The notes below the pieces were generated by a model, which saw only the letters and a program-made list of their open reading frames with translations, was not told where the DNA came from and made no database searches. Shown in pieces: positions 1-64,000 of a stretch of DNA of 64,000 bases. The position numbers and the translations under genes were made by a program. Source of the stretch: an uncultured Actinomycetes bacterium (GTDB lineage Bacteria > Actinomycetota > Thermoleophilia > RBG-16-64-13); contig CAWJDT010000001.1 of NCBI GenBank assembly GCA_963841735.1, positions 352,001-416,000 on the forward strand, written 5' to 3'. How positions within the stretch are numbered: position 1 is the stretch's first letter; the number at the start of each line of letters is the position of its first letter.

Positions 1-280
1 CACTCAAGCGACCACTTCGGTATAATGGAACACGGTTATCGCCAATGTCGGTTGTCGTCGTGTATTGTGAGATTCAGTCGACTATCGGTGAGGCGGGCGC
101 CGGTGAGTAGGCGATGGACAGAGGGGCCGCAAATTCTCACTTGAGACTGGGGTAAGGGGTGATGCGATTGTCGATGCCTTGACCACCATGCCGTCTCCAT
201 CAACCAACACACTTGCTCTGGGGTATCCTTACAGTGGCAAGGACAGGTTAATTCGAATCAATCACAGAAGGAGAACATCA

Positions 281-730
281 ATGAAGAAGCTGTATTCACT
301 AGGGCTGCTGGTTCTGGTACTGGTGCTGGTTGGCACCACGGTCGTAGCTTGCGGAGGCACCGACGAGACCACGACCACCGCCGCTCCGACTACCGTCGCA
401 CCGGAAGTCACCGATACGACCATGGCTGAAGTCACCGACACGACCGCGGGCGGCGCTGTTGGCACCGAGATCGGTGTCTACTTCGAAGACCAGGGCAACA
501 ACGTGGTCAAGGTCACCGACGTGCCCGCGCCGGGTCTGGCGTTCCCCATGTCCACCGAGGGCGACTTTGCCGCCACGATGGAAGCTTTTGACGCAGCCGG
601 AGCCAGCCTCGGTCTCCTCGAGACCACGACTGGTCTGCTGGACTACTCCTCGGTTGCCGACACGGCCGCCACGATCGTTGTCACGACTTCTTCCGCTACC
701 GTGTTCACATACGAGGTTCCCGCCAAGTAG
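281..730 (+). CDS. Secreted lipoprotein with Thr-rich linker, unknown function
   Basis: AGGAG RBS before ATG 281; MKK, hydrophobic stretch and lipobox VVAC; T/A/P-rich linker. Confidence 0.8.
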   Translation: MKKLYSLGLLVLVLVLVGTTVVACGGTDETTTTAAPTTVAPEVTDTTMAEVTDTTAGGAVGTEIGVYFEDQGNNVVKVTDVPAPGLAFPMSTEGDFAATMEAFDAAGASLGLLETTTGLLDYSSVADTAATIVVTTSSATVFTYEVPAK

Positions 731-762
731 TATCACCTCGGAGCAATCCGACCGCTTCTGCT

Positions 763-797
763 GAGGGAGGCCATGAAAATGGCCTCCCTCTCTTTTT
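763..797 (+). terminator. Rho-independent terminator
   Basis: GAGGGAGGCCAT-GAAA-ATGGCCTCCCTC perfect hairpin followed by TCTTTTT, between convergent genes. Confidence 0.85.
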
Positions 798-830
798 GCC
801 CTCGACCAAGCATAGCGGCGAGGTCGAAAA

Positions 831-3053
831 TCACGTCAGCGCCCGCGCCAGCACTTCGATAGGGTGCACCACCCTTCGTCCGGTCCCCGACTCGATCTGC
901 GAACGACACGAGATGCCGCAAGCGGCAACATCCCCCGGATGAGCTTTGAGTCGTTCGAAAAGCTGAGCGCCGATTGCCCTCGAGAGCGTCGAGTACTCTT
1001 TCTTGTAGCCAAACGAGCCCACCATGCCGCAGCAAAGCACCTCGACCTCATTGACGGTTACTCCGGGGATAAGACGGAGTAGTTCGGCAGGGTACGAGCC
1101 GATGCCTAGGCTCTTCTGGTGGCAGTGGCCGTGCACGACATAGGTTTCCGGCAACGTTTCGAGCCGAAGATTCAGCCGCCCGGCCCGGGCAAGCATGACA
1201 AGGTACTCCGTGATGTCGTAGCTATGCTCGGCAACGTGACGACCACGGTCGTCGCTCCGATACGTCATGGCTTCCAGCAATCTCGCATAGTCGTCACGCA
1301 CGGCCGAAAGGCAAGAGGGTTCGATGAACACCACCTCATAGCCTTGGTCCACCAGACTGCCGAGCTGGGCGATGTTCTTGACGGCCCACTCTCGGGGCTT
1401 GTCCAACAACCCTTGGCTAAGGGCCGCTCTTCCACAACATGAGTTGTGAGCGACGATGACCTCCAAACCCGCGTGCTCAAGAACCTCCACCGCGGCCTGT
1501 CCCACCTGAGGCAGGTTGTGATTCATGAAGCAGTCGACGAAGAGGGCCACGCGTCCGGTCGGGCCAGGCGCCTCAGCGGCCGGACCCGGGACCTCCGCGG
1601 TCGGAGCCATGGCCTCCATAACGGGAGTCGGCGGCGGCGCGGTCGTGCGCCCGGCGGCCTTTCGGTGCTCCCACCAGTCGCGGAACGTTTCTCTTTCGTA
1701 GGCCGGCATCGCGCGTGAGGGATCGATGCCTAGCAGACCAAAGGACAACCGTGCGGGCGGCGTGCGCATCAGCGCATTGCCGGCGGGAGCAAAGGCGCTG
1801 AGGGTCTTGCCCATCAGGTCTGTGCGGGCGAACACCCGCTGCCTCATGCCCGGGCCATACTCATTGTTGTTCCGCTCCCGGACCACTGTGTTCAGCCAGG
1901 GGATATCGATCTTCACCGGACAGACCTCCGTGCACCGCGAGCAGGTGGTACAAAGCCCGTTGAAATCCCGCGCGAGAGAATGGCCCTTGGTCACGTAGGT
2001 CCAGGCGCAGCCTATGCCTCCCGGGTAGGGGTCACCTCCGTACACGTGACCCCCGACCAAGGTATACGGAGCGCACGTGTTAAGACACGCGCCACACCGG
2101 ATGCACCTCAGAAGCTCCCGCAGTTCGCTGTCTTCAAGAGCTTGGGTCCGTCCGTTATCCAGAATGATGAGATGAAACTCCCGCCGCCTGCCGGCCGGCT
2201 GCCCCAAGAGTGGAGACGCCTGGCGTCCAGTGACAAGCGACACGTAGCTGGTCATCTTCTGTCCGGTGGCACTACGCGGAAGAAGCTCGAGAAACACAGC
2301 GAGATCCAACAGCCTGGGGATCAGTTTCTCCCGACCCACGACGGCCACGTGGATAGGCGGAAGCAGCGTGGTCAGACTGGCGTTTCCTTCGTTCTCCACA
2401 AGGACGATGGACCCCGTCTCGGCGATGGCGAAGTTCGCGCCGGTGATCCCCATGCCGGCTCGAAGAAAGTGTCGGCGCAGGTCTTCTCGCACCAGCCTCG
2501 TCAGACCCTCCGCGTCGGCGGGCGGATCGGCGATGCCCATCTTCTCCGAGAAGAGGCGGATGATCTCTTCCTTGCTCTTGTGGATGGCGGGCACCACGAG
2601 ATGGCTCGGGCGCTCTCCGGCCAGCTGGATGATCCGCTCGCCCAGGTCGCCCTCTACGACGCTGAGCCCGGCGCTCTCGAGAGCGTGGCCAAGGCCGATC
2701 TCCTCTGAAGTCATCGATTTTGACTTGACCACAAGGTCTACCGACCGCTCCCGCGCAAGGTCGCAGATGTAGTCGCAGGCGGCCTGACCATCCGCCGCGC
2801 GCACGATGACCGCTCCGGCGGCCTCGGCCTTGCTCTCGAATTCAGCAAGCAACTCGTCGTGCCTGTTAAGCGCCTCGTCTTTGATGGCCCTCGCCCGCTC
2901 GCGCAGTTCTTCGAACCCAGATCGGGGGGGCCAGGCCGTCGCCCGCCGCTCGAGCATGGTGCCCATGGCCCGGCTCATCGCGTCCCTCAAGATGGGGTTG
3001 GCCAGAGCAACATCGATCTCGCCGCCGATGTCTCTATCATGTGACTTAGCCAT
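831..3053 (-). CDS. lutB: L-lactate utilization Fe-S protein LutB (LUD + ferredoxin) fused to C-terminal CCG domains (LutA/GlpC-like)
   Basis: VKSKSMTSEE, PSHLVVPAIH, LPRSATGQK, CIRCGACLNTC, CTTCSRCTEVCPVKID; then CCGR, EPSC, HGHCHQ, CCGMVGSFG, GISCRSQI. Start set at MAKSH. Confidence 0.9.
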   Translation of the reverse strand: MAKSHDRDIGGEIDVALANPILRDAMSRAMGTMLERRATAWPPRSGFEELRERARAIKDEALNRHDELLAEFESKAEAAGAVIVRAADGQAACDYICDLARERSVDLVVKSKSMTSEEIGLGHALESAGLSVVEGDLGERIIQLAGERPSHLVVPAIHKSKEEIIRLFSEKMGIADPPADAEGLTRLVREDLRRHFLRAGMGITGANFAIAETGSIVLVENEGNASLTTLLPPIHVAVVGREKLIPRLLDLAVFLELLPRSATGQKMTSYVSLVTGRQASPLLGQPAGRRREFHLIILDNGRTQALEDSELRELLRCIRCGACLNTCAPYTLVGGHVYGGDPYPGGIGCAWTYVTKGHSLARDFNGLCTTCSRCTEVCPVKIDIPWLNTVVRERNNNEYGPGMRQRVFARTDLMGKTLSAFAPAGNALMRTPPARLSFGLLGIDPSRAMPAYERETFRDWWEHRKAAGRTTAPPPTPVMEAMAPTAEVPGPAAEAPGPTGRVALFVDCFMNHNLPQVGQAAVEVLEHAGLEVIVAHNSCCGRAALSQGLLDKPREWAVKNIAQLGSLVDQGYEVVFIEPSCLSAVRDDYARLLEAMTYRSDDRGRHVAEHSYDITEYLVMLARAGRLNLRLETLPETYVVHGHCHQKSLGIGSYPAELLRLIPGVTVNEVEVLCCGMVGSFGYKKEYSTLSRAIGAQLFERLKAHPGDVAACGISCRSQIESGTGRRVVHPIEVLARALT

Positions 3054-3582
3054 CGATGACCACCACATCCAACCTCAGAGGTCCGTGCACCCCGATGACG
3101 GGAGTGAGTTCGATATCCGAAGTGCGAGACGGGCCTGTGATGAAGACAAAGCGAGAACCTGGTTCGCCCACCTGCGAGGCGACGGAAGCAAGAACCGTCC
3201 CTAGATCCGGCTCAAGGCGAGAGGCGGGCAGCAAGGCCACATGGTGCGGAGGCAGAATGGAGACGAATCCCTCCAGGCCCAGCCCCGGTCCCATTAGAAT
3301 GGTGCCCGACGCCGCGACTCCCGCGAGCGCCTGACTGATTCCGGCGTCGGCTCCGGGAAGGACCGCTCCCGCCCGGTCGCTTCCGTCGTCGCAGACTATC
3401 TTGACACCTCGGCTCCGCAGCTCCTCAACAACGCCCTCGATCCCGGCGGCCGCGACCACGAAGTCGTCGTCCTTCAAGAGCTCGACGAGTTTGGTGCTCA
3501 CCTCATCTTCGGAAACTAGGTGAGCACCGGCTCCCACAGCCTCGCACTCTCGGACGAATCGGGCGATCAACGCCTCATCCAC
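3046..3582 (-). CDS. lutC: Lactate utilization protein LutC (LUD domain)
   Basis: C-terminal ITGPSRTSDIE...GVHGP motif; overlaps lutB start. Confidence 0.9.
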   Translation of the reverse strand: MDEALIARFVRECEAVGAGAHLVSEDEVSTKLVELLKDDDFVVAAAGIEGVVEELRSRGVKIVCDDGSDRAGAVLPGADAGISQALAGVAASGTILMGPGLGLEGFVSILPPHHVALLPASRLEPDLGTVLASVASQVGEPGSRFVFITGPSRTSDIELTPVIGVHGPLRLDVVVIDG

Positions 3583-3597
3583 AACGTCACCCGCTCC

Positions 3598-5061
3598 CTA
3601 TTGCGCCCCTTGGTCGTATTGCAGGTAGACCACATGGCTCTGCAGATATTCCTCGAGGCCATGTTTGCCGTCGGCCCCGCCTATGCCCGACTTGCGCCAG
3701 CCGGCATGGAAGCCCTGCATGGCCTCGAAGTTCTCCCGATTGACGTAGGTCTCGCCGAACTTGAGTTCTTTGCAGGCCCGCATGGCCACGTCGATGCTCT
3801 TGGTATAGATGGACGAGGTGAGGCCGAATTCGCAGTCATTGGCCAGCTCGATAGCTTCGTCCAGGTCCTTGAAGGTGGTGATGGGCAGCACCGGGCCGAA
3901 GATCTCCTGCTGCATGATCGCAGTCTCCTGCCGACAGCCGGTGAGCACCGTCGGCTCGAAGTAGAATCCCGGCCTCTGTTCGGCCCGCCTGCCGCCCAAC
4001 AGGCACGTAGCCCCGTCCGCAAGCGCCTGCGCGACGGCCGCCTCCACGCTTTCAAGCTGCGCCTTGCTGACCAAGGGCCCCATGTCCAAAGTGTCGTCCT
4101 GCAGCGGATCACCGTAACGCACCGCCTCCATGGCCGCCACGACCTTCGTGACGAACGCGTCGGCAACGGCCTCGTGCACATACACCCGCTCGGCACAGTT
4201 GCACACTTGGCCGGTGTTGATGATCCGCGAGTCGCAGATGGCCCGAGCCGCCAGATCCAAGTCGGCGTCGGCCATGACGATAGCCGGTGCCTTGCCGCCC
4301 AACTCCAGGGAGACCTTGGTGACGTTGTCCGCGGCCGCGTGCATGATCTTGACGCCCCCCTCCACGCTGCCCGTCATGCTGACCATGTCGACGCGGGGGT
4401 GGCCGGCAAGCGCGTGGCCCACGACAGCTCCAGCGCCCGACACCAGGTTGAACACGCCCTTCGGGAGGGAGCTCTCAGCGACGATGGCCGCGAATTCAAA
4501 GGCGTTGTTGGGCGTCTCGCTACTGGGCTTGATGACTATGGTGTTGCCCGTCACCAATGCCGGGGCCAGCTTGCGGGCGATGAGGAAAAAGGGGAAGTTC
4601 CAGGGCAGGATCCCCGCCACCACACCGATGGGGAGCTTAAACAGCAGGATATTCTCGTTGGGACGATCACTCTGAATGATCTCTCCCTCGTAGCGCCGGG
4701 CGAACTCGGCCATGTAGTCGAGGTAGTCAGCGGTGAAGAGGACCTCCACCTTGGCCAGCGGCATGACCTTGCCCTGCTCCTCGGCGATGATGCGGGCCAG
4801 GAAGTCCGCCTTGGCCCGGATGCCCTGGGCGATCTCGCGCAGGTAGCCGGCGCGCTCGATGGCCGGCCGCTTCGCCCAAGCCTTCTGGGCCCTCTCCGCG
4901 GCCAGCACGGCGGCATTTACATGCTTGGCACTCCCGGCCGGTACCTCAGACACCACCGCCTCGGTGGCAGGGTTGACCACCTGGATCATCGGCGTGTCCT
5001 CGTGGACAAACTCCCCGTCGATGAACATCTCGTACCGTTTCAACTGGGGTACCTCCCTCAC
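3598..5061 (-). CDS. aldA: Lactaldehyde dehydrogenase (AldA type)
   Basis: ILPWNFPFFLIARK, SLELGGKAP, GQVCNCAERVY, ENFEAMQGFHAGW, all typical of E. coli AldA; rhamnose context. Confidence 0.92.
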   Translation of the reverse strand: MREVPQLKRYEMFIDGEFVHEDTPMIQVVNPATEAVVSEVPAGSAKHVNAAVLAAERAQKAWAKRPAIERAGYLREIAQGIRAKADFLARIIAEEQGKVMPLAKVEVLFTADYLDYMAEFARRYEGEIIQSDRPNENILLFKLPIGVVAGILPWNFPFFLIARKLAPALVTGNTIVIKPSSETPNNAFEFAAIVAESSLPKGVFNLVSGAGAVVGHALAGHPRVDMVSMTGSVEGGVKIMHAAADNVTKVSLELGGKAPAIVMADADLDLAARAICDSRIINTGQVCNCAERVYVHEAVADAFVTKVVAAMEAVRYGDPLQDDTLDMGPLVSKAQLESVEAAVAQALADGATCLLGGRRAEQRPGFYFEPTVLTGCRQETAIMQQEIFGPVLPITTFKDLDEAIELANDCEFGLTSSIYTKSIDVAMRACKELKFGETYVNRENFEAMQGFHAGWRKSGIGGADGKHGLEEYLQSHVVYLQYDQGAQ

Positions 5062-6167
5062 CTGAGTTGCGTTGCCCTCACAGCCGCGAGCGGGTCTGCC
5101 TCCGCGCCCAGGCTAACCCGCGCCTGCGCACACAATCCGCGGACGTCCGTCGCGAAAGCATCTAGAAGAAGACGGTGTGCACCGAGGATGTCACCGTTCG
5201 CCTGGGCCGCCCGCAGCGCGTCCCGGTCGACCAGGAGAGCCTTAGCGTACGCCTCCTGGACGTTGAGTACGCTGAGGACGATCGCCTCCACCTTGGGCTC
5301 GATGCTGTGAGACTGATCTATGGTCAGTCGCGGCAACGGCCCGCCATCTGCAGTCAACTCGACAAACACCATGAAGAGCCCGAAGGGATCGACCGAGCCC
5401 ACTATGAGGTCGTCGTCGGCGTAGCGCCGGGCATTGAGGTGGATTCCGCCGAGGCGCTCTTCCATGGCCAGCAAGGCCACGATCTGCTCCACGTTCACAC
5501 CGTGCAGATGGTGTCCCAGATCGACGAGCACCCGCGCCCGCTCACCCAGCGACCGGCAGAGCAGCAGAGCCGAGCCCCAATCGGCCAGATCGGTGGCATA
5601 AAACGCGGGCTCGAACGGCTTGTACTCCACCAGAAGCTCTTGACCGGCAGGCAGGGCGGCATAGAGAACCTCCAGCGCGGCGAGCATGCGCCGCCTGCGC
5701 TCGCGTAGGTCGTCCTGGCCGGCATAGTTGGTGCCATCGGCAAACCAGAGCGACTGGGCCGTGGATCCGAGTTCAGCGGCGATACGCACGCAGTCGAGCA
5801 GGTGGTCCAGCGCCTTGGCTCTGACTCTTGCATCGGGATTTGTGACCGACCCGATGCGATAGTCAGGGTCCTGGAAAAGGTTGGCGTTGACCGCTCCGGC
5901 CCGCATCCCCCGCGATTCGATATGGGAGCGCAGCCCCGTCAGATCGTCTACTGCGTCCCAGGGAAAATGCAGAGCCACAGCAGGTGCGGTTCCGGTAAGC
6001 CGGTGCACCTCAGCCGCACGGTCTACCCTCTCGAACACATCCCGGGGCCCGTCTATCTGCGGAAACACACAGAATCGCGTGCCCGAGTCGGCGTAGCCCC
6101 AAGAGGGCGTCTCGATCTCCAGCTTGGCCAAGCGCTCTCTAACAGCGGTCTCGCTCAGTATGCTCAA
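5058..6167 (-). CDS. rhaI: L-rhamnose isomerase (RhaI / Streptomyces-Thermotoga type)
   Basis: IETPSWGY.DSGTRF, LHFPWD, EYKPFEP, DLGHH, YADDDL. Confidence 0.9.
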   Translation of the reverse strand: MSILSETAVRERLAKLEIETPSWGYADSGTRFCVFPQIDGPRDVFERVDRAAEVHRLTGTAPAVALHFPWDAVDDLTGLRSHIESRGMRAGAVNANLFQDPDYRIGSVTNPDARVRAKALDHLLDCVRIAAELGSTAQSLWFADGTNYAGQDDLRERRRRMLAALEVLYAALPAGQELLVEYKPFEPAFYATDLADWGSALLLCRSLGERARVLVDLGHHLHGVNVEQIVALLAMEERLGGIHLNARRYADDDLIVGSVDPFGLFMVFVELTADGGPLPRLTIDQSHSIEPKVEAIVLSVLNVQEAYAKALLVDRDALRAAQANGDILGAHRLLLDAFATDVRGLCAQARVSLGAEADPLAAVRATQLR

Positions 6168-7681
6168 GTACTCCTCCTATGCTCTCTTCCCACTCGACCA
6201 GGGTGCGAAAGGCCGGTGACCTTCAAGAATCGCTCGTAGGTATCGTCGCAAGCCGGCCCATCAGCCGCGGGAAGGTAGCGCTCGACCGCGACTGAGGCCC
6301 GAGCGACCTCCCTCATCTCCTCTTCCCCTGCGAGGTAGCCAAGCGAAACCGCCTGCATCAGCACATTCCCAAGCGCTGAGGCCTCGGCCGGCCCGGCGAC
6401 GACTTCGCGGCGCGTGATATCCGCGGTCAACTGGCAAAGCAACCTATTGCGGGTGCCGCCTCCCACTGCATGGATCACCTGGATAGTCCGGCCGCTGCAC
6501 CGCTCAAGATCCTCGATGACCAGCCGGTACTTGCAGGCCAGAGAGACGAGGATCGCCCGCACCAGAGCCCCCCTACTCTCCGGGCCGGCTTGGCCGCTCT
6601 TTTCGATCAGCGCCGCGATCCTACCGGGCATGTCTCCCGGGTAGGCGAGAGACGGTTCGTCCGGATCGAACAAGGACGTCTGCCCTTCTGCCGACGCGGC
6701 CAGAGTGGCAAGCTCGTCGTAGCTGGGCGGGGTTGCTCCTTCGCCCCAAGCGGCGCGGCACTGCTGCAGCAGCCAAAGTCCCATGACGTTGCGAAGCAGA
6801 CGCACCTTGCCGAACACGCCCCGCTCATTCGACAGGTCGGCAAGCCGGGCCGCCTCGGTCAACACGGGGGCGTCCAGCTCGAGGCCCACCAACGACCAGG
6901 TGCCCGATGCCAGAATCGCCGCGCCGGGCGTGCTCAAAGGCACTCCCGCAAACGCCGCGGCTGTGTCATGCGCCGCTGTGGCGATCACGGAAACTCCTCC
7001 CGGGAGGTGAAGATCCTCGGCATGCGTGGCCAGCAACGGTCCGAGTACCGTCCCGGCATCGACCAAGTCACCAAAGACGCGCGCCGGCAACCCGAGGCGG
7101 TCGATGATCTCGCCCGCCCAGAGGCCGCTCTGCGCCTCCAACAGCCCGGTGGTCGAGGCTGCCGTCCGCTCGTTTGCCACTACCCCGCAGAGCCAGAAGC
7201 TCAGCAGGTCGGAGATGAGGGCTACGCGGTGCGCAGCTCCAAAGGTCGGCGCCGTCTCCTCGGCGAGCAACTGGTACACAGTGTTAATGGGCATCGACCG
7301 GATGCCTGTTATCTGATACATGCGGTCTTTCGGTACGCGTTGAGCGGCAAGGTCGACCATGCCCTCGGTGCGTCGATCGCGATAGTGGAAGGGCGGCCCG
7401 AGCAGCGCCAGACTCTCGTCCAGCAGGCCATAGTCGACGCCCCACGAATCGACGGCGATGCTGTGGATGCGATGAGCCCGTCCCGCCAAGCCGATGCCCG
7501 CAAGGCTCTGCCGGTAGAGTTCGTGGATGTTCCAATGCAGCCCGTCGGGCAGTTGGTCGGGCCGATTTGCGAACCGGCTCACCTCTTCGAGTCTGACGGT
7601 GCCGCCCTCGAACCGTCCCAAGACGACTCGCCCGGACTCGGCGCCCAGGTCGATCGCGACAAATGCCACGTTAGCGTTCAC
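6164..7681 (-). CDS. rhaB: Rhamnulokinase (FGGY family)
   Basis: AIDLGAESGR, DSWGVDYGLL, YRDRRT, HDTA, SGTWSLVG, NVMGLWLLQ; start uncertain (GTG 7681 or ORF start 7720). Confidence 0.9.
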   Translation of the reverse strand: MNANVAFVAIDLGAESGRVVLGRFEGGTVRLEEVSRFANRPDQLPDGLHWNIHELYRQSLAGIGLAGRAHRIHSIAVDSWGVDYGLLDESLALLGPPFHYRDRRTEGMVDLAAQRVPKDRMYQITGIRSMPINTVYQLLAEETAPTFGAAHRVALISDLLSFWLCGVVANERTAASTTGLLEAQSGLWAGEIIDRLGLPARVFGDLVDAGTVLGPLLATHAEDLHLPGGVSVIATAAHDTAAAFAGVPLSTPGAAILASGTWSLVGLELDAPVLTEAARLADLSNERGVFGKVRLLRNVMGLWLLQQCRAAWGEGATPPSYDELATLAASAEGQTSLFDPDEPSLAYPGDMPGRIAALIEKSGQAGPESRGALVRAILVSLACKYRLVIEDLERCSGRTIQVIHAVGGGTRNRLLCQLTADITRREVVAGPAEASALGNVLMQAVSLGYLAGEEEMREVARASVAVERYLPAADGPACDDTYERFLKVTGLSHPGRVGREHRRST

Positions 7682-7884
7682 ATGCAACCTCTGTAACCGG
7701 CCGTCGGGTGAATCAAGCACGGTGACTGAAGTTTAGGCGAAGCGAGCGACGGCCGCAAGGACGCCGCGCCAAATCGAAACCGTCGTCCACGTTCCGGCGG
7801 CTTGTTGCCCAATCACGAATGGGATAGATTGTGGCTTGAAACACCAATTGCGCGGGCACTTACGCAGACCAGAGGGGCGACCAT

Positions 7885-8661
7885 ATGAAACGGGCGCTAG
7901 AGAACATAGCGGAGATCGCGGGACTGATTTCGGAGCGGGGGTGGGCCGAGCGCAACGCCGGCAACGTGTCTATTGACGTGACCGACGAGTGCAGGTCACG
8001 AGAGAAGCGCGGCGTCGAGTCCGCCAAAGTGAAGACGGCCAAGAAGTACCCAGAACTTGCCGGGCGCTGCTTCCTGGTGACCGCCACGGGCTCCCGCTTC
8101 AGGGACATCGCGAAGCGACCGGAAGAACACGTGTACATCGCGAGGATCGCCGATGATCTGGACGGCTATCACGTAGTGAGCGGGTCGGCCAACGGTGGGG
8201 GTGGCCCGACGTCGGAGTTCCCCTCACACCTCGGCATCCACGCCCATCTGCGGCGAAACGACCCCACCAAGAAGGTGGTCCTGCACACCCACCCCGATAG
8301 CCTGCTGGCGCTGACCCACATCCGCCAATATCTGGCTGAAGACGCGCTGAATCACCTGCTCTGGTCCATGCACCCGGAGATGAGGATCGTCATGCCCGAC
8401 GGCCTGGGTGTGGTGCCCTACGGCCTGCCCGGAAGCGAAGACCTGGCCGACAGCACCGTCAAGGTCCTGGAGAAGCACCGCATGGTGTTGTGGGAGAAAC
8501 ACGGCTGCGTCGCGGTCGGACAGGATGTTTTCGATGCATTCGACCTCATCGACACGGCCAACAAGTCGGCCAACGTATTCTTCATCGTGAAGAGCGCAGG
8601 CTTCGAGCCCGAAGGGCTTTCCACGGCCCAACTGGACGAGCTCGCCACCTGGGGCTCGTAG
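7885..8661 (+). CDS. rhaD: Rhamnulose-1-phosphate aldolase (class II)
   Basis: GWAERNAGNVS, PTSEFPSH, HTHP, WEKHG; divergent from rhaB. Confidence 0.9.
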   Translation: MKRALENIAEIAGLISERGWAERNAGNVSIDVTDECRSREKRGVESAKVKTAKKYPELAGRCFLVTATGSRFRDIAKRPEEHVYIARIADDLDGYHVVSGSANGGGGPTSEFPSHLGIHAHLRRNDPTKKVVLHTHPDSLLALTHIRQYLAEDALNHLLWSMHPEMRIVMPDGLGVVPYGLPGSEDLADSTVKVLEKHRMVLWEKHGCVAVGQDVFDAFDLIDTANKSANVFFIVKSAGFEPEGLSTAQLDELATWGS

Positions 8662-8763
8662 ATCTGACCGACGAGAGGCTCTCGGCTGCGCCTTCTCTAT
8701 GGTCGGCGTGCTCCACTGCCGAGCCTCCGCGTCGGCAACAAAGTGCGGGGGCGCATATGGGCT

Positions 8764-10236
8764 TTACGCGTGGTGGGCTTGTGCCGTGGGGCCTGCGCCG
8801 CCATCGGCGACATGAACCACTCTTCGCAGTGCCGGGTAGAGGCTCCGGAAGCGCGCATACAACTCGTCATAGCGATCTGCCCAGCGCGCGTCAGGCTCGA
8901 CGGTCCCGCTCACGCGCACGCAGCGGGACACGGCATCCTCAGCATCGCTGAAGACACCGGCCGAGATACCCCCAAGCAGCGCCGCTCCAAAGGCCGCGCC
9001 CGCGGAACTCGCCGTACGATCGAGCGGTAGCCGCAGAACTGAGGCGACGATCCTGAGCCAGAGCTCGCTCTCGGCACCTCCACCGGAAACGCGCACCGAA
9101 CCTGACCTCACGCCGAGCGAGCGCATGAGCTCCAGAGAGTCTCGCAGCCCAAAGGCCACACCTTCAAGCACCGAGCGGCAGAGCGCGCCCCGGTCGTGGC
9201 GTAGGTCGAGCCCACAAAAGGCTCCCCTGATGTCGGGGTCGGCGTGCGGGGTGCGCTCACCCGAGAGGTAGGGAGCAAAGGATAGGCCTTCGCATCCGGG
9301 AGGCCACGCCTCAGCCTCCTTAAGCAGCTCCTCATACGAGCCACCGAGGACACCTCTGAGCCAGCCAAGTGAACCAGCCGCTGAGAGCATGACTCCCATC
9401 GCGTGCCAAGTGTCGGGGACTGCGTGGCAGAAAACGTGCAGACGCGCCTGCTGGTCGGAGACATAGGCAGGGAGTGCCGAGAAGACCACGCCCGAGGTAC
9501 CGAGCACCACCGAGAGCGGCCCAGGCCTGACGACACCGACTCCGAGAGCCCCCGCGGCCTGGTCACCCGCGCCCGCCGCCACCGGGATCCCCGCCTGCGT
9601 TCGGCCGGAACGCTCCTGCGACTCGAGGGCTTGTGGAAGCCAGGCGACCGGCACCTCGAACGCCTCCAAGAGCTCTTCGCTCCAACTTCTCGCGGCCACG
9701 TCGAAGAGGAGAGTACCCGAGGCATCGGACACGTCGGTCGCGTGTTCGCCCGTGAGCCTCAGACGTACGTAGTCCTTTGGCAGGCAGATGTGCGCGATCT
9801 CGCCGTAGATGTCAGGCTCGTGGGCGCGCAGCCAGAGCAGCTTCGGTGCCGTGAATCCCGTCAATGCCCGGTTGCCGGTCAGCTCGATCAATCGTTCCAG
9901 TCCCAGCCTGCGCTCGATTTCCGAGCACTCAGCGCCGGTGCGTTGGTCGTTCCAGAGGATGGCAGGCCGCAGCACGCGGTCGTGTCTGTCGAGACATACG
10001 AGCCCGTGCATCTGGCCCGTGAGACCTATTGCCGCCGGCTCACCCTCGAGGCGCGCGAGCGCACGCTGCGTCGCGCTCCACCAAACACCGGGGTCCTGCT
10101 CCGCCCAACCAGGCCTGGGACTCTGGAGTTCGTACTGCTCTGAGACCTCCCCCGTCACCTCACCATCGGCCGTGACTGCAACCGCTTTGACGCTTGTTGT
10201 GCCGATGTCGAGACCGATGAGTATCTGTTGGGGCAT
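8764..10236 (-). CDS. xylB: Xylulokinase
   Basis: GLDIGTTSVK, TGQMHG, AILWNDQRT, GFTAPKLLW, GAGDQAA, PYLSGERTPH. Confidence 0.9.
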   Translation of the reverse strand: MPQQILIGLDIGTTSVKAVAVTADGEVTGEVSEQYELQSPRPGWAEQDPGVWWSATQRALARLEGEPAAIGLTGQMHGLVCLDRHDRVLRPAILWNDQRTGAECSEIERRLGLERLIELTGNRALTGFTAPKLLWLRAHEPDIYGEIAHICLPKDYVRLRLTGEHATDVSDASGTLLFDVAARSWSEELLEAFEVPVAWLPQALESQERSGRTQAGIPVAAGAGDQAAGALGVGVVRPGPLSVVLGTSGVVFSALPAYVSDQQARLHVFCHAVPDTWHAMGVMLSAAGSLGWLRGVLGGSYEELLKEAEAWPPGCEGLSFAPYLSGERTPHADPDIRGAFCGLDLRHDRGALCRSVLEGVAFGLRDSLELMRSLGVRSGSVRVSGGGAESELWLRIVASVLRLPLDRTASSAGAAFGAALLGGISAGVFSDAEDAVSRCVRVSGTVEPDARWADRYDELYARFRSLYPALRRVVHVADGGAGPTAQAHHA

Positions 10237-10253
10237 CGTCCCAGCGCCGAGGG

Positions 10254-11255
10254 CTACTCGCCGCCCATGGCGGCGTAGACGAGCTCGTAGGCGCGGACAG
10301 CGTCCTTGTGGCTCTGTGCCTCCCGTAGCGCGGGCCCGTCGATCTTGGCCGCGATCGAGTCGATATGCCGCCACTGCAGCACACTGCGTCTCACGGCGGC
10401 GACTGGATCCTCGGTGTAAGGAAAGAGGTCAAAACCCAGCCTGCCGCCGGCCTCCGCATAGCCCGCGCGCCGCAGCTCGATCGCCAGTTCGACCGTCTCC
10501 AGGAAGTACGTGGCCCCGACCATGTTGTCGTCGTCGAAGTCGCCCCAGCCTGAGTTGGCATGCTGGTGGCCCAGCAGGCCTTCGGCAGCAAGCAGAGCTG
10601 CGTACTCCGGCAGGTGCTCGCGGTTCATTATCAGATGCTGCCAGTCCATATTGACCTGCACATTGTCGATGCCGCGTGCGCGCAATGTATGAATGACATG
10701 CAGAGTCATGCCGATGTTGCGCATGAAGATCTTCATCGCGGGCTCGGAGTTCTTGTGCTCCAGGAACAGCTTGACACCATGCGCGGCACAGACCTCAGCC
10801 GCCTGGGCGACGCCGTCGATGAAACGGCGCCAGCTCTCGGCGTACGGGGTCTGGAAGGGGTAGTTATAGCCCTCGATGCCCGGCCAGATTATGAAATGGG
10901 CCCCTAGTTCGCCGGCAAACTCCGCAGCTTCGAGCGTACGCTCGAGCGCCAACGCGCGCACTTTGTCGTCAGGCGACGAGAGCCCGCCGCGCCCGAAGAT
11001 GGGATCGAGGTGTAGGCCGCTCGCGATGCAGTAGATGTCGTGGCCGCCAAGCGCCTGCTTCACCTCCGCGAGGTTCTCCCGAGAGAGCTCCTGCGGGTAG
11101 TGGAACTCATAGCTGTCGATCAAGTCACCGAGGCCGCCAACCGCGCGCTCGACCTTCTGCACCGTGGTCTGGCCGGTGATATCGGGCTTGAAACCAATCG
11201 GGACGAAGCGGGTCACCATGGGGCCAAACGCCCATATGCCGAGGCTGGTCTTCAT
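10254..11255 (-). CDS. Xylose-isomerase-like TIM-barrel sugar isomerase
   Basis: WPGIEG, EHKNSEP (cf. XylA EPKPxEP), DWQH, FDDD, FDLFP; directly upstream of xylB. Confidence 0.75.
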   Translation of the reverse strand: MKTSLGIWAFGPMVTRFVPIGFKPDITGQTTVQKVERAVGGLGDLIDSYEFHYPQELSRENLAEVKQALGGHDIYCIASGLHLDPIFGRGGLSSPDDKVRALALERTLEAAEFAGELGAHFIIWPGIEGYNYPFQTPYAESWRRFIDGVAQAAEVCAAHGVKLFLEHKNSEPAMKIFMRNIGMTLHVIHTLRARGIDNVQVNMDWQHLIMNREHLPEYAALLAAEGLLGHQHANSGWGDFDDDNMVGATYFLETVELAIELRRAGYAEAGGRLGFDLFPYTEDPVAAVRRSVLQWRHIDSIAAKIDGPALREAQSHKDAVRAYELVYAAMGGE

Positions 11256-11357
11256 GACTTGACACTCTTTCTCTTAATTAGTCCAGTGCCCGTCATAATA
11301 CCCGATTCGGGGAGACCGCGAAACTATTCAGAGAAACACGTGCTGCGCCGCGAGCTG

Positions 11358-11741
11358 CTAGGTCTCGTACAATTCGAGCGGCAGCCCGTCCGGATCCGCG
11401 AGAAAGACGAAACGCTTCTTGGTGAATTCATCTTCCCGGATCGATTCGACCAGGACTCCCTTCGCCTCAAGCTCGGCTTTGCATCGAGCCACGTCATCGA
11501 CCGCGAACGCGAGGTGACGCAGACCGCGGGCCTCGGGATATGAGAGGCGCGACGGTGATTCTGGGAAGGAGAAGAGCTCTAGCTGAGAGCCGTCCGGCAG
11601 CGCCAAGTCCAGTTTGTAGGAGTCCCGCTCGGAACGAAAGTGCTCGGCTATGACCTCGAGGCCAAGAACCTCCGTATAGAAGCGCTTCGATCTATCGTAG
11701 TCCGAGCAGATGATTGCCGCGTGGTGGATGCTCAGCAGCAT
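11358..11741 (-). CDS. YaeR/YwkD-type VOC (glyoxalase-like) protein
   Basis: IHHAAIICSDY, SYKLDL, PEARGLRHLAF, DPDGLPLELYE. Confidence 0.88.
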   Translation of the reverse strand: MLLSIHHAAIICSDYDRSKRFYTEVLGLEVIAEHFRSERDSYKLDLALPDGSQLELFSFPESPSRLSYPEARGLRHLAFAVDDVARCKAELEAKGVLVESIREDEFTKKRFVFLADPDGLPLELYET

Positions 11742-11819
11742 GCAATGGGCCCTTCTGACGTCTCAATTCCTAGTGAGCTTGCCTGTCGGCGGCCGTGAGA
11801 ATCCGCTGATGCGACCCGT

Positions 11820-13004
11820 CTACTTCTTCTTGCGGGTAGCAACGTCAAAGATCACCGCGCCGGCCAACACCAGCGCGCGGACGATGTACTGAATAGAGAT
11901 GTCCGCGTGCATCAGGTTCATGCCGTTGGTAAGCGAAGCCATCACCAAGGCACCAACGATGGAGCCGGTCACCTTGCCGACGCCGCCGGACACGGCCGCG
12001 CCGCCGACGAAGGCCGCGGCAATGGCATCCAGCTCCATGCCGGTACCGGCGATCGTGGTCGCCGAGCGCAGCCAAGAAGAATACAGAATGCCTGCCAGGC
12101 CGGTCAGGAGACCCATCGACCCAAAGACCAAGTAGGTGATCTTCTTGATACTGATGCCGTTCAGCTGAGCCGCTTCCGGATTGCCACCGACCGCGAAGAT
12201 ATGCCTGCCGACGGTCGTCCTGGTGGTGACGTATGCATAGAGCAAGACGACGACTATCACAATGACCGCGGCCCAGGAGAGGCCCTGGTAGCCGGCGAGA
12301 ACCCAGGTGACACCGACGATCACAGCCGATATGAAAACCAGCTTGAAGATGAAAATGTTGGTCGGTGCTACTTCGAAACCGTACGTCTGGTTCTTTCGCC
12401 TCTTGCGGAACTCATTCTGAATGAAGATAAGAACTGCTAATAAGCCAAGTAATAGGGTGACTTTGTGTATTCCAGGGAGAAATCCCATATCGGGAAGGTC
12501 GGGAATGTAACCGTTGCCGAGTGCGTTGTAGGAGTCTTGCTCGATGATGATCGAGCCTGTGGACCTCGTTATCAGTTGGAGCACGCCCTTGTACAACAGC
12601 CAACCGGCAAGCGTCGCCACAAAGGCCGGGATCCTCATCTGCGCCACCAACAGAGCCGTCACCAGCCCGGCGATCACTCCAATCCCCAGCACGAGAGGAA
12701 TGGTCGCGGCGACAGGCAGGTGCCAGTACTTGAGCGAAATGGCGGCAACCGCGCCGAGAGTGCCGGCCAAGAACCCGACCGACAGGTCGATGTGGCGAAT
12801 GACTATCACCAGAGTCATGCCGATCGCCAATACGGCGACGTAGCTGGTCGCATTCACCAGGTTGCCTATGTTTCTCGAGGAAACAAATAGACCTTTGGTG
12901 GCAATGGTGAAGAAGACCACCACCAGAACAAACGCGATGTACATGCCGTAATCGCGAATATTGCGGGTTTGCGCCCTCAATGCGTCTTTAAAAGAAGTGG
13001 ACAT
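11820..13004 (-). CDS. Monosaccharide ABC permease (GguB/MmsB/XylH type)
   Basis: HIDLSVG, IPAFVATLAG, GRHIFAVGGNPEAA, ELDAIAAAFVGG. Confidence 0.9.
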   Translation of the reverse strand: MSTSFKDALRAQTRNIRDYGMYIAFVLVVVFFTIATKGLFVSSRNIGNLVNATSYVAVLAIGMTLVIVIRHIDLSVGFLAGTLGAVAAISLKYWHLPVAATIPLVLGIGVIAGLVTALLVAQMRIPAFVATLAGWLLYKGVLQLITRSTGSIIIEQDSYNALGNGYIPDLPDMGFLPGIHKVTLLLGLLAVLIFIQNEFRKRRKNQTYGFEVAPTNIFIFKLVFISAVIVGVTWVLAGYQGLSWAAVIVIVVVLLYAYVTTRTTVGRHIFAVGGNPEAAQLNGISIKKITYLVFGSMGLLTGLAGILYSSWLRSATTIAGTGMELDAIAAAFVGGAAVSGGVGKVTGSIVGALVMASLTNGMNLMHADISIQYIVRALVLAGAVIFDVATRKKK

Positions 13005-13024
13005 TTAGAGCCCCTGGCTAGAAA

Positions 13025-13819
13025 TCACGACACGGATACTTCGGCAAAGTCATCGCGGGCGCCGATCATATAGGCCACTACTCCTGAGCGAAACTCATCC
13101 AAGGTTCCGGTGACGGCGGCGTCGCGGCATTTGCGGCCCTGCCGCATCACGATCAACCTATCACTGACACTGTAGATGTCTTCCAGGCGGTGGCTGATGA
13201 TGATTATCGAAGCCCCTTGGGCCTTGAGCTCCCGCACCAGGTCGAGCACCTGACTGATGGCCGCCACACTTAAGGCTGCCGTTGGCTCGTCCATGATGAT
13301 CACCTTGGAGTCGAAAGCCATCGCTCGGGCTATGGCGACTGCTTGGCGTTGCCCGCCGGAAAGCCTTTCCACCAGCGAGCGCACAGACGGGATCTGGATC
13401 TTGAGACGGTCGAGTAGACGATCCGCCTCTCGCTCCATGCGCTGGTTGTCCAGTACTCCGAACGGTCCAAGCCGCGCGCTGACCTCTTCGCGCCCAAGGA
13501 ATATGTTCGCGGTAACGTCTAGATTGTTTGCGATGGCCAGGTCCTGATAGACCATCTCGATGCCCAGGCGGCGCGCATCCAGAGGACTGGCCATGTGGAC
13601 CTTTTTGCCGTCAATGAGGATCTCGCCCCCGTCTGGCATGTAGGCCCCGCTGAGGACTTTCATCAGGGTCGACTTGCCGGCCGCGTTGTCGCCCATCAGT
13701 CCGAGTACTTCATTGTGATGCAACGTCAAGTCGACTCCGCGCAGGGCCTCGACGGCGGCGAAGTTCTTGACGATGTTCCGCATTTCCACTACGGGAGTGG
13801 CTTCTGTCATTGCACTCAC
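13025..13819 (-). CDS. Sugar ABC ATP-binding protein (single NBD)
   Basis: [32 protein letters not shown]. Confidence 0.9.
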
Positions 13820-13838
13820 CTATCCAAGATACAAGAAG

Positions 13839-13882
13839 GACCGCAGGAATCGGACGGACAAGCCGCCAAGATCCCTGCGGTC
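13839..13882 (-). promoter_or_regulatory. Intergenic hairpin after the binding-protein gene (mRNA stabiliser or attenuator)
   Basis: GACCGCAGG...CCTGCGGTC inverted repeat between the SBP and ATPase genes. Confidence 0.5.
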
Positions 13883-13895
13883 GGGAACCTAGATG

Positions 13896-15002
13896 CTAGT
13901 TCAGTCCGGTGAACTCAGCGGCCGTGTAGTAGCCGGAGTCGATCACAGCCGCCTGGACGTTAGCCTTATCCACGGTGACGATCGCGGACGGCTTGGCGGG
14001 TACATCTATCTTGCCGTTGTTGTAGGTACTAGTCTGCGCGGGGGTACCGTCGGTCAGGTAGGCCGTCGCGGCGACGATGGCATCTGCGACCAGCGTGCGG
14101 ACGTCCTTGAGGACCGTCATGGACTGCTTGCCGTCGATGATGTACTGGACGGAGGGGATCTCAGCATCCTGTCCGGTAACGACGTAGCTGGTGACGTCCG
14201 CGTCAGCGCCAAACACGTCGGCGATGGCCCGTGCGGTGCCATCATTGGGAGCGAGGATGAAGACATCGCCCTTGTCGGCGGCCGGGGCGGTGGTCAGGTT
14301 GGCCTGAGCCAGGTTCTTGGCCACGTCGAACTTCCAATCGGTGGTGACCTGACCGATGATGTTGCCCATCTCGTCACGGGTGAGAGTGGCCTTATCCTGA
14401 AGGGCAATCGCCTCGCTGGAGTTCTTGATGACGAAAGTACCGTCGGCGATCTTGGGCTGCAGCACATTCCAAGCGCCCTCGAAGAAGAGGAATGCGTTGT
14501 TGTCGGAGGCTGCACCAGCGTAGAGATAGAGCGGGTTGCCGGTACCGGTGGCTTTGTCGACCAAATACTGCGCTTGGGCTTCGCCGACCGCGATGCTATC
14601 GAAGGTCACATAGTAGTCTACGGCGTCGGTATCGCGGATCAGCCGGTCGTACGAGATGACTTTGACGCCGGCCGCCCGGGCTTCAGCAGCAGCGGCGGCA
14701 GCCGCAGTGGCATCCTGCGGGCAGATGATGATCACCTTGACGCCCGAAGAGATCAACGACTGAACGTTGGTCTTCTCCACAGCAGAATCGCCCTGGCTGA
14801 ATAGGATCTGAACATCATAACCGGCAGCTTTGAAAGCATCATTGAAGCGGGTCTCATCCTGAATCCAACGCGGCTCGTCCTTGGTCGGCAGAACAACACC
14901 AACCGAAAGCTTATCTCCGCCCCCACAGCCGGCCACCATGGGAACGAGACTCAGCGCCAGCAGCAAACCTATGATGATCCATAATGTGCTCTTCTTAGAC
15001 AT
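13896..15002 (-). CDS. ChvE/SbpA/XylF-type monosaccharide-binding lipoprotein
   Basis: Lipobox VAGC; LPTKDEPRWIQD, ISYDRLI, DNNA, VTGQDAE, QSMTVLKD. Confidence 0.9.
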   Translation of the reverse strand: MSKKSTLWIIIGLLLALSLVPMVAGCGGGDKLSVGVVLPTKDEPRWIQDETRFNDAFKAAGYDVQILFSQGDSAVEKTNVQSLISSGVKVIIICPQDATAAAAAAAEARAAGVKVISYDRLIRDTDAVDYYVTFDSIAVGEAQAQYLVDKATGTGNPLYLYAGAASDNNAFLFFEGAWNVLQPKIADGTFVIKNSSEAIALQDKATLTRDEMGNIIGQVTTDWKFDVAKNLAQANLTTAPAADKGDVFILAPNDGTARAIADVFGADADVTSYVVTGQDAEIPSVQYIIDGKQSMTVLKDVRTLVADAIVAATAYLTDGTPAQTSTYNNGKIDVPAKPSAIVTVDKANVQAAVIDSGYYTAAEFTGLN

Positions 15003-15376
15003 ATTCCCCTGTCCTTCTGTGTTTGGTGAATCGACTTAGCATTGCCCGATACATCCCACCTCGTTTGTCCTGCTGCTTCAAACTCACCCCCCTTCAGTAT
15101 GAATGGGATAACCCTTGATTCCACGAATGGCGGCAACGGTAAACAAGGAGTTCAGTGGAGAAGCAAACTTCTTGGTCTGTCGGTGGCCAGATGGGAGTGT
15201 AGATCGGCTTGGTGGAACCATGTCGGCCACACCAAAGGACGGTCGAGCGACGGCCCGGCGCGTATGTGAGATATCACTCACGCCCTTGCCCCTCCCCCTC
15301 ACTTCGATCCGAGAAGCAGGATTTATAGCAACTATACTCACCGGGGGAAACCTGTCAATCGCGTGTGGTGCGCACC

Positions 15377-15757
15377 CTAGGCCGTCAGCTCTACCCGGTT
15401 CCGCTCAGGGTCCAAGATGACCGCCTCGTAGTAACCGTCCCCGGTGACTCGAGGCCCCGACTCAACCGGTACTCCTAACCGGCCTAGTGCCGCTACCGCC
15501 GCGTCGACCGCGTCGTGGCTACCCAGGGACAAGGCGATGTGGGCGTAGCCCGCCGCGATATCGGTCGGCGGCGGACAAAGCGAAGGCCGGTGCATCAGTT
15601 CTATGCGGGCACCCTCGCCGAGAGACACAAAGTATGATTTGAAGCCGGTAGTCGGGTTCTCATAGAGGTCGCCGCTTGTACCGCCAAGAGTGTCTGCGTA
15701 GAAGGCGCGCATTGCCTCAAGGTCGCGAACCCAGATGGCCACGTGTTCCACGATCAT
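15377..15757 (-). CDS. VOC family protein (YyaH-like)
   Basis: EHVAIWVRDLE, GYAHIALSLGS, PRVTGDGYYE. Confidence 0.85.
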   Translation of the reverse strand: MIVEHVAIWVRDLEAMRAFYADTLGGTSGDLYENPTTGFKSYFVSLGEGARIELMHRPSLCPPPTDIAAGYAHIALSLGSHDAVDAAVAALGRLGVPVESGPRVTGDGYYEAVILDPERNRVELTA

Positions 15758-15779
15758 CTAATCGGCTCCGTCGTTTGAT

Positions 15780-16430
15780 CTACATTGACTCGACTATTAC
15801 CCGAAGCTGGTCACCTTCAGTCTCTACCCTCACGTCCGCAATCGCATGCGCGATGATGTGAGCGTGCGCCAGCGCCAGAGAGCCGTGCGTGGTTGCCACT
15901 GCTATCACCCTCATCCCTGCTGCCCGCGCGGCGGCGATGCCTGCTGGGGCGTCTTCTATCACCACACACTTTTCGGGTTTCACACCTAGACGCGTTGCTG
16001 CGAGAAGGTAAGCCTCGGGGTCTGGCTTGCCCAGTTGCACGTCTTCAGAGGTCACCAGGATAGGTGGCGTTGGGAAATCTCCGTAGTGCAGCCGAGTGAG
16101 GGCCGTGCGGTTATTGCCACTGGTGACGACGGCCCAGCTGTGAGGAGGAAGCGCTTGCAGCAAGCTGCGAGCCCCCGGATAGGCCTCCAAACCGTCTGTG
16201 TCTATGCCTTCCTGCGCTTCGCGGATGCGACCTTCGTGTTCCGCATCGAGATGGGGCGCCATAATGCGAATGATCCCGGCTGACGTACGACCGTGCATTA
16301 CTTCGGCCAGGTGTTCAAAACAGACGTCATGACTGTCGGCCCACCTCTTCCAGTGACGATTGACCACCACGGAAGAGTCGACGAGGACTCCGTCTAGGTC
16401 GAAAAGCATCGCCGTACAAATGAGTTCCAT
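15780..16430 (-). CDS. HAD-IA sugar phosphatase (YfbT/HxpA-like)
   Basis: FDLDGVLVDS, VVTS, GKPDPE, VIEDAPAG. Confidence 0.88.
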   Translation of the reverse strand: MELICTAMLFDLDGVLVDSSVVVNRHWKRWADSHDVCFEHLAEVMHGRTSAGIIRIMAPHLDAEHEGRIREAQEGIDTDGLEAYPGARSLLQALPPHSWAVVTSGNNRTALTRLHYGDFPTPPILVTSEDVQLGKPDPEAYLLAATRLGVKPEKCVVIEDAPAGIAAARAAGMRVIAVATTHGSLALAHAHIIAHAIADVRVETEGDQLRVIVESM

Positions 16431-16520
16431 GAGTCAGCCTCGATAGAAAGCAATGGCAGCCGGAGTTGCGAGCACGGCGAGTATGCCCCACTCGCTTGTC
16501 TGGCACCAGGTGTCTGGGAG

Positions 16521-17026
16521 TCAGGACCTGCCAGAGGTCTCGACGGCCGGCCTCGCCTGCCTGGTGTGTCTCCTCAGAGCTAGTGTCTCAAGCAGGGATC
16601 GCTCGATCACCTCCGGCGAAGGTGGGCAGCCCCGGATACGGAGAGCGACCGGCAACACGTCCTCGAGCGGTCCCGCCAGTTCGCTGGGAGCCCCCAGCAC
16701 CCCACATCCGCATGCGCAGTCCCCCAGCGCGACCACCAGCCGCGGCTCGGGCATGGCGTCGTAGGCCGTGCGAAGGGGCACGACCATTCGCGTGGTGATG
16801 GCGCCCGTCACCAGCAGGACGTCGGCGTGCCGAGGCGAGGCGACCACGTTGAGGCCGTGACGCCCCAGGTCGTAGTGCGGACCCGACCCGGCGCCCAGCT
16901 CGTGCTCGCAGCCATTGCACGAGCCGGCGTCCACGTGACGCACGGCGAGCGACCCCGGCCGCTTGGATGACGGCAGCAGCTGATCTGGCGCCGGAGTCTG
17001 CGCAGTTCGTTAAGCAGGACGAACAC
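16521..17026 (-). CDS. Ehr/hydrogenase-4 small subunit (NuoB/HycG/HyfI-like), frameshift near 16960
   Basis: GSCNGCE, ASPRHADVLLVTG, GDCA, GCPP; 5' part (MFVLLNELRRLRR) is in another frame. Confidence 0.85.
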
Positions 17027-17035
17027 GGTGCCCCC

Positions 17036-18520
17036 TCAACGGTCGCAACAGGAGTAACAGAGCTCGAAGCTCTTGTTGATAAGGGGAAAGTCGGGCAGGA
17101 TCTCCCCGGCCGCCGCCCTGGCCAGCGCGGGCCAGTTGGCGTAGGAAGCCGGTGCGGAGGTGAAGACGCGTGACGCGGTCGTCGGCGGCTTCCAGGATGC
17201 AGACCGTTTCTCCGCGCGGACTCTCGACGCTCGCCACACCCACGGGTTCGGCCGACACCCGCGACAGTGCCCTGCCGGCTCCACGCCCTCCGCCAGCAGC
17301 TCGTCCAACAAGCCGAGGGTCACCTCCAGTTCCATGGCCCGCACGTCCATGCGACCGGCGACGTCGCCGGTCGCGGGACTGGGCACGGCAGGCGAGAAGT
17401 CCCGATAGCTCAGACGCGGACTGTCGACCCTCGCGTCCAGAGCCACACCCGCCGCGCGCGCCGCCGGCCCGACGACACCCAGCTGGGCGCACTTCGTCCG
17501 GGGAGATAACACCAACACCGACGAAACGGTCCTGAACCGAAGCGTTGAACAGCACCTCGTGCCAGGCCCTGCGGGCGTCATCTCTCAACGCGCGCAGTTC
17601 TTGGCGGGCCTCCGCCACAGCAACGCGGTCGATCTGCCATTTGCTGCCCCCCACGGCGATGGTGTCGAAGAGAAACCGGTGCCCGGTGAGAGATCCGGTT
17701 GAGGCGCTGGGCGCGCTCTTTGAGCGCGGCAAAGGCCATGTTGCCCGGCTGCGAAGCCCACGCCGGCGCAGACGGCGCCGATGTCGTTGAGATGGTTGTA
17801 GAGACGCTCCAGTTCGAGCAGTATCGTGCGAACACGAGCCAGTCCGGGCTCGGGCCACAGACCCAGAAGCGACTCCGCGGCGTGCGCATAGGCCACCGAG
17901 TTGCTCACGGCGCAGGCGGCGCAGGCGCGCTGCGCATAGACCAGGCCTTCCGCGAGGGTGCGGCCTTCGGCGGCACGCTCCAGGCCTCGGTGCTTGTAGA
18001 ACAGACGCAGGTCGATGTGGAGGATCTTCTCGCCCACCACGTGGAAGCGGAAGTGGCCCGATTCGATCACCCCCGCGTGGATGGGACCGACCGCCACCTG
18101 GAAGGCGTCGTGACCAGAGACCGGCACCGTCCATGAGGACAGTCCGCTCGTATGCTCGACCAGCGGCCGCAGAGGCACGTGGCCGGAGAAGCCGCAGGCC
18201 GTAGAGGTCCTTGGCTTCTCGCTCATCCCAGCCCGCGGCAGGCGCCAGGTCGACGATGCTCGGGCACCTCGCCGTCCGGCGCGGCTGCCGCCAGCAGGAT
18301 CGGACCCTCCGGGTCTGGCGAACAGCGCCCGCACTCCACGCCCAGCCGGCATCACCGCGCTACCCGGAGTATTTTCGTCCACCCCGTAAAGCGCAAGAAA
18401 GCGCCCCGTGCCAGCCAAGACGGCTGCGCAGCGCTCTGGCCAGTCGGCGAGCGTGATCTGGTCGATCTGCAGCCCGACAGGCCGCTGTTCGGGCATGGGC
18501 GTCACATTCTCGGCACTCAC
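17036..18520 (-). CDS. Ehr/group 4 [NiFe]-hydrogenase large subunit (HycE/HyfG-like), several frameshifts
   Basis: VGPIHAGVIESGHFRF, LFYKHRGLE, RACAAC, LELERLYNHL, ESPRGE, DFPLINKSFELCYSCCDR*, spread over three frames. Confidence 0.85.
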
Positions 18521-19998
18521 GGCAGACCTCCAGCCAAGGTGTGGACAAGGTCCGACCCGGGCAGCACCAGTGTCAGCGCCGCGAGAGCAACCAGCAGAAC
18601 CGCGGCCGCGATGCTGAGCACACCCACCCCGCGTCCACCGGCCAAGCCGTCGCGACGCGGGCGGCGGCTCGAACCAAGAAGATCCTGCACCAACACGTGG
18701 GCAAGGCCCAGGAAGCCGAACGCAAGCAGCAACGCGGCGACCGCTGCGCTGACCGTGTGGCCGGAGGTGAACCCACCCATGAGTATAAGCACCTCGCTAA
18801 AGAAGAGCGGCGACGGCGGCAGGCCGCTGAGCGAGCCCAGGCTCAGGCCCATGCCCGCCACGAGAGCGGGATTCTCCCCCAGCAGGCCACGCGGCCGGGT
18901 ACCGCCGCGCCGAGGGTCGCAGGTCGAAGAGCGGCGTAGCCGCGTAGAAGCCCAGAGACTTGGCTACCGCGTGCCCGCCCAGATGCAGGACGACGCCGGC
19001 GATGGCCAGCGAGTTGCCGAACCCGATGCCGAGTGCGATCACTCCCATGTGTTCCAGGCTGGAATAGGCCAGTAGTCGTTTCCAGGCCAAGAGGCCGCCA
19101 CAAGAACGGGCACGGCCACCGCCAAGGGATGCCAGGCCGAACGCCAGAAACACGCCGTGGCCGACACGGACTCCCACTGCCGGCACCAACGCCTGTTCGG
19201 TCCGCCAGGCGATGAGCATGACTGTCGGTAGGAGCGCCGCTGAGAGCAGAGCCGAGATGGGCGGCGGTGCTTCGCTGTGGGCATCCGGAAGCCAGTTGTG
19301 CACCGGAGCCCAGCCGATCTTGGTGGCCAAGACCGCAGAACAGAAGCAGAAAGCCGCCCAACGTGGCCGCGTGTGGCATCGCCGAAGCCGAGGCGGCGAG
19401 ACCGCGCCAAGATAGCCCGGCCATGCCCGACGCTGCGCTCGGGGAGCGCGACGTACAGCACCACCACGCCAAGCAGCGCCACGGTCAGACCCGCCGTGGT
19501 GAGGATCAAGTACTTCCACCCGGCTTCGAGAGCCCGGGGGCGACCGCTGTAGGCCACAAGGAGAGCTGAGACCGCCGGTGGTGGCCTCGATGACGATCCA
19601 GGCGACTCCCAGATTGCCGGCAAGCGGAATGGCCAGCAGCGCCGCCCAGAAGATGTGAGAAGCAGAGGTAGTACGAGGCTCGAGCGCGCGATGGCCGGAA
19701 GAAACTACGGTGACCGGTGCTCAGATAGGCAGGTGATACCAGGGCGCTGCACAAACCCACGAACGCGATGACGGCCGAGAAAGGGCGCGCCGAGCGTATC
19801 CAAGACGACCCAGTCGCTGCCGCCAACCTTGTCTGCGCCGACGACTGCGAGGACGGCGGCCCCGAAAGCTGCGGCTGCCGTGAGCGCCGCCGTAACGCGA
19901 TTTATCCAGTCCTGACTGCGCGCCGTGGGGGCGACTTGTATCAGAGCCCCGCCTAACAGCGGAAGGGCGGGAACGATGAGAGCATAGTATGCGGGCAT
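18517..19998 (-). CDS. hyfF: Hydrogenase-4 subunit F-like antiporter-type membrane subunit, frameshifted
   Basis: ALEAGWKYL, TKIGWAPVHNWLPDAHSEAP, KRLLAYSSLEHMG, GLPPSPLFFSE across frames. Confidence 0.8.
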
Positions 19999-19999
19999 G

Positions 20000-20617
20000 T
20001 CAATCACGCAGACCCCGCAAAACCGCGGTATCTCCGGTGCCGAACTCGCCGAAGATGCGCTTGTGAAAAGCCACCGCTACAGTGATCACCATGACAAGAT
20101 CGAAAGCCACCCCAAGCTCGATCACAAGCGGCAGACCTCCGGGAACCACCACCGCAACAAGGGCCACAGCGTTTTCGGCGACGATGAGACCCAACAGGTG
20201 GAAGATGGTCTGGCGGCGTACGACGATCGTGGCGATACCGATCGTGAGCAGACCCACGCCGGCCTGCTCGGCCGCCGGAGAGGCGAGACCGAAGGGGGGC
20301 GCAAGCATGACTACGACGAACACCGCTGCCACGACCAAGCCTAGGCGCATGAGCGGTTTCATCCGCGAACGCAGCGGGCGTGGCTCACGGGTACGGCTGA
20401 CGCTGTAGGCCAGCAGCCCACAGAGAGGCAGCGCACGGACGAAAAGGGCCAGGCTCGCGATCAGAAACTCCGTCGAGCGTCCGTGAGAGAGCACCAGCGC
20501 GTACACCCCGAGCAGCAGGGTTTGGAGGGCGACCAGCGCGATGGCCGTCGCCCGGCGACGAGTGCTCACAACCAGCAGTCCGAGAGCCACCATCCCCCAA
20601 CTGAGCGCCTCAGTCAT
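20000..20617 (-). CDS. hyfE: Hydrogenase-4 subunit E-like membrane protein
   Basis: ENAV, PLVIELGVAFD, DTAVLRGLRD C-terminus; operon position. Confidence 0.8.
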   Translation of the reverse strand: MTEALSWGMVALGLLVVSTRRRATAIALVALQTLLLGVYALVLSHGRSTEFLIASLALFVRALPLCGLLAYSVSRTREPRPLRSRMKPLMRLGLVVAAVFVVVMLAPPFGLASPAAEQAGVGLLTIGIATIVVRRQTIFHLLGLIVAENAVALVAVVVPGGLPLVIELGVAFDLVMVITVAVAFHKRIFGEFGTGDTAVLRGLRD

Positions 20618-21543
20618 AGTTGGCCGCCGATCAGCCAACTGAGCAGCCCCAGGAAACAGAGGCCCATGCCGACCACCAGCAGTCGCGGCACCCGCAGCAG
20701 CCGCATCTTAGCCTGCCACGACTCCACCACCGCCAGCACTGCGCACAGGATCGGCAGCCCGACCGCCAGGACGACCATCCGCCACACAAAACCGACAGGA
20801 TGAGGCGCGAACAGCTCGAGGGCCAACACGAGCATGATCCAATGCTTGGCAGCCGCGGCCCACTGCAGGTAGGCCAGATCCCGCCCGGCGTATTCCAGCA
20901 GCGGGCCCTCGTGGATCATGGTGAGCTCAAGATGAGTGTCGGGGTTGTCCACTGGTTGACGCCCGGTCTCGGCGATCACCACGAGGGCGAAGGCCGCTGC
21001 CGCAAGCCAGTGAGTCGGCAGGCTCCAGATGTGCGCCCCCGCCGCGGCGTCGCTCAAGGAGCGCAGATCGGTGCTGCCAAAAGGCAGCGCCGCCAACATC
21101 AGCACAAACAACAGCAGTCCCTCCACCGCGACGCCGATTGTGAGATCACGGCTGGAGCCCATGAGCGCAAAGCCGCTCCCTGTATCCCAGGAAGCCATGG
21201 CCAGAGCAAAGCGGGCCAGCGCGAGCATCCCGACCAGCAGCAGGGCATCGTGGCCCACAGGCCAGGCGAGGGAGTGTCCACCAATCGGGACCAGGAGCAG
21301 CGAGACGGCCAGACCGGCCGCGACCACCGGCGGTGCCAGACGATAGAGCACAGTGCCGCCCTCAGGGTCGACGGCGCTCCGCGACCAAAGACGGGCGAGC
21401 TCCCGGTAGGGCTGCAACGGTGACGGTCCCCGCCGTCCCTGAAGCCTCGCTTTGAAACTCTGCGTCAGACCGGGCAGCAGGGGAGCAAGGGCGACCCCCC
21501 CAACCACCTGCACAGCGCCGGCCACTATGTCGGCGGCGCTCAT
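20614..21543 (-). CDS. hyfC: NuoH/HycD/HyfC-like membrane subunit
   Basis: KARLQGRRGPSPLQPY, GSSR, AETGRQPVDNP.THLELTMIHE. Confidence 0.88.
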   Translation of the reverse strand: MSAADIVAGAVQVVGGVALAPLLPGLTQSFKARLQGRRGPSPLQPYRELARLWSRSAVDPEGGTVLYRLAPPVVAAGLAVSLLLVPIGGHSLAWPVGHDALLLVGMLALARFALAMASWDTGSGFALMGSSRDLTIGVAVEGLLLFVLMLAALPFGSTDLRSLSDAAAGAHIWSLPTHWLAAAAFALVVIAETGRQPVDNPDTHLELTMIHEGPLLEYAGRDLAYLQWAAAAKHWIMLVLALELFAPHPVGFVWRMVVLAVGLPILCAVLAVVESWQAKMRLLRVPRLLVVGMGLCFLGLLSWLIGGQL

Positions 21544-21568
21544 ATGCACCGCCCGCATCCCTGGGGTC

Positions 21569-23607
21569 TCATCTCACACCCCACAGCCAGGCCGCCGCGA
21601 GCGCGACGATGACCAGTAGCAGCAGATAGGCCATGTAGGCCCGGATGCTGCCCGACTGCAGACGCCGGGCATAGGACGCGGCGGCGAGAGCCCAGCGCAC
21701 CACCGGACGGTAGAGCTTCGTGTCAAAGAGGTGCGGCACCGATCCGCTGTAGGTGAGGCGCTGCACAACGCCATTCTCCCTTTCGAGGGTGACGGTCCGC
21801 TCCGGTCGAAGCACCGCCTCCAACACCAAGCGCAGCGGTTTGGTGAATCCGGCCGAGGTCCAGTTCAGAGCCGGTTCGACCCGCTGCCCGCAGGTCCAGA
21901 CGGGAGCCGTAGCCGCCCGCCGCTTGCCCCGCATTAGCACCAGCAGAGCGACCAGGGCCACTAGGATCAGCCCAAGTCCCAGAGTGGGCAACCCGCCCGT
22001 TCCCGTTAGCGGCACACCCACCTTCCACGGCAGCACCGAGGCACCCACCCCCGAGAACACGCCGGCCGCCGCCTCGCCGCCGGGAGCGAGCCTGGCCAGG
22101 GAGGGCAACAGAAGTCCGGGGAGCAGGCCCAGTACCACGCAGAGCGCGGCCAACGTAGTTGTCGCAACCATCATGGGCATGGACACCTCGCGAGCGGCCT
22201 CACAGGCCGGGCGTCGCGGAGGGCCCAGAAGCACGAGCCCGACCACTTTGGCGAAGCAGAACACGGCCAAGGCCGCGGTCATCGCCAGCGCGACCGTCGC
22301 TACCGCGCCCACGATGGCCGGTCCCCAAGTGGCCCCCTGCGCCGCGCCGGCACCGGCAGCGCTCAGCCCGGCCGCCCCCGTGCCAGTCACCACGTGCACC
22401 AGTGCCTGAAGCGTGAGCCATTCGGAGACAAATCCATTCAGAGGCGGCAGACCTGCGATGGCCATGGAGCCAATCAAGAAGGCCCCGCCCGTCCAGGGCA
22501 TCCGACGCAGCAGCCCGCCCAGGCGGTCGAGTTCCAGCCCATGTACTGCCTTGTCGATCGATCCGGCGCTGAGGAAGAGAAGGCCCTTGAACACGGCGTG
22601 ATTGAGGACGTGCAGCAAGGCGGCGGCAAATGCCAGTGCCGCCCAAGCGGGTTGGCCCAGCCGTCTGGAAGAGAAGCGAAGCGCCCAGCCCGAGCACGAT
22701 GATGCCGATGTTCTCGATGGAGTGAAAGGCGAGCAGTCGCTTGAGTTCGTGCTGGAAGAGCGCATAGACGACGCCTCCCAGCGACGAGAGCGCACCCAGG
22801 CCCAGAAGCACCAGGGCCAGCCACACCGGCGTCCCGCCCAGCCACTCGAAGAGCACCCGGATCAAGCCGTAGAGGGCCACCTTGATCATCATGCCCGACA
22901 TCAACGCCGAGATGTGGCTGGGAGCCAGCGGATGGGCCCTGGGCAACCAGCTGTGAAGAGGCATTATGCCCTGCCTTGGCGCCGAAACCCACGATGGCCG
23001 CGAGCCCGATGAACACCTGTAGAGGCGCGCCTATGCCTTGGAGGGCCGTGGGATCACCAAGCACGCCGTGGCCGGCCAGCAGCAGAAGCGACACCCATAC
23101 CCCGACGCCGCCGAGGTGCGTGATGGCGAGATACTCGAACACCGAGCGGCGGGCGTCCGTGTCACGCCGCACGACCAATATGGCCCCAGCCGGCAGCAGC
23201 GTCATGAGTTCCCAGAAAGTCAGAAACGAGGGAGCCGAGCGCGCCGTGAGCACCCCGACCATGGCCAGGAGAAAACCCGCCGTGAGCGCCCCGATCACGG
23301 TGGCGCGGCGAATGCCACGGAGATAGCCCATCGCATAGACCAGCGCGGGCACGCCAGAGACGGCAAGAGCGGCCAAGAAGAATCCGGTCAGCGGGTCGAC
23401 GCCGAACGTCAGTTCCGGGCCACTGCCGAAGGGCGACCCAGCTGTAGTTCTACCCAGAAGGGCGACGAGCCCACCTGCGCCGATCGTGGCAAGACCCGCG
23501 ACCTGTAGCCCCAGGCCCCAAGTCAGCAGCGCCCGCCCCAGGCACAGCGCACCTCCCGCCGCGACCGCGATGGCCCCGGCGACTATGAACCAGGCGACCA
23601 GACTCAC
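21569..23607 (-). CDS. hyfB: Hydrogenase-4 subunit B-like (NuoL/HycC) membrane subunit, frameshifted
   Basis: FLTFWELM, PLHSWLPRAHP.APSHISALMSG, KRLLAFHSIEN, NHAVFKGLLF, GLPPLNGFVSEW across three frames. Confidence 0.85.
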
Positions 23608-23978
23608 GAAATACTGTTCGCTTCTTGGTCGGAAGCGGGTGGGGGCTCGGGTATTGAAAGCTCCTCGAGCAGAGCGCGGGTCTCTGACAGGCCGGAGAGA
23701 ATGACCTGGCGAGCGGTCTCGAGCATCTGGAACATGAGGGGGTCCCGAACCGAGTACCGGACGGTCGTGCCCACCTTGCGGCCTTCGACGATGCCCTGCT
23801 GCCGCAGCGCCGCCAGATGCTGCGAGGTGCCGCTGGAGTCAAGTTGGAGCTCCACCTGCAGCTCACCCACCGTCATGTCGCCGTCCCTCAACAGCTCGAG
23901 AATGCGCACCCGGGCCGGGTGACCCAATACACGGAAGAAGTCCGCCTTCACCGTGTGTATGGGCAGTTGACTGTTCAA
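23604..23978 (-). CDS. ArsR/SmtB family transcriptional regulator
   Basis: KADFFRVLGHPARVRILELL, SQHLAALR; overlaps the hyfB start. Confidence 0.9.
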   Translation of the reverse strand: MNSQLPIHTVKADFFRVLGHPARVRILELLRDGDMTVGELQVELQLDSSGTSQHLAALRQQGIVEGRKVGTTVRYSVRDPLMFQMLETARQVILSGLSETRALLEELSIPEPPPASDQEANSIS

Positions 23979-24018
23979 AGGGAACGCTCCTGGCCTGCCG
24001 GCTGGTCGCCTTGCTTAC

Positions 24019-24040
24019 AATCTTAAGAGTTTGTTAGATT
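24019..24040. promoter_or_regulatory. Putative ArsR operator
   Basis: AT-rich imperfect palindrome AATCTTAA...TTAGATT upstream of arsR. Confidence 0.4.
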
Positions 24041-24202
24041 ACCAGCCTTTAAGTCTACGAGCAAGGCGCGAGCCATACTTGGCGCAAAGACAACGACTAT
24101 GTTTCCGTGCGCCCCAAGATGGATAGAGTCTTGGCTGTAGCGACAGGCGCCCCAGAGCCTTGGTCGACCGGCAGCGGAAGAGCAGGAGGTGCTGGACAAG
24201 CA

Positions 24203-24868
24203 ATGAGCGCTAACGATGCCAGACCGACGATCTCCGCGGAAGCCAGACTGCATGGGTTCGAGCAAGCGCTTCTGGAAATGGACCGCGCTAAAACCCAGCG
24301 AGTTGTTGCAGCCGCGCGAGACACGCTATCCGCGGACCGCATCGTGGAGGATCTGATAGTCCCCGCTCTTGAGAGCATGGGGCACGAGTGGGAGTCAGGC
24401 CGGCTGGCCCTCTCCCAGATCTACATGGGCGGGCGCATCTGCGAAGAACTGGTAGACGCTCTGATGCCACCGGCCAGCCCCCAGCGCAAGAACCAACCGC
24501 ATATGGCGATCGCCGTGCTGGAGGATCACCATCTGCTGGGCAAGCGCATCGTCTATTCTCTGCTGAGGGCTGGCGGGTATGACTTGCTCGACTATGGAAA
24601 CGTTGATGCCGCCTCCCTGATGCACCAGACCCAGCGCGACCAGATCGAGGTCCTGCTCATCTCTACGCTCATGTTGCCCTCCGCGCTGCGTATCGGGGGG
24701 GTGAGCCTCGGTTTGAGGAGCGCCGGATGGACCGGAAAGATAGTGGTGGGCGGCGCGCCGTTCCGCTTCGACGATCAGCTCTGGCGAGAGGTAGGCGCAG
24801 ATGCGACCAGCGCCACCGCATCCGGCCTCATATCACTCCTAGCCCAATTCGGAGTTGAGGCCGCATGA
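24203..24868 (+). CDS. Corrinoid (B12)-binding protein, MtaC/MttC-like
   Basis: Cap domain (PALESMGHEWE.G), DxHxxG motif DHHLLG, ISTLM, VVGGAP; AGGAGG RBS. Confidence 0.88.
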   Translation: MSANDARPTISAEARLHGFEQALLEMDRAKTQRVVAAARDTLSADRIVEDLIVPALESMGHEWESGRLALSQIYMGGRICEELVDALMPPASPQRKNQPHMAIAVLEDHHLLGKRIVYSLLRAGGYDLLDYGNVDAASLMHQTQRDQIEVLLISTLMLPSALRIGGVSLGLRSAGWTGKIVVGGAPFRFDDQLWREVGADATSATASGLISLLAQFGVEAA

Positions 24869-25926
24869 AGACCACGGCCATGACGTCAATGCAACGAACA
24901 CTGACCACCCTGGGTCATCAGGAGCCGGACAGGGTGCCGCTTTTCCTACTGCTTTCCCTACACGGGGCCAAGGAGCTGGGACTCTCCATCAAAGACTACT
25001 TTGCCCGGCCCGAATACGTCGCCGAAGGTCAAATCCGGCTCCGAGCAAAGTACGGCAATGACTGTCTCGACGCTTTCTTCTATGCACCCATCGAGGTGGA
25101 AGTTTGGGGGGGTGAGGTGTTGTACCGCGAGGACGGACCTCCCAACTCGGGCGAGCCGTTTCTCCGCCGGCCAGAGGACATCCTGGAACTCACGGTGCCT
25201 CGAGTGGCTGAGTCGCCCTGCCTGCTCAAGGTCATACAGGCCATCGAGATGATGAAGGTCCGCGGCGGTGACGAGATCCCCATCATCGGCGTGGTCATGT
25301 CGCCATTCTCCCTGCCGGTGATGCAGCTTGGCTTCGACCATTACTTGGACGTGCTCTATGAACGGAAGGACCTCTTCGCCCGTCTGCTGCGGGTCAACGA
25401 GGAGTTCTGCGTCGAGTGGGCCAACGCTCAGCTGACAGCGGGGGCTACGGCCATCTGCTATTTCGACCCTGTTTCCTCCCCGAGCATCATCCCCCGCGAG
25501 CTTTTCCTCAAAACCGGCTACCTCATCGCCAAGCAGACGATTTCTCGCATCGCCGGCCCGACGGCCGGTCACCTGGCCTCAGGCACATGTCTGCCCATCT
25601 TGGACGCCCTCGCACAAACGGGGATGGCCGCGGTGGGGGTGAGCGCGTCGGAGGATCTTGCGGAACTCAAGGCAGCGGCAGCGGGCAAGATCACTCTACT
25701 CGGCAACCTGAACGGCATCGAGATGCGGCGCTGGACCCCGGACCAAACCGAAGCCGCAGTCAAGCAGGCCATCGCGAAAGCAGGGGCCGATGGAGGCTTC
25801 ATTCTGTCGGACAACCACGGCGAGATCCCGTGGCAGGTCCCAGACGAGGTCTTGTTGAACATCTCGGAAGCCGTGGAGCATTGGGGGCAGTACCCGCTTC
25901 GCTGGACGCGGGCCTATGCAGACTGA
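24865..25926 (+). CDS. MtaA/CmuA-like (UroD superfamily) methyltransferase-2 homolog
   Basis: EPDRVP, SPFSLP, FDPVSS, LLGNLNG, GGFILS; overlaps the corrinoid gene stop. Confidence 0.85.
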   Translation: MKTTAMTSMQRTLTTLGHQEPDRVPLFLLLSLHGAKELGLSIKDYFARPEYVAEGQIRLRAKYGNDCLDAFFYAPIEVEVWGGEVLYREDGPPNSGEPFLRRPEDILELTVPRVAESPCLLKVIQAIEMMKVRGGDEIPIIGVVMSPFSLPVMQLGFDHYLDVLYERKDLFARLLRVNEEFCVEWANAQLTAGATAICYFDPVSSPSIIPRELFLKTGYLIAKQTISRIAGPTAGHLASGTCLPILDALAQTGMAAVGVSASEDLAELKAAAAGKITLLGNLNGIEMRRWTPDQTEAAVKQAIAKAGADGGFILSDNHGEIPWQVPDEVLLNISEAVEHWGQYPLRWTRAYAD

Positions 25927-27190
25927 GCTTGTCTTCCTTGTCTGCGAGAACCTCGAACAGGAAGCACGGGCCGTCACGGAGATAGAGCATTGGGAGAACG
26001 TCGAGGTGTTGACGTGCCCTGCACTCTGCACAGACCCCCAGGACCACTCCAGGACCGCCCGGGAGATCGAGGCCGCGAGTAGCCAACATCCTGAGCACTG
26101 CCTGGTGGTCGGCTGTGGAGGGCTGCGGGAGTTGGCCGGCAGCGGACATGAAGGACCGCCGCGCGGCAGAGTGGCCATGGCTTCCTGCTTCGAGTTGGTG
26201 GTGGGGCCCCATCTTGCGGCAGGCTGGATGCAGGACGGCGCCCTTCTCCTTACCCCTGGGTGGCTGGAGCATTGGCCGGAATATGTCCGGGTCTGGGGAT
26301 TCGACCAAGCCACCGCGAAGGAGTTCTTCGCCGAATCCGCTTCCCGCTTGGTCCTGCTCGATACCGGAGTGCGGCTTGAGAGCGCCCGGTGCCTGGCCGA
26401 GTTTGCCTCGTTCGTGGGCCGCCCTGCCGAGACCGTCCCGGTGGGGTTGGACTACTTCCGCCTTAACCTGGCCCAAATGCTTCTTTCCTCGCAACTTGAT
26501 GAGCAACGAGCGACACACACCTCCGCTCTGGCCGACTCCCAGCGGAAGCTTGCGGACTACGCCATGTCCTACGATCTGGTGGGCAGCTTGGCAGGGATGA
26601 AGTCGGAAGACCGGGTGGTCGAAGCGATATTCGAGTTGTTCGCTATGTTGTTCGCTCCCGCGGGCCTGGTCTATATTCCGATGGTCGGAGGCAAGGCGAG
26701 GCCCACACGCTTCATGCCCGAACGGCTGGCAACAGACCCCAGCGCCACAACCGGACTGGCCGAGCTGCGCGAGGAGTACGCTTGGACCGATTCGGGCCAA
26801 GGCTTCGTACTACGCCTGGGAGAACCAGAGGCGGTGTTGGGTATCCTCAAGGTGGAAGGCATCGCGTTCCCGCAGTACATCCAGCACTACCTGAACCTGG
26901 GCCTGAACCTGGCCCGGGTTTGCGCCCTGGCACTACGCAATGCCCGCGTATATGGGGAACTGCAATCCACTATCGGCCAGCTTCAGGAAGCCCTGACCAG
27001 TATCAAGACCTTGTCAGGACTCCTACCCATATGCGCCGGATGCAAGAAGATCCGTGACGACAATGGCTTCTGGACGCAGGTTGAATCATATGTGAGCAAG
27101 CGCACCTCGGCCACCTTCAGCCATGGTCTTTGCCCTGACTGCCTGGCTAAGTACTATCCAGAGTTGGCGGACGAGACGGAGACGGCATGA
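25916..27190 (+). CDS. DUF1638-like domain + GAF-like region + coiled coil + C-terminal Cys4 domain (putative sensor)
   Basis: LLTPGWLEHW...WGFD, LVLLDTG; C-terminal LLPICAGCKKIRDDNGFW...SHGLCPDC, typical of signalling proteins. Confidence 0.75.
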   Translation: MQTELVFLVCENLEQEARAVTEIEHWENVEVLTCPALCTDPQDHSRTAREIEAASSQHPEHCLVVGCGGLRELAGSGHEGPPRGRVAMASCFELVVGPHLAAGWMQDGALLLTPGWLEHWPEYVRVWGFDQATAKEFFAESASRLVLLDTGVRLESARCLAEFASFVGRPAETVPVGLDYFRLNLAQMLLSSQLDEQRATHTSALADSQRKLADYAMSYDLVGSLAGMKSEDRVVEAIFELFAMLFAPAGLVYIPMVGGKARPTRFMPERLATDPSATTGLAELREEYAWTDSGQGFVLRLGEPEAVLGILKVEGIAFPQYIQHYLNLGLNLARVCALALRNARVYGELQSTIGQLQEALTSIKTLSGLLPICAGCKKIRDDNGFWTQVESYVSKRTSATFSHGLCPDCLAKYYPELADETETA

Positions 27191-27281
27191 ACCGCCTCCG
27201 TCGCCCTAGCGGATGGCGCCCGGCCGGCAACCGCTACCTCACGACAGTGGACCGATCCGCGAACCACTCCGCTACAGCCTG

Positions 27282-27878
27282 CTAGCCGCGGGCCCGCTCC
27301 AACAGCACCATCATCATAAGGCTCAAAAAGGCTCTCTTCTCATCCTCTGGGCTCAGCTCAGCGTGCTTCTCTATCTTGAACTTACCCTCAAACAACGCCG
27401 GCTGCTTCTGCATCCTCAAGACCATCCGGCCGTCCGTGGACGAGACAGTGTAGGCCGGATGAAACATGTAGCCCGAGAACATCCCGATTATCGGCAATCC
27501 TCCTACCAGGCTGTCCCAAACCTTCACCCAGGGCTTCTCTTCCCGAATGAGCATCTTGAGGCTCTCGCCCTCATACACATCGTAATGCGCCTTCCAGAGA
27601 GACTTCTTCCCCTCACGCTTGACCGAACCGACCGTCTGTCCCAACTGATCAACGAAGGTGTACCGCGGCGACCAGTCAATTATCTTGTCCGCTTTGATGT
27701 TGAAAGCCGGCCGCGTCTTCTTCTCATCCTCGAACACGGTCACGTCTTCCCTGAGCTTGAACAGTTTCTGCTTGATGTAGCCGACCAGGTTGCCGTTGGC
27801 ATCGCGGACCGCCAGTTGGGGAGACATCGCCACGATCTTGAAGGATAGGGTCAAGGGGAAACTAAGCGGGAACTGCAT
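27282..27878 (-). CDS. LURP-one/scramblase-like protein
   Basis: YIKQKLFKLREDV, IKADKIIDWS; AAGGAG RBS before MQFPL. Confidence 0.75.
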   Translation of the reverse strand: MQFPLSFPLTLSFKIVAMSPQLAVRDANGNLVGYIKQKLFKLREDVTVFEDEKKTRPAFNIKADKIIDWSPRYTFVDQLGQTVGSVKREGKKSLWKAHYDVYEGESLKMLIREEKPWVKVWDSLVGGLPIIGMFSGYMFHPAYTVSSTDGRMVLRMQKQPALFEGKFKIEKHAELSPEDEKRAFLSLMMMVLLERARG

Positions 27879-27966
27879 TCTTGTCTCCTTGGTCGTCGCC
27901 TGTTGTTTGATTCTACCGGATTGCCTGTTCGCTTTGGGCCGCCTTATGGGCCGCCTGTTGCGCCGC

Positions 27967-28281
27967 CTATCCGTAAGAACAGCAGTAGTCCGCCGGCCCC
28001 TTGAGCACCAGTTTGAAAGACGAGTCCGCAGGCACCTCAAAGGACTGACCGGCCGCGAAGGTCTGCCAGTCTTTCGTATCGGGCAGGAGCACATGCATTT
28101 CGCCGCCCAGGATCTCCATCACCTCACGAGATTCGGTGCCAAATTCGTATTCCCCGGGCATCATGAAGCCGAGGGTCTTGTGCGTGCCATCGGCGAACAG
28201 GACGGTGCGGCTGCTGACTTTGCCGTCGAAATAGACGTTGGCTTTCTTGACGATCGTGACGTTGGCGAAATTGTCTGACAT
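27967..28281 (-). CDS. ppnP: Pyrimidine/purine nucleoside phosphorylase (DUF1255)
   Basis: [33 protein letters not shown]. Confidence 0.9.
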
Positions 28282-28504
28282 GCGCCTGTAGCTCCGTTCA
28301 GGTAGTGATTCTATGGTCGGTATGCCACAACAAAGATCACGGTCGCCGGTCGCTCGACCGCGACCCGCGCCGCGAGGTCGACTGAGGGTCGCGTCCGCTC
28401 GTCACTGAAACGCATGTACTCGCCGGGATCCCAGGATTCCACAGCTTCTCCCTCCCCGCTATCGAGGCTGTTTGATAATCATGACGAGCGAGAGCTCTTG
28501 CTCA

Positions 28505-29260
28505 CTACAACAGGAACAACATCAGGGCCGCGACGCCGGTCATCACCATGACGAATACGCGATATGCCCTTTCGGGAATCTTGCCCGCCACTCTGATGCC
28601 AATGAACGCCCCTGCCGCTATTCCCGGGATCATGATCGCATCGAAAGTGAGTGTAGCCGCGTCGATGTTCCTCCAAAAGAATATCTGAAGAGGGAGCTTC
28701 AACAAGTTGATGATCAGAAAGAACCAAGCCGCAGTTCCGATGAATGCTTTCTTGGGGAGATGCATCGATAGCAGATAGATGGACATTATCGCTCCGGCAG
28801 CGTTGCCCACCATGGTGGTGAAGCCTGCCAACAATCCGGCCAAAACCGAAAACCACCAGGCCCCAGGGTAGGCCACGGTGTTCTTTTGCGTGTCCTGCCA
28901 GATCATCAAACCCAGCAAGACGACAATGATGCCGCCCAGCAACATCCGGAATGAGTCATCCGATAGGCCTCCGCCGACAGCTACACCCACACCCAGCCCC
29001 ACCACTGCGCTTGGGAGAAGCTTCAGCAGATAGCCGGTCTCTGCATGTCTGCGGTACCAGGACACGGCGAAGACATCGCCGACACACAGCATGGGAAGAA
29101 TTATGCCTGTCGAAGCCTTACCCCCGAAAGAAAGCGCCATGAGCGGAATGAAGAGTAGAGCCAAGCCGTTCAGCCCGGCCTTTGACATGCCGATCACTAC
29201 GCCGCTGGCGATCGCCAGAACCCACTGGTAGCTCGCCAACTGAGCAAGGTCAAAATGCAT
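28505..29260 (-). CDS. TSUP (TauE/SafE) family transporter
   Basis: GMSKAGL, GFTTMVGNAAG, FIGTAAWFF..NLLKLP. Confidence 0.85.
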   Translation of the reverse strand: MHFDLAQLASYQWVLAIASGVVIGMSKAGLNGLALLFIPLMALSFGGKASTGIILPMLCVGDVFAVSWYRRHAETGYLLKLLPSAVVGLGVGVAVGGGLSDDSFRMLLGGIIVVLLGLMIWQDTQKNTVAYPGAWWFSVLAGLLAGFTTMVGNAAGAIMSIYLLSMHLPKKAFIGTAAWFFLIINLLKLPLQIFFWRNIDAATLTFDAIMIPGIAAGAFIGIRVAGKIPERAYRVFVMVMTGVAALMLFLL

Positions 29261-29275
29261 ATTGGTCCTCGGTCA

Positions 29276-30313
29276 TCAGACCACCCAGTAGGCGAGCGTC
29301 ACGGCAAGCGCATTCATAAGCGCGTGAACGATCATTCCCGGCCATACCGAGTCGGACCTCTGATAGAGATAAGCAAAGAGCAGGCCCACCGCGAACCCAG
29401 GAAGGAAGAAGGTAAGCTCCAGGTGAGCAGCGGAGAACAGAGCAGCGCTTATGACCGCCGCCTTGCGCCAATCGTAGCGCGAGCGCAGGCCGGCAAAGAC
29501 GAAGCCGCGGAAGAACGTCTCCTCCACCACCGGGGCGATAATTACGATCGTGACGAACAGCGGCCAGGGAGTGGAGAGCCCCCGCAAAACGGGCGTCATG
29601 TCAGTCTGCACCCGCAGGCCGAACTCATAGAGCAGCCTGGCATAGAGACCATTGGCGAAGTAAAAGACCAGGAGCAGCCCGAGCCCTATCCCCACGACCG
29701 AGAATCCAAAGCGCACGAAGCCAAGCGTCCTCGAGGAGGCATGGTACTTGCGCACAGCGAACCACCATACGGGCACCAAGAAGAGCAGCTCGAGCACGGC
29801 CGGGACTATGGCGAGCCAGAGATTCACGTGCTTGAGCGAAAAGGCGCGAAGCATGTACGCGAGTGCAAACGTGACCCCGACTATCACCACGGCTACAAGC
29901 ACTCCCAACCAAACATCCCGAGTGCTCCAGGGTATCGCGGCCTGTTTGGCCTGTCCGCCTTGCGCGGTGAGTGTTCCGCCGGACTGCCGCTGAAGTCCCC
30001 GCCGCCCCTTGAGCACCTCGACCCAGTGCTTGACGCCCGGGGTCACATGGCTATGTGAGATCTGCCATTCGCCGAGAGCAATGAAGGCGTCCTGAATCTC
30101 GGGTCGGGCTCCCCGCCATCGTGCCACCCCGGCGCCGTCCACGATGGACCCATTTCCGCCCCACAGTTCCCCGGACATCAGAAAGGCTCCCACATACGTG
30201 TCCGGTTCTCCAAGCACATGATCGATACGCCTGGCCAGCGACGGGTCGTATCGCCGCAGAACATCGCTCAGAGCTGAAAGCTCAACCCGGGCGGCGGCTC
30301 CCGAGATACCCAT
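29276..30313 (-). CDS. CPBP/Abi intramembrane glutamic protease with extra N-terminal soluble domain
   Basis: APVVEETFFRG, FSAAH, HALMN; start uncertain. Confidence 0.85.
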   Translation of the reverse strand: MGISGAAARVELSALSDVLRRYDPSLARRIDHVLGEPDTYVGAFLMSGELWGGNGSIVDGAGVARWRGARPEIQDAFIALGEWQISHSHVTPGVKHWVEVLKGRRGLQRQSGGTLTAQGGQAKQAAIPWSTRDVWLGVLVAVVIVGVTFALAYMLRAFSLKHVNLWLAIVPAVLELLFLVPVWWFAVRKYHASSRTLGFVRFGFSVVGIGLGLLLVFYFANGLYARLLYEFGLRVQTDMTPVLRGLSTPWPLFVTIVIIAPVVEETFFRGFVFAGLRSRYDWRKAAVISAALFSAAHLELTFFLPGFAVGLLFAYLYQRSDSVWPGMIVHALMNALAVTLAYWVV

Positions 30314-30345
30314 TTCCACTGTCTCAGCCCCCCAATTCCGAACAG

Positions 30346-31833
30346 TCAGTTCGCCGGGACGGTCCGGCCCTTGGCCCACTCGCGCACCATGGCGATCTTC
30401 TCCCGGGCGGTGGAAACGATGGGCGAGGTCCGCTTCAGCTCCTCGAGCAGAAGGTCGCTCGTCAGCGACTCACCCGCGGAAAACGCAGAATACAGCGCGG
30501 AGACGACGATCTGCTCCAAATCTGCCCCGCTGTAGCCCTCACTCTCGCGCGCCAACAGCGCCAGGTCGAAGCAATCCGGGTCCTGCTTGCGCTTTCGCAG
30601 GTGGATGCGCAAAATGAGCGCCCGCGCCGTCTCGTCGGGCAGGTCGACGAAGAACGTCTCGTCGAAACGTCCCTTGCGCAACAGTTCGGCCGGCAGGCGC
30701 TGAACATCGTTGGCCGTTGCGACCACAAACACGTCGCCGCGACGCTCCTGCAGCCATGAGAGAAACGTGCCAAGGATGCGCTGGGAAGTGCCGCCGTCTT
30801 CTTCGCCCCCAACGGCGAAGGCCTTCTCGATCTCGTCGATCCACAGCACCAAAGGCGCGAGCCGGTCGGCGGAGCCGACGGCCTTACGGAAGTTCCGCTC
30901 CGACTCACCCATGTACTTGTTGTAGAGCGCTCCCGGATCGAGCCTCACCAGCGGGACCCCCCACGCCGCGGCCACCGCCTTGGCGCAGAGGCTCTTGCCA
31001 CAACCGGGCACACCCACCAGCAAGACGCCGCGAGGAAACTCAAGACCGAATTGCCTTGCCCTCTGCGGGTCGCTCATGAACGTCCGCCGCTTCTCGAGCC
31101 ACTCCTTGAGTCGCACCAGATCGGCGATCTCTTCCAGCGACTGGTCGGTAGAACAGTACTCCAGAAGGCCGTCGCGCTCGACCAGTTCACGCTTCCCCTT
31201 GATGATCTCCTTGAGATCGCTCACGTCAAGACGGCCGTCCTCGACAATCGCCCGGATCAGCAGTTTCTCGGCCTCGAGAAGGGTGAGCCCCTTCAGGTTG
31301 GCCAACAGACGGTCCTGATCCTGCGGCGTCAACACTACTTCGAGCTTCATCCGAGTGGAGATATCGCGGATCACACGCCCAAGCACTGCCTCGTACTCCT
31401 CGCGTGTGGGGACGGGGATTCGCACCAGTCCCACCAGGGTCCGCAGGCCGTCGGGAAGAACGACCTCAGCGCCGGTCAGCACGACGGCACCCGCGCGGCC
31501 TGAGTACCGCTGCGCCGCCTCACGCAGAAGATCGGCGACTTCCGGGTTTTCCAGGTCCGGGGCGAGGCCGTGGAAAAGGTAGAGGGCCGGAAAATCGGAG
31601 TTGATGACGTGGCCGAGTGCAGTGCGCGGATCCTGAGTTCCATAGATACCGTTGGCCACGCCCGCCCGCCTCAGCCCGAAGGCACGCCGCCAGACGAACA
31701 GCGAAAGCTGCATCCGCTCCGCGGCGCTCTCCACGAGCGCAGCTGCACGGTCGTCCTCAGCTGTATCGACAAGCAGGGCGCCGTAGCGGGAGCGGATCAG
31801 CAGTTCGAGATCGTGGAGTGGGTCACCGTTCAC
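30346..31833 (-). CDS. Ycf46-like AAA+ ATPase
   Basis: GVPGCGKS, LWIDEIEK, ATAN, LLRKGRFDE.FFVDLP. Confidence 0.9.
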   Translation of the reverse strand: MNGDPLHDLELLIRSRYGALLVDTAEDDRAAALVESAAERMQLSLFVWRRAFGLRRAGVANGIYGTQDPRTALGHVINSDFPALYLFHGLAPDLENPEVADLLREAAQRYSGRAGAVVLTGAEVVLPDGLRTLVGLVRIPVPTREEYEAVLGRVIRDISTRMKLEVVLTPQDQDRLLANLKGLTLLEAEKLLIRAIVEDGRLDVSDLKEIIKGKRELVERDGLLEYCSTDQSLEEIADLVRLKEWLEKRRTFMSDPQRARQFGLEFPRGVLLVGVPGCGKSLCAKAVAAAWGVPLVRLDPGALYNKYMGESERNFRKAVGSADRLAPLVLWIDEIEKAFAVGGEEDGGTSQRILGTFLSWLQERRGDVFVVATANDVQRLPAELLRKGRFDETFFVDLPDETARALILRIHLRKRKQDPDCFDLALLARESEGYSGADLEQIVVSALYSAFSAGESLTSDLLLEELKRTSPIVSTAREKIAMVREWAKGRTVPAN

Positions 31834-31931
31834 AGTGCGTCAAGATACACGGTTAGAGCATTTCATGATGCCTATTCGTTGCCAAGCCAGCACCTTTGGA
31901 CAATCGAAGGGTCCCAGGTTCTTCCTTCAGG

Positions 31932-32462
31932 CTACGCTCGCGGCGAGCCAAGAGAGCGCGAAGGCTCTCCGCTTGCGTCGGTGTTGCTGGAATCTCGGTG
32001 ACCGGTCTGCCGAACGTGCTCCGCCAGCACTATGCTCACTGCCACTGCGAGGTTGAGGCTCTCCGTCTCGCCCGCCAGGGGGATGGTGAGCTCTGCGTCA
32101 CAGGCGGCTGAAACGTCAACCGGGAGGCCACGATCTTCCGACCCAAAGACGAGCAGATCGCCGGGCCGAAAGGTGAAGTCGAATAGGGAAGGCGCCTCCG
32201 GTGATGAGGTCAGGACTATGCACCGTCCATCATGTTGCCCAAGAAAGTCGAGGGGATCGAGAACCATTCGCCATTCCACCTTGAAGAAGGCCCCCGCCGA
32301 CACGGTTCGCAGCCGCTGGCTGTACGACTTGCCGTAGCGATCACGGATCAGCCGATTGGGGTCGAAGACACAGCATGACGATACGCCGAACGCTTCGAGC
32401 GTTCGCGCGATCACGCAGACGTTGGTGAAGTCCTGAGGCGCGTGGAGGAGGACCTCGGGCAT
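31932..32462 (-). CDS. SpoU/TrmH family RNA methyltransferase
   Basis: LVFGSEDRGL, IPL, ESLNLAVA. Confidence 0.85.
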   Translation of the reverse strand: MPEVLLHAPQDFTNVCVIARTLEAFGVSSCCVFDPNRLIRDRYGKSYSQRLRTVSAGAFFKVEWRMVLDPLDFLGQHDGRCIVLTSSPEAPSLFDFTFRPGDLLVFGSEDRGLPVDVSAACDAELTIPLAGETESLNLAVAVSIVLAEHVRQTGHRDSSNTDASGEPSRSLGSPRA

Positions 32463-32463
32463 G

Positions 32464-33030
32464 CTAGGGAACACAGATCTCATAGTCGCCGAACTCGGCG
32501 ATTTCTGTGTCAAGGTCACGTGGCTCGGTCACATAGAATGACGCCGGTCGCCCGTCAACATCTGCGACAGCCTCACCGTGGGGGACCTCTGCGAGCATGG
32601 TGAAGAAGCTGACTTGGGCATCGTTGTACTTGACATGCAAACAGACAAAGTCGTCCGCCGCCAGTCGATGTTCCGCTATCCTGCGGTTCAGTTCATTCTT
32701 GCGGTGCAGAGCAACAGCCAAATACAAAGGCTTTGTCTCTGGATCACCGATAAACAGGAACTCCTCGTTGTCAGGATGCGTGCCAAAGGCCGCGAAGGTC
32801 GAGCTGTTGACGGTCACCGTGATGAGCTTGTGCGGTCCATGGGAAACGTGGGACTCATAGACCGATTCTGCAAGGGTCTCACCCCGTTGCGCGGGGAGTT
32901 CATGGTGATTGGGACACAGTCGGATGATCAGCCCTCTATCCTCCAGGTCCTGCATGACATCTTCGGTCATCTCGACGGGCCTGAGCAATAGTCGCTCCGT
33001 CATCTCTACGAATGACACATCCGAAGCCAT
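32464..33030 (-). CDS. Hypothetical protein, possible cupin fold
   Basis: AAAGGCGG RBS; HPDNEEF and VPHGE are possible metal ligands. Confidence 0.6.
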   Translation of the reverse strand: MASDVSFVEMTERLLLRPVEMTEDVMQDLEDRGLIIRLCPNHHELPAQRGETLAESVYESHVSHGPHKLITVTVNSSTFAAFGTHPDNEEFLFIGDPETKPLYLAVALHRKNELNRRIAEHRLAADDFVCLHVKYNDAQVSFFTMLAEVPHGEAVADVDGRPASFYVTEPRDLDTEIAEFGDYEICVP

Positions 33031-33183
33031 GACCCCGCCTTTCCTACCATGTTGCACACAAGCCAACTCTACTAGGTCCCCAGCATTCGCGCCTGCGCGA
33101 ATGCTTCGACCTGAGATAATCTGCCCAGCGCGAAGACCAACGAGGTCAGGTACTCCGGTCAATGAAAGGAAGGCGATCGACAG

Positions 33184-33723
33184 ATGCGATCCATATGCCG
33201 CATTATTCTGCTGGCTGCTGCCATCGTACTGGCGTGTGCCACGCTGTTCGGTTGCGGTGGTGGAGACGGTCAGAGCGACCTCAGTGTGGCGACGACCGTG
33301 CAGGACGAGAGTGCCGGAACGGACTCAACCCAGAACGGGGCACAGACTGGGGCACAGGCCGAGACGGAGGTCGCCGGCATGCCCGCCGAGTTCCCAGCCG
33401 ATGTCCCGGTCCACCCGGGCACTGTGACCGCATACGACCCCATGGTAGTGACCGAGTCCACGACCGTCCATCAGCTCACGGTCGAATCGGTGGCTTCATT
33501 CGATAACGTCATCGAGTGGTACAAGACGCAGCTTCCCGCGGGCTGGTCGGTAGGGTTTCTCGAGGAGTCCGGCGACGGCGGCAGTCGCGAGGGCAAGGTC
33601 GCCCTCAACGGCGGCAACTACGCACCCGCTAGTTCGAGCGGATTGGGCGGCGGCGTGCTCATCGGCGTATTCGAGGGAGACAAGACGGAGATCGTCGTCA
33701 CAGTCACCGCGATGGCGCCGTAG
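33184..33723 (+). CDS. Lipoprotein of unknown function
   Basis: Lipobox LFGC; P.EFP.DVPV.PG and V.EWYK..L...GW motifs. Confidence 0.75.
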   Translation: MRSICRIILLAAAIVLACATLFGCGGGDGQSDLSVATTVQDESAGTDSTQNGAQTGAQAETEVAGMPAEFPADVPVHPGTVTAYDPMVVTESTTVHQLTVESVASFDNVIEWYKTQLPAGWSVGFLEESGDGGSREGKVALNGGNYAPASSSGLGGGVLIGVFEGDKTEIVVTVTAMAP

Positions 33724-33741
33724 CCGATCGATCAGGCCTCC

Positions 33742-34230
33742 TCAGAGCGGCCTTGTGTAGAAGAGTGAGCCGCCGGTGCTTTCGCCGTATACAGCTTGGG
33801 TGAAACCCGCCTTGGCGTAGACCGCCCGGGCCCTTTCGTTGTCGTCCTGGACCTCAAGAGTGACTTTGCAGCACCCAAGCTCAGTGGCCTTGCGGGCCAC
33901 CCCGTCAAGCAGCAGTCGCCCTATCCCCTGTCCCCGATGCGTGGGCAGCACAGCCAGATCGTGGATGTTGACGAGAGGCCGCGCGGCGAAGGTCGAGAAG
34001 CCACGAAAGCAGGTCGCGATGCCAACGGCCTTGGCCTCCACGTACGCCAGCAGGATAAGAACCGTAGGCTGGGCCCGCAACCCCGGCACCAGAAGCTCTA
34101 GGACGTCCGGAGAAAGCGGTCCGCCATTCCCCATCGCGTCTAGCGCGTAGGCAGCCGTCATGGCGACCACGTCTCGCTGGTGATCGACGCGATCCAAGTC
34201 TGCTTCAACGATTTCGACCCGCTGTTTCAT
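33742..34230 (-). CDS. GNAT acetyltransferase
   Basis: NIHDLAV, RGQGIG, KVTLEV..DN.RA...Y.KAGF. Confidence 0.88.
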   Translation of the reverse strand: MKQRVEIVEADLDRVDHQRDVVAMTAAYALDAMGNGGPLSPDVLELLVPGLRAQPTVLILLAYVEAKAVGIATCFRGFSTFAARPLVNIHDLAVLPTHRGQGIGRLLLDGVARKATELGCCKVTLEVQDDNERARAVYAKAGFTQAVYGESTGGSLFYTRPL

Positions 34231-34263
34231 TCCCCGGCCTCAGTGTCCATAAGACGACAAGGG

Positions 34264-34410
34264 TCAAGCGCGCCCGGATGGCGCGTCGCCTACGCCCTCT
34301 TGCCGGCCGTCGGCCGCAAAGCCCTCGTGAAACCCAGGATGTCCCACCACGCGCCCATCCTCCTCAGCGATGGCGTCGACATCGGCGCTCGTTTCACTTC
34401 TGATGCGCAT
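34264..34410 (-). pseudogene. Collapsed YhbS-type GNAT remnant (48 codons)
   Basis: MRIRSETSADVDAIAE | EDGRVVGH | PG | FHEGFAADG are N-terminal, middle and C-terminal pieces of a ~170 aa GNAT joined in frame. Confidence 0.6.
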
Positions 34411-34423
34411 CTTGGCCAGCACG

Positions 34424-34810
34424 CTACTCCGGCACGCGCTCCCGACGCACTTCCACGAGACGATTGGCTGCGTCCACAAACGCGATCCGAGGCTGCCAGG
34501 CCCGGGCCTCTTGGTCGTCAAGCTGCACGAAGCAGGCGATGATCACGATATCGCCGACCTTCACGTGATGAGCCGCGGCCCCGTTGATGCAAACCACTCC
34601 GGAACCTCGGGGACCGGCAATCGCGTAGGTGGTCAGGCGTGCGCCGCTGGTGACGTCCCAGATGTCAACGGCCTCATACTCAAGGATGCCCGCGGCAGCG
34701 AGCAGGTCCGCATCGACGGTGACGCTGCCCTCGTATTCCAGATTGGCCTCAGTGACCGTGGCGCGGTGGATCTTGCCACCTAGCATGGTTCTTCTCATGT
34801 ACTTCTCCAT
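34424..34810 (-). CDS. panD: Aspartate 1-decarboxylase
   Basis: [14 protein letters not shown] self-cleavage site, RLTTYAI, CINGAAA. Confidence 0.95.
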
Positions 34811-34954
34811 ACCGAATCCCCACCCACAAGGCGAGTGCTCGGTGCCAATGTGTTAACCGCGGAAGCCTACCACGCGAAGGCGTATCCCAACGAGATCTGG
34901 TGCTGTTTGGACGGGATCATGCGGACCACTGGGGTTTGAGTCTCAGGCCGGGAG

Positions 34955-35602
34955 TCAGCCAAGCCCCCGCAACTCTTCCACAAGCACGACGCCGGCCGAA
35001 GTGCCCAGGCGGGTGGCCCCGGCCTCTATCAACGCCAGCGCCGTCGCCAGGTCGCGAATACCACCGGCGGCCTTGACGCCCGTGTTCGGGCCGACGGCCG
35101 CCCGCATCAGGCGCACGTCGGCCACCGTCGCCCCCGCCGTGCCAAACCCGGTGGAGGTCTTCACATAGTCGGCGCCCTGAGCGACCGCCATCCGGCAGAC
35201 CGATTCCTTTTCGACGTCGGTGAGGTAGCAGGTCTCCAGGATCACCTTGCTGATCACTCCAGCCGGCCGACAGGCCTCCACCATGTCGGCGATCTCCCGG
35301 CCGACAAGACCGGCATCCCCGGACTGCAGGGCGCGCACGTTGATGACCATGTCGATCTCGCCGGCGCCTTTCTGGATGGCGTCGCGTGTTTCGAAAGCCT
35401 TGACCTCACTGGTGTTCTGTCCCAGCGGAAAACCGATCGCCGCGCCCACACGCACCGGGCTGCCGGCCAGCAGCCGCACGCACACGGTCACTTCGGCCGG
35501 ATTGACAGCCACCATGGCGAAGTTGTAGCGCAGGGCTTCCTCGCACAATCTCTCGATGTCCTGCGCCGTGCCGAACGCCTTCAAAAAGGTATGGTCGATC
35601 AT
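34955..35602 (-). CDS. deoC: Deoxyribose-phosphate aldolase
   Basis: IDHTFLK, GFPLG, EIDMVIN, KVILET, VKTSTGF, KAAGGIR; true start may be near 35649 via a frameshift. Confidence 0.92.
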   Translation of the reverse strand: MIDHTFLKAFGTAQDIERLCEEALRYNFAMVAVNPAEVTVCVRLLAGSPVRVGAAIGFPLGQNTSEVKAFETRDAIQKGAGEIDMVINVRALQSGDAGLVGREIADMVEACRPAGVISKVILETCYLTDVEKESVCRMAVAQGADYVKTSTGFGTAGATVADVRLMRAAVGPNTGVKAAGGIRDLATALALIEAGATRLGTSAGVVLVEELRGLG

Positions 35603-35654
35603 CGCGGCCAGGGTCTGGGGTGTGGCGCGAGTCGGCTTCAGATGTCCATGCTCT

Positions 35655-36630
35655 TCACTCCTGGTGCGCCAAAAACTCCAACGCTTCCTGCGCGGTAGGC
35701 AGAGCGGGGATGGCGCCTTTGCGGGTGCAGGTCAGCGCACCCACCGCCACGGCATACCGCAGCGCCGAGCCTACCACCTCGGGGCTGACTCCGGCCAGGG
35801 AACCGAGACGTTTCCATTCGGGCAGCAGGCGTGTGATCATCGCCGCCACAAAGCCGTCGCCGGCGCCGGTGGTCTCGATCACCTCCACCCCAAAGGCGGG
35901 CTGCTCGATCCAGAAGTCGCCGTTAGTGGCGATCGCGCCGCGCTCACCCCGGCTGATCACCAGCAGTTGCACGCCCTGCGCCAGCACGACCTCGGCCCCG
36001 CGATGCAGGTCGGTCTCACCGGTGGCCACCAGCCACTCTTCTTCGCTGATCTTCGCTAGTTGGCAATGGCGAAAGCCATCCCTGATGACAGCCTGGGCCT
36101 GTTCCACCGTAGGCCAGAGCGTCGGGCGGTAGTTGGGGTCATAGCTGATCATCAACCCGTTCGCCCGAGCCATTTCCTAGAGCCTTGCGCTGCGCCGAGG
36201 CGATCGGCTCCTCGGTGAACCCTATCGAGCCGAAGTGGAAGCAACGCACCCCTTCGAGCAGCTCGGAACCGATCTCCGCCGGCGCAAGCAACATGTCAGC
36301 CCCAGGGTTGCGGTAGAAACACAGATCCTTGTGTCCGTCGTCCCACACCGCCACAAAGACCGAGGTCGTGCGTGCACGCTGGTCGACCAGCAGAACGCGG
36401 GTGTCCACGCCGTCGGCCTCCAGGCTCTGCCGCAGGTAGACCCCAAACGGATCGTCTCCTACCTTGCCGACGAACCCGGCGGAAAGGCCCAGGCGTTGCA
36501 GTGCCACAGCCACATTGGCCGGAGCCCCGCCGGGAGCCTTGATGAACCCCGGCGCATCCGCCAAAGAGACATTCGCCTGAGTCGAGACGAATTCGACCAG
36601 CAGCTCTCCCATGCAGACGACTTCAGGCAT
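35655..36630 (-). CDS. PfkB family sugar kinase (fructokinase-like), frameshift near 36175
   Basis: GGAPANVA, GKVGDDPFG in one frame; DPNYRP, TTGAGDGF in the next. Confidence 0.85.
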
Positions 36631-37006
36631 GGTCGGCCCTGGGCCGATACTCCACGTGGGGCAGACCCAAGAAGTGAGCGTCCTGCGTCCAAAGCGTCGC
36701 ATTCTCTGAGCGCGCGGTTGCCAGGATGATGGAGTCGGCCATGGCAAGTCCTGTTTCGAGCGATAGCCGGGCGGCTTCGAGCGCAAGGCTTGCCGTGAGA
36801 TCTACCACCCGCCCCTGTACCATCACCGCCGCGGCATCGAGCGCGGTCGCCTCGTCCTTGATCTGGCGGATGCGCTTGAAGACCTCATAAACTGTCAGCG
36901 ACGGCACGACCGCGGCCTCCGGCGACTCGATGACGCCGGCGAACTCCGACGCGTTCTCACCGTCGGCGAAGTACTCCAACCAGGCCGAGGAGTCGACTAC
37001 GTTCAC
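36623..37006 (-). CDS. vapC: VapC (PIN) toxin
   Basis: VVDSSAWLEY, YEVF, MADSIILATA, WTQDAHF. Confidence 0.9.
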   Translation of the reverse strand: MNVVDSSAWLEYFADGENASEFAGVIESPEAAVVPSLTVYEVFKRIRQIKDEATALDAAAVMVQGRVVDLTASLALEAARLSLETGLAMADSIILATARSENATLWTQDAHFLGLPHVEYRPRADHA

Positions 37007-37212
37007 CCGCGGTCGTTCTCGTCGCGCATGACGCGCGTGTCGAGCCCGCGCAGCACTCCACGCAACTCGCTGGCCAGGCGCACCGGCAGGAACTCGATGC
37101 GATCGCCGTACGCGAGAGCCTGGATCTTCTGACCAGGCACTAGGCCGAGCTGCTCACGGATGGCCTTGGGGATAACAACCTGGAACTTGGGCGAAATGGT
37201 GACAGTCTCCAC
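37003..37212 (-). CDS. AbrB/MazE-type antitoxin
   Basis: GTG start with GAAGGAGG RBS; TISPKFQVVIPKAIRE.LGL.PG. Confidence 0.88.
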   Translation of the reverse strand: METVTISPKFQVVIPKAIREQLGLVPGQKIQALAYGDRIEFLPVRLASELRGVLRGLDTRVMRDENDRG

Positions 37213-37387
37213 CGACAGACCTCCTTCGTCATACGGATAGTCTATCGATGGCGTCGCCGTCTTGCAATGTGGCTCGGGCTGAATAGAAAGAACCCTATGG
37301 ATCACAGCAGGTACTGCCCGAGAGTCTGCGCCCTGAAGCGCTAGAGACTCTGGTACTTCAGTCTGAACTTGGCACCCGTTAGAGCTT

Positions 37388-38192
37388 CTACACCCGCCCC
37401 ACCGCCTTGAAGAACGTGTAGCAGAACGTACCGTCGTCTTCAGCCGTACGATACAGGTCTCTGATGCCCTGGTCGAAAACGGCAGCATCCACGAGACCCT
37501 CCGCGATGGCCGTCTCACGCACGCCCTCGATCATAGCCGTGAACGTCTTTTTGGTGAACCCGTCCACTAACTGCGGCCTGCTCGCATCGACGTACACCAT
37601 GCGCGGCGACACCCGGACCTCCCCATAGCCGGCGGCCGCCAGCAGCGGATACAACGACCTCCCGATAAGTGCGTCGCCGCCCGCGCGCGACTGCAGCTCG
37701 ATGAGGCACCCGATGGCGATATGAGCAGCTTCGCTCTCGGGGTAGAAGTAGGCAGAACCGTGGTCGCCTTCGATCACCGTGAGGGTGCCGCCTGGCCGCA
37801 ACAATCCCTTGAGCTTCGCCAGGGCCGATCCCGGCTCTCGCAGATGCTCCAGGACGAAGCAGACGAACACGTGGTCAAACGATGCCGGTTCAAAAGACAG
37901 AGCGAAGATGTCACCCTGCTGGAACCGCACGTTGGAGAGACCCGCTGCCGTGACTTTGCGTTCGGCTTCCGCGAGCGACGCCTGGGAGATGTCGACGGCC
38001 ACGATGAAGGCTCCCGGACTGTTGGCGGCCAGGGTCACCGTCTGCGCGCCGACTCCACAGCCGGCCTCCAGAACGCGGCAGCCCGCCGGGAAGACGGTGT
38101 CCGCATGCAGCAGCTCGGCCAGAGTGGCCGCCTGGTCCTGCAGACGCATGCTGCTCCCGGGAGTCGTAGCCGTGGACGTACTTGTGGGTCAT
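37388..38192 (-). CDS. Class I SAM-dependent methyltransferase (5' frameshift); possible gene cassette
   Basis: MTHKYVHGY then RLQDQA in another frame; VLEAGCGVG; follows attC R' GTTAGAC, and a CTCTAAC lies just after its stop. Confidence 0.85.
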
Positions 38193-38279
38193 GAGTCTAT
38201 CTTTTCAGAATCTGGAATTTTTTGGACGGAGTCTTGTGGCCAACTGGGTGTGAGTCTCGGTCGGGGCCCGTCGGAGACT

Positions 38280-38373
38280 GTCTAACGACTGCAGCCGGTC
38301 AGCCGCGCCCGTTGGCCATGGTAAGCCATGCAGTAGGCAACGCAGGATGTCGGCTGCAGGCGCTGGTTAGAAC
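38280..38373 (-). repeat. attC site
   Basis: Minus strand GTTCTAAC-CAGCGCCTGCAGCCGAC...GCGCGGCTGACCGGCTGCAGTC-GTTAGAC, imperfect palindrome ~10 bp after the toxin stop. Confidence 0.8.
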
Positions 38374-38383
38374 TACGCTGCGT

Positions 38384-38680
38384 TCAACCACGATCGCCCC
38401 AGTAGCCAGGGCGCCGCCTGTGATGCGCGACGGCCGAGACATGCACTGCCATACCGTCGAACCAGTACAGGATTGAATAGGGAAATCGGCTGACAACGCG
38501 CTTGCGTGTCTCGCCCAGCAGAATCGGGAATGCGTTTGGATTGTCGGCTACATCAAGGAGTGCAGCCTGCGCAGCATCGAGAAACGCGGTCCCGAGCCCG
38601 AGCTGTTCAAGGTCGTAGAAATCGGCTGCCTCGTTCAGTTCGCGGAAGGCACCAGGCTCGAACAGCACCTCATGGGTCAT
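38384..38680 (-). CDS. RelE/ParE family toxin (cassette)
   Basis: A..EL.EA..FY, RFPYSILY, AVAHHRRRPGYW. Confidence 0.9.
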   Translation of the reverse strand: MTHEVLFEPGAFRELNEAADFYDLEQLGLGTAFLDAAQAALLDVADNPNAFPILLGETRKRVVSRFPYSILYWFDGMAVHVSAVAHHRRRPGYWGDRG

Positions 38681-38901
38681 GCGCGAGCAGCCCGCGCCTT
38701 CGCGAACACCTCGTCCATTGGGATGGGGATTACCCTGCCACCTTGGCCGTCCGCACGTCGGCGCTCAGCTTCCTCGAGCCACAGACGCTCAACCTCGGGC
38801 TCGGGTAGATCATCCAGGCTCTCTAGAAGCTCCCGGGCCAGATCCGCTCGTATCGAAGGATCGAGCCGCAGAGCCTCACGCTTGAGTTCGTCGATAGTCA
38901 T
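38677..38901 (-). CDS. Addiction module antitoxin (TIGR02574-like)
   Basis: RADLARELLESLD, WLEEAERR. Confidence 0.88.
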   Translation of the reverse strand: MTIDELKREALRLDPSIRADLARELLESLDDLPEPEVERLWLEEAERRRADGQGGRVIPIPMDEVFAKARAARA

Positions 38902-38978
38902 GGCATCTCACCTCGCAACGGAACCTACGCACCCCACAATGATACCGCCGACGACTGGCGCTGACACTCCAACGTTAG

Positions 38979-39040
38979 TTCCAACGATTCAGCGCGTCAG
39001 CCGCGCCCGTTGGCCATGGTACTCCATGCAATAGACAACG
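38979..39040 (-). repeat. Truncated attC (3' half only)
   Basis: Near-identical to 38298-38342 (GTCAGCCGCGCCCGTTGGCCATGGTA..CCATGCA); ends in GTTGGAA on the minus strand; no R'' arm. Confidence 0.7.
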
Positions 39041-39100
39041 CCGGCAGAAGAGAACGTCCCCGTCAGAGAAGGTGTTGCGATTCACACTTGAACTCACAAT

Positions 39101-39160
39101 GGCTAACGTCGAGCCGATCAGCTGCCAGCTTCGCTGGTCTGCTGCACCGGCTTGTTAGGC
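39101..39160 (-). repeat. attC site (60 bp, 59-be type)
   Basis: GCCTAAC-AAGCCGGTGCAGCAGACCAGCGAAGCTGGCAGCTGATCGGCTCGAC-GTTAGCC. Confidence 0.88.
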
Positions 39161-39399
39161 ATCGGTTGCCTATCTCCTTCGTCAGGCTCAACGTCGGGCA
39201 CCTTGCCCATCGCACGCTCGAACCTACCACGGTCGCCACGGGCCGCACGCTCCTGAAGATAGTCTACGGTCATTAGCGCCGACATCTTCTCGGCTAGCGC
39301 TGTAGTGATCAACTGGTTGATGGATACGTCCTCAGACTTGGCAAGTTCACGCGCCTTTCTATGGAGTGACTCCGGCAGACGTAGACTGATGGTGCTCAT
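39118..39399 (-). CDS. HicB-like ribbon-helix-helix antitoxin (cassette)
   Basis: MSTISLRLPESLH...SINQLI..ALAEK; C-terminus reads into attC (MPNKPVQQT). Confidence 0.85.
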   Translation of the reverse strand: MSTISLRLPESLHRKARELAKSEDVSINQLITTALAEKMSALMTVDYLQERAARGDRGRFERAMGKVPDVEPDEGDRQPMPNKPVQQTSEAGS

Positions 39400-39820
39400 G
39401 ACCGACCTCCGATCCTTCCCAAGAACTCGCCGGGGGTGACCGCCTCTATCCCGAAGCGCTCGACCTCCACGAAGTCCTTCATGTTGTGCGTGACGATGAT
39501 GCCGCATCCCGCCTCGACGGCCAGTTCGAGCACATGGTCATCGCGCGCATCTCGGAGGACCGGCCGCCAGAGGAAGTGGATCTCTTGTAGATGGGCGACG
39601 CTACACAAGTAGTCGATGACATCGTCGACTTCCTCAGGCTTGAGCCCCGTCGCCTCGGGCATGCGCTTCGCGGCATCCTCATACTCGACCACCAATGGGA
39701 CCGAGAGAGTGATCTCGAACCGCGTCCCTCCGACCAGCATCAGAAGCCGATGCGAGGCGCCCCGGCGTGACCGAAGTGCAGAGATGAAAACGCTAGTGTC
39801 GATGACAACGCGTGGACCCA
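39396..39820 (-). CDS. PIN-domain toxin (cassette)
   Basis: VVIDTSV, SVPL..EYE, WRP.LRD..DDHVLELAV, VTHN.KDF. Confidence 0.88.
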
Positions 39821-39875
39821 TAGCGGTATCGTATAAGATACCAGCCCTTGAGTCAACACGGGCTGACCCCCGTAT

Positions 39876-40040
39876 GCCTAACAATAGTTATCTGGTCTGT
39901 GTAACTCCACCGACACAACATCTGGTTGTCGGCATAACTCCGGCTGCGATTCTCAAGACAGCCCCCCTGGTCGGCATACCGAGCGGTTTCTGAGACCAAG
40001 ACGCCCGCGCGATCTTGGGTTTATGCAGACTGTATGTGCC
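39876..40040 (-). other. attI-like region, locus A
   Basis: Core GTTAGGC (39882-39876) with no attC arm upstream; repeats GTTACACAGAC, TATGCCGAC x2 and TATGCAGAC between the core and the intI relic. Confidence 0.6.
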
Positions 40041-40043
40041 GCC

Positions 40044-40191
40044 CTACAACCTGTCAAACAGGCTGCTGCGGACTCACTGGCCGCCGTGGGCGAGCACGGG
40101 GGGGGTTACGCACGGTGGTGAGCACGTCCTTGTAGCCGAGGAGCTCCTGTGTGGTCCGGGTATTGCAGCCCGCCTCCAGCAGATCAGTAGC
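40044..40191 (-). pseudogene. intI: Integron integrase C-terminal relic (locus A)
   Basis: Manual translation with frameshifts: ATDLLEAGCNTRTTQELLGYKDVLTT...VLAHGGQ*VRS..FDRL* vs IntI [44 protein letters not shown].L*. Confidence 0.8.
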
Positions 40192-40208
40192 ACTTCACCG
40201 CGCGTCAG

Positions 40209-40226
40209 GGGGCGCCTACCGGCGCC
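40209..40226 (-). terminator. Hairpin terminator, degenerate copy of the 42452 and 51976 hairpins
   Basis: GGCGCC-loop-GGCGCC with a similar flank. Confidence 0.45.
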
Positions 40227-40358
40227 GAAGGGAACAGCACAAGATCTTGCCAAATCGTCGACGGTCGCCGTCGCGCCCCGAGTGGCCACCCCTGCAACCC
40301 GGCTCGCGGTGCAACCGCCCCAGCCCCGTTCTACAACGGCGCCGAGAGCCGTCTCGGC

Positions 40359-40592
40359 CTACATTCTCGCCCACTCGCGCAGACGCCCACCTACGAACGG
40401 CTTGCCGAACAGGGGCGCAAACACGCAGACATCGAACGCACCCGCCAATAGCGGCACCAGACCGACGGCGAACATCACCCAGCCTCGCCATCCGCCGACC
40501 ACCAACAACCCCAAGCCGATCAAGAGTAGACCGGCCACGACCCGCACGGCCCTTCCCGCGGTTGAGGCCAGGAAACCAAACAGTATCTTCAT
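40359..40592 (-). CDS. DUF2892/YgaP-like small membrane protein
   Basis: GRAVRVVAG, VGLVPLLAGAFDVCVFAPLFG. Confidence 0.8.
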   Translation of the reverse strand: MKILFGFLASTAGRAVRVVAGLLLIGLGLLVVGGWRGWVMFAVGLVPLLAGAFDVCVFAPLFGKPFVGGRLREWARM

Positions 40593-40666
40593 GTCGCTCT
40601 CCTTAAGGGTGTTAGTCTGCAAGGATTATTCCGTTGAGGCGCTTAATCAAACGTGCAGGAGCACTC

Positions 40667-41635
40667 ATGAGAGCCATGGTCTACAAACGGTACGGCCCAC
40701 CCGAGGTCCTGCATCCGGCTGAAGTGGAGAAGCCGGTGCCTCGGGACGACGAGGTGCTCATACGCGTTCGGGCCAGCACCGTGTCGGCCCCGGACTTCCG
40801 CTGCCGCAGCTTCACCGTGCCCCGCACGTATTGGGTCCCCGCCCGCCTCGCCCTGGGCGTCTTCAGCCCCCGGCGGCCGATACTCGGCGCCGAACTCTCC
40901 GGCGAGATCGTGGAGACAGGCAAAGCTGTGACCAGGTTCAAGAAGGGCGACCAGATCTTCGCCGCCACCATCGGTAGATTCGGCGGCTACGCCGAGTATG
41001 CGTGCCTGCCCGAGAACGGCGTGATTGCCCTCAAGCCAGCCAACATGACCTACGAAGAAGCCGCAGCGGTGCCCATAGGCGCCCGCGCGGCGCTCCACTT
41101 TCTCCGCAAGGCCGACATCCAGCCCGGCCAGAAGGTGCTTGTCTACGGGGCCTCGGGCAGCGTCGGCACCTTCGCCTTGCAACTAGCCAAGTACTACGGG
41201 GCGGAAGTCAGCGCCGTGTGCAGCGGCGCGAACCTTGAACTGGTGCGTTCGCTGGGCGCCGACAAGGCCGTCGACTACACCACGCAGGACTTCGCCGCGC
41301 AAGGCCCCATCTACGACGTCATCTTCGTGGCGGTGGACAAGGCCAAGTTCGCCGACTGCCTGCGCGCGCTCAAGCCGGGAGGTATCTTTCTGGACGCCAC
41401 CACGCCGGTGCGCACCCCGCGCATGCGCTGGGCGGCACTGACCGGCGGCAAGACCATAGTCACCGGTGAGCACCCGCCCGCGACGGCCGACGACCTGGTG
41501 TTTCTACGCGGCCTGATCGAGCAGGGCAAGCTGCGCTCAGCTATCGACCGGACCTACCCGCTGGAGCAGATAGTCGAAGCCCACCGCTACGTGGACCTCG
41601 GGCACAAGAAAGGCAACGTGGTGGTGACGGTCTAG
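40667..41635 (+). CDS. MDR/QOR family NAD(P)-dependent oxidoreductase
   Basis: YGPPEVL, GGYAEY, GASGSVGT, IDRTYPL, GHKKGNVV. Confidence 0.9.
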   Translation: MRAMVYKRYGPPEVLHPAEVEKPVPRDDEVLIRVRASTVSAPDFRCRSFTVPRTYWVPARLALGVFSPRRPILGAELSGEIVETGKAVTRFKKGDQIFAATIGRFGGYAEYACLPENGVIALKPANMTYEEAAAVPIGARAALHFLRKADIQPGQKVLVYGASGSVGTFALQLAKYYGAEVSAVCSGANLELVRSLGADKAVDYTTQDFAAQGPIYDVIFVAVDKAKFADCLRALKPGGIFLDATTPVRTPRMRWAALTGGKTIVTGEHPPATADDLVFLRGLIEQGKLRSAIDRTYPLEQIVEAHRYVDLGHKKGNVVVTV

Positions 41636-42339
41636 GCGGGCTCCGCGGGCTCAACGACCTTCACGCCCCTGATCACGAGCCACAATCCCAGCCCGACTTC
41701 CGCAACGAAGCTCAGGACGAACCCCGGGTACTTGATTGCAGGATGGGACGGCAGTAGTAGGGCCTGGCAGAACCAGATCAGCTCGGCCACCCCGTCGATC
41801 AGCAGAAGCACGCCGAGGAACCTGGGGAGAGACTTGGACTTGTAGACCAGATAGCCGAGCGGAAACAACCACGTGCCGAAAAACAGCTGAGCCGTGACGA
41901 AACCCGTCTTGTAGAGGCTGATGGACAGGTAGGAGAGTCCCTCCAACTGCGCCGCCGAGTATGCCTGCATCTGGCCCACGCCGTCTCCCATCAACAGCGC
42001 GGCAATGAGCGGGAACATGCTTGCGCACTGTATGGCCACACCTATTGCGTTGAGCACCAGAAAGAGCAGCGCCAGCTGCCGGTTCACCGGCCGCAGAAGC
42101 ACGTAGAGACCCCAGGCGGCCATGAGAAAGAGGAACGCCGACAGAAACGCTACGACAAGGCCAAAACGGAACAACAAGGCATGCGTGGTGATCGTCTCGT
42201 AGACGTCCTTGTCGCCACCCATCCCGATATGCCCCAGCAGGCCGGCAAGCACCGAGGCCAGGACGAACGCGAGGTAGAAGGCACCGGTGATCCTGGCCAT
42301 CCTTGGTTGCGACAGCTGACCGGCAAGGTTTGAAGACAC
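41632..42339 (-). CDS. DUF4386 membrane protein
   Basis: ARITGAFYL, LYVLLRPVN, LFFG.W..PLGYLVYKS..LPR.LG. Confidence 0.8.
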   Translation of the reverse strand: MSSNLAGQLSQPRMARITGAFYLAFVLASVLAGLLGHIGMGGDKDVYETITTHALLFRFGLVVAFLSAFLFLMAAWGLYVLLRPVNRQLALLFLVLNAIGVAIQCASMFPLIAALLMGDGVGQMQAYSAAQLEGLSYLSISLYKTGFVTAQLFFGTWLFPLGYLVYKSKSLPRFLGVLLLIDGVAELIWFCQALLLPSHPAIKYPGFVLSFVAEVGLGLWLVIRGVKVVEPAEPA

Positions 42340-42445
42340 CGCGACCCCTCCTTCGGTGGCTGAACGCCGTAGCACCGCAGGCAACTGTATCACCGGCGCC
42401 TAGCGCTAACCTGGCCCCGCGGCGCAGCAAGCGGCGCTCCCCAGA

Positions 42446-42471
42446 CAGAAAGGGGCGCCTTTCGGCGCCCC
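42446..42471 (-). terminator. Rho-independent terminator
   Basis: Minus strand GGGGCGCC-GAAA-GGCGCCCC-TTTCT just after the ORF stop at 42483. Confidence 0.7.
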
Positions 42472-42482
42472 GGTGCCCGCGC

Positions 42483-43000
42483 CTAGTCGCAAGCCAGTGC
42501 CGACTTGTTGAATCCTTTTGCTATCAACCACACGGCCAGGACCATCTCCTGAAGAGCTATGGGGATGTTGAGCACGGAATTGACCGTTGAGAAACCGAAG
42601 TCCTGGGTGAATCCGGAGTATATGGTCGCCACCAGCGACAGCGAGGCCGCGACAAACCCGAACACCCAATCCCGCACCGCAAGCAGCGCGTCTCCGGTAG
42701 TCTGAAACGAGAACACGGTAGCGGAGCCGGCGGCCAGAGAATCTTGGCCCACACTCAGCAGCGCAAGCATGCTGAGCGTCCCGATGAGGACGAACATCCC
42801 TTCGACCACTCTGCCGGCCACGGATCCAAGAGCTAGGGCTCGGTTGTGCCTCCTAAGCACCGGATACGGCGCTATGGCGATGCCGGCGCCGGAGACGGCC
42901 CAAATGAACTCGATGAGCGCTCCGAGAACGACGCGGCTGTCGTGTGCGGCCGACTTGGCAAGGTAGTCTGACCCATCGAGGAGCGAGCTTGTCGAAAGGG
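42483..43000 (-). pseudogene. Truncated and internally deleted DUF4386 gene
   Basis: GIAIAPYPVLRRHN, NIPIALQEMVLAVWLIAKGFN; no clear start; central helices missing. Confidence 0.6.
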
Positions 43001-43003
43001 CGC

Positions 43004-43756
43004 TTAGGGGACCGCGTTGACGACGACCGGGAGACCGCCCCTCCACCGGTCCCACAACTGCGGGTCTTGCACCAGTTCGCACATGAAGTGCGCAACGTTG
43101 GCCATGTTGGTGCTGTCGGGGCGAAAGAGACTGCTCACCAGGCCGTCGTGCAGGGAATACTCAGTGACTGCGCCCTCCCGGAGTGTGTCCGGACGCACCG
43201 CCACCCACTCCACGAACGGGTTGGCCGTCCCGATGCCGCGGCACAGGAAGTCGGCCGCTCTCTGGTTATCCTTGGACGGAGGGACCAGACCGCGCAACGC
43301 GACCAGCACTACCTTCTCGAACCACCCGCGACGCGCGTCGCGGCCCGCCGGCTTATTGACCGAGACGCTGCTCATGAGGATGTACTTCACCGGCTTGGCG
43401 GGTTGCACTGCCTCGATAGCCCAGCAGATCCTCGTCGCGGCCCGCGTGACCAGGTCGCGCGGTGAGCCGAACACGCCCTTGAGCGTGATGTTGTGGCCCA
43501 GGCACGAAACGACCGCGTTACACCCCTGCACCAAATCCCGCAGACGGTCATCCGGGAGCGCCAGCAGATCGGCCTCGACCACCGCGAACCCAGGGTCGGC
43601 GGAGACTCCCGCGGGCAGCCGGTCGGCCGACCGCACGATAGCCCGGACATTCACACCGCGCTCCAAGAGCTGCGTGAGGACCAGCCCTCCGGTGCGGCCG
43701 GTGCCGCCCAGCAGAAGTACCGTGGGCTGCTCCACACGGGCGCCGATCGTCTTCAT
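43004..43756 (-). CDS. NAD(P)H-binding atypical SDR
   Basis: LLGGTGRTG, VVSCLG, WVAVRP, NVAHFM. Confidence 0.85.
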   Translation of the reverse strand: MKTIGARVEQPTVLLLGGTGRTGGLVLTQLLERGVNVRAIVRSADRLPAGVSADPGFAVVEADLLALPDDRLRDLVQGCNAVVSCLGHNITLKGVFGSPRDLVTRAATRICWAIEAVQPAKPVKYILMSSVSVNKPAGRDARRGWFEKVVLVALRGLVPPSKDNQRAADFLCRGIGTANPFVEWVAVRPDTLREGAVTEYSLHDGLVSSLFRPDSTNMANVAHFMCELVQDPQLWDRWRGGLPVVVNAVP

Positions 43757-43977
43757 GACCTCTCCTCTGGATACTGGAATACGTCGTCAATCGGTACACC
43801 GAACACCCCTGCTATACGGAACGCCATCTCGAGCGAAGGGGAATAGCGGCCCTGCTCTATTGCGATGATGGTCTGCCTGGTCGCGCCCACCCGGTCGGCC
43901 AGCTCCGACTGTGTCATCTCACCCGCCGCAAACCGGAGCGCGCGGATGCTGTTGGTGACTCTTGTCGGCTTAACCAT
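43753..43977 (-). CDS. XRE family HTH regulator
   Basis: MTQSELADRVGATRQTIIAIEQGRYSPSLEMAF. Confidence 0.92.
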   Translation of the reverse strand: MVKPTRVTNSIRALRFAAGEMTQSELADRVGATRQTIIAIEQGRYSPSLEMAFRIAGVFGVPIDDVFQYPEERS

Positions 43978-43979
43978 GG

Positions 43980-44432
43980 CTAATAGCCCCTGCGATAGAA
44001 CACGATCTTGGCCGCCGCCGACGCCAGCGACCCGATCAGCAGGAACAGGAAGAGTGCGTTGGCGATCCAGAACTGGTCTTGGCGCCACATCGCCAGCGCA
44101 AGAGCCACCACCACGCCCACCGAGGAGACGTAGTAGCCCACGAGCTCGCCACGCCTATCGATCCCGACGTCCCGCTCATCCTCGCGGTCGATATCCTTGA
44201 CCAACCCTTCTCCCTTGATCTCCGCCGAGATGGCCGTGCCGATAGCCATGACGATGGTGCCGATGATGCTTGCGACGATCGTCGCCCCGATGGCGCCGAT
44301 CATCCACCACTTGTAGTCGATCTCACCGACGGCACCGCCGTTGAGCCTGGCGCCCACCACCGCGAAGTAGACCGCACCCACCGCGACAGAGACCAGCGCG
44401 CTGACCCACGCCATCTTCTCCTTGAAAGTCAT
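43980..44432 (-). CDS. Membrane protein (DERD motif, partner of the XRE gene)
   Basis: Four TM helices, DERDVGI, C-terminal YRRG. Confidence 0.8.
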   Translation of the reverse strand: MTFKEKMAWVSALVSVAVGAVYFAVVGARLNGGAVGEIDYKWWMIGAIGATIVASIIGTIVMAIGTAISAEIKGEGLVKDIDREDERDVGIDRRGELVGYYVSSVGVVVALALAMWRQDQFWIANALFLFLLIGSLASAAAKIVFYRRGY

Positions 44433-44443
44433 TCCACGCCTCC

Positions 44444-44498
44444 CGATGTCTAGAATGTTTGACATCGTGAGTGTAAAGCAGTACGAACCTGCTGTCAA
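44444..44498 (-). promoter_or_regulatory. Sigma70-type promoter with palindromic operator
   Basis: TTGACA (44498-44493), 17 bp spacer, TACACT (44475-44470); CGATGTC-N10-GACATCG at 44444-44467. Confidence 0.75.
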
Positions 44499-45013
44499 GT
44501 ATCTTTTACTTCCCTCGCGGCGAGGCGCTTACGCATCGTCCAGGCGTTGTCCATATCGGCGTGGTGCTCGAAGCCGAGACCGCGATACAGGTGCACCGCG
44601 GGGTTGTCGCATTCCACGCTGAGCGACAGAGACCGGACACCCTGCTCCGCCGCCAGCGCGAGCAGGCGGGTCATGAGCGCCGTCCCGACGCCCTGCCGAC
44701 GATAGCCCGGATCGACGCCAAGGCCGATCTCGGGAGTCGCGTCGTCGATGAAACCATAGGAGTGCAGCGACTCGGTCCAGCGCCGATACCAGGCGGCGCC
44801 GATGGCGCGCCCGCGGGCTTCGGCGATCACGGCTGTGTCACCGGGCCGGCCCCAGCCGGCGAGCAGGTAGGCCTGGCCGCTGGACTCGATGAACGCAAGC
44901 GGCGACTCCCAGCCGCCGGCCCCACGCCAGTCGAGAGCGTGGGCGAGAGCCGCCCGGAGGGCCGGCAGATCCGCTTCCGCGGCAGCGCGAACGGTGAACT
45001 TGACGTCACTCAC
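44495..45013 (-). CDS. GNAT acetyltransferase
   Basis: IGAAWYR, YGFIDDATPE, RRQGVG, SLSV..DNPA..LY..LGF. Confidence 0.85.
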   Translation of the reverse strand: MSDVKFTVRAAAEADLPALRAALAHALDWRGAGGWESPLAFIESSGQAYLLAGWGRPGDTAVIAEARGRAIGAAWYRRWTESLHSYGFIDDATPEIGLGVDPGYRRQGVGTALMTRLLALAAEQGVRSLSLSVECDNPAVHLYRGLGFEHHADMDNAWTMRKRLAAREVKDT

Positions 45014-45196
45014 GGCGCTCCTTGCCCATCTCCTCCAGAATGATCGCCGCTGTCTGAAACCAGACCCGACCATCCTATATTGCACGAACAAGTCGACGCG
45101 AAACCCAGAGCGTTCCGTTGGTACTGAACCCACGGGAAGGGTACCATCGGAGCTGAAGGTAATAGGCAAACACTCGGCCTAGGAGCGACGCGAGTA

Positions 45197-47467
45197 ATGC
45201 ATCAGACCACAGAAGATGGGTTTCAGGTACACAAGATGGGTCTTTGGTCGCCTGGGCCTGGATGCCACGGCGGCTGCGGAGCCAAGATCTATACCAAAGA
45301 CGGTCAATTCGTCAAGGTAGAGGGGGACGAGGATCATCCCTATCATCAGGGCAGGCTCTGTCCCCGCGCCCTGGCGCTGAAGCAGTATATCCACCACCCT
45401 GACCGCCTCCGCTACCCGGTCAAGCGTGTGGGCGAGCGCGGCTCGGGCAAGTGGGAGCGCATCAGCTGGGATGAGGCGCTGGACACCTGCGAATCTCGCA
45501 TGCGCGAGATTCGCGACAAGTACGGCGCCGAGAGCATGATCTTCGGCCAGGGCACCGGCCGCGACTCGGGCGGCCCCATCATCTTTCTGGCCTACGCCTA
45601 CGGCAGTCCCAACTGGACGCTCTTCGGCCTCTCAGGCATCGCCTGCTTCACCCCGCGCCTGGCCGCGTGCTTCCAGGTCATGGGCGACATGACCTTCCCC
45701 GACGCGGCGCAGTTCTTCCCCCAGCGCTACGCCGACCCGGACTGGAAGTGTCCCGAGCTGATCCTCAGCTGGGCCCGCAACCTGCAGGGAAGCCAGTGTG
45801 CCGACCACTACTTCAGCGGTCACTACGTCGTCGACATGATGAAGCGCGGGGCGAAACTCATCGTGGTCGACCCCTACAACGGCTGGGAGGTCGGGCGCGC
45901 CGAACTCTGGCTGCGCATCCGGCCGGGCACCGACGGCGCTCTGGCCCTGGGCATGATCAAGGTCATCATCGAGGAGAAACTCTACGACAAGGAGTTCGTC
46001 GAGAAGTGGACCTTCGGCTTCGACAAGCTGAAGCAAGAGGTGGCCAAGTACTCGCTCGACGAGCTCTCGCAGATAACCTGGATCCCCACGGAGAAGATCG
46101 TGAAGGCCGCGCGCATGTACGCAGCCGCCAAGCCGGCACAGATGCGCTTCGGCCAGCCGCTGGACTCCAACGCAGAGGCAGTCGCCACGGTCCACGGCCT
46201 GGCCAGCCTGTGGGCGCTCACCGGCAACATCGATAACCCCGGCGGCAACGTCATCTCGCGTCCGCCCTTCGGTGTCACCGTCTACCCGTACTCCACCGAA
46301 GAGGTCATCCAACTCTACGGCCAGGAGTTCGTCGACAAGATGAACCAGAAGCGCATCGGCGCCGACAAGTACCCGCTGGTGAAGAACTTCCGCTCCTGGG
46401 CCATGTCCGACGACGTGCTCGAGCAGATGGAGACCGGCAAGCCCTATCCCATCAAGGGCCTCTGGTGCCAGACCAACAACTTCCTCGCCGGCACCGCCCA
46501 GGATCCGCGCCGCCACTACGAAGCCGTGCGCAAGCTGGAGTTCAACGTCGTGGTCGACCCCTTCATGACCCCGACGGCGCAGGCCATCGCCGACATCGTG
46601 TTGCCGGCGGCCGCCATCACCGAGAAGGACTCGGCCTTCACCACGGGCGTGCCCTGCAACCCCATTTACAAAGTGGCCGAGACCGAAGAAGCGCGCATGG
46701 ACTGGGAGATCAACTTCGAACTCGCCAGGCGCCTGAACCCGGAGGCCGTGCCGTGGCCCAACGTCCGCGCGCTGTTCGATCAGCGCCTGTCGGTCACCGG
46801 CCACACCTTCGATTCGCTTGTGGAGGCCGGCTACGTCATGGCGCCCAAGGGCGATGCCACCACCCCCTACCATCGCCACGAGAAGGGTCTGCTGCGCCCC
46901 GACGGCCAGCCGGGCTTCCGTACGCCTTCGGGCAAGTTCGAGTTCTACAGCCAGAAGTTCGAGGAATACGGTCTGAATCCGCTGCCGCACCACGTGGAGC
47001 CCATCGAGAGCGAGGTCAGCACTCCCGAGATACACAAGGAGTACCCGCTGATAATGATCACCGGTCGCCGTGTGGGCGTCATGTTCCACTCCGAGCACCG
47101 CATGATCCCCTGGCTGCGCGAGATCAACCCCGATCCGCAGATTGAGATCCACCCCGACACAGCCACCAAGTACGGCATCAAAGACGGAGACTGGGTCCTC
47201 ATCGAGGGCACCCACGGCAAAGCCAAGCGCAAGGCGGTCATAACCCCCTTGACGCACCCCGACATCGTGCTCTGCCAGCACGGCTGGTGGATCCCCGAGG
47301 CCAAGTACGAGGGTGACGGCAATCCCTACAAGGTCTGGGATATCAACGTCAATCAGCTGATCCCCATGGGCAAGAACAGCAAGTCTGGTTTCGGCGGCGC
47401 CTTCACCAAGACGATGCTCTGCAAGATCTCCAAGGTGAAGGAAGGAGAGGAAGTCACCTATGTCTAG
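45197..47467 (+). CDS. Bis-MGD molybdo/tungstoenzyme catalytic subunit (acetylene hydratase / catechol dehydroxylase-like branch)
   Basis: WSPGPGCHGGCG...GRLCPR, GIACFTPR, IRPGTDGALA, FHSEHR, IHPDTA; no TAT signal. Confidence 0.9.
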   Translation: MHQTTEDGFQVHKMGLWSPGPGCHGGCGAKIYTKDGQFVKVEGDEDHPYHQGRLCPRALALKQYIHHPDRLRYPVKRVGERGSGKWERISWDEALDTCESRMREIRDKYGAESMIFGQGTGRDSGGPIIFLAYAYGSPNWTLFGLSGIACFTPRLAACFQVMGDMTFPDAAQFFPQRYADPDWKCPELILSWARNLQGSQCADHYFSGHYVVDMMKRGAKLIVVDPYNGWEVGRAELWLRIRPGTDGALALGMIKVIIEEKLYDKEFVEKWTFGFDKLKQEVAKYSLDELSQITWIPTEKIVKAARMYAAAKPAQMRFGQPLDSNAEAVATVHGLASLWALTGNIDNPGGNVISRPPFGVTVYPYSTEEVIQLYGQEFVDKMNQKRIGADKYPLVKNFRSWAMSDDVLEQMETGKPYPIKGLWCQTNNFLAGTAQDPRRHYEAVRKLEFNVVVDPFMTPTAQAIADIVLPAAAITEKDSAFTTGVPCNPIYKVAETEEARMDWEINFELARRLNPEAVPWPNVRALFDQRLSVTGHTFDSLVEAGYVMAPKGDATTPYHRHEKGLLRPDGQPGFRTPSGKFEFYSQKFEEYGLNPLPHHVEPIESEVSTPEIHKEYPLIMITGRRVGVMFHSEHRMIPWLREINPDPQIEIHPDTATKYGIKDGDWVLIEGTHGKAKRKAVITPLTHPDIVLCQHGWWIPEAKYEGDGNPYKVWDINVNQLIPMGKNSKSGFGGAFTKTMLCKISKVKEGEEVTYV

Positions 47468-47792
47468 AAAAGGCATATTGATCGACTACGACTACTGCAC
47501 AGGCTGCCACTCCTGCGAGGTGGCCTGCAAGCAGGAGCACGACTACCCGGTCGGCAAGGGCGGCATCAATTTGGTCGAGATCTTGACCGAGAAGCCGGAT
47601 AAGAGCTACCGAATCGACTACATCCCCTTCACCACCATGTACTGCGACCTATGCGCTGCACGGACCTCAAAGGGCGAGCAGCCCGCCTGCGTGAAGCACT
47701 GTCAGGCCTTCACCATGACCTACGGCGATGTGGCCGACTTGGCCAAGATCATGGAAAAGAAGCCGCACTGCGTGCTGTTCACGCCTCGCTAG
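47460..47792 (+). CDS. Short 4Fe-4S partner subunit
   Basis: CTGCHSCEVAC, CDLC, PACVKHC. Confidence 0.9.
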   Translation: MSRKGILIDYDYCTGCHSCEVACKQEHDYPVGKGGINLVEILTEKPDKSYRIDYIPFTTMYCDLCAARTSKGEQPACVKHCQAFTMTYGDVADLAKIMEKKPHCVLFTPR

Positions 47793-47818
47793 AACGCAGC
47801 CGATAGCCTGCCAATAAG

Positions 47819-47858
47819 AACAGGCCCGCCCCGAAACTGGGGTGGGCCTGTTTGCTTT
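47819..47858 (+). terminator. Rho-independent terminator
   Basis: AACAGGCCCGCCCC-loop-GGGGTGGGCCTGTT followed by TGCTTT. Confidence 0.75.
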
Positions 47859-47869
47859 GCGCTCGGCTG

Positions 47870-47966
47870 TCCTGCGCACGAACACGAGTGCCCCGCAGTC
47901 CATCCCACAGGGTGCGATCAACTCCGCCGTTAGCGAATCGGGATTCGCTGGTGCTGCATCCGCCAT
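47870..47966 (-). pseudogene. DUF3795-like gene 5' fragment (truncated cassette)
   Basis: MADAAP...ELIAPCGMDCG immediately after an attC R' site. Confidence 0.5.
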
Positions 47967-47990
47967 TGCTGTCCCCGCTCCATCAGTTGC

Positions 47991-48062
47991 ACCCAATGTC
48001 AAAGCTCACCTGCCACAATGGAGCGCTGCGGAATTGCGGTCAGGTGCAGCGCCTAGTTAGCT
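47991..48062 (-). repeat. attC site (R' mutated)
   Basis: AGCTAAC-TAGGCGCTGCACCTGACCGCAATTCCGCAGCGCTCCATTGTGGCAGGTGAGCTTTGAC-ATTGGGT, 8 bp after the gene stop. Confidence 0.82.
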
Positions 48063-48070
48063 GGTGAGCG

Positions 48071-49288
48071 CTACATCTTCTCATCAAGGACTTTTCCCTT
48101 CTCGACATGATAAAGAGAAGGAATCACTTTCTGAAATTCCGCGACGTAATCCTCTTTCTTGATCCCTCTTCTGCGTTTAGCGTCCCGGGCGAATTCGAGA
48201 AATCCTTCGATGACTGTGGGGTCAACGGAGTCAGGTGACTGCTGGATGATCCCGACGGCGTTAAACCGATCCAGATTGAGCATATCCTCAGGGCCATGGA
48301 ATTCCTCCAAGACCTTTTCACCGGTTGTATCGCTTGCGGCGAAGTAACAAGGCCACTTCTTCTTTGGCAACAACTCGTTGATCCGGGATCGTGCTTCATC
48401 CTCTGAAGAACATTCGTACGCCTCATAGCCGAATTCGTTGAGAGTCTTCGCCGCGATCTCGAAGAATGTCCTTTCTTGAAGATTGCCGAGTTTTGGGAAG
48501 AAGACGTCGGCGTTTTCTCCCAAGACACACCCGAGGATACAAAGCTGGCCCGCCTCCTCGTGTGAAATGAAGTATCTCTTGACGTCCTTGGGGCCAGCAA
48601 GCGGTTGGCGCTTTTGGATCCGCATAAGAAATCCGAACGGCAAGCTCCCGTTTGAGAATGCGACGTTGGCGAAACGTGCAGTTGAGAAAGGCTGGCGTTC
48701 GGAGCGCAGCAGCAATACCTTTTCCATCACCATCTTGCTGGCGCCCATGAGATTCGCTGGGTTCACCGCTTTGTCCGATGAGACGGAGAAAAAATTGACA
48801 GCTGGTCGAGGGAGTTCTTGAAGAAATTCGTCCAGAAACAGTACATTGGTATCAACCATGCGCATCAAGCAGTAGACGTCTTTTTCCGAACGAACGTGCT
48901 TCATGGCGGATAAGTTGAAGATGTAATCAAACGGCTCGGATTCCTGGAAATAGCGGATGAACTCCGAACTCCCGAGACCGATGGGAAGCTCGGCAAACTC
49001 ATCGGGCACGTCGAACTCGCGCGAGGAACGGAGATCGCGGACAATTTCCACCAGACCGTTTTCATTGAGATCGAACAGCATGAGACTTCGCGGTGAGAAT
49101 TGTAGGAGACTCTTCACGACCGACGAGGCGATGGAACCGGCAGCACCGATGATCGCCACTCGGCGCCCCTGCAAGCGCTCAAGTAGGGTGTCTCTATTAT
49201 CTTCGATGTCCGCGGCGAATAGCGATAGTTCCCGACCTGTGGCAGCTCGTTCAAACTTCGAGATAGCATGGAGCGTCGGCAGAAGCAT
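48071..49288 (-). CDS. NDP-GlcNAc 4,6-dehydratase (Polysacc_synt_2), cassette-borne
   Basis: GAAGSI, LSAMKHVRSE, SSDKAVNP.N.MGASK, ARFANV; visibly AT-richer than its neighbours. Confidence 0.88.
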   Translation of the reverse strand: MLLPTLHAISKFERAATGRELSLFAADIEDNRDTLLERLQGRRVAIIGAAGSIASSVVKSLLQFSPRSLMLFDLNENGLVEIVRDLRSSREFDVPDEFAELPIGLGSSEFIRYFQESEPFDYIFNLSAMKHVRSEKDVYCLMRMVDTNVLFLDEFLQELPRPAVNFFSVSSDKAVNPANLMGASKMVMEKVLLLRSERQPFSTARFANVAFSNGSLPFGFLMRIQKRQPLAGPKDVKRYFISHEEAGQLCILGCVLGENADVFFPKLGNLQERTFFEIAAKTLNEFGYEAYECSSEDEARSRINELLPKKKWPCYFAASDTTGEKVLEEFHGPEDMLNLDRFNAVGIIQQSPDSVDPTVIEGFLEFARDAKRRRGIKKEDYVAEFQKVIPSLYHVEKGKVLDEKM

Positions 49289-49321
49289 TCCTCCTCCTTG
49301 CACTGCGTAGTACTTCGACCC

Positions 49322-49386
49322 AGCTAGCGTTCGTCCGCGGCTTCACCGGCAAGCGAAGCGCCGTCCGATGCAAGCCGCTGTTGCGA
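49322..49386 (-). repeat. attC site (degenerate)
   Basis: TCGCAAC-AGCGGCTTGCATCGGACGGCGCTTCGCTTGCCGGTGAAGCCGCGGACGAAC-GCTAGCT. Confidence 0.72.
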
Positions 49387-49396
49387 AAGCCAGCAT

Positions 49397-49819
49397 CTAC
49401 TGCTGCTCGGCCCTGAGGGCGGCCAGGAACTCAGCAGGGCTGAACACCGGCAGTTCGGAAGCTGCGAAACCCTTTGCATCCCGCGTCACGATCGCCACTG
49501 CTCCGGACCTGCGCGCTGCCTCATGGAGCACGGCATCCTCGAAGTCCCCGAAGCCACTATCGAGGGCATCCCGCAACACGTCGCGGTCCACACAGGCCAC
49601 GTCGAAGATCATGAGCAACTTGCGAATGTGCTCCGTAGCGACCGAGGTTCCGACCGCCTTGGATGCAAGACAGTTGATGGTCGTCACAGTCGTAGAGCAG
49701 ATGACTCCTTCGAGACGACCGTCATCCACCAAGCTCATGACCTGCTCAGCCGCGCCGACATAGGGCTCACGGGCGAGCAGATGGTCAAGCACCACGTTCG
49801 TATCAAGAAGCACCTTCAT
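49397..49819 (-). CDS. PIN-domain toxin (cassette)
   Basis: MKVLLDTNVVLD, DFEDAV, IVTRD..GF. Confidence 0.9.
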   Translation of the reverse strand: MKVLLDTNVVLDHLLAREPYVGAAEQVMSLVDDGRLEGVICSTTVTTINCLASKAVGTSVATEHIRKLLMIFDVACVDRDVLRDALDSGFGDFEDAVLHEAARRSGAVAIVTRDAKGFAASELPVFSPAEFLAALRAEQQ

Positions 49820-50052
49820 AGATACTTCTCTTCAAGATGACGCTTGTAGTCGGATGCGTCCAAGCCAGAGCCGGCTAGAACGCCGCGAAGTGACCGGACG
49901 CGAGGAGTCGCGTCAATATCACCAGCCTCGGTCTCGATGAGGGCGAAGAAGTCCGCGACCAGTTGCGAGATGGATCTGCCCGACTCCGCCGAGTGGCGCT
50001 TGGCGCTCGTGATCAGCCTATTGTCAAGACGAAGTGTGAGTTTGGTGTTCAT
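49816..50052 (-). CDS. DUF6364-like RHH antitoxin
   Basis: MNTKLTLRLD..LI..AK, TPRVRSLRG, Y..HLEEKY. Confidence 0.85.
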   Translation of the reverse strand: MNTKLTLRLDNRLITSAKRHSAESGRSISQLVADFFALIETEAGDIDATPRVRSLRGVLAGSGLDASDYKRHLEEKYL

Positions 50053-50169
50053 AGAATCCCTCCTGACGTATACCACTGAGCCATATTATACGTCACTGCG
50101 GTTCCGAGGCAACACGACGGCCGTGGTCTTCCCGACAATGCTTGCCCAGTATGAATAACTCGACCGCCG

Positions 50170-50286
50170 CAGCACCTCGGTGTCTGTGTAACAACGGTCT
50201 CGAGCTTCAAGACACCCCCACAATGCGACGTTCCGCGTGCTTTCGCGGCGGTTGCCGCCTCCCGTAGCGTCGTGAATATGCAGACT
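50170..50286 (-). other. attI-like region, locus B (homologous to 39890-40031)
   Basis: Shares GTCTGTGTAAC, TCAAGACA.CCCC and TATGCAGACT in the same order as locus A. Confidence 0.55.
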
Positions 50287-50303
50287 TCCATGAGAAGCCG
50301 GCC

Positions 50304-50650
50304 GGTGTCAAGAGCGATTCTTGGGTTGCTTCTTCCTCCTCTGCTCGGTTTCTATCATCCCTCTTCCGCCGCGAAGAGCCAAGACCACGGCCACGCTTCC
50401 ATTCGCACTTTTTGTCGGGAACCTATGGCGGGACCCGGTGCACGTTGGGGTCCGGCCGGGGGAAGCGCTGCTATCTGTATAGCGGCCTTGGGGACGGCAC
50501 CGGGTTGGTGTCGTTCTGTACGGCCGAGTCTGTGTGCGCAGTCGCTTTCACCCTGGGCGGTTGGTCTTTTTGCTGGTCTCCTGCGATGGGTTCACCCGCC
50601 GGTCTTCCTTGGTTATCGATCCTTCCCGTCGGCATCTCTCATCTTCACCG
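50304..50650 (-). ncRNA. Putative bridge/seekRNA of the IS1111-type element
   Basis: Non-coding region 3' of tnp; stem/internal loop at 50463-50547 whose two unpaired strands match the target flanks; RNA ends unknown. Confidence 0.7.
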
Positions 50651-50653
50651 CTC

Positions 50654-51736
50654 CTAGGTGGTGGGCGCAGTCTCGCCGCGGAGCCGGACGTTGCGCAGTG
50701 GCTCGTAGACCTCACCGGTCCTCCAGAGGTGCAGGAGGAGCACCGAGAGCTTGCGGGCCACCGCCACTACCGCTCGCTTCTTGCCCCGCTTGCCGCCCTG
50801 CGCGGCCAAGGCAAGACCCCAACGCCTGAGATCCGAGTCCGGGCCGAAGGGCCCGAGGATGTAGTGGGCGGCGCTCACGAGGAGCCAGCGCAGGTGCTCG
50901 TCCCCGGCTTTGGTGATGCGCAGCTGAGGCTCCAGGGAACCGGAGCTTGCCTGCCGGGGCCTGAGGCCGAGATACGAGCCCACCGAGCGGCACTTGGGGA
51001 AGCGCTCGGGATCTTCCACGGTAAGGACATAGACTGTGGCCGTAAGCGTGCCCACGCCGGGCACCTGGGAGAGAAGCGCGGTCTCTGGGTAGCGCTCCTT
51101 GGCCATGTCTTCGATCTTCTGATCGAGAGCGCGGATCTCATCGGAGATGTTCTGGATGACGGTGAGGACCGGAGCCAGGGCGGGAGCGAGCTCCTCGGGG
51201 ACACACGGCCCGGCCTTTTGGGCAAAGACGTCGCTCGCGCAGGTGGGCAGGCGGCTGCCCAAGGACTTCGTGCAGCCGCGGGCATGACTGATCAGACGGG
51301 TGCGAGCCCTGACCAGGGCATTGCGACTGCGCACAAGCGCGAGGTCGGACTGGGTCTCGGCTCTCCGATGGGTGAGGGGGGCCAGCAGCTCCGGGTCCAG
51401 ACGACCGACCCGGGCCAGGTACTCGGCGTCCACCCGGTCTGACTTCGAGTCGTTCTGGTAGATGAAGCGGAGCTTGCGGGGATTGGCCACGACAACGTCG
51501 TGTCCAAGTTCGGAAAGCAGACGGCTAACCCAGGGGGAGTGGGTGCCGGCCTCGATCACGATGCGTAGCGGATCCGCCCCGGAGAAGCGGCGACGCAAGG
51601 CTTCCGGCTTGGTCGTCACCCGGCCCTCCTCGGTCACCTCGCCCGCTTCGTCGAGCACACAGATCTGACAACAACGGTCGCTCAGATCGAGACCCACGGT
51701 CACCTTCGCTTGCTCGGTGGTGCTAGCATCGCACAT
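50654..51736 (-). CDS. IS110-family transposase/recombinase
   Basis: DEDD: VGLDLS, VIEAG, KSDRVDA; VPGVG, YLGL.P....SG (catalytic Ser), A.VAVARKL. Confidence 0.95.
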   Translation of the reverse strand: MCDASTTEQAKVTVGLDLSDRCCQICVLDEAGEVTEEGRVTTKPEALRRRFSGADPLRIVIEAGTHSPWVSRLLSELGHDVVVANPRKLRFIYQNDSKSDRVDAEYLARVGRLDPELLAPLTHRRAETQSDLALVRSRNALVRARTRLISHARGCTKSLGSRLPTCASDVFAQKAGPCVPEELAPALAPVLTVIQNISDEIRALDQKIEDMAKERYPETALLSQVPGVGTLTATVYVLTVEDPERFPKCRSVGSYLGLRPRQASSGSLEPQLRITKAGDEHLRWLLVSAAHYILGPFGPDSDLRRWGLALAAQGGKRGKKRAVVAVARKLSVLLLHLWRTGEVYEPLRNVRLRGETAPTT

Positions 51737-51838
51737 GGCTGGCCTCCTTCATTTGGGCCCACGAGCCCGACTCTGATTGGGGACCTCACGGTACTCCGGG
51801 GGAGGTCGGCCTTCTCATCCCATCTGTATATGCCCGCC

Positions 51839-51922
51839 CTACAGGGAGTCAAGCGGGCTGGGCACGCCTTAGCCGCCTCGGTCGTAGATCATGGTCGTGT
51901 AAACGCTTTCGTGTCCCAGAAC
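51839..51922 (-). pseudogene. intI: Integron integrase C-terminal relic (locus B)
   Basis: Manual translation VLGHESVYTTMIY-DRGG*GVPSPLDSL* matches the IntI C-terminus with a short deletion and a nonsense codon. Confidence 0.8.
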
Positions 51923-51967
51923 CTGTGGCGACCTACGTGCTTGACGATGCGCTCCGCGCCCCCGGAG

Positions 51968-51994
51968 GAAAGGAAGGGGCGCCTTTCGGCGCCC
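51968..51994 (-). terminator. Rho-independent terminator
   Basis: Minus strand GGGCGCC-GAAA-GGCGCCCC-TTCCTTTC. Confidence 0.65.
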
Positions 51995-52075
51995 AAAGGA
52001 AACGAATCAGGATTTGCCCAGAGCCTCGGCGGTAGTCGTCACGCCCAGAGTCGCGGCCCTACAGCTCGGCCGCGC

Positions 52076-52522
52076 TCACCGTGCAGCCGCCGCGCCCTCT
52101 ACGACCACGCGTTGATTCGCGCTCTGCTTCCGCCACGACCATGCGTAGCCCATGACGAACAACATGGTGGCGATCTCGACGATCGCGAAGAAGGCGTAGA
52201 AGAGAGTCACTCCGCCTTCGGTCAGCGACCAGGTGAGAAGTGCTATGTGCACGATGGCGGCGCCGATGTTGGCCCGGCGATTCCACACATCGGGCAACAC
52301 CCGCGACAGAAGCACCATGGCTATGGATGTCTCCATGATCACGGCGAAGAAGAGTATGGCCCCGGCGCTCATATCCACCGTCCCTTTCATCGCCGGATCG
52401 AAGGAGAGGCCGAAGATATCGGCGTAGAGGTAGTTGAGAACCATGAACACCCATAGCGTCGAGAGCATCACCCTTCTGTCTTTCCACACCGAACGCCTGT
52501 TGCCTGAGTCGCTGCTTGCCAT
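52076..52522 (-). CDS. DUF6326-like membrane protein
   Basis: LSTLWVFMVLNYLYADI, NRRANI. Confidence 0.75.
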   Translation of the reverse strand: MASSDSGNRRSVWKDRRVMLSTLWVFMVLNYLYADIFGLSFDPAMKGTVDMSAGAILFFAVIMETSIAMVLLSRVLPDVWNRRANIGAAIVHIALLTWSLTEGGVTLFYAFFAIVEIATMLFVMGYAWSWRKQSANQRVVVEGAAAAR

Positions 52523-52543
52523 CGTCAAACCCTCCTGTTACAT

Positions 52544-52597
52544 ACTTACGTTGTAAGTCTCTGTTCGCATGGTACACTTACACCGTAAGTCTGTCAA
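52544..52597. promoter_or_regulatory. Two TetR operators overlapping a minus-strand promoter
   Basis: ACTTAC-N3-GTAAGT at 52544-52558 and 52576-52590; TTGACA (52597-52592), 17 bp spacer, TACCAT. Confidence 0.8.
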
Positions 52598-52612
52598 GCA
52601 AAGGACCATCAC

Positions 52613-53281
52613 ATGTCAGCACGGCGCCAACCTGGATCGGAGCCCCGGGCTCCTTTGAACAGAGAGAGGGTGTTGAGGGCCGCCATCGGTCTCGCGGATG
52701 ACGAAGGCATGGATGCGCTGACCATGCGCAGACTCGGTGAGCGACTGGGCGTGGAGGCTATGTCGCTCTACAACCATGTCGCCAACAAGGAAGACCTCCT
52801 GGTCGGCATGGGCGACATCATCTTGGGCGAGATCGAACTGCCGGCGGAAGACGTCGACTGGAAGACGGCCATGCGCCGCCGAGCCGTCTCGGCTCGCGAC
52901 GTGTTCGTAAGCCACCCCTGGGCGGTCGTCTTGGTAGACACGCGCGCGCATCCCGGCCCAGCGGCGCTTCGCTACGCAGACTCGGTGCTTGGGTCTCTGA
53001 GAAGGGGCGGCTTCACGCCCAACATGGCCGCGCGCGCCTTCTGGGTGCTCGATAGCTACGTCTACGGGTCCGCGCGGCAGCAGTCGAATGTGCAGCTCCA
53101 GGAGGCGGCCGACCCCACGAGCGCGCAGGCAACACGAGAGCTTCCCCCCGATACCTACCCTTACCTCGTGGAGACGGCCCTCAGCTACACAGCGGAACCC
53201 GGTTGGAACACCGAGGATGAATTCGAGTTCGGCCTGGAGATGATCCTCGAAGGCCTTGAGCGCCGCCTGGGCGCCGAGTAA
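52613..53281 (+). CDS. TetR family regulator (TetR_C type)
   Basis: LTMRRLG.RLGVEAMSLYNHVANKEDL, FEFGLE.IL.GL. Confidence 0.92.
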   Translation: MSARRQPGSEPRAPLNRERVLRAAIGLADDEGMDALTMRRLGERLGVEAMSLYNHVANKEDLLVGMGDIILGEIELPAEDVDWKTAMRRRAVSARDVFVSHPWAVVLVDTRAHPGPAALRYADSVLGSLRRGGFTPNMAARAFWVLDSYVYGSARQQSNVQLQEAADPTSAQATRELPPDTYPYLVETALSYTAEPGWNTEDEFEFGLEMILEGLERRLGAE

Positions 53282-53376
53282 CCGGCGCCACAGCCGGAGC
53301 CGCCGAGTAGCCAGGCGTCCGGGCGACGGGGCAACCGAGGCCCAGCCGACCCGACGGCCGAGCGACCCACTCGCGC

Positions 53377-54342
53377 CTACTCCACGGTCAGAACGACCTT
53401 GCCCTGGTGGCGCCCTTCGCCGAAGTACCGCATGGCCTCCGCCGCTTGGCCCAGCGTGTAGCGACCGTCCACCACGGGCCTGACTTTGCCGGTTTCGACG
53501 AGCCCGGTCATGTATCCCAGGTCCTTGTTCGGCTTTAGGCCGACCACGCGCACCCGCTTCTTGTGCGCCATCGCGACCAACGGCCCCAGCAGCGCGACTT
53601 CAGCGAGCCGGCCCAACGAGCCCCCGACCGTGACGTAGGTACCGCCGGGGCTGAGCGCGCGCAGGTAGGCGCGAAGCGGCCGGTTGGTCTTGACGTCCAG
53701 GATCAGGTCGTACTGCTGCCCCGTGCTGGTGAAGTCCTGTTGCGCGTAGTCGAGCACGTGGTCGAAGCCCAGCGACCTCAGCATGTCCAGTTTGGCGGAG
53801 CTGTCGACGCCGGTGGTCTCCGCCCCGTACAGGCGGGCGATCTGGATGGCAAACGTGCCTACGCCGCCACCCGCTCCGTTGACCAGAAGTTTCTGCCCTT
53901 GGCGAAGCTGCCCTATGTCTAGCAGGCCCTGTACGGCGAGCATCGCCGCCTGCGGTATCGCGGCAGCTTCTTCGAAGGTCAGGCCTGCCGGCTTCGGAGC
54001 GAGCTCCGTTTCGCGAGCGCACGCGTACTCGGCGAAGCCACCCCAGCGGCCGCTTACATCGCCGAACACCTGGTCGCCCAGCTGGAACCGCTTCGTGTCC
54101 TTGCCGACTGCTTCGACTACACCCGCGATATCGGAGCCGAGGATCTGCTTCTTTGGCTTCCACAGACCGAACATCATCCGGTTCACGAAGGTGGCGCCTT
54201 GAAGGCCCTGCCAGTCCCAATCGTTGATGGCAACGGCGCGGACTCCCACCAGGACCTCGTCATCCTTGGGGATGGGCTTCGCTACGTCCCGCGGTTCGAG
54301 ATACTCAGCCCTGCCGTACCTGGTGAACACGATGGCTTTCAC
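53377..54342 (-). CDS. MDR/QOR family NAD(P)-dependent oxidoreductase
   Basis: GGFAEY, NGAGGGVGT, GKVVLT; paralog of 40667-41635. Confidence 0.9.
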   Translation of the reverse strand: MKAIVFTRYGRAEYLEPRDVAKPIPKDDEVLVGVRAVAINDWDWQGLQGATFVNRMMFGLWKPKKQILGSDIAGVVEAVGKDTKRFQLGDQVFGDVSGRWGGFAEYACARETELAPKPAGLTFEEAAAIPQAAMLAVQGLLDIGQLRQGQKLLVNGAGGGVGTFAIQIARLYGAETTGVDSSAKLDMLRSLGFDHVLDYAQQDFTSTGQQYDLILDVKTNRPLRAYLRALSPGGTYVTVGGSLGRLAEVALLGPLVAMAHKKRVRVVGLKPNKDLGYMTGLVETGKVRPVVDGRYTLGQAAEAMRYFGEGRHQGKVVLTVE

Positions 54343-55571
54343 GGGCTCAGCCAGTTCGTATCACGCTGAAGAAACATGTCAGACAGTCGCCTGTAGGCCC
54401 ACCCCGGGGGAGTGGCGGTTCCTTCATAACCCGCCAGATCCTGCATTGCGGCAATCTCTTCAGAAGTAGCCTTGGGAGCAGGGAACTCCAGCACCAACAC
54501 CGCCCGGCCAGATTCCTGTCGCACGTAGTAGCGCAGGCCGGTCCCGTTCGACGGGGTGAGCATCTCGGCGAAGGAGCGCCCCGAAAAGGATGGATAGGCC
54601 GCCAGGCGCTCCAACAGGACGGGAGCCGTCGCCTCGGCCGATTCGGCATCGCGATAGACGAGGCCCAAACGAGCGATCTGTTCATCACCGGTCACGACAT
54701 CAGCCAGGACAAGCAGTTCAAAGGTGGGCGCTATGTTCAGCGCCATGGTCAGACCGGCGATAGTCGCCTGCAAGACATCGGCATCCTCACCTACCGCGTT
54801 GACGGCAGCCCGATAGCCAGGGGCGTCTGCCAGGTTGGGCACTGTTCCCGCCACCGCGCCCGCATGCGCCAACACCAATTCCAGGTCGGCCGAAGACATC
54901 AGCAGATCGTCGCTGATGATCATCGGCTGGCGCCGTCCCAGCTCCCCGCCGAACGGGTTCTCCACCACTCTGTATGACAAGTCTATTCGAAGGCCGTCCT
55001 CCGGATCTTTCCCCGAGCACCAGACTGTCACTCCGTCGAAGTCCTTCGGTGCCAAGCCTATGTTGGCTTGGTAGGCGGTGCGGATGGCGTCCGCGTCGAA
55101 GCTGCCGGCCAACATCAAGCCGTCGCTGGGCGGTACACCGAACTGGACTGCTTGGTCGACCTCAAGCGGGCTGAACCCGACCGCTGCCGGCCCGGTTTCC
55201 ATCCCGGCTTGCCAGTATCGGCTGTATGACCAGGCGATCCCTCGAAGTAGAGCCCACCAGACCTTGTGGGCTTCGTCGGCCTCCGAGATACCAGCAAACT
55301 CCTGGGCATCCGCTGGGCGGGTGGCATGGTAGGCGGAATCCATGGCGGAGTAGTCCACGAAGTAGATGAATCCCTCAGTCTGACTGATGGGGTCTTCCGG
55401 GATGCCCGCCAGCAAAGATAGTAGCGGCGTAGTGCTGGACGTCGGACCGGGGCTAGGTGTCGGAGCCGTACTGGGTGTGTCCGCCATCTTGGCTCCGCAA
55501 GATGTGCAAACGAGAGCAACCAACAGCAACACAACGCCTAGAACATGCAGGACTCGGGGGTTCGCCTTCAT
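54339..55571 (-). CDS. Lipoprotein of unknown function
   Basis: Signal peptide with CTSC lipobox, P/T/S-rich linker. Confidence 0.7.
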   Translation of the reverse strand: MKANPRVLHVLGVVLLLVALVCTSCGAKMADTPSTAPTPSPGPTSSTTPLLSLLAGIPEDPISQTEGFIYFVDYSAMDSAYHATRPADAQEFAGISEADEAHKVWWALLRGIAWSYSRYWQAGMETGPAAVGFSPLEVDQAVQFGVPPSDGLMLAGSFDADAIRTAYQANIGLAPKDFDGVTVWCSGKDPEDGLRIDLSYRVVENPFGGELGRRQPMIISDDLLMSSADLELVLAHAGAVAGTVPNLADAPGYRAAVNAVGEDADVLQATIAGLTMALNIAPTFELLVLADVVTGDEQIARLGLVYRDAESAEATAPVLLERLAAYPSFSGRSFAEMLTPSNGTGLRYYVRQESGRAVLVLEFPAPKATSEEIAAMQDLAGYEGTATPPGWAYRRLSDMFLQRDTNWLSP

Positions 55572-55669
55572 ATCCTATGCCCCCATTCTTTTGGTGCCAG
55601 GGACTTCCGCCGTTCACTTCATATCATAAGGCGAAAGCGCGCGGGCGCCGACCTGGTGGAGAGCCGACT

Positions 55670-56815
55670 TCACACCCGGATGCACGCCACGTAATGCCCT
55701 GGGCTTATCTCTCTGGTCTCGGGCATGGCCTCGCTACAGGCCGGGATGGCCACGCTGCAGCGCTCATGGAAAGGACAACCCGCGGGCGGGTGTAAGGGAC
55801 TCGGTACTTCGCCTGTCAAGACGATACGCTCCCTGGTCTGCTCCACCTCCGGGTCAGGCACCGGCACGGCCGAGAGCAAGGCCTTGGTGTAGGGATGCAA
55901 GGGATGGTCGCAGAGCTCCCGGGCCGGAGCGGTCTCTACGATATGACCCAGATACATCACCGCGATGCGGTCGCTCACGTGCCTGACCACGGCCAAGTCG
56001 TGAGCGATGAACATGTAAGACAGGTCCTGGAACTTGGCCTGCAGGTCTTTAAGCAGGTTGATCACCTGGGCCTGGATAGATACATCCAGGGCCGAGATGG
56101 GCTCGTCGCAGATGATCAAGGTGGGACCACAGGCCAGGGCCCGGGCGATGCCTATGCGTTGCCTTTGCCCGCCGGAGAACTCGTGAGGGAAACGACCGGC
56201 CATAGAGGGATCCAGCCCCACGATGCGCATGAGCTCGTCCACTCTGGCTCTGCGTTCGGCCTTGTTGGGTATGAGCTTGTGCGCTCGGATGGGCTCCCCG
56301 ATGATAGATCCTGCGGCTTGGCGGGGATCCAGCGAGCCATAGGGGTCCTGGAACATGTAGGCCATCTTCTTGCGCAGAGGCTTCATCTGCCTCTCGGTGA
56401 GATGGCTGATGTCCCTGCCTTCGAAGAGGATCTTGCCGGCGGTTGGTTTATGAAGACGGATGATGGCGCGGCCTACCGTGGTCTTGCCGCAACCACTCTC
56501 TCCAACCAGGCCCAGGACTTCGCCCCTTTTGAGCGTCAAACTGACCCCGTCGACGGCTTTGACATCGGCTACTTTGCGGAGCAGCAGGCCGCGCAGCACG
56601 GGGAAGTAGACCTTGAGGTCTTTTACCTCTAGAACTAGGTCGCTGTCGCCGTGCCCAAGCGAGCCCCGGCCGTGTCTTTGCGCGTCTTTGTCGTGGGCTC
56701 GGCGGGCTCTGCGGCTCGGGCGGAAACCCAGCCTCAAGGAGCGCTCGCCGCGGCCCTTGTCCTCGCCGCGGTCATGGCGGCGTTCACCCTTGCCGAGGCT
56801 CTTTTCGGGCTTCAC
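55670..56815 (-). CDS. Opp/Dpp ABC ATPase (OppF-like)
   Basis: [20 protein letters not shown], oligo_HPY tail. Confidence 0.92.
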
Positions 56816-57801
56816 TTCGCCACCCCTTCCGGGTTCACATAGCAGCGGGTGCAGTGGGCCTCACCCACGGACTCAAGCTCGGGCCAGGGGTCGCACTGAC
56901 AGCGCTCCACCGCATAGGTGCAGCGGGGCAGGAAGGCGCACTTGCCCGTCATGCGGCCCAAGTTGGGGGGCAGGCCCGGGATGGCTTCCAGCCGGCGGCC
57001 CTCCCCTTCGTCTATGCGCGGTACGCAGCGCAGTAGGCCGATGGTGTAGGGATGCCGGGGACGGGCGAATACTTCTTTGCAGGTGCCGCTCTCTACGATG
57101 CGTCCCGCGTACATGATGTAGAGGGTCTGGGCGTAGCGGGCCACCACTCCTAGGTTATGAGTCACGATGACCAGCGAGGAGTTGAACTTGGCCACCGCCG
57201 CCACCATCATCTCCAGGAGCTGGGCCTGGGTGGTGACGTCCAGGGCGGTGGTGGGCTCGTCGGCGATGACCAGTCTCGGGTTACAAGAGAGGGCCATGGC
57301 GATCATGGCCCTCTGGCGCATGCCGCCGCTGAACTGATGCGGATAGTCGCCCAGGCGGGTCTCGGCGTTGGGGATGCCTACCATCTCCAGGAGCTCGGTC
57401 GCCCGGGCTTTGGCTTCTTTCTTGTTCATCTTAAGATGCAGCTCCGGCATCTCGGTTAACTGCCGGCCGATGGTTAAGACCGGGTTAAGCGAGGTCATGG
57501 GCTCCTGGAAGATCATGGCTATCTTGCCGCCTCTGACCGAGCGCATCTCGGGGCCGTTGGCCTCATAGGCCATGAGGTCGCGGCCTTCAAAGAGGATCTC
57601 GCCTTGCGTGATCTTGCCGGGGGGACGGATGAGGCGCATCACCGAGAGCTGGGTGACCGACTTGCCGCAACCCGACTCGCCTACCACGCCTACGATCTCT
57701 TGCTCACGGATGGTAAAGGAGACATCGTCGACGGCCTTTACCAGGCCGTCGTCGGTGCGGAACTGGGTGTGCAGGTTCTTTACTTCTAGGAGGGGGGTCA
57801 T
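56812..57801 (-). CDS. Opp/Dpp ABC ATPase (OppD-like)
   Basis: [29 protein letters not shown]. Confidence 0.92.
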
Positions 57802-58702
57802 CTAGAGCGTCCCCCGCAGGCGGGGGTCAAGCGCGTCGCGCAGGCCGTCGCCCATCATGTTGAAGCCGAAGACCAAGAGCGCGATCCCCACCCCGGGGAA
57901 AAGAGCCAGCTGAGGCGCTCTGGTCAGAAACTGTCGTCCCGTATCGATCATGCTGCCCCAAGCAGCCGTTGGGGGGCTGATCCCCGCCCCCAAGAAGCTC
58001 AGTCCCGCCTCGGCCATTATCATCGCTCCCATAGATACTGTCATCATCACCAGGCACGGCGCCAGGGCGTTCGGGTAGACATGCCGAAACATGATCCATG
58101 GGTTGCTGACCCCGGCGCTGCGGCTGGCAAGCACATAGTCGTTCTGCTTGACGCTCATAGTCTGAGCGCACATCATGCGGCACTGTCCCGGTACGACGCC
58201 CACTGAGAGGGCGATTATCACGTTCTTCAGACCCCCACCCAGCACCACCGAGATGACAAGCGCAAGCACTATCAGAGGAACCGCCATCAAGGTGTCGGTG
58301 AGGCGCATGATAATGGTGTTGACCCAGCCGCCGAAATAGCCGGCCGTCAGGCCCAGCAGCTGGCCGATTATCGCCCCCAAGAACACGGCGCACACCCCGA
58401 CGATGAGAGCGGTACGAGCCCCATAGATCCAGCGGCTGAGCAGATCCCTGCCCACTTCGTCGGTGCCCAGCCAGTGCTCACTGCTGGGGCTGGCCAACTT
58501 GGCCAAAACATCGGTCTCGTAGGGATCATGGGGCGCGATCAACGGAGCGAACGACGGCCACTAGGATCATCAACACTAGAACGGCCAGACCCACCACCGC
58601 TAGTTTGCGCCTCCAGAATACGCGGACGACCCGCTTCCATTCCGGCAGCAGTGCCGGGACTTCCTCGTCTATGGGACGCGGGCATCCGACCTCAGCAGCC
58701 AT
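57802..58702 (-). CDS. Opp/Dpp ABC permease (OppC-like), frameshift near 58550
   Basis: HWLGTDEVGRD, EAGLSFLG, GDGLRDALDPR; N-terminal TM is in another frame. Confidence 0.88.
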
Positions 58703-58743
58703 GCTCACCCTCACTGGCATCCAAGAACCGCAACGCTACACTC

Positions 58744-59706
58744 CTATCTATAGCTTTGACGTATGCGCGGATCCAACCACGCGTACGCCACATCGACGAT
58801 GATGTTCACTGCGACGATTATGCAGGCCATCAGGAGGACCACCCCTTGTACGGCTTGGTAGTCCCTTCCGTTGATCGCCTCGGAGAGCATGCCCCCGATA
58901 CCGTCGATGGCAAAGACGTTCTCCACCAGCACTGAGCCTCCAAGCATGAAACCCACTTGGATCCCCAAGGTTGTGACTACCGGTATCAGCCCGTTCTTTA
59001 GCAGATGCCGCTTTACGATGATCCTCTCCGTCAACCCCTTGGACCAGGCAGTGCGGATGTAATCCTGGTGGGAGACCTCGAGCATGCTCGAACGCGCTTG
59101 CCGAGTCTGCGCAGCCAGGCCGAAGAGGGCAAGGGACAACACGGGCATGATCAGATGCTTGACATGCGATCCGAAGTCCTCGAAGGGGGACACGTACCCG
59201 GGAAACACATCAAGCCAACCCAATTTGTTGGCGAAGATGTACATGAGCACGATCCCCACCCAGAAGTTGGGCAAGGTGATGCCCAAGTTGGCGAGCACGC
59301 TTACCGTCGTATCCTGCCACTTGCCCCTTCGTATGGCCGCGATGATCCCAAAGAAGGGGCCTACGATACTGCTGATGAGTATGGCGAGAACCGCCAGATT
59401 CAAAGTCACCGGGAACGTCTTCGCGATCCGGGTGCCCACCTCGTCTCCAGAACTGATGGAATACCCCAGGTCTCCTTTGACTGCGCCACCCAACCAGCGA
59501 AAGTACTGCTGGATCAGGGGTTCATCGAGGTGGAATTCCTCTCTGAGTTGGGCTATCTCTTCCTCGCTGTAGGAGGTAGCCGTGTCTCCGAGGTACAACC
59601 TGATCGGATCGCCCGGCAACAGCCGCATCAAAAAGAAAATCAGCACAGTGACAAGTAATATGACGATGACGGCCTGGATCAGGCGACGAAGGATGTAGGT
59701 TGTCAC
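58744..59706 (-). CDS. Opp/Dpp ABC permease (OppB-like)
   Basis: YILRRL, LPGDP, GDLG.S, YIRTA.SKG, LDPRIR. Confidence 0.92.
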   Translation of the reverse strand: MTTYILRRLIQAVIVILLVTVLIFFLMRLLPGDPIRLYLGDTATSYSEEEIAQLREEFHLDEPLIQQYFRWLGGAVKGDLGYSISSGDEVGTRIAKTFPVTLNLAVLAILISSIVGPFFGIIAAIRRGKWQDTTVSVLANLGITLPNFWVGIVLMYIFANKLGWLDVFPGYVSPFEDFGSHVKHLIMPVLSLALFGLAAQTRQARSSMLEVSHQDYIRTAWSKGLTERIIVKRHLLKNGLIPVVTTLGIQVGFMLGGSVLVENVFAIDGIGGMLSEAINGRDYQAVQGVVLLMACIIVAVNIIVDVAYAWLDPRIRQSYR

Positions 59707-59848
59707 GTTGACCTTCCGGATACGTTTCCTAGAGACCCCACCAAGGCGCGGGACCGCCCAGCGGGCGCTACCCTGGCATCACTGCCAGGGTAGCGCCCCA
59801 ACACGGCTCGACCCCCATGCATAGAGCTCAAATCAGCGGCTGCGCGTC

Positions 59849-61540
59849 TCAGTCCTGGCTCAACCATATGCGCTCGACTGGGTACTCGCCGCTGTCGTAC
59901 ACACACCACACGTTGTCACGAACCTCAGGAGCTATGGCTATGTTGCCAACCAGCGCATAGAGCGGCGTCACCAGGGCGTAGTCGTCTATGGCCATCTTGT
60001 TCAGCTGTCGGTACAGGGCGTACCGCTGATCGAGATCGGTCTCGACCAACATGGTCCTGTACAGCTGGTTGAACTCATCCGGTATGAAGATGTGGTTGCC
60101 AAACTGATAGGCATCCTCGCTGAAGTAGGTCTTCAGCATGCTCGAGTACTCCACCGCGGGGTTGTAGGACAAGGACATGGCGCCCAGACCTTCCCAGCCT
60201 TTGGAGTTCATGGCGCTCCAAGTCGCGAAGTCCACCGGCCTCAGACTCACCTCGATGCCTACTTTGTCCAAGTTATCCTTCACCACAGTGAAAACTTGGT
60301 CGTAGTCCTCGGCCGAGAGATAGGTCAGTTCCGGCTTCCACGGGTTATCTGGAGTAATACCCACCTCTGCCAGCAGCTCCATCGCCTTCGTCGGGTTGTA
60401 GGGGTAGCCTACAATGTCGTCGTTCCAGGCTGCCTGCTGCCACCCCGCCTCGCCCGGGATGGCGAGTTGATTGGTGGGGTCGACGAAACCCTCGTACACT
60501 CCGGCTACGATGGTGGGCACGTCGATGGCGTAGCTTATGGCCTGACGCACCCTGATGTCGTTGTAGCGTGGATCGAGGTTGTCGGTGCTTATGGCCAATG
60601 TGTTCAGGGCCATGATGCGGCTCTGCAGGGTTCCACCAGCGGCCTCAAGCTCCGCGCTGTCGGTGAAATTCGCACCGTACATTATCTGACCCTCGCCGTT
60701 GAGGAACGCCGTCTTCCTACTCTGGTAGTCGGCGATGACCACGATCTTCACGGCATCCAGATACGGCAGACCTTCCTGCCAGTAATCATCGTTGCGCACG
60801 AAAGTCAGCTCAGAGGGAAACTTGTATTCCTGGAGCTTGAAGGGCCCTGTGCCCACCGGGTTCCTCTTGATCTTGACCGCACCGTACTCATCGTAGGCAG
60901 CCGGGGAGGTCATCTTGCCGCAACCCGACGGGTTCAGCCTCTGCACCAGGAGGGGGTCGGGCTCCGAGAGAGTCAGGCTAATGGTGTAGGTATCCAAGAC
61001 CTCGATGTTGGTCACAACGTCGAGGTCGGTCTTCGCACCATCTATCTGCATCTGCAGGTTCCACTTGGCCGCCTCAGCGTTGAAATCGGTGCCGTCGTGG
61101 AACCTCACGCCTTCCCGCAAGTGGAAGGTGACCTCTGTGAAGTCGGCATTGTATTCCCAACTGGTGGCCAGCTGAGGAACGGGGTTCCCATCCGGGTTTA
61201 TGCCAACGAGATTCTCAACGGCAAAACGAGCTGCCTGGAAATCCATGAAGCGGGTAGGTTCCCACCAAGCCCCGAAGTTGCTCGGTCCGTATTGGTGGAG
61301 TATCACCAAAGTCCCACCGTACTGCGGCGTCTCTCCGCTGGCAGGACCTTGCGGACCCTCCAGAATGGACCGGGGCACATCATCCGTTACAGAGGCACCG
61401 GTAGTGCCCGTAGCAACGGTAGTGGTGACGCCATCGTCAGTAGTGGAAGTTTCATCCTTCCCACAACCGACCGCCAGCGCCGCCAACATCGCCACCGCCA
61501 GGAGACACCCCAGCAGAACCAACCATCTTCTTGACTTCAC
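59849..61540 (-). CDS. Family 5 ABC substrate-binding lipoprotein
   Basis: Lipobox AVGC; FHLREGVRFHDGT.FNA, PVGTGPF, VRQAISYAID. Confidence 0.92.
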   Translation of the reverse strand: MKSRRWLVLLGCLLAVAMLAALAVGCGKDETSTTDDGVTTTVATGTTGASVTDDVPRSILEGPQGPASGETPQYGGTLVILHQYGPSNFGAWWEPTRFMDFQAARFAVENLVGINPDGNPVPQLATSWEYNADFTEVTFHLREGVRFHDGTDFNAEAAKWNLQMQIDGAKTDLDVVTNIEVLDTYTISLTLSEPDPLLVQRLNPSGCGKMTSPAAYDEYGAVKIKRNPVGTGPFKLQEYKFPSELTFVRNDDYWQEGLPYLDAVKIVVIADYQSRKTAFLNGEGQIMYGANFTDSAELEAAGGTLQSRIMALNTLAISTDNLDPRYNDIRVRQAISYAIDVPTIVAGVYEGFVDPTNQLAIPGEAGWQQAAWNDDIVGYPYNPTKAMELLAEVGITPDNPWKPELTYLSAEDYDQVFTVVKDNLDKVGIEVSLRPVDFATWSAMNSKGWEGLGAMSLSYNPAVEYSSMLKTYFSEDAYQFGNHIFIPDEFNQLYRTMLVETDLDQRYALYRQLNKMAIDDYALVTPLYALVGNIAIAPEVRDNVWCVYDSGEYPVERIWLSQD

Positions 61541-61673
61541 GACCCCTCCTTCTCTGGAACCTTAGTGAGTCTGGCTTCTCTCTGTTCAACCCGCTCATCG
61601 AGTCCTGCCACGCCGGGCATTCTTCCCTGTGCATCTGGAGCGACAGCCCGCTCAGCAGCAAGCCGAGCCGTCC

Positions 61674-61692
61674 GATAGTTAACGTTAACATC
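61674..61692. promoter_or_regulatory. LacI-family-like operator
   Basis: Perfect palindrome GTTAACGTTAAC (61678-61689) with central CG, ~140 bp upstream of the SBP start. Confidence 0.55.
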
Positions 61693-61778
61693 GTGGCATA
61701 CTCTGGACGTAACCGCAAGCCGCCACGTGTTCTGACGTGAGCCTGCCAGCCTACTTTGGGCTGCGTACAGGGCGCTTC

Positions 61779-64000
61779 TCAAGTGACCTCGATCTCCGCG
61801 GATAGGCGGAGGTCGCGCGAGGAGCGACCGACATGGGCCACATACTTGCCCGGCTCCACCCGCCAGCCACCGCACGTCCAGTGCCGGAAGCTCGTAGCCG
61901 GCACGGTCACGGGCACTGCCACTTCCTCACCGGGAGCGACGCTTGCCATTGCGAACCCTGCCAGCCACCTCAGTGGCCTCTCGACCTCGCTCTCAGGCTT
62001 TGACAAGTAGACCTGCACCGTCTCGCGTCCCGTTCGTACGCCCGTGTTCCGCACGCGCACCACAATGACACTCTCCCCAGCACCGGCGCCTTCGCAAACC
62101 GGCGCATCCACCGGCGCGTCGACTGCCACGTAATCCCAGGTGGTGTAGCCCAGACCGTGGCCGAACTCATACTGGGCCGCGCGGCCTCCACGGTCATAGC
62201 CGCGATAGCCCACGAAGAGGCCTTCACTATAGAGAAGCGTGCCGTCGACCGGCTTTACCGGAGCCACGCCGCATTCGTCGCGCGGCCAAGTCATGGGGAG
62301 CCGGCCCCCCGGTTCTTGCTCACCAAACAAGACGTCGGCCAAGGCGTTGCCGAGCTCCTGTCCGGGGAGCCACGCAAGCAGGATCGCGGGGACCTCCTCG
62401 GCCCACGGAAGGATCACCGGACCGGCGGCGTTCAGCACCACGATGGTGCGCGGATTCGCCTCTACTACCCGTCTGACCAGCTCATCTTGACGGCCGGGTA
62501 ACCCGAGACTCGGGCGATCGATCCCCTCTGCGTCGGCGTTGGAGTCATTGCCCAGCACCACGATCGCCGCATCTGCAGCTCTGGCGAAGGCGACGGCCTT
62601 TTCCAGCTCCTCCTCCTCGTCCCCGAAGGGGGTTGCCAACCTGATCTGGAACATAGAGAGAGGGCTGCCCGGCCTGAACGTGCCGACCTCGTGCGTGATC
62701 TCGATGTCGACACCCTGGCCCTGGTCCAACTCGACGCTGCACATACGCTGGGGCGGAAACGTAAAGCCTTCGGTGATATCGGCGCCGGGACGCAGCTTGT
62801 GATGCACCTCAAAGGCCTGCTGGCCATCAAGGCCAAACCGGTAGTGCCCGACTCCCGAGATCCCAACCGAGTGCGTCCCCGACTCCTGCGCCACTATCCG
62901 GCCGGTCACCCTCACCCAGGCGATGGCAGCCGTGTCCACTCCAGTTGCGAAATGCACCGTCCAGGCGAACTCCCCTGTGTTCCTCCGCTCACTCGCCAGC
63001 ACCACGCCGTCCCCGTCGAGGAAGTCGACCCTTACCCCTTCACCATCGTCGTCGGCCTGTCGCAGCCACGGGGCCCGGGCTATCGCGTGCCATTTGAAGG
63101 GCCGTACGCCCTCTGCGAACAGCAACCGCACTCCATCGCTCAGGGCCCCGGATATGCCTTCCAGAGGCGAGACGACGTGCACCGGGTAGACCTTGGCGCT
63201 TCCGCCGCCGTTGGCGCGGCCCTCTTGGCAGTTGGGGCCGATGACCGCGATAGACGACAATGCCTTCCTGTCAAGCGGCAACAGCTGTTCGGTGTTCCGG
63301 GCCAGGACGAAGCTCGCTGCCGCGGCAGCCCGCAGATCGCGGGCCTCACCGGCCTTGTCGCGTAGCGGAGCCGGTGCTTTGCCCGGAAACCCCTCCAGTG
63401 CACCGCAGCGGTAGGCCAGCCGCAGCAACCGGACGATCTTGTCGTCCAGAGTGGCTTCTGCCAACTCTCCCCGCCCCACTGCCTCTTTCAGCAGCTCGTT
63501 CCACGGCCCCCTGGGTCCGCCCTTGGGCCAAGGCATCGCGATGTCGAGCCCACCCGCGGCAGCAGCCACGGTGGGCGGCGTCGCCAAGAAGTCCGACATC
63601 ACCAGGCCGTCAAAGCCCCATTCTTCCTTGAGCACATCGCGCAGCGTGTGGCTTTCGCTCATGGACTCGCCGTTCACCAAGTTGTACGACGACATGACCA
63701 GCCAAGGCTCCGCCTCGCGGACGATGATCTCGAACGGAGTCATATAGACCTCGCGCATGGTCCGCTCGTCAACCACGACGTCGGCGGTCATACGCTCTGT
63801 CTCACTGTCGTTGGCGACGAAGTGCTTGACGGTGGCGGCAACGCCCGTCTTTTGCAGACCCCGTACGTAGCCGGCCCCCAGGCGACCGGTCAGCAGCGGG
63901 TCTTCACTGAAGTACTCAAAATGCCGGCCCGCGTATAGGCTGCGCTGTAGGTTGACGCACGGCGCAAGTGAGATGTCCACGCCCTTTTCGCGGGCATCAT
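61779..64000 (-). CDS. GH3 beta-glucosidase with PA14-like insert (5' end beyond the window)
   Basis: GRHFEYFSEDP, KHFVAND, VMSD nucleophile, PGQE.G, VGYR, FGHGLGYT. Confidence 0.92.
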   Translation of the reverse strand, partial: DAREKGVDISLAPCVNLQRSLYAGRHFEYFSEDPLLTGRLGAGYVRGLQKTGVAATVKHFVANDSETERMTADVVVDERTMREVYMTPFEIIVREAEPWLVMSSYNLVNGESMSESHTLRDVLKEEWGFDGLVMSDFLATPPTVAAAAGGLDIAMPWPKGGPRGPWNELLKEAVGRGELAEATLDDKIVRLLRLAYRCGALEGFPGKAPAPLRDKAGEARDLRAAAAASFVLARNTEQLLPLDRKALSSIAVIGPNCQEGRANGGGSAKVYPVHVVSPLEGISGALSDGVRLLFAEGVRPFKWHAIARAPWLRQADDDGEGVRVDFLDGDGVVLASERRNTGEFAWTVHFATGVDTAAIAWVRVTGRIVAQESGTHSVGISGVGHYRFGLDGQQAFEVHHKLRPGADITEGFTFPPQRMCSVELDQGQGVDIEITHEVGTFRPGSPLSMFQIRLATPFGDEEEELEKAVAFARAADAAIVVLGNDSNADAEGIDRPSLGLPGRQDELVRRVVEANPRTIVVLNAAGPVILPWAEEVPAILLAWLPGQELGNALADVLFGEQEPGGRLPMTWPRDECGVAPVKPVDGTLLYSEGLFVGYRGYDRGGRAAQYEFGHGLGYTTWDYVAVDAPVDAPVCEGAGAGESVIVVRVRNTGVRTGRETVQVYLSKPESEVERPLRWLAGFAMASVAPGEEVAVPVTVPATSFRHWTCGGWRVEPGKYVAHVGRSSRDLRLSAEIEVT

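Follow-up and report, generated by a model that had tools for sequence, protein, structure and literature searches.

A conserved trio of corrinoid protein, URO-D-like enzyme and DUF1638-GAF sensor as a probable input module for one- and two-component signal-transduction systems

We identified a cassette of three overlapping genes (24203..27190) in the window, a 64,000-nucleotide stretch of DNA from an uncultured Actinomycetes bacterium. The genes encode a corrinoid protein, a URO-D/MtaA-like enzyme and a sensor made of DUF1638, GAF and Cys/His tail regions. The trio recurs in well over ten phyla, with different outputs attached to the sensor. We consider it probable, though by no means certain, that the cassette is an input module which feeds corrinoid and methyl-transfer chemistry into one- and two-component signalling, a reading that includes methyl transfer by the enzyme and docking of the sensor. 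Given the interchangeable outputs on the sensor, the cassette looks like an undescribed route from B12 chemistry to a signal. In the literature searched, we found no description of a cassette joining a corrinoid protein, a URO-D-like enzyme and a signalling protein, no DUF1638 domain in signalling, and no corrinoid protein, diguanylate cyclase and uroporphyrinogen decarboxylase together; the work on sensors and corrinoid proteins found there concerned metabolic or photoreceptor systems alone. The locus contains the following features:

23604..23978, minus strand: divergent ArsR-family HTH regulator, a neighbour (Pfam HTH_5, 5.5e-13)
24203..24868, plus strand: corrinoid (B12-binding) protein P0001, 221 residues from ATG; Pfam B12-binding_2 and B12-binding
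24865..25926, plus strand: URO-D/MtaA-like TIM-barrel enzyme P0002, 353 residues; Pfam URO-D; lacks the MtaA Zn/thiol site
25916..27190, plus strand: sensor P0003, DUF1638, GAF, linker and Cys/His tail
25916..26503, plus strand: DUF1638 domain, sensor residues 1-196; Pfam PF07796; two-lobed alpha/beta in the structure model
26522..26950, plus strand: family-specific GAF domain, residues 203-345, from structure model and fold comparison
26951..27019, plus strand: putative helical/coiled-coil linker, residues 346-368, continuing the last GAF helix (319-344)
27020..27151, plus strand: Cys/His tail, residues 369-412, an unnamed module recognized by sequence

The first-pass annotation had read this region as three overlapping genes: a corrinoid protein whose DxHxxG motif is intact, an enzyme without the MtaA Zn/thiol HxC and Cys, and a protein with DUF1638-like and GAF-like regions and a CxxC...HxxCxxC tail but no kinase or cyclase. 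It had also noted that no MT1 or activator is nearby. All of these readings hold. The start of the URO-D-like gene and the stop of the corrinoid gene overlap via ATGA, and the sensor gene overlaps the URO-D-like gene by 11 nt. An alternative GTG start at 24107 would extend the corrinoid protein to 253 residues; the orthologue alignment starts near the ATG form. By Pfam, no further methyltransferase and no RACo/RamA-type activator is found among 17 neighbouring ORFs (13.9-34.2 kb), three of which have no Pfam match at all. The ArsR-family regulator is not a conserved neighbour, the trio alone being conserved across the 80 loci described below. An Rfam scan of the window matched no family, and hence no B12 riboswitch.

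P0001 matches the Pfam families B12-binding_2 (E 3e-11) and B12-binding (E 4.3e-10). Like its counterparts in MtaABC, MtmBC/MtbA, the bacterial O-demethylases and MtgABC, it is small and combines a four-helix cap with a Rossmann B12 domain bearing DxHxxG. This motif reads DHHLLG, and the residues of DxHxxG, SxL and GG (Asp-108, His-110, Gly-113, Ser-154, Gly-183 and Gly-184) are invariant across 72 orthologues. The top NCBIfam matches are methyltransferase-cognate corrinoid proteins, led by TIGR02370 (E 1.4e-15), whose 57.2 bits fall far below the cut-off of 215.3, as do the scores of the other named equivalogs matched. Judged by sequence, the corrinoid proteins of the cassette are a clade separate from the named subfamilies. 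The signature of CarH-type photoreceptors comprises GxxW, EH, GxxH and GxxxP, according to a published description (PMC11796333). GxxW is present in P0001 and EH is replaced by VY; at this place the orthologues have a consensus Val at position 73 followed by near-invariant Tyr-74 and Met-75. The CarH model NF052513 matches P0001 weakly (E 9.5e-7; 28.4 bits, cut-off 400), and Pfam detects no MerR DNA-binding domain in the protein.

In MtaA, zinc ligands provided by a His-x-Cys motif and a C-terminal Cys activate the thiol acceptor. The cassette enzymes, unlike MtaA, are devoid of these ligands family-wide. The MtaA motif LHICG (PDB 4ay7) aligns with GHLASG in P0002, placing H-L-A where MtaA has H-I-C. 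Of 73 family members, 72 carry Ala at the Cys position, and the alignment contains no invariant Cys. P0002 covers positions 1-345 of the 346 in the Pfam URO-D profile (PF01208; E 1.8e-48, 165.8 bits), and a D316-x-H318-G-E-I-P motif is near-invariant in the 73 enzymes. P0002 stays below the curated NCBIfam cut-offs (TIGR01463, 102.1 versus 235.4 bits; NF040654, 85.1 versus 400). Its median identity to 72 orthologues is 62%, compared with 30-44% for the sensor, and mean column identity decreases from the enzyme (69%) through the corrinoid protein (50%) to the sensor (42%). Such stronger constraint is expected of a catalytic core having several partners. Family resemblance suggests that the URO-D-like enzyme transfers methyl groups. 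The initial designation as an MT2 is doubtful, since MtaA-type MT2 enzymes are defined by a thiol-activating site that is missing here; a substrate:corrinoid (MT1-like) methyltransferase would be an equally good reading. The accompanying interpretation as a signalling trio is strengthened by conservation and swapped outputs. The cassette enzymes define a clade of URO-D-like proteins that lacks the zinc site and is sharply conserved.

The only Pfam match in P0003 is DUF1638 (residues 47-182, 35.8 bits, cut-off 27), a model also matched by 69 of 73 related sensors (E <= 1e-5). The modelled domain (pLDDT 89.6) contains three conserved cysteines, Cys-10 (76 of 77 sequences), Cys-38 (75 of 77) and Cys-91 (72 of 77); the DUF1638-like matches of loci L105 and L106, where the reading frame is unclear, were excluded from this comparison. 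Cys-10 and Cys-38 are additional to those of the one metabolic paralogue compared, a single protein on which the term sensor-specific depends. Fold comparison of the isolated DUF1638 domain with VIA-align gave a generic two-lobed alpha/beta likeness, the top Z of 8.6 lying in the common range. Foldseek returned LacI/periplasmic-binding-like proteins (E ~4e-4, TM ~0.4), with PrpR and CbiK lower. As these resemblances are all generic, we rejected the fold as a functional lead, and a PDB sequence search with P0003 gave no match at E <= 10. The following region is entered via a long helix in the model (residues 179-226) and is matched by none of the Pfam GAF models, but it adopts a true GAF fold (pLDDT 91.8). 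Over 133 aligned residues, the segment 206-345 superposes on the PDE5A GAF domain (3mf0) with Z 15.2 and rmsd 2.1. Entries 4y2f and 3p01 reach Z 13.7, the value for the KdpD GAF domain, and every one of the 25 best rows of the fold search is a GAF or closely GAF-like sensor domain.

No HisKA, HATPase_c or GGDEF domain was found in P0003 (E <= 0.1) or in its C-terminal 234 or 76 residues (E <= 10). The protein instead ends in the pattern C373xxC376...H403xxC406xxC409, with the consensus LPICxxCKKIRDDxGxWxxxExY...FSHGxCPxC among tails, and this C-terminal part matches no Pfam or NCBIfam family. Tails of relatives give zinc-finger matches at chance level alone (E 0.14-9). An anti-sigma (ZAS) or DksA-type identity was weighed for the tail and dropped, as no Pfam zinc-finger model matches. 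REC, PAS, GAF, HAMP, MASE3 and MASE6 proteins have C-termini that share 60-67% identity with the tail, which is also seen as stand-alone proteins of 75-95 residues and is preceded in every case by a heptad-like linker sequence. It is a widespread, unnamed Cys/His C-terminal module that probably serves as an output domain and would probably bind zinc. No mention of the motif was found in the literature searched.

We compared the sensor module across genomes. One-genome-per-species contigs yielded 109 relatives, of which 80 loci, from well over ten phyla, were retained. Of these loci, 73 encode a homologue of the corrinoid protein, 75 encode one of the URO-D-like enzyme, and in 71 the order is corrinoid protein, URO-D-like enzyme, sensor on the same strand. 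Five of the nine loci without the full order are truncated by contig ends. Next to the sensor, L028 and L098 lack the enzyme, L023 lacks the corrinoid protein and L036 lacks both, so no one part is strictly needed there. In 46 loci, a median of -1.5 nt separates the URO-D stop from the start of the sensor gene, and 44 of the 46 distances are at most 22 nt. All-against-all ORF clustering over the 80 loci revealed no further conserved neighbour, the next real family occurring in 6 loci; therefore, no second methyltransferase, activator or transporter accompanies the trio. The N-terminal 345-residue DUF1638-GAF module stays constant while outputs change. HATPase_c follows the module in 52 of the 73 sensors scanned, in many cases together with HisKA, REC, Hpt or PAS domains; GGDEF follows it in 7, and Pfam detects no output in the other 14. 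The Cys/His tail is present in 12 of the 80 sensors, and SpoIIE and HD-GYP outputs also occur (P0042, P0078). The module tree requires at least 13 changes of output label, and its well-supported branches at least 3 origins of GGDEF. The family has 1069 representatives (50% clustering) at E <= 1e-30. Among the 150 matches listed, the module lies at the N-terminus or within ~35 residues of it, and the majority of the sensors are complete kinases or cyclases, 600-1480 residues long. The first-pass annotation had proposed this survey of the trio for swapped outputs, and had named as evidence against its interpretation a trio that is not conserved or one that works as an ordinary metabolic system independent of the third gene; neither was found.

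Gene fusions join the same parts. P0266 combines URO-D-like, DUF1638, GAF and HisKA/HATPase regions in one chain. P0264 and P0265 link a URO-D-like enzyme (58% and 54% identical to P0002) to the same GAF domain and a kinase and have no DUF1638, which is thus dispensable in some fused forms. In P0267 and P0269, the corrinoid protein is fused to the URO-D-like enzyme, the one in P0267 being 60% identical to P0002. A three-chain complex prediction for corrinoid protein, enzyme and sensor module, run without controls, gave a score of 0.13 (mark 0.32). The full-length sensor is present in 2 of 40 related genomes searched, a patchy distribution that fits an accessory function and is uninformative on mechanism.

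We propose that the trio is a self-contained sensory cassette, in which the corrinoid protein and the URO-D-like enzyme would jointly form the input. The enzyme would act on the cobalamin bound to the corrinoid protein and change its state, most likely through methylation or demethylation of the cobalt. The metal would therefore alternate between methyl-Co(III) and the Co(I)/Co(II) forms, as set by a small-molecule methyl donor or acceptor and by cell redox. The sensor would dock on the corrinoid protein-enzyme pair through DUF1638 and the family-specific GAF domain and relay the state along a signalling helix to the attached output, a histidine kinase or diguanylate cyclase in most relatives. 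In the window, this output would be a dimer-forming helix followed by the Cys4/His module, probably zinc-bound, which may act on a partner. The signal could be the methylation or redox state, a methyl donor, light or B12 itself.

It is quite unlikely, but of interest, that the enzyme uses methyl-cobalamin to methylate the sensor at Cys-10, Cys-38 or Cys-91, thereby switching the GAF-output part; the DUF1638 cysteines would then perhaps be arranged around a metal. In Ada-type regulators and in the zinc-thiolate chemistry of MtaA/MetE, a Cys thiolate likewise serves as methyl acceptor, a possible parallel to the Cys triad; no relation of the sensor to these systems in sequence or fold was found. 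If true, protein methylation of this kind would amount to a covalent switch that resembles Ada, depends on cobalamin and feeds into kinases, cyclases and the Cys/His tail. In a less radical form, the sensor would directly read the Co(I), Co(II) or methyl-Co(III) state of the corrinoid protein; two-component signalling would then have its first receptor for cobalt redox state or methyl donors.

There is a small but real chance that the trio is instead an ordinary metabolic corrinoid methyltransferase system, with a substrate:corrinoid methyltransferase, its corrinoid protein and a DUF1638 factor for B12 upkeep fused to a regulatory GAF/output region that would adjust how strongly the pathway is expressed or how active it is, the methyl group passing to tetrahydrofolate via a methyltransferase encoded elsewhere. 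The strong constraint on the enzyme would fit, and the same genome contains a second set that is an ordinary metabolic paralogue. Located in a formate-THF ligase/FolD/MTHFR-C cluster, it comprises a corrinoid protein, a URO-D-DUF1638 fusion and a pterin-binding methyltransferase fragment and, in contrast to the trio, has no signalling domain. Pterin-binding genes and two RamA-like activator genes are also found elsewhere in the genome, the latter ~0.9-1.1 Mb from the trio on the same contig, so the lack of a nearby activator is by itself a weak argument. In P. inhibens, B12-dependent methionine synthesis needs a DUF1638 gene (PGA1_c13340) that is cofit with a RamA-like activator and the split methionine synthase (PMC5764234), a genetic tie to B12-dependent methyl transfer that fits our main reading as well. 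The R. pomeroyi DUF1638 protein SPO2162 is a predicted cobalamin-recharging factor (PMC12478193). Both belong to PF07796 and, according to the same reports, their genes lie beside B12-binding protein genes, as here; they are stand-alone proteins linked to B12 reactivation, whereas DUF1638 in the cassette is the N-terminus of a GAF-output protein. Against a metabolic role, a second methyltransferase and an activator accompany the pair in the genome's own metabolic cluster, and such genes are also carried by the mec dichloromethane cassette, according to its description (bioRxiv 10.1101/2021.08.30.458270), but none is conserved beside the trio in the 80 loci. The enzyme itself occurs fused directly to a GAF-histidine kinase, and kinases and cyclases of the size seen here are unlike the form of an accessory factor. 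The mec cassette was rejected as a relative: as described there, its kinase uses PocR and its genes include MtrH-type and RACo members.

Sensing of cobalamin supply or light is unlikely too. The corrinoid protein would then be a CarH/AerR-like receptor, the sensor would read B12 occupancy or a light-labile cobalt-carbon bond, and re-methylation by the enzyme would reset the system, which would account for needing no second methyltransferase. Two-domain B12-binding proteins of the same build are light or B12 sensors with partner regulators (PMC11796333), P0001 weakly matches the CarH model, and some carriers are phototrophic or light-exposed (Viridilinea). The adenosylcobalamin signature EH of CarH, as given there, is however missing family-wide, the top matches are methyltransferase-cognate, and the window has neither a B12 riboswitch nor any other Rfam family. 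Going by names, many carriers are sediment or groundwater anaerobes (Desulfobacterales, Syntrophaceae, Geomonas, Cloacimonadaceae). Highly improbable, finally, is a decarboxylase-like tetrapyrrole enzyme acting on a corrinoid or porphyrin precursor in place of a methyltransferase, with the cassette monitoring tetrapyrrole metabolism. In a PDB search, P0002 is about equally close to MtaA (1.5e-12) and to uroporphyrinogen decarboxylases (9.2e-12), its C-terminal D-x-H-G resembles the decarboxylase G-H-G, and the DUF1638 model weakly matches the cobalt chelatase CbiK (Foldseek E 7.9e-3, TM 0.39/0.32). The latter match is within chance fold resemblance, NCBIfam places P0002 nearer MtaA/CmuA (3.6e-29) than HemE (1.2e-11), and the enzyme always comes with a corrinoid protein that retains its His-on B12 site, at times fused to it, an arrangement that is the hallmark of methyl-transfer pairs.

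The signalling cassette we favour shares with three-component corrinoid systems a corrinoid gene adjoining the gene of a URO-D/MtaA-family TIM-barrel enzyme. It differs in having one methyltransferase-like gene, with no activator or second methyltransferase in the window or the 80 loci, and in a third gene encoding a signalling protein with exchangeable outputs. As in CarH/LitR and AerR/PpaA, a B12-binding protein would be the receptor of a regulatory system, but the cassette has no DNA-binding domain and no CarH EH, and adds a dedicated enzyme and a DUF1638-GAF transducer. H-NOX haem NO-binding proteins are encoded beside histidine kinases or diguanylate cyclases, the type varying between species. 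The likeness is one of logic alone, a stand-alone cofactor protein with a variable signalling enzyme in an operon; cofactor, folds and docking domain differ, and the cassette also adds an enzyme. If our reading is correct, many phyla could couple cobalamin chemistry (methyl supply, very low redox potential or B12) to phosphorelays and c-di-GMP. DUF1638, known just by its genetic link to B12-dependent methionine synthesis, gains a testable role as a corrinoid-protein partner. Cultured Geomonas, Desulfatitalea and Dethiosulfatarculus strains have kinase-type orthologues, in which the question can be assayed directly.

The cassette's three genes follow one another head to tail on the plus strand and, as the first-pass annotation had described, overlap. 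By Pfam, the surrounding ORFs are unrelated to them.

Genes of the cassette and its neighborhood
24203-24868, plus strand: corrinoid protein (P0001); a GTG farther upstream, at 24107, is an alternative start that would lengthen it by 32 residues
24865-25926, plus strand: URO-D-like enzyme (P0002); its ATG overlaps the stop of the corrinoid protein gene
25916-27190, plus strand: sensor (P0003); 11-nt overlap with the enzyme gene
Divergent from the trio: ArsR-type regulator
Upstream, opposite strand: membrane NADH-dehydrogenase/hydrogenase-like gene set
Downstream: ORF without a match, TauE exporter, CAAX protease, AAA ATPase, SpoU methylase

Pfam searches of neighboring ORFs found neither a RACo/RamA-type activator nor a further methyltransferase within about 10 kb, in agreement with the initial reading that no MT1 or activator is nearby; RamA-like genes are present elsewhere on the same contig. 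The membrane set (window 17010-23607, minus strand) resembles hydrogenase-4 or Mrp, with NuoH-like and NuoK-like genes, two Proton_antipo_M pieces and a weak match to a 49-kDa subunit. The ORFs of this set overlap or seem broken up (21569-22795 and 22474-23607 share ~320 nt, for example), and plus-strand AT skew is strong across it (0.27-0.31). ORFs at 27282-28094 (minus strand, 270 aa) and 33184-33723 (plus strand, 179 aa) show coding-like codon bias and no Pfam match.

We searched the sensor against about 5.8 billion proteins, using precomputed Pfam assignments and checking module boundaries by alignment. Full-length look-alikes were found down to about 35% identity, and the N-terminal 345 residues (the module) also precede HisKA/HATPase_c, GGDEF, SpoIIE or HD-GYP domains in many proteins. 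An exhaustive profile search returned 1069 module representatives at 50% clustering (E <= 1e-30); among the 150 matches listed of these, the module starts at the N terminus or at most ~35 residues in, and lengths range from 359 to 1479. Scanning one genome per species with the module alignment gave 109 relatives, of which 80 loci were retained. Judged by record title, their carriers are Poribacteria, Verrucomicrobia, Thermodesulfobacteriota, Chloroflexota, Acidobacteria, Gamma-, Beta- and Alphaproteobacteria, Riflebacteria, Actinomycetota, Cloacimonadaceae, Bacteroidetes, Spirochaetota, Synergistetes, Clostridia, Myxococcota, Nitrospirae and Hydrogenedentes. A local phmmer search of every ORF located a corrinoid-protein homologue at 73 of the 80 loci and a URO-D-like homologue at 75, and the order corrinoid protein, enzyme, sensor is kept on one strand at 71. 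Five exceptions are cut by a contig end (L025, L027, L075, L091, L099); L023 has the enzyme and, by tblastn, no corrinoid protein upstream, at L028 and L098 the sensor immediately follows the corrinoid protein and the enzyme is missing, and at L036 neither partner lies within 7 kb. The enzyme stop lies at most 22 nt from the sensor start in 44 of the 46 loci measured (median -1.5 nt). Clustering of all ORFs from the 80 loci revealed no other conserved neighbor, the next real family occurring in 6.

The survey for trios with swapped outputs, which the first reading had proposed, indeed found them. Among the 73 sensors in the Pfam set (L046 and L048, for size, and the five cut ones were left out), 52 carry HATPase_c, 7 GGDEF and 14 DUF1638 alone; the Cys/His tail of the window's sensor is present on 12/80 sensors, and two from the Geobacter group end in a bare coiled coil. 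On a quick maximum-likelihood module tree the output switches between labels at least 13 times; three GGDEF origins are forced by well-supported branches alone, the tree being otherwise poorly resolved. The two coiled-coil sensors (L063, Geobacter sp. MAG; L077, Geomonas sp.) have 430-453 aa with an ~80-residue coiled-coil end and neither output domain nor tail, and adjoin the GGDEF-type L088 on this tree. An Anaerolineales MAG contig (L066, 2223-8779) holds a tandem of corrinoid protein, enzyme, sensor kinase, second corrinoid protein and second DUF1638-GAF sensor kinase. The full sensor was found in two of 40 related genomes, G010 (70% complete, with masked bases) and G023, and an enzyme of the P0002 clade (>380 bits) only in G023, adjoining its sensor. 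The cassette is thus patchy and accessory.

DUF1638 is the sole Pfam match in the sensor (residues 47-182), which bears out its first description as DUF1638-like; NCBIfam gave no match. A confident model of the first 345 residues (pLDDT 91.8) places a two-lobed alpha/beta DUF1638 domain before a long helix (179-226) and a further domain. In this model the latter is clearly a GAF domain, as the originally noted GAF-like region implied (Z 15.2, rmsd 2.1 over 133 residues to the PDE5A GAF), and its best 25 structural matches are without exception GAF domains or sensor domains closely similar to GAF. Structure searches with DUF1638 modeled alone (pLDDT 89.6) returned no informative neighbor. The sensor clade has three conserved cysteines (C10 in 76/77, C38 in 75/77, C91 in 72/77) and follow strand 1, strand 2 and the short strand 85-87 in the model. 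Residues so placed usually share one edge of the fold, and the three may therefore lie close together.

The CxxC...HxxCxxC tail first noted from the sequence is found in the last 55 residues as C373xxC376 and H403xxC406xxC409, inside a strongly conserved motif. Because the tail alignment was chosen by this five-residue pattern, the invariance of those residues is partly circular; the conservation of P371, I372, R380, W386, Y392, F401 and G404 is independent of it. The tail has no matching Pfam or NCBIfam model, is 60-67% identical to the C termini of receiver-domain, PAS, GAF, HAMP, MASE3 and MASE6 proteins, and is also known as small stand-alone proteins. With this spread over diverse proteins it is probably a portable module, for output or for binding a partner. 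It is most likely the output of the window's sensor, and its four cysteines make zinc binding likely. The motif occurs twice in some proteins (P0085, P0086, P0094), for example as REC-tail-REC-tail, so the module can also be internal and repeated. The only other tail-bearing ORF of the own genome (P0124, 257 aa) has a PAS-like N terminus, a helix and a tail 33% identical to the window's. At its locus (G000:C1:1621571-1623416, L100:5571-7416), the P0124 gene is placed 440 nt upstream of a further gene for a corrinoid protein and of four for CoA-transferases, and both tail proteins of this genome thus sit next to corrinoid protein genes.

The corrinoid protein contains B12-binding_2 and B12-binding domains (Pfam), its nearest NCBIfam models being methyltransferase-cognate corrinoid proteins, far under curated cut-offs. 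Its DxHxxG motif, reported intact at first reading, is invariant across 72 orthologues (D108, H110, G113), as are S154 and G183-G184, and the base-off/His-on B12 site is retained. The GxxW of cobalamin caps is present. According to one study, 'EH' marks light-responsive, adenosylcobalamin-binding CarH-type domains (PMC11796333); at this position our family has near-invariant Y74 and M75, with consensus V at 73, and by that signature it differs from CarH.

The enzyme matches the URO-D domain (E 1.8e-48, Pfam) and is nearest to MtaA/CmuA in NCBIfam, again far under curated cut-offs. It aligns with MtaA structure 4ay7 at 1.5e-12, and its alignment with true uroporphyrinogen decarboxylases is nearly as good (9.2e-12). 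MtaA uses a zinc-thiolate site to methylate coenzyme M. P0002 has H-L-A at the H-I-C of 4ay7, the MtaA cysteine position is Ala in 72 of 73 family members, and no cysteine column is invariant across them; the lack of canonical HxC and C-terminal Cys first seen in the window's copy thus extends clade-wide, and the enzyme differs from MtaA in a defining feature. The C-terminal D316-x-H318-G-E-I-P is near-invariant among the 73. The enzyme is the most conserved part of the cassette (mean column identity 69%, versus 50% for the corrinoid protein and 42% for the sensor).

Fusions join the same parts. Querying the enzyme for longer proteins gave three. In P0264 and P0265, an enzyme of the P0002 clade (58% and 54% identical) is followed by the GAF specific to this family and by a histidine kinase, and DUF1638 is missing; P0264 aligns with module columns 206-343 (probability 99.4). 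P0266 contains the enzyme, the complete DUF1638-GAF module (all 343 columns, E 9e-71) and a kinase; it may be a read-through artefact at overlapping genes, although it represents two sequences on four contigs. The corrinoid-protein query found corrinoid protein-enzyme fusions (P0267, P0269), the enzyme part of P0267 being 60% identical to P0002. All of these fusions are known as protein sequences alone.

Read most simply, the enzyme would form a receptor together with the corrinoid protein, and the sensor would report its state. The constant parts are a methyl-transfer-type B12 protein, a very strongly conserved TIM-barrel enzyme of the methyl-transfer/decarboxylase superfamily and a DUF1638-GAF transducer before exchangeable effector domains. 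We think that the state read is cobalt methylation or oxidation, which a donor or acceptor of methyl groups recognized by the enzyme would set, since the corrinoid protein has a methyl-transfer rather than a photoreceptor signature, the enzyme is conserved above all else in the cassette, and the only known link of DUF1638 outside it is to B12-dependent methyl transfer (PMC5764234; PMC12478193). Binding, methyl transfer, ligand and direction of control in the cassette are putative assignments.

That the cassette is a metabolic demethylase to which a regulator is fused is an unlikely alternative; in its favor, genes elsewhere in the own genome could provide an activator and a pterin methyltransferase. 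The second DUF1638 of this genome lies behind a different URO-D-like domain and has, of the three sensor cysteines, only C91:

G000:C1:1429702-1434351 (L018:10702-14351): metabolic paralogue of the trio; corrinoid protein (209 aa), then 669-aa URO-D-DUF1638 fusion, then pterin-binding methyltransferase fragment

Beside these genes lie those for formate-THF ligase, FolD, a protein with the C-terminal MTHFR domain and a regulator of the GntR type; the cluster contains no signaling part and has the look of a metabolic version. A cassette that senses B12 supply or light and is reset by the enzyme would explain why one enzyme is enough; this reading is distinctly unlikely, and its light version is disfavored by the missing CarH signature and by the many anaerobic, dark-living carriers. 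Tetrapyrrole modification by the enzyme is very improbable. The boldest alternative, also distinctly unlikely, is covalent signaling, in which the enzyme, having lost its thiolate site, would transfer a methyl group from methyl-cobalamin to C10, C38 or C91 of the sensor.

We rate the cassette, read as a cobalt-state receptor with its reporter, as accessory-protein-coupled one- and two-component signaling of a known kind with a new input; its mechanism could prove categorically new. The parts belong to known superfamilies, none above the curated NCBIfam cut-off of a named subfamily. The papers and preprints searched contained no signaling role for DUF1638/PF07796 and nothing else relevant to the cassette; subscription-only papers lay outside this search, and an earlier description is possible. 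The own genome has another two long genes of the URO-D-like type (464 and 423 aa) at G000:C1:175088-185731 (L019). A GcvT-like folate-binding protein is encoded next to one of them, and the other is convergent with genes for a corrinoid protein and a GntR/UTRA regulator; both probably encode metabolic demethylases as well.

Follow-up and report, generated by a model that had tools for sequence, protein, structure and literature searches.

The window, by which we mean the whole stretch of 64,000 nucleotides analysed here, carries two loci at which only the end of an integron integrase gene is left, and which we call locus A and locus B (Table 1). Alignment of the genome's intact IntI with locus A by tblastn placed residues ~271-301 at 40191..40111 (ATDLLEAGCNTRTTQELLGYKDVLTTV), with a weak HSP reaching to 40392, and TIGR02249 matched the same remnant at 40114-40191 (E 6e-4), so that the intI relic of the original prediction is a real one. 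Past the frame change, the tail reads VLAHGGQ*VRSSLFDRL* by inspection of the translation and ends at the TAG stop. Two intact integron integrase genes occur at other places of this genome and score 485.6 and 455.3 bits against TIGR02249 (cut-off 265).

The stop of the locus A remnant is followed by an attI-like spacer which is conserved among the seven platforms of the genome and by two toxin-antitoxin cassettes identified with Pfam. The cassettes lie on the same strand as intI, which is therefore directed toward them. Beyond GCCTAAC (39876-39882), which reads as GTTAGGC on the strand of intI, the seven loci are no longer similar. This point is ~150 bp from the motif described below and would suit a putative attI crossover at the minus-strand GTTAGGC. 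Within the spacer, GTC(T/G)G(T/C)(G/A)TAAC is present in three direct copies, at 39895-39908, 39928-39941 and 39970-39978, and a hairpin is found at 39996-40019. The three boxes are candidate accessory binding sites of the integrase; they may resemble the DR1 and DR2 accessory sites of IntI1 in attI1. A putative attC was recognised at 39101-39160 by reading only; scans with a simple attC regular expression and by folding gave nothing of use and miss this site. Short minus-strand open reading frames follow the spacer at both loci of the window, those of locus B at 49.4-50.05 kb.

Three intI remnants lie on one strand within ~50 kb, namely those of loci A and B and a third at G000:C1:441866 (L017), and each of them keeps its attI-like spacer. 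Upstream, the three share a GC-rich hairpin and a AAAGGAAAC-like sequence. The hairpin (GGGGCGCCTTTCGGCGCC) was considered as a feature specific to the remnants and rejected, as it also occurs between unrelated genes and is read as being of a generic, terminator-like kind. At least five copies of the form GGGGCGCCT(T/A)(T/C)CGGCGCC(CC) are present on contig 1 (window positions 40209, 42452 and 51976; G000:C1:307701 and C1:441936), and the copy at 42452 is non-coding and away from any intI remnant; this hairpin is probably a generic terminator-like repeat. The other recombinase fragments of the assembly that were inspected, on contig 4 (L008 and L009), are not followed by the target motif.

Table 1. 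Coordinates, in the window, of the features of loci A and B.
Feature	Position	Strand	Remarks
Cassette array past the locus A remnant (two toxin-antitoxin cassettes)	38384..39884	-	same strand as intI
Cassette 1	39884..39118	-	PIN protein and HicB/CopG-like protein
Cassette 2	38901..38384	-	Unstab_antitox protein and ParE
attI-like spacer, intI stop to first cassette	39876..40021	-	conserved among the genome's 7 platforms
Empty target site, locus A	40022..40036	+	TATGCAGA-CT-GTATG; predicted crossover at the CT core, 40030-40031
Predicted guide 1 footprint	40026..40031	+	RNA CAGACU identical to the + strand bases, would pair with the minus strand; 6/6
Predicted guide 2 footprint	40030..40036	+	UAUACAG would pair with CTGTATA; here CTGTATG, 6/7, rU:dG at 40036
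intI remnant, locus A	40044..40191	-	C-terminal ~50 codons; internal TGA, frame change; TAG stop 40046..40044
IS1111-family IS, locus B	50287..51825	-	1,537 bp plus one CT = 1,539 bp; duplicate flank CT at 50285-50286
Putative seekRNA/target-binding-loop region	50459..50550	-	outer and inner stem with an internal loop of 11 x 11 nt between them
Guide 2 DNA	50475-50481	-	loop strand
Guide 1 DNA	50527-50532	-	loop strand
DEDD transposase	50654..51736	-	360 aa; PF01548 (2e-17), PF02371 (1.5e-18), NF033542 (217.7 bits, cut-off 140, match from residue 13); motif GLRPRQASSG
intI remnant, locus B	51839..51948	-	IntI residues ~261-321; internal stop

At locus B, an insertion sequence separates the remnant from its spacer. 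The arrangement is TATGCAGA-CT, the IS (50287-51823), CT-GTATATG and then the intI remnant. In the direction of the transposase, the IS starts with AG-ATGGG-ATGAGAAGGCCGACC and ends with CCGGCCGGCTTCTCAT-GGA. Its subterminal inverted repeats, ATGAGAAGGCCGACC and ATGAGAAG-CCGGCC, agree at 13 of 15 positions with one indel, the first eight being perfect, and its terminal extensions are 7 nt on the left (AGATGGG, the shared dinucleotide counted) and 3 nt on the right (GGA). These lengths are obtained only because the empty site at locus A shows where the target ends. The non-coding sequence is 367 nt long at the 3' end versus 87 nt at the 5' end. Elements of the IS1111 family are described as having a DEDD transposase with the motif GL-P----S(t)G, subterminal inverted repeats of ~11-13 bp, extensions of 7 (or 6) and 3 nt and a longer non-coding region on the 3' side (Siddiquee et al., PMC11187229). 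The motif is present in the translation of the transposase, and the IS of locus B shows every one of these features that could be tested. Counted from the first ATG, its transposase has 360 aa and would be slightly longer than the range of 330-350 aa cited for this family, and the match to NF033542 begins at residue 13.

The best match of this transposase in a plasmid collection has 37% identity and is unnamed, so that the IS is undescribed and new. The search for further copies in 41 relatives and in 301 genomes of the class yielded none nearer than 87% in amino-acid identity. At the right end of the IS in the direction of the transposase (50310-50320, minus strand), a TTGACA which the relatives retain is separated by 17 nt from GAAGAT over the predicted junction of a circle; by reading only, we regard the pair as a candidate for the type of junction promoter that IS1111 elements are reported to have.

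The plus strand of locus A reads TATGCAGACTGTATG at 40022-40036. No other match exists in the window, even when up to three mismatches are allowed. Comparison with the occupied site of locus B showed identity at 10 of 10 positions of the left half and core and at four of the next five bases, or 14 of 15 in total, and locus A reads CT-GTATGTG from the core to the right. The flanks of the two sites can be aligned on both sides, over the tail of intI on one side and over the attI-like region on the other. The claim that the site lies 8 bp past the stop of the relic was correct as to the position, which is equivalent to that of locus B, but the gap of 8 nt is that of locus B; it is 7 nt at locus A, because locus A is without one C. 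The use of the empty site as a pre-insertion reference proved sound: it sets the ends of the IS at 50287 and 51823, with a 2-bp CT that can be assigned to either end.

A match to the 15-mer with up to three mismatches carries no significance by itself, given that 0.62 such matches are expected by chance and that 44 of 100 shuffled sequences contained at least one, and the case for locus A is therefore founded on homology and context. The shuffles could be taken to mean that locus A holds a short motif by accident. With 14 of 15 identical positions, a homologous stop at the same offset, alignable flanks on both sides and recurrence of the motif in relatives but not in the reversed control (see below), we consider the likelihood of such an accident to be practically nil. 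The comparison of the two loci shows that the 15-mer of locus A is homologous to the natural target used by the new IS1111-family element and is unoccupied.

The minimum-free-energy fold of the 3' non-coding RNA placed two strands with similarity to the target in one internal loop, between an outer stem (GCGA-CUGC / GCAG-CGC) and an inner stem (CGGCC / GGCCG). The 5' strand of the loop is ACACAGACU, which contains CAGACU (guide 1), and the 3' strand is CUAUACAGAUA, which contains UAUACAG (guide 2). Independent derivation of the guides reproduced the counts of the original prediction for locus A, which are 6/6 for CAGACU and 6/7 for UAUACAG (against CATACAG), and the two footprints overlap on CT. 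CAGACU is located upstream of UAUACAG, so that the complement of the top strand, in the direction of the transposase, comes first and the two matches overlap. In the seekRNAs of IS1111 elements, a match to the top strand is reported to precede an overlapping match to the bottom strand, in the reverse of the order found in IS110 elements (PMC11187229). Folding of the whole 3' non-coding region was no better than that of shuffled sequences (z -1.1), and a search against Rfam at E up to 1 gave no family for this RNA besides a spurious miRNA match. A convincing donor-binding loop was not identified; by reading, only AUGGAAG, which corresponds to the right end and the core, is conserved in the non-coding regions of the relatives, and no partner strand was found for it.

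Related IS with 59-87% amino-acid identity were gathered from the same family and class, and 14 RNAs were aligned. The stems were paired in 87.4% of cases across these 14 IS, with 31 compensatory cells, a result reached by none of 500 shuffles, and slid controls gave 32-54%. The related IS keep the ends and the scaffold, while both strands of the loop differ between them and track the flanks of each copy: UCGGACCU goes with AG-GTCCGA in G019a, GCUCCAACC with GG-TTGGAGC in G066b, CCUAACAG with CCTAAC-AG in G048 and CAUCCCG with a CG core in G061. The longest match over the entire non-coding region proved too noisy as a measure, and the matches were therefore anchored on the loop. Guide 1 then matched its own flank over 6, 6, 4, 9, 8, 6, 6, 8, 5, 7, 10 and 10 nt in 12 copies, while 144 of 157 non-cognate pairs matched over 4 nt or less. 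Guide 2 matched its own flank over 7, 4, 8, 7, 7, 7, 7, 6 and 3 nt in nine copies, while 109 of 121 non-cognate pairs matched over 4 nt or less. The high values among the non-cognate pairs arise because sister IS share a guide, and the weak cognate values (G122, G019c, G015 and, for guide 1, G048) mean that insertions at imperfect sites happen; the copies in G019, G015 and G122 are located at sites with one to three guide mismatches.

Several of these relatives differ from the rest in one respect or another. An IS with 80% amino-acid identity (L152, on G122:C10) has guides, ACGCAGACU and CUAUGCAG, which predict nearly the same palindrome as those of locus B. It is located between GGAGCAGGC-AG and AG-TCTGTGTCTCC, where the guides match over only 6 and 4 nt and where the site resembles the internal box of attI, and its insertion is an apparent off-target event. 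The core dinucleotide varies within the clade. In G061 (L158), the flank and guide 2 alike carry CG; G023 (L157) has AG at its left side, AA at its right side and UU in guide 1; in G066b (L167), GG is paired with CC of guide 1. Two relatives with 85-86% amino-acid identity (L151 on G064:C77 and L163 on G059:C91) have normal left ends at GCTAGC-AG and 3' parts replaced by unrelated sequence, and appear to be disrupted copies.

The assembly of the genome, which comprises 2.8 Mb in 8 contigs and is 89.7% complete, contains five copies of the IS with 100% identity. All five are in one orientation relative to intI and directly 3' of an intI gene or remnant; two of these intI are intact and the rest are remnants. 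The copies are flanked by (T)TAT(G/A)CAGA-CT on one side and by CT-GTATATG(C) on the other. The flanks are alike for ~10 nt on each side and divergent beyond, so that the five copies represent five separate insertions, and the same divergence contradicts an origin by duplication of segments that were already occupied. A pattern search of the assembly returned two credible empty sites, locus A and G000:C1:441866, which reads TATACAGA-CT-GTATCTG and lies beside a vestigial intI tail 26 kb outside the window. Locus A had been described as the second target site. It is indeed an empty homologue, but the description was incomplete, since the assembly has seven sites in total, five occupied and two empty.

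The base at the last position of the guide 2 match separates the two groups. It is an adenine at all five occupied sites, a guanine at locus A and a cytosine at G000:C1:441866. No empty site that matches the filled ones perfectly was found by the pattern search of the 89.7%-complete assembly. If occupancy were independent of this base, a split of five versus two would arise by combinatorics in 1 of 21 cases, a figure calculated on only seven sites that are paralogous and not independent. The pattern of filled sites with A and empty sites with G or C argues that locus A is a disfavoured target rather than one which has merely not yet been hit. In its strongest form, this would mean that the G at 40036 blocks recombination and that locus A is a decayed or immune target, closed to the IS. 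Besides the distribution of the bases and the shortage of perfect empty sites, a closed site would agree with the relatives, as position 7 of guide 2 is paired in most of the informative ones (matches of 7-8 nt in the IS itself, G048, G194a, G047, G023 and G015), and with IS621, for which single mismatches are reported to be poorly tolerated (PMC11208160). However, the pattern rests on seven sites, the mismatch at locus A is an rU:dG wobble and an rG:dT pair is reported to be tolerated naturally by IS621 (PMC11208160), related IS occupy mismatched sites (G019c, G015 and G122), and the seventh base of guide 1 is mismatched at four of the five filled sites. Tolerance of distal mismatches elsewhere means that the mismatch at position 7 need not explain the emptiness of locus A. 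We give a complete closure of the site appreciably less than even odds, and most of the remainder goes to a locus A which is open but slower.

A restored target, once occupied and then freed by precise excision of the IS, was also considered. IS110 and IS1111 elements are reported to form circles with abutted ends, and the seekRNA is reported to be necessary for excision (PMC11187229), which makes such a loss conceivable. A restored site and one that was never used would, however, be identical in sequence, the same paper notes that re-joining of the target once a circle has formed is yet to be established (PMC11187229), and an earlier insertion next to the G at 40036 is opposed by the split of five versus two sites. 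Precise excision is thus an improbable origin for the empty site. A search of public runs returned three metagenome runs, which contain only 4-9% of the sampled words; their contigs neither cover 39972-40059 nor show joints and are uninformative on the use of the site. No RNA or DNA run that covers the IS was returned either. In 15 genomes of the same genus, only the downstream dehydrogenase gene is common to the orthologous locus (87% in G002 and 80% in G004), and the remnant and the site do not adjoin it.

The target motif is also found where the IS is absent. When up to three mismatches in 14 positions were allowed, it was present at 13 of 18 intI 3' ends in other genomes of the family, versus 0 of 18 for the reversed control, and the conservation of the motif 3' of intI, to which the original prediction had tied its claim, thus holds in the relatives. 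The motif is in the same sense and 11-17 nt past the end of the protein match, except in G010, whose match ends earlier (52 nt). It is exact, at 14 of 14 positions, in G013, G020 and G049, all without an inserted IS. Among the distant IntI loci, 36 of 80 were examined for palindromes; by reading, at least nine of these 36, all from other phyla, have a TTATRC-N5-GYATAA palindrome right after the intI stop (L021, L026, L027, L028, L030, L031, L032, L037 and L050), whereas a fuzzy match to the 14-mer flagged only three. The palindromes often lie inside longer stems, the flanks of which differ and yet stay complementary. In an Omnitrophota MAG, the palindrome after the intI stop is TTTATGCAGACTGTATAAG. 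The palindrome can thus be regarded as a conserved element of the integrons with an IntI of this clade. A dif/Xer site was rejected for the motif, by reading only, as its half-sites point outward (TTATGC...GYATAA) and not inward.

The presence of the motif after intI in the relatives, together with the palindromes of the distant loci, indicates that it belongs to the integron, in which it may act as an integrase box, as a part of attI or as a 3' hairpin of the transcript. The left half of the target, TTATGCAGAC (40021-40030, plus strand), corresponds in inverted orientation, with 90% complementarity, to the repeated box GTCGGCATAA (39928-39937). The resemblance of locus A to the occupied site could be a by-product of ordinary paralogy, the motif being kept for the purposes of the integron itself (an integrase-binding box, an extended attI or a hairpin at the 3' end of the intI transcript) and its status as a target of the IS being incidental. 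We see an even chance of this, given the conservation of the motif in relatives without the IS, the palindromes with compensatory flanks in other phyla and the relation between the left half of the target and the threefold box of the attI-like region. Such a function is nevertheless compatible with locus A being an unoccupied paralogue of the natural target, and it accounts for the existence of that target.

The following course of insertion is proposed from sequence, and we hold it, together with the reading of locus A as an unoccupied target, to be likely, with a probability of about 0.8. The target would be the conserved near-palindrome located 7-17 nt after the stop codon of the integrase in integrons of the "reverse" type, whose intI is directed toward attI and the cassettes and which are seen here in a Coriobacteriia-like genome. 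The IS would be guided by an RNA from its own 3' non-coding region, provided that this RNA is made and bound as its fold and covariation suggest. CAGACU, in the 5' strand of the loop, would pair with the bases that lie opposite 40026-40031, and UAUACAG, in the 3' strand, with 40030-40036, and the CT core on which the footprints overlap would be the place of strand exchange. At locus A, the predicted product of insertion would read ...CAGACT, the IS, CT-GTATG..., with the transposase on the strand of intI. The mismatch at the far end of guide 2 would lower the use of the site, and locus A is probably a usable but second-rate target, left empty while every perfect site of the genome is filled.

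The IS resembles the IS1111 elements ISEc11, ISKpn4, ISPst6 and ISPa11 (PMC11187229) in its DEDD transposase, its inverted repeats in subterminal position, the 7 and 3 nt of its terminal extensions and its long 3' non-coding region, in its two short overlapping RNA segments directed against the top and then the bottom strand, in its single orientation and in the natural retargeting among its relatives. It differs from them in its target, a palindrome located past the intI stop and before attI rather than an attC, a REP sequence or a transposon end, in its transposase of 360 aa and in its identity of at most 37% to members of the plasmid collection. Like the IS1111-attC group (Tetu & Holmes 2008; Post & Hall 2009, as cited in PMC11187229), it dwells in integrons and has a conserved, partly palindromic integron target; unlike that group, all five of its copies are located past the intI stop and before the attI-like region, at ~150 bp from the putative attI crossover, and none is in an attC. 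As the target is on the integron platform itself, intI, attI and the cassettes are all left uninterrupted. Its 18-nt end, GGCCTTCTCATCCCATCT, is common to many metagenomic IS (L173-L252), the flanks of which often begin with G(G/A)TT(A/T)(A/C)G and resemble the core of attC or attI, and this suggests a large integron-associated clade of IS1111 elements. Among the matches listed, many of the relatives with this end adjoin GTTRRRY-like flanks, so that the IS of locus B may be a retargeted cousin of the IS1111-attC group. No GTAT-flanked insertion was present among the matches listed in the metagenome scan with the 18-nt end (at least 81 junctions at 80 loci).

As in the bridge RNA of IS621 (PMC11208160), the two sides of an internal loop would each pair with a different strand of the target, around a core of CT. 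The tolerance of IS621 to mismatches is reported as low but not zero and includes natural wobble (PMC11208160). Unlike in IS621, the sequence for the putative RNA lies 3' of the transposase gene, the order of the guides is reversed and long subterminal repeats are present. The platforms themselves are like the reverse ("atypical") integrons of Treponema (PMC3607928) in that intI points toward the cassettes and a putative attI core GTTAGG(C/T) is located 150-215 bp past the 3' end of intI. They differ in belonging to another phylum, in being several per genome, most with only ~15-60 codons of intI, and in having toxin-antitoxin cassettes. A literature search by title and abstract, with open-access text only, found no IS1111 element aimed at the spacer between intI and attI. 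The system is thus of a known kind with a new target, and the known picture of these elements is unchanged.

The seven paralogous targets, with a clean split between perfect sites that are occupied and sites one base off that are empty, amount to a small natural experiment on guide specificity. Since IS110 and IS1111 recombinases are under development as genome-writing tools, natural data on the tolerance of guide mismatches are useful. We tentatively propose, as a reading that we hold to be rather unlikely in this full form, that this lineage of IS is a hitch-hiker specialised on integron platforms which homes to a palindrome between intI and attI that is probably bound by the integrase, that its perfect sites are saturated and that the empty ones show discrimination of base 7 of guide 2 in vivo. 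If this were true, insertion at the spot between intI and attI would disrupt nothing and would allow the IS to travel with the integron, and the palindrome would be a functional component, so far overlooked, of attI or of the regulation of intI in the reverse integrons of several phyla. The insertions described here represent a second route, besides the targeting of attC, by which IS1111 elements colonise integrons, and they draw attention to a palindrome that is conserved past intI in reverse integrons.

Follow-up and report, generated by a model that had tools for sequence, protein, structure and literature searches.

Elements of the IS1111-attC group, a set of integron-specialised members of the IS1111 family, have reportedly been described, and IS4321 and IS5075, also IS1111 members, are said to home to a conserved functional end of another mobile system. 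IS1111-attC elements occur on plasmids. The core dinucleotide of IS621 is CT. [quoted passage not shown] According to published figures, 93% of IS1111s have a bridge RNA in the right end. The bridge RNA of IS621, as presented by Durrant 2024 (PMC11208160), has two guides that read opposite strands on either side of the core dinucleotide, and one of its donor guides pairs discontiguously.

Here, we analyse a 64,000-nucleotide stretch of DNA (the window) from an uncultured Thermoleophilia genome, in which an insertion sequence lies beside the remains of an integron integrase gene (intI). The element is very probably a recently active, autonomous member of the IS1111 family whose guide RNA steers insertion behind intI. 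Like ISEc11, ISPa11, ISKpn4, and ISPst6 as characterised in PMC11187229, it combines a DEDD transposase, subterminal repeats, 7- and 3-nt extensions, and a long downstream non-coding region with a single orientation and no target duplication. Unlike these four, it is known from sequence alone, its host is an uncultured member of the Thermoleophilia, and it targets a palindrome behind intI in integrons of Actinomycetota. It resembles the IS1111-attC group in being integron-specialised and in lying in one orientation at an inverted repeat similar to a recombination site, but its site is flanked by the integrase stop codon on one side and the attI boxes on the other and is not part of a cassette attC. 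Its insertion parts intI from attI, whereas that of an IS1111-attC element splits a cassette boundary. It is also similar to IS4321 and IS5075 in homing to a conserved functional sequence of another mobile system, which in this case, unlike theirs, is the integron platform.

The mechanism is already known; what is new is a member of the IS1111 family with an undescribed target. Among the entries listed in literature searches, none concerned an IS1111 or bridge-RNA element at intI or attI; a similar target may appear in the supplementary figures or target logos of Siddiquee (>300 ISfinder entries) or in Durrant Supplementary Table 5. Within this scope, a target behind intI was not found described for the IS1111 family, and it is in keeping with the family's known way of working.

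Anatomy and copies of the element

The transposase gene occupies 50654..51736 on the minus strand and was assigned using Pfam, NCBIfam, and an alignment of homologs (A1). Its product has a DEDD/RuvC-like N-terminal domain (DEDD_Tnp_IS110, PF01548, E 2e-17) and a C-terminal Transposase_20 domain (PF02371, E 1.5e-18), and scores 217.7 bits with the NCBIfam model NF033542, "IS110 family RNA-guided transposase" (cut-off 140 bits), over profile positions 1-342 of 343. The motif GLRPRQASSG fits the family signature, with G, L, P, S, and G invariant in alignment A1. Read from the first ATG, the protein has 360 aa versus the 330-350 aa given for the family; since the family profile begins at residue 13, a later start is possible.

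The initial annotation described an IS1111-type element with CT at both junctions and subterminal repeats 7 and 3 nt from the ends. Indeed, the domain profiles, the repeats, the extensions, and the downstream non-coding region all agree with this assignment, and its strings and coordinates are correct letter for letter. The borders given, 50285..51825 on the minus strand, are likewise right, but this span includes both CT copies (50285-86 and 51824-25), and the element proper, with one CT counted, is 1539 bp long. In transposase sense, the element reads AGATGGG-[repeat]...[repeat]-GGA. At the transposase-upstream end, the repeat (51804..51818, read directly as GGTCGGCCTTCTCAT on the plus strand) is followed by the 7-nt extension CCCATCT, core included (51819-51825). 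At the transposase-downstream end, the 3-nt extension TCC (50287-89) precedes the repeat ATGAGAAGCCGGCC (50290..50303 on the plus strand, from the sequence and an end-motif scan). With one CT counted in the element, the distance to the element end is 3 nt for the arm ATGAGAAG... and 7 nt for the arm ...CTTCTCAT; the arms are perfect over 8 bp and match at 13 of 15 positions, with one gap, when aligned by hand.

Similar ends are found in relatives, whose repeat arms span 9-17 bp in a best-repeat scan. The ATGAGAAGGCC arms and the AGATGGG extension recur among the 59 of 85 related loci whose ends were found by the end-motif scan, where the extensions are AGATGGG and GGA or one-base variants of these. 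Non-coding sequence in the window element amounts to 369 nt downstream of tnp (50285-50653) versus 89 nt upstream (51737-51825). The downstream part includes a TTGACA on the minus strand (50306..50311), 25 nt from the element end, which is probably the -35 box of a promoter that the circle junction would complete (TTGACA-17 nt-GAAGAT). We assign it this putative role because Siddiquee 2024 (PMC11187229) reports such promoters for the IS1111 family. Among 52 relatives, 30 have a TTGAC at a similar distance (25-26 nt) from the end.

The genome carries five copies of the element, with sharp and identical boundaries and at most 2 of 1541 positions different from the window copy. The flanks of these copies are only 74-86% identical over BLAST-aligned stretches, indicating that the insertions are independent and that the flanks are far older than the insertions. 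Removal of the element was initially said to rejoin a site with a single CT. This is what two empty paralogous sites display; together with three sites in relatives, they carry a single CT/AG and hence no target duplication.

These comparisons also bear on whether the element and its conserved flanks could be one larger duplicated unit, composed of the intI 3' end, the IS, and attI, in which case a match between guides and flanks would be uninformative on targeting. Similarity between the copies extends about 150 bp and about 75 bp past the element, and at two of the loci, C1 (at about 812 kb) and C5, the shared sequence reaches past attI, as such a unit would predict. Nonetheless, we regard duplication of this kind as highly improbable: near-identical elements sit in flanks that have diverged, the two empty paralogous sites hold a single CT, uninterrupted versions of the target follow intI at 3 of 29 loci of relatives, and relatives with other guides occupy other sites that match those guides.

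Predicted guide RNA and its match to flanking sequences

A seekRNA or bridge RNA region is predicted on the minus strand at 50378..50577, a 200-nt stretch chosen for comparison and not a statement of RNA ends, using alignment A2, a consensus fold, and pair counts. Within it, fold, covariation, and guide-flank matches point to a target-binding internal loop with its stems at 50463..50547 (minus strand). In RNA sense, the outer stem pairs AAGCGACUGC (50547-50538) with GCAGCGCUU (50471-50463), leaving a bulged A, and the inner stem pairs CGGCC (50526-50522) with GGCCG (50487-50483). The predicted 5' guide, ACACAGACU, lies at 50535-50527 and contains CAGACU (50532-27); the predicted 3' guide, UAUACAG, lies at 50481-50475. 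The outer stem and both loop motifs had been noted in the initial annotation at these same positions, along with the inner stem, and the internal loop is recovered when the non-coding region is folded by itself for minimum free energy.

Taken whole, the non-coding region has an unexceptional fold energy (z -1.47; 8 of 100 shuffles fold as well). Folding combined with covariation among homologs, suggested at the outset as a check, nevertheless supports the scaffold. Across the 38 relatives in alignment A2, the 17 pairs of three helices are paired in 97.1% of cells versus 88.0% in shuffles, and pairing drops to 24-51% when the scaffold is slid. Cells changed on both sides number 72 versus 17.9 in shuffles, and nine pairs have such both-side changes. 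An Rfam search of 49900-52300 at a permissive threshold gave no match except a chance lncRNA (E = 4).

No public sequencing run contained half of the sampled words. The four runs compared, as Logan contigs, show 90-99% likeness and represent relatives. RNA-library contigs of one of these, X18, overlap 50281-50571; no circle junction was seen, and contigs cannot show transcription, RNA ends, or such a junction. Three joints listed in the public-run contigs have short sides (24-39 nt) and were disregarded.

Both target guides covary with each element's own flanks, a conclusion supported by a cross-pairing control in which the loops of 35 related elements were compared with own and mismatched flanks. 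The 3' guide matches its own flanks over at least 6 nt in 31 of 35 elements versus 4 of 1180 foreign pairings, and the 5' guide does so in 17 of 35 versus 16 of 1186. Exact matches of at least 7 nt between a 3' loop and a foreign left flank occur in 1 of 1180 pairings, and those of at least 6 nt between a 5' loop and a foreign right flank in 16 of 1186. The rarity of foreign matches indicates that the loop-flank matches exceed chance, and guide-target covariation, which had been put forward as a test of the guide assignment, thus speaks for it. The closest relatives (e.g., L020, L025, L094, and L096) keep the stems while their loops change with the target. Guide order is as published for IS1111, with the top-strand complement 5' of the bottom-strand complement and an overlap at the core.

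The guides of the window element match the flanks of all five genomic copies. Its 5' guide matches just 6 contiguous nt in the commonest target, and positions further out mismatch in four of the five sites. The matches in the window are short, 6 and 7 nt, and a palindromic target doubles the chance of finding one, so they might be coincidental, with the protein alone choosing the site. We give this very little credence, since, throughout a clade with diverse targets, these two loop positions agree with an element's own flanks and only very rarely with foreign ones, and since published experiments found the non-coding RNA of the family to be both required and reprogrammable.

A donor-binding part is predicted at 50396..50450 (minus strand) from 7-mers that correspond to the element's own end and from compensatory stem changes. 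The initial annotation matched AUGGAAG (50402-50396) to the donor junction. This assignment as 3' donor guide is strengthened by relatives: a 7-mer that exactly repeats the final 5 nt of the element itself together with the core is present in the non-coding region of 48 of 52 elements, and it covaries G/A with the element end, AUGGAAG accompanying ...CAUGGA and AUAGAAG accompanying ...CAUAGA. A donor stem of UGCAC (50442-38) and GUGCG (50408-04), which shows compensatory changes, encloses a variable hairpin. The second donor guide had not been found earlier; we propose CCCCAAC (50450-50444) as a partly complementary candidate, in which only 5 of 7 positions are complementary and the core is not. 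The 5' donor motif tracks nt 4-7 of the left end, with CUCAUC, for example, going with AGATGAG.

The predicted RNA resembles that of IS621 (PMC11208160) in having an internal loop with two guides around the core dinucleotide, a second, donor-specific part, and one donor guide that pairs discontiguously. In contrast to IS621 as presented there, it lies at the other element end, its guides follow the opposite order with respect to the strands, and its donor guides flank a stem-hairpin instead of a simple loop; the window element also has long repeats and a core that reads AG in the direction of the transposase gene and CT on the opposite strand.

Together, these features suggest a pathway for insertion. 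The transposase gene and the downstream non-coding region would be transcribed from the promoter formed at the junction of the excised circle, and the non-coding region would yield a seekRNA or bridge RNA with two guide-bearing parts. In the target loop, ACACAGACU would pair with the transposase-sense target strand (AG+TCTG...) and UAUACAG with the opposite strand (CTGTATA), the two guides overlapping at the AG/CT core. In the donor part, the two strands of the abutted ends would be read separately: ...CATGGA-AG by AUGGAAG, and AG-ATGGG..., through discontinuous pairing, by CCCCAAC. We infer a circle in which the ends abut at the junction ...CTTCTCATGGA-AG-ATGGGATGAG..., and which the ribonucleoprotein would recombine into the site, always in the same orientation and leaving the target unduplicated.

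The insertion site at the integron platform

The element interrupts a near-palindrome, TATGCAGA-CT-GTATATG, whose left half, TATGCAGA, was read directly at 50277..50284 and compared among the copies, and whose right flank, GTATATG, lies at 51826-51832. In transposase sense, the near-palindrome reads TATACAG-T-CTGCATAA. All five copies are inserted in one orientation in TTAT[G/A]CAGA-CT-GTATATG, about 10 nt past the stop codon of an integron integrase gene, and two such genes are intact. The initial annotation stated that the guides match a site just after the intI stop codon; the match is confirmed, but the window intI is a remnant and not a gene. Its last ~36 codons, internally deleted, lie at 51842..51945 on the minus strand (tblastn and blastn), with the stop codon about 10 nt from the IS. 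Integrase residues 285-320 align by tblastn at 51937-51842 (55.6% identity, E 3e-5), and blastn against the intact gene at locus C6 returns two pieces with a gap, consistent with the internal deletion.

The integrase neighbouring the C6 copy scores 455.7 bits with the integron integrase model TIGR02249 (cut-off 265 bits). A tblastn search of the genome found two full-length integrase genes and several remnants, and five of the seven platforms in the genome have remnants only. One further remnant in the window, at 40111..40191 on the minus strand (tblastn residues 274-300, 70% identity), lies beside an unoccupied paralogous target, TTATGCAGACTGTATGTG, which a pattern search located at 40021..40038 with one mismatch. 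An intI-like 3' end is likewise found next to the second empty site. Further, a relative with an 89% identical transposase is present on a metagenome contig (L093) beside a different intI, 16 nt after its stop codon, and it has the loops AGGCAGACU, with 8 nt matching its own flanks, and CUAUACAG, with 7 nt. The five occupied sites, the empty site in the window, and L093 all fall 10-16 nt after an intI stop codon. Other insertion sites had been named as a test of the initial proposal, and all five genomic copies and L093 occupy the same kind of site.

On the other side of the element, the spacer between intI and attI and a set of attI-like boxes were delimited at 50132..50284 (minus strand) by alignment with the four other copies and relatives; the crossover box at this occupied locus is degenerate (GTCGGGA). 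An uninterrupted attI-like region belongs to the second integron remnant (39876..40020, minus strand, from sequence and alignment) and reads TCTGCATAA..., GGAGTTATGCCGACA, GGAGTTACACAGACCA, and ATTGTTAGGC on the minus strand. Downstream of the target come two direct GTTAYRCAGAC boxes and then TTGTTAG/GC. Similarity between loci stops at GTTAG/GC, where cassette-like toxin-antitoxin genes start on the same strand. From the box order and this break in similarity, the earlier placement of the near-palindrome between intI and attI holds for this co-oriented type of integron, with attI, like attC, called by hand.

The GTTATGCAGAC boxes found repeatedly in attI reappear, inverted, as the right half of the target palindrome. 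The sequence comparison supports a reading of the target as the intI-proximal box palindrome of the attI region in a co-oriented ("inverted integrase") integron, and the outermost box of attI may be the more fitting name for it. The direct boxes are arranged in what we take to be the manner of the IntI-binding repeats of attI1, and IntI would bind them. A LexA box and a dif-like Xer site were also considered as the identity of the palindrome and dropped, as the half-site arrangement does not seem to fit either.

The folding potential of this region raises another possibility, namely that the target is one end of an attC-like folded site, which would make the element a functional analogue of the IS1111-attC group (ISPst6, ISKpn4, and ISPa25) and its target no new class. 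On this reading, an imperfect palindrome would have TCTGCATAAC, beside the IS, as its R''-like end and GTTATGCAGA, about 105 nt beyond, as its R'-like end; several copies carry the two boxes as exact complements, and the boxes pair when the empty site is folded as single-stranded DNA. However, the fold of the intI-attI spacer does not stand out from shuffles (z -1.54), 16 of 200 of which do equally well, intI and the target have no cassette gene between them, and the distance from the intI stop codon is fixed at the 10-16 nt seen at all seven sites above. The partner box is moreover one of the two direct repeats whose arrangement is presumably that of attI1. Plasmids, where IS1111-attC elements occur, likewise offer no close kin: in a collection of 72,556 plasmid records only distant transposases were found, and that of the window element is at most 37% identical to any of them, including those of plasmid-borne IS1111 family members. 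We therefore consider an attC-like site quite unlikely and retain the box palindrome at the edge of attI as the target.

Two attC-like candidates in the window were picked by hand, at 39101-39160 and 38280-38372. A crude attC scanner found nothing under strict settings; under a loose setting it gave eight candidate rows, representing four sites on both strands, versus 0-10 in ten shuffles. Since the scan did no better than shuffles, it lends no statistical support to attC sites.

At 80 genome-derived related loci, tblastn of IntI (E <= 1e-5) found no integrase within 2.5 kb, suggesting that the integron target is limited to a narrow lineage made up of the window element and L093. The wider clade, judging by these loci, does not appear to target integrons. 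A more speculative idea, which we find conceivable but doubtful, is that this lineage is a specialised parasite of integron platforms, with guides selected to read the conserved palindrome of IntI-binding boxes at the edge of attI as a safe, recurring landing site, and with insertion contributing to integron decay. If so, the parasite would gain a landing site in every integron of the clade, and its insertion would uncouple intI from attI and the cassettes.

The site behind intI extends the IS1111 targets within integrons from the cassette attC to the platform itself. Its setting is the little-studied "inverted integrase" integrons of soil Actinomycetota, where the element lies between the integrase and the recombination site. 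The conserved palindrome behind intI is highlighted by this choice of target. The ~35-50 related elements form a natural series with one RNA scaffold and many guide-target pairs, in which close relatives differ almost only in their loops and two natural near-target sites are empty. Such a series can inform rules of guide length and mismatch tolerance for IS1111-type recombinases. In the empty site at 40021..40038, the mismatch falls opposite the outermost base of the 3' guide, and both unoccupied sites differ from the occupied ones exactly at the outermost base read by this guide.

The insertion sequence and its predicted guide RNA

Direct reading of window positions 50285-51825 reproduced every string and coordinate that the initial annotation had assigned to this IS1111-type element, and the earlier observation and interpretation both hold. 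CT is present at both ends (50285-86 and 51824-25) and, because the interval spans both copies, the element proper is 1539 bp. It is flanked by TATGCAGA and GTATATG, with inverted repeat arms 3 and 7 nt from its ends. The minus-strand open reading frame (50654-51736, 360 amino acids, read directly) contains both IS110-family domains and matches the NCBIfam model "IS110 family RNA-guided transposase" across the whole profile. This is an unexceptional, well-formed representative of its family, for which an RNA-guided mechanism was published in 2024.

Downstream of this frame, in RNA sense, the stems AAGCGACUGC/GCAGCGCUU and CGGCC/GGCCG enclose a loop with CAGACU on its 5' side and UAUACAG on its 3' side. 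With the target read in transposase sense (CATATAC-AG-TCTGCATA), ACACAGACU on the 5' strand of the loop complements top-strand AGTCTG, and UAUACAG on the 3' strand complements bottom-strand CTGTATA. IS1111 family features and the seekRNA are defined in PMC11187229. In PMC11208160, 93% of IS1111s have a bridge RNA in their right end; the donor nucleotides often sit in a multiloop, and one donor guide pairs discontiguously. Judged by its sequence, the element fits these published seekRNA/bridge RNA features. Rfam had no model matching the predicted RNA region, and public sequencing runs that had words in common with the stretch gave contigs of relatives and nothing else.

AUGGAAG, previously proposed as a donor guide, equals the element's last five bases plus the core. 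This assignment is reinforced by covariation with the end: an exact own-end 7-mer is found in 48 of 52 non-redundant elements, and those ending in ...CATAGA carry AUAGAAG instead. The second donor guide, missing from the initial annotation, is probably CCCCAAC (50450-50444), which directly precedes the stem UGCAC/GUGCG on its 5' side and can pair with AGATGGG at 5/7 positions; its core-facing part is noncomplementary. At the same position, elements with the left end AGATGAG have CUCAUC, and left ends AGGTAAG, AGATAAG, and AGATAAA go with UUAC, CUUA, and UUUA, respectively.

In 30/52 elements, TTGAC is found at a distance of 25-26 nt from the downstream end; in a circle, it would precede the junction-spanning GAAGAT by 17 nt. 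Junction promoters are reported for the IS1111 family in PMC11187229, and by analogy TTGAC and GAAGAT may form a promoter across the circle junction. Element ends, recognized by motif in 59 of 85 related loci, are near-constant (AGATGGG-ATGAGAAGGCC ... GGCCTTCTCAT-GGA, then AG), and flanks vary from element to element. One genome contig locus, L038, has two downstream-end copies at 3908 and 3959, 51 nt apart, as would be expected from a duplicated end or from an abutting second copy that is truncated. In a few relatives (L003/L026/L027 and L062), AA rather than AG follows the downstream end. The donor-guide 6-mer of L062 likewise ends in AA (UAGAAA), which hints at possible covariation between the RNA and the core dinucleotide itself.

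Insertion sites behind integron integrases

The element's particular feature is its target. BLAST and exact end matching found five copies in the source assembly (2.82 Mb, 8 contigs), with at most two positions differing from the window copy and with sharp, identical boundaries. The target proposed from the window copy recurs throughout, all five copies sitting in TTAT[G/A]CAGA-CT-GTATATG. The flanks of the copies resemble one another (74-86% identity where aligned) over ~150 bp to one side of the element and 75 bp to the other; such divergence around near-identical copies indicates five invasions of old paralogous sequences by a young element. Two unoccupied paralogous sites, each with a single CT, turned up when the rejoined site was searched for, one at window 40021-40038 and one elsewhere on the contig outside the window. 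In both, the base that would face the outermost base of the 3' guide is not that of the occupied sites.

The transposase-upstream flank of the copy on contig C6 of this genome holds an intact 320-aa gene ending in ...GVRSPLDAL, which scores 455.7 bits against the integron integrase model TIGR02249 (cut-off, 265). A second intact integrase gene, 80% identical, adjoins another copy, and the remaining loci hold remnants; genome-wide, there are at least seven intI 3' ends and only two intact integrase genes. The window retains the last ~36 codons of intI, with an internal deletion, at 51842-51945 and a second intI remnant beside the empty site at 40111-40191. Integrase and transposase share their strand with the small toxin-antitoxin-like genes past the insertion sequence. 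In the inverted integrase group of integrons, integrase and cassettes share one orientation. This group is a recognized one (PMC3575428).

For the region behind the integrase stop codon, an alignment of the five occupied loci with the empty site and with five relatives gives the order, in integrase sense, of stop codon, ~8 nt, TATACAGTCTGCATAA, ~100 nt, GGAGTTATGCAGACA, ~20 nt, GGAGTTACACAGACTGGATAA, and ATTGTTAG|GC, past which all similarity between loci ends. Two direct boxes, a GTTRRRY crossover box, and a similarity break at that point are how an attI followed by differing cassettes should look, and we take the box arrangement to resemble that of attI1. The right half of the insertion target is an inverted copy of the direct box. 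These inverted boxes could be the two ends of an attC-like hairpin, but such a fold is not better than shuffles. The box order places the target between the intI stop codon and the attI boxes, in agreement with the position "between intI and attI" first suggested for it. The limited set of literature searched contained no description of an IS1111 target behind intI.

The second direct box and its 3' neighbor (TTGGGCAGACTGGATAAG) form a 4-mismatch look-alike of the target. No insertion was seen at this look-alike in the attI regions of three occupied loci (C1:812256, C1:1357699, and C5 minus-strand 168747). In some loci, the look-alike includes nine nucleotides (ACACAGACT) that match the 5' guide perfectly. 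The occupied loci at ~812 kb of C1 and ~150 kb of C5, both outside the window, have identical sequence past the attI crossover box and differ on their integrase sides (one intact, one remnant). The two apparently carry the same first cassette.

Guides and targets of related elements

Relatives were collected from 40 related genomes, from one genome per species (best 80 of 228), and from metagenome contigs (39 loci). In the five closest non-coding regions, stems are kept and loops change along with the target, as in L020 (loops GAGCAGCCU and UCUAGCAG; site gcggctagc|AG|gctgctg) and L094 (loops UAGCAGCCU and CCUAAGAG; site ctctaag|AG|gctgctg). RNAalifold on 38 aligned regions recovered the outer, inner, and third stems, with 97.1% of cells paired versus 88.0% in shuffles and 24-51% when slid, and 72 cells changed on both sides versus 17.9 expected. 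Loops were then paired with own and foreign flanks for the 35 of 38 elements with at least 8 nt of flank on each side. The 3' loop matched at least 6 nt of its own left flank plus core in 31/35 elements (foreign flanks, 4/1180 pairings), and the 5' loop matched at least 6 nt of its own core plus right flank, taken as the complement, in 17/35 (foreign, 16/1186), an exact-match count that ignores several 5' loops pairing at a one-base offset. Both the conserved stems around the loop and the guide-target covariation that the initial annotation proposed to test for are recovered.

A second, independent case of an integron-targeting element is L093, a metagenome contig of 1759 nt with an 89%-identical transposase. 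The 3' end of another integron integrase lies in its left flank, where the translation runs ...IQEFLGHKEV..LIYTHVLNR.. and, past a frameshift, ..VRSPLDG-stop. The insertion sequence starts 16 nt after this stop, in TTTATAC-AG-TCTGCCC, and its loops AGGCAGACU and CUAUACAG match 8 and 7 nt of its own flanks. Loops and targets are different in the relatives that come next in similarity (78-87% identity), and no integrase was found near a related element among 80 genome-derived loci (best 80 of 228), indicating that the integron target is a property of a narrow lineage. By analogy with ISEc11 and ISXne4, for which natural reprogramming is described, this target is best read as a product of reprogramming of that kind. 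At L014 (2110-2410), the loops predict a site like that of the window element. On its left, L014 lies directly against part of another IS110-type transposase gene, this flank does not match the 3' guide, and the locus is probably rearranged.

Integron integrases of this kind occur in 43/301 genomes of the same class. A related palindrome, TTAYRCAG-W-CTGCATAW, lies from a few to ~35 nt after the stop codon in many of 29 loci examined, and the exact TATACAGTCTG is present in three of them (L133, L134, and L152). The intI-adjacent site was occupied by an insertion sequence in none of the 29.

Integron platforms and putative cassette arrays in the window

Two decayed integron platforms lie ~10 kb apart in the window (36600-40200 and 49300-52000), each with an intI 3' remnant, attI-like boxes, and then small minus-strand toxin-antitoxin-type genes (PIN, DUF6364, RHH/ParE-like). 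Candidate attC sites in these arrays were picked out visually; our own scanner has no statistical power. Two minus-strand attC-like sites were read in this way: TTCTAAC-CAGCGCCTGCAGCCG...CGGCTGCAGTC-GTTAGAC (93 nt, 38280-38372) and GCCTAAC...GTTAGCC (60 nt, 39101-39160). A 55-nt direct repeat, 87% identical between 38292-38346 and 38990-39044, is found in two of the array's intergenic spaces. Another short repeat, around GGGGCGCCTTTCGGCGCCC, contains a hairpin and may be REP-like or terminator-like. It occurs at 51970-52035, at 40209-40319, and in other places on C1; it adjoins both window intI remnants and, outside the window, comes within ~65 nt of the second empty site.
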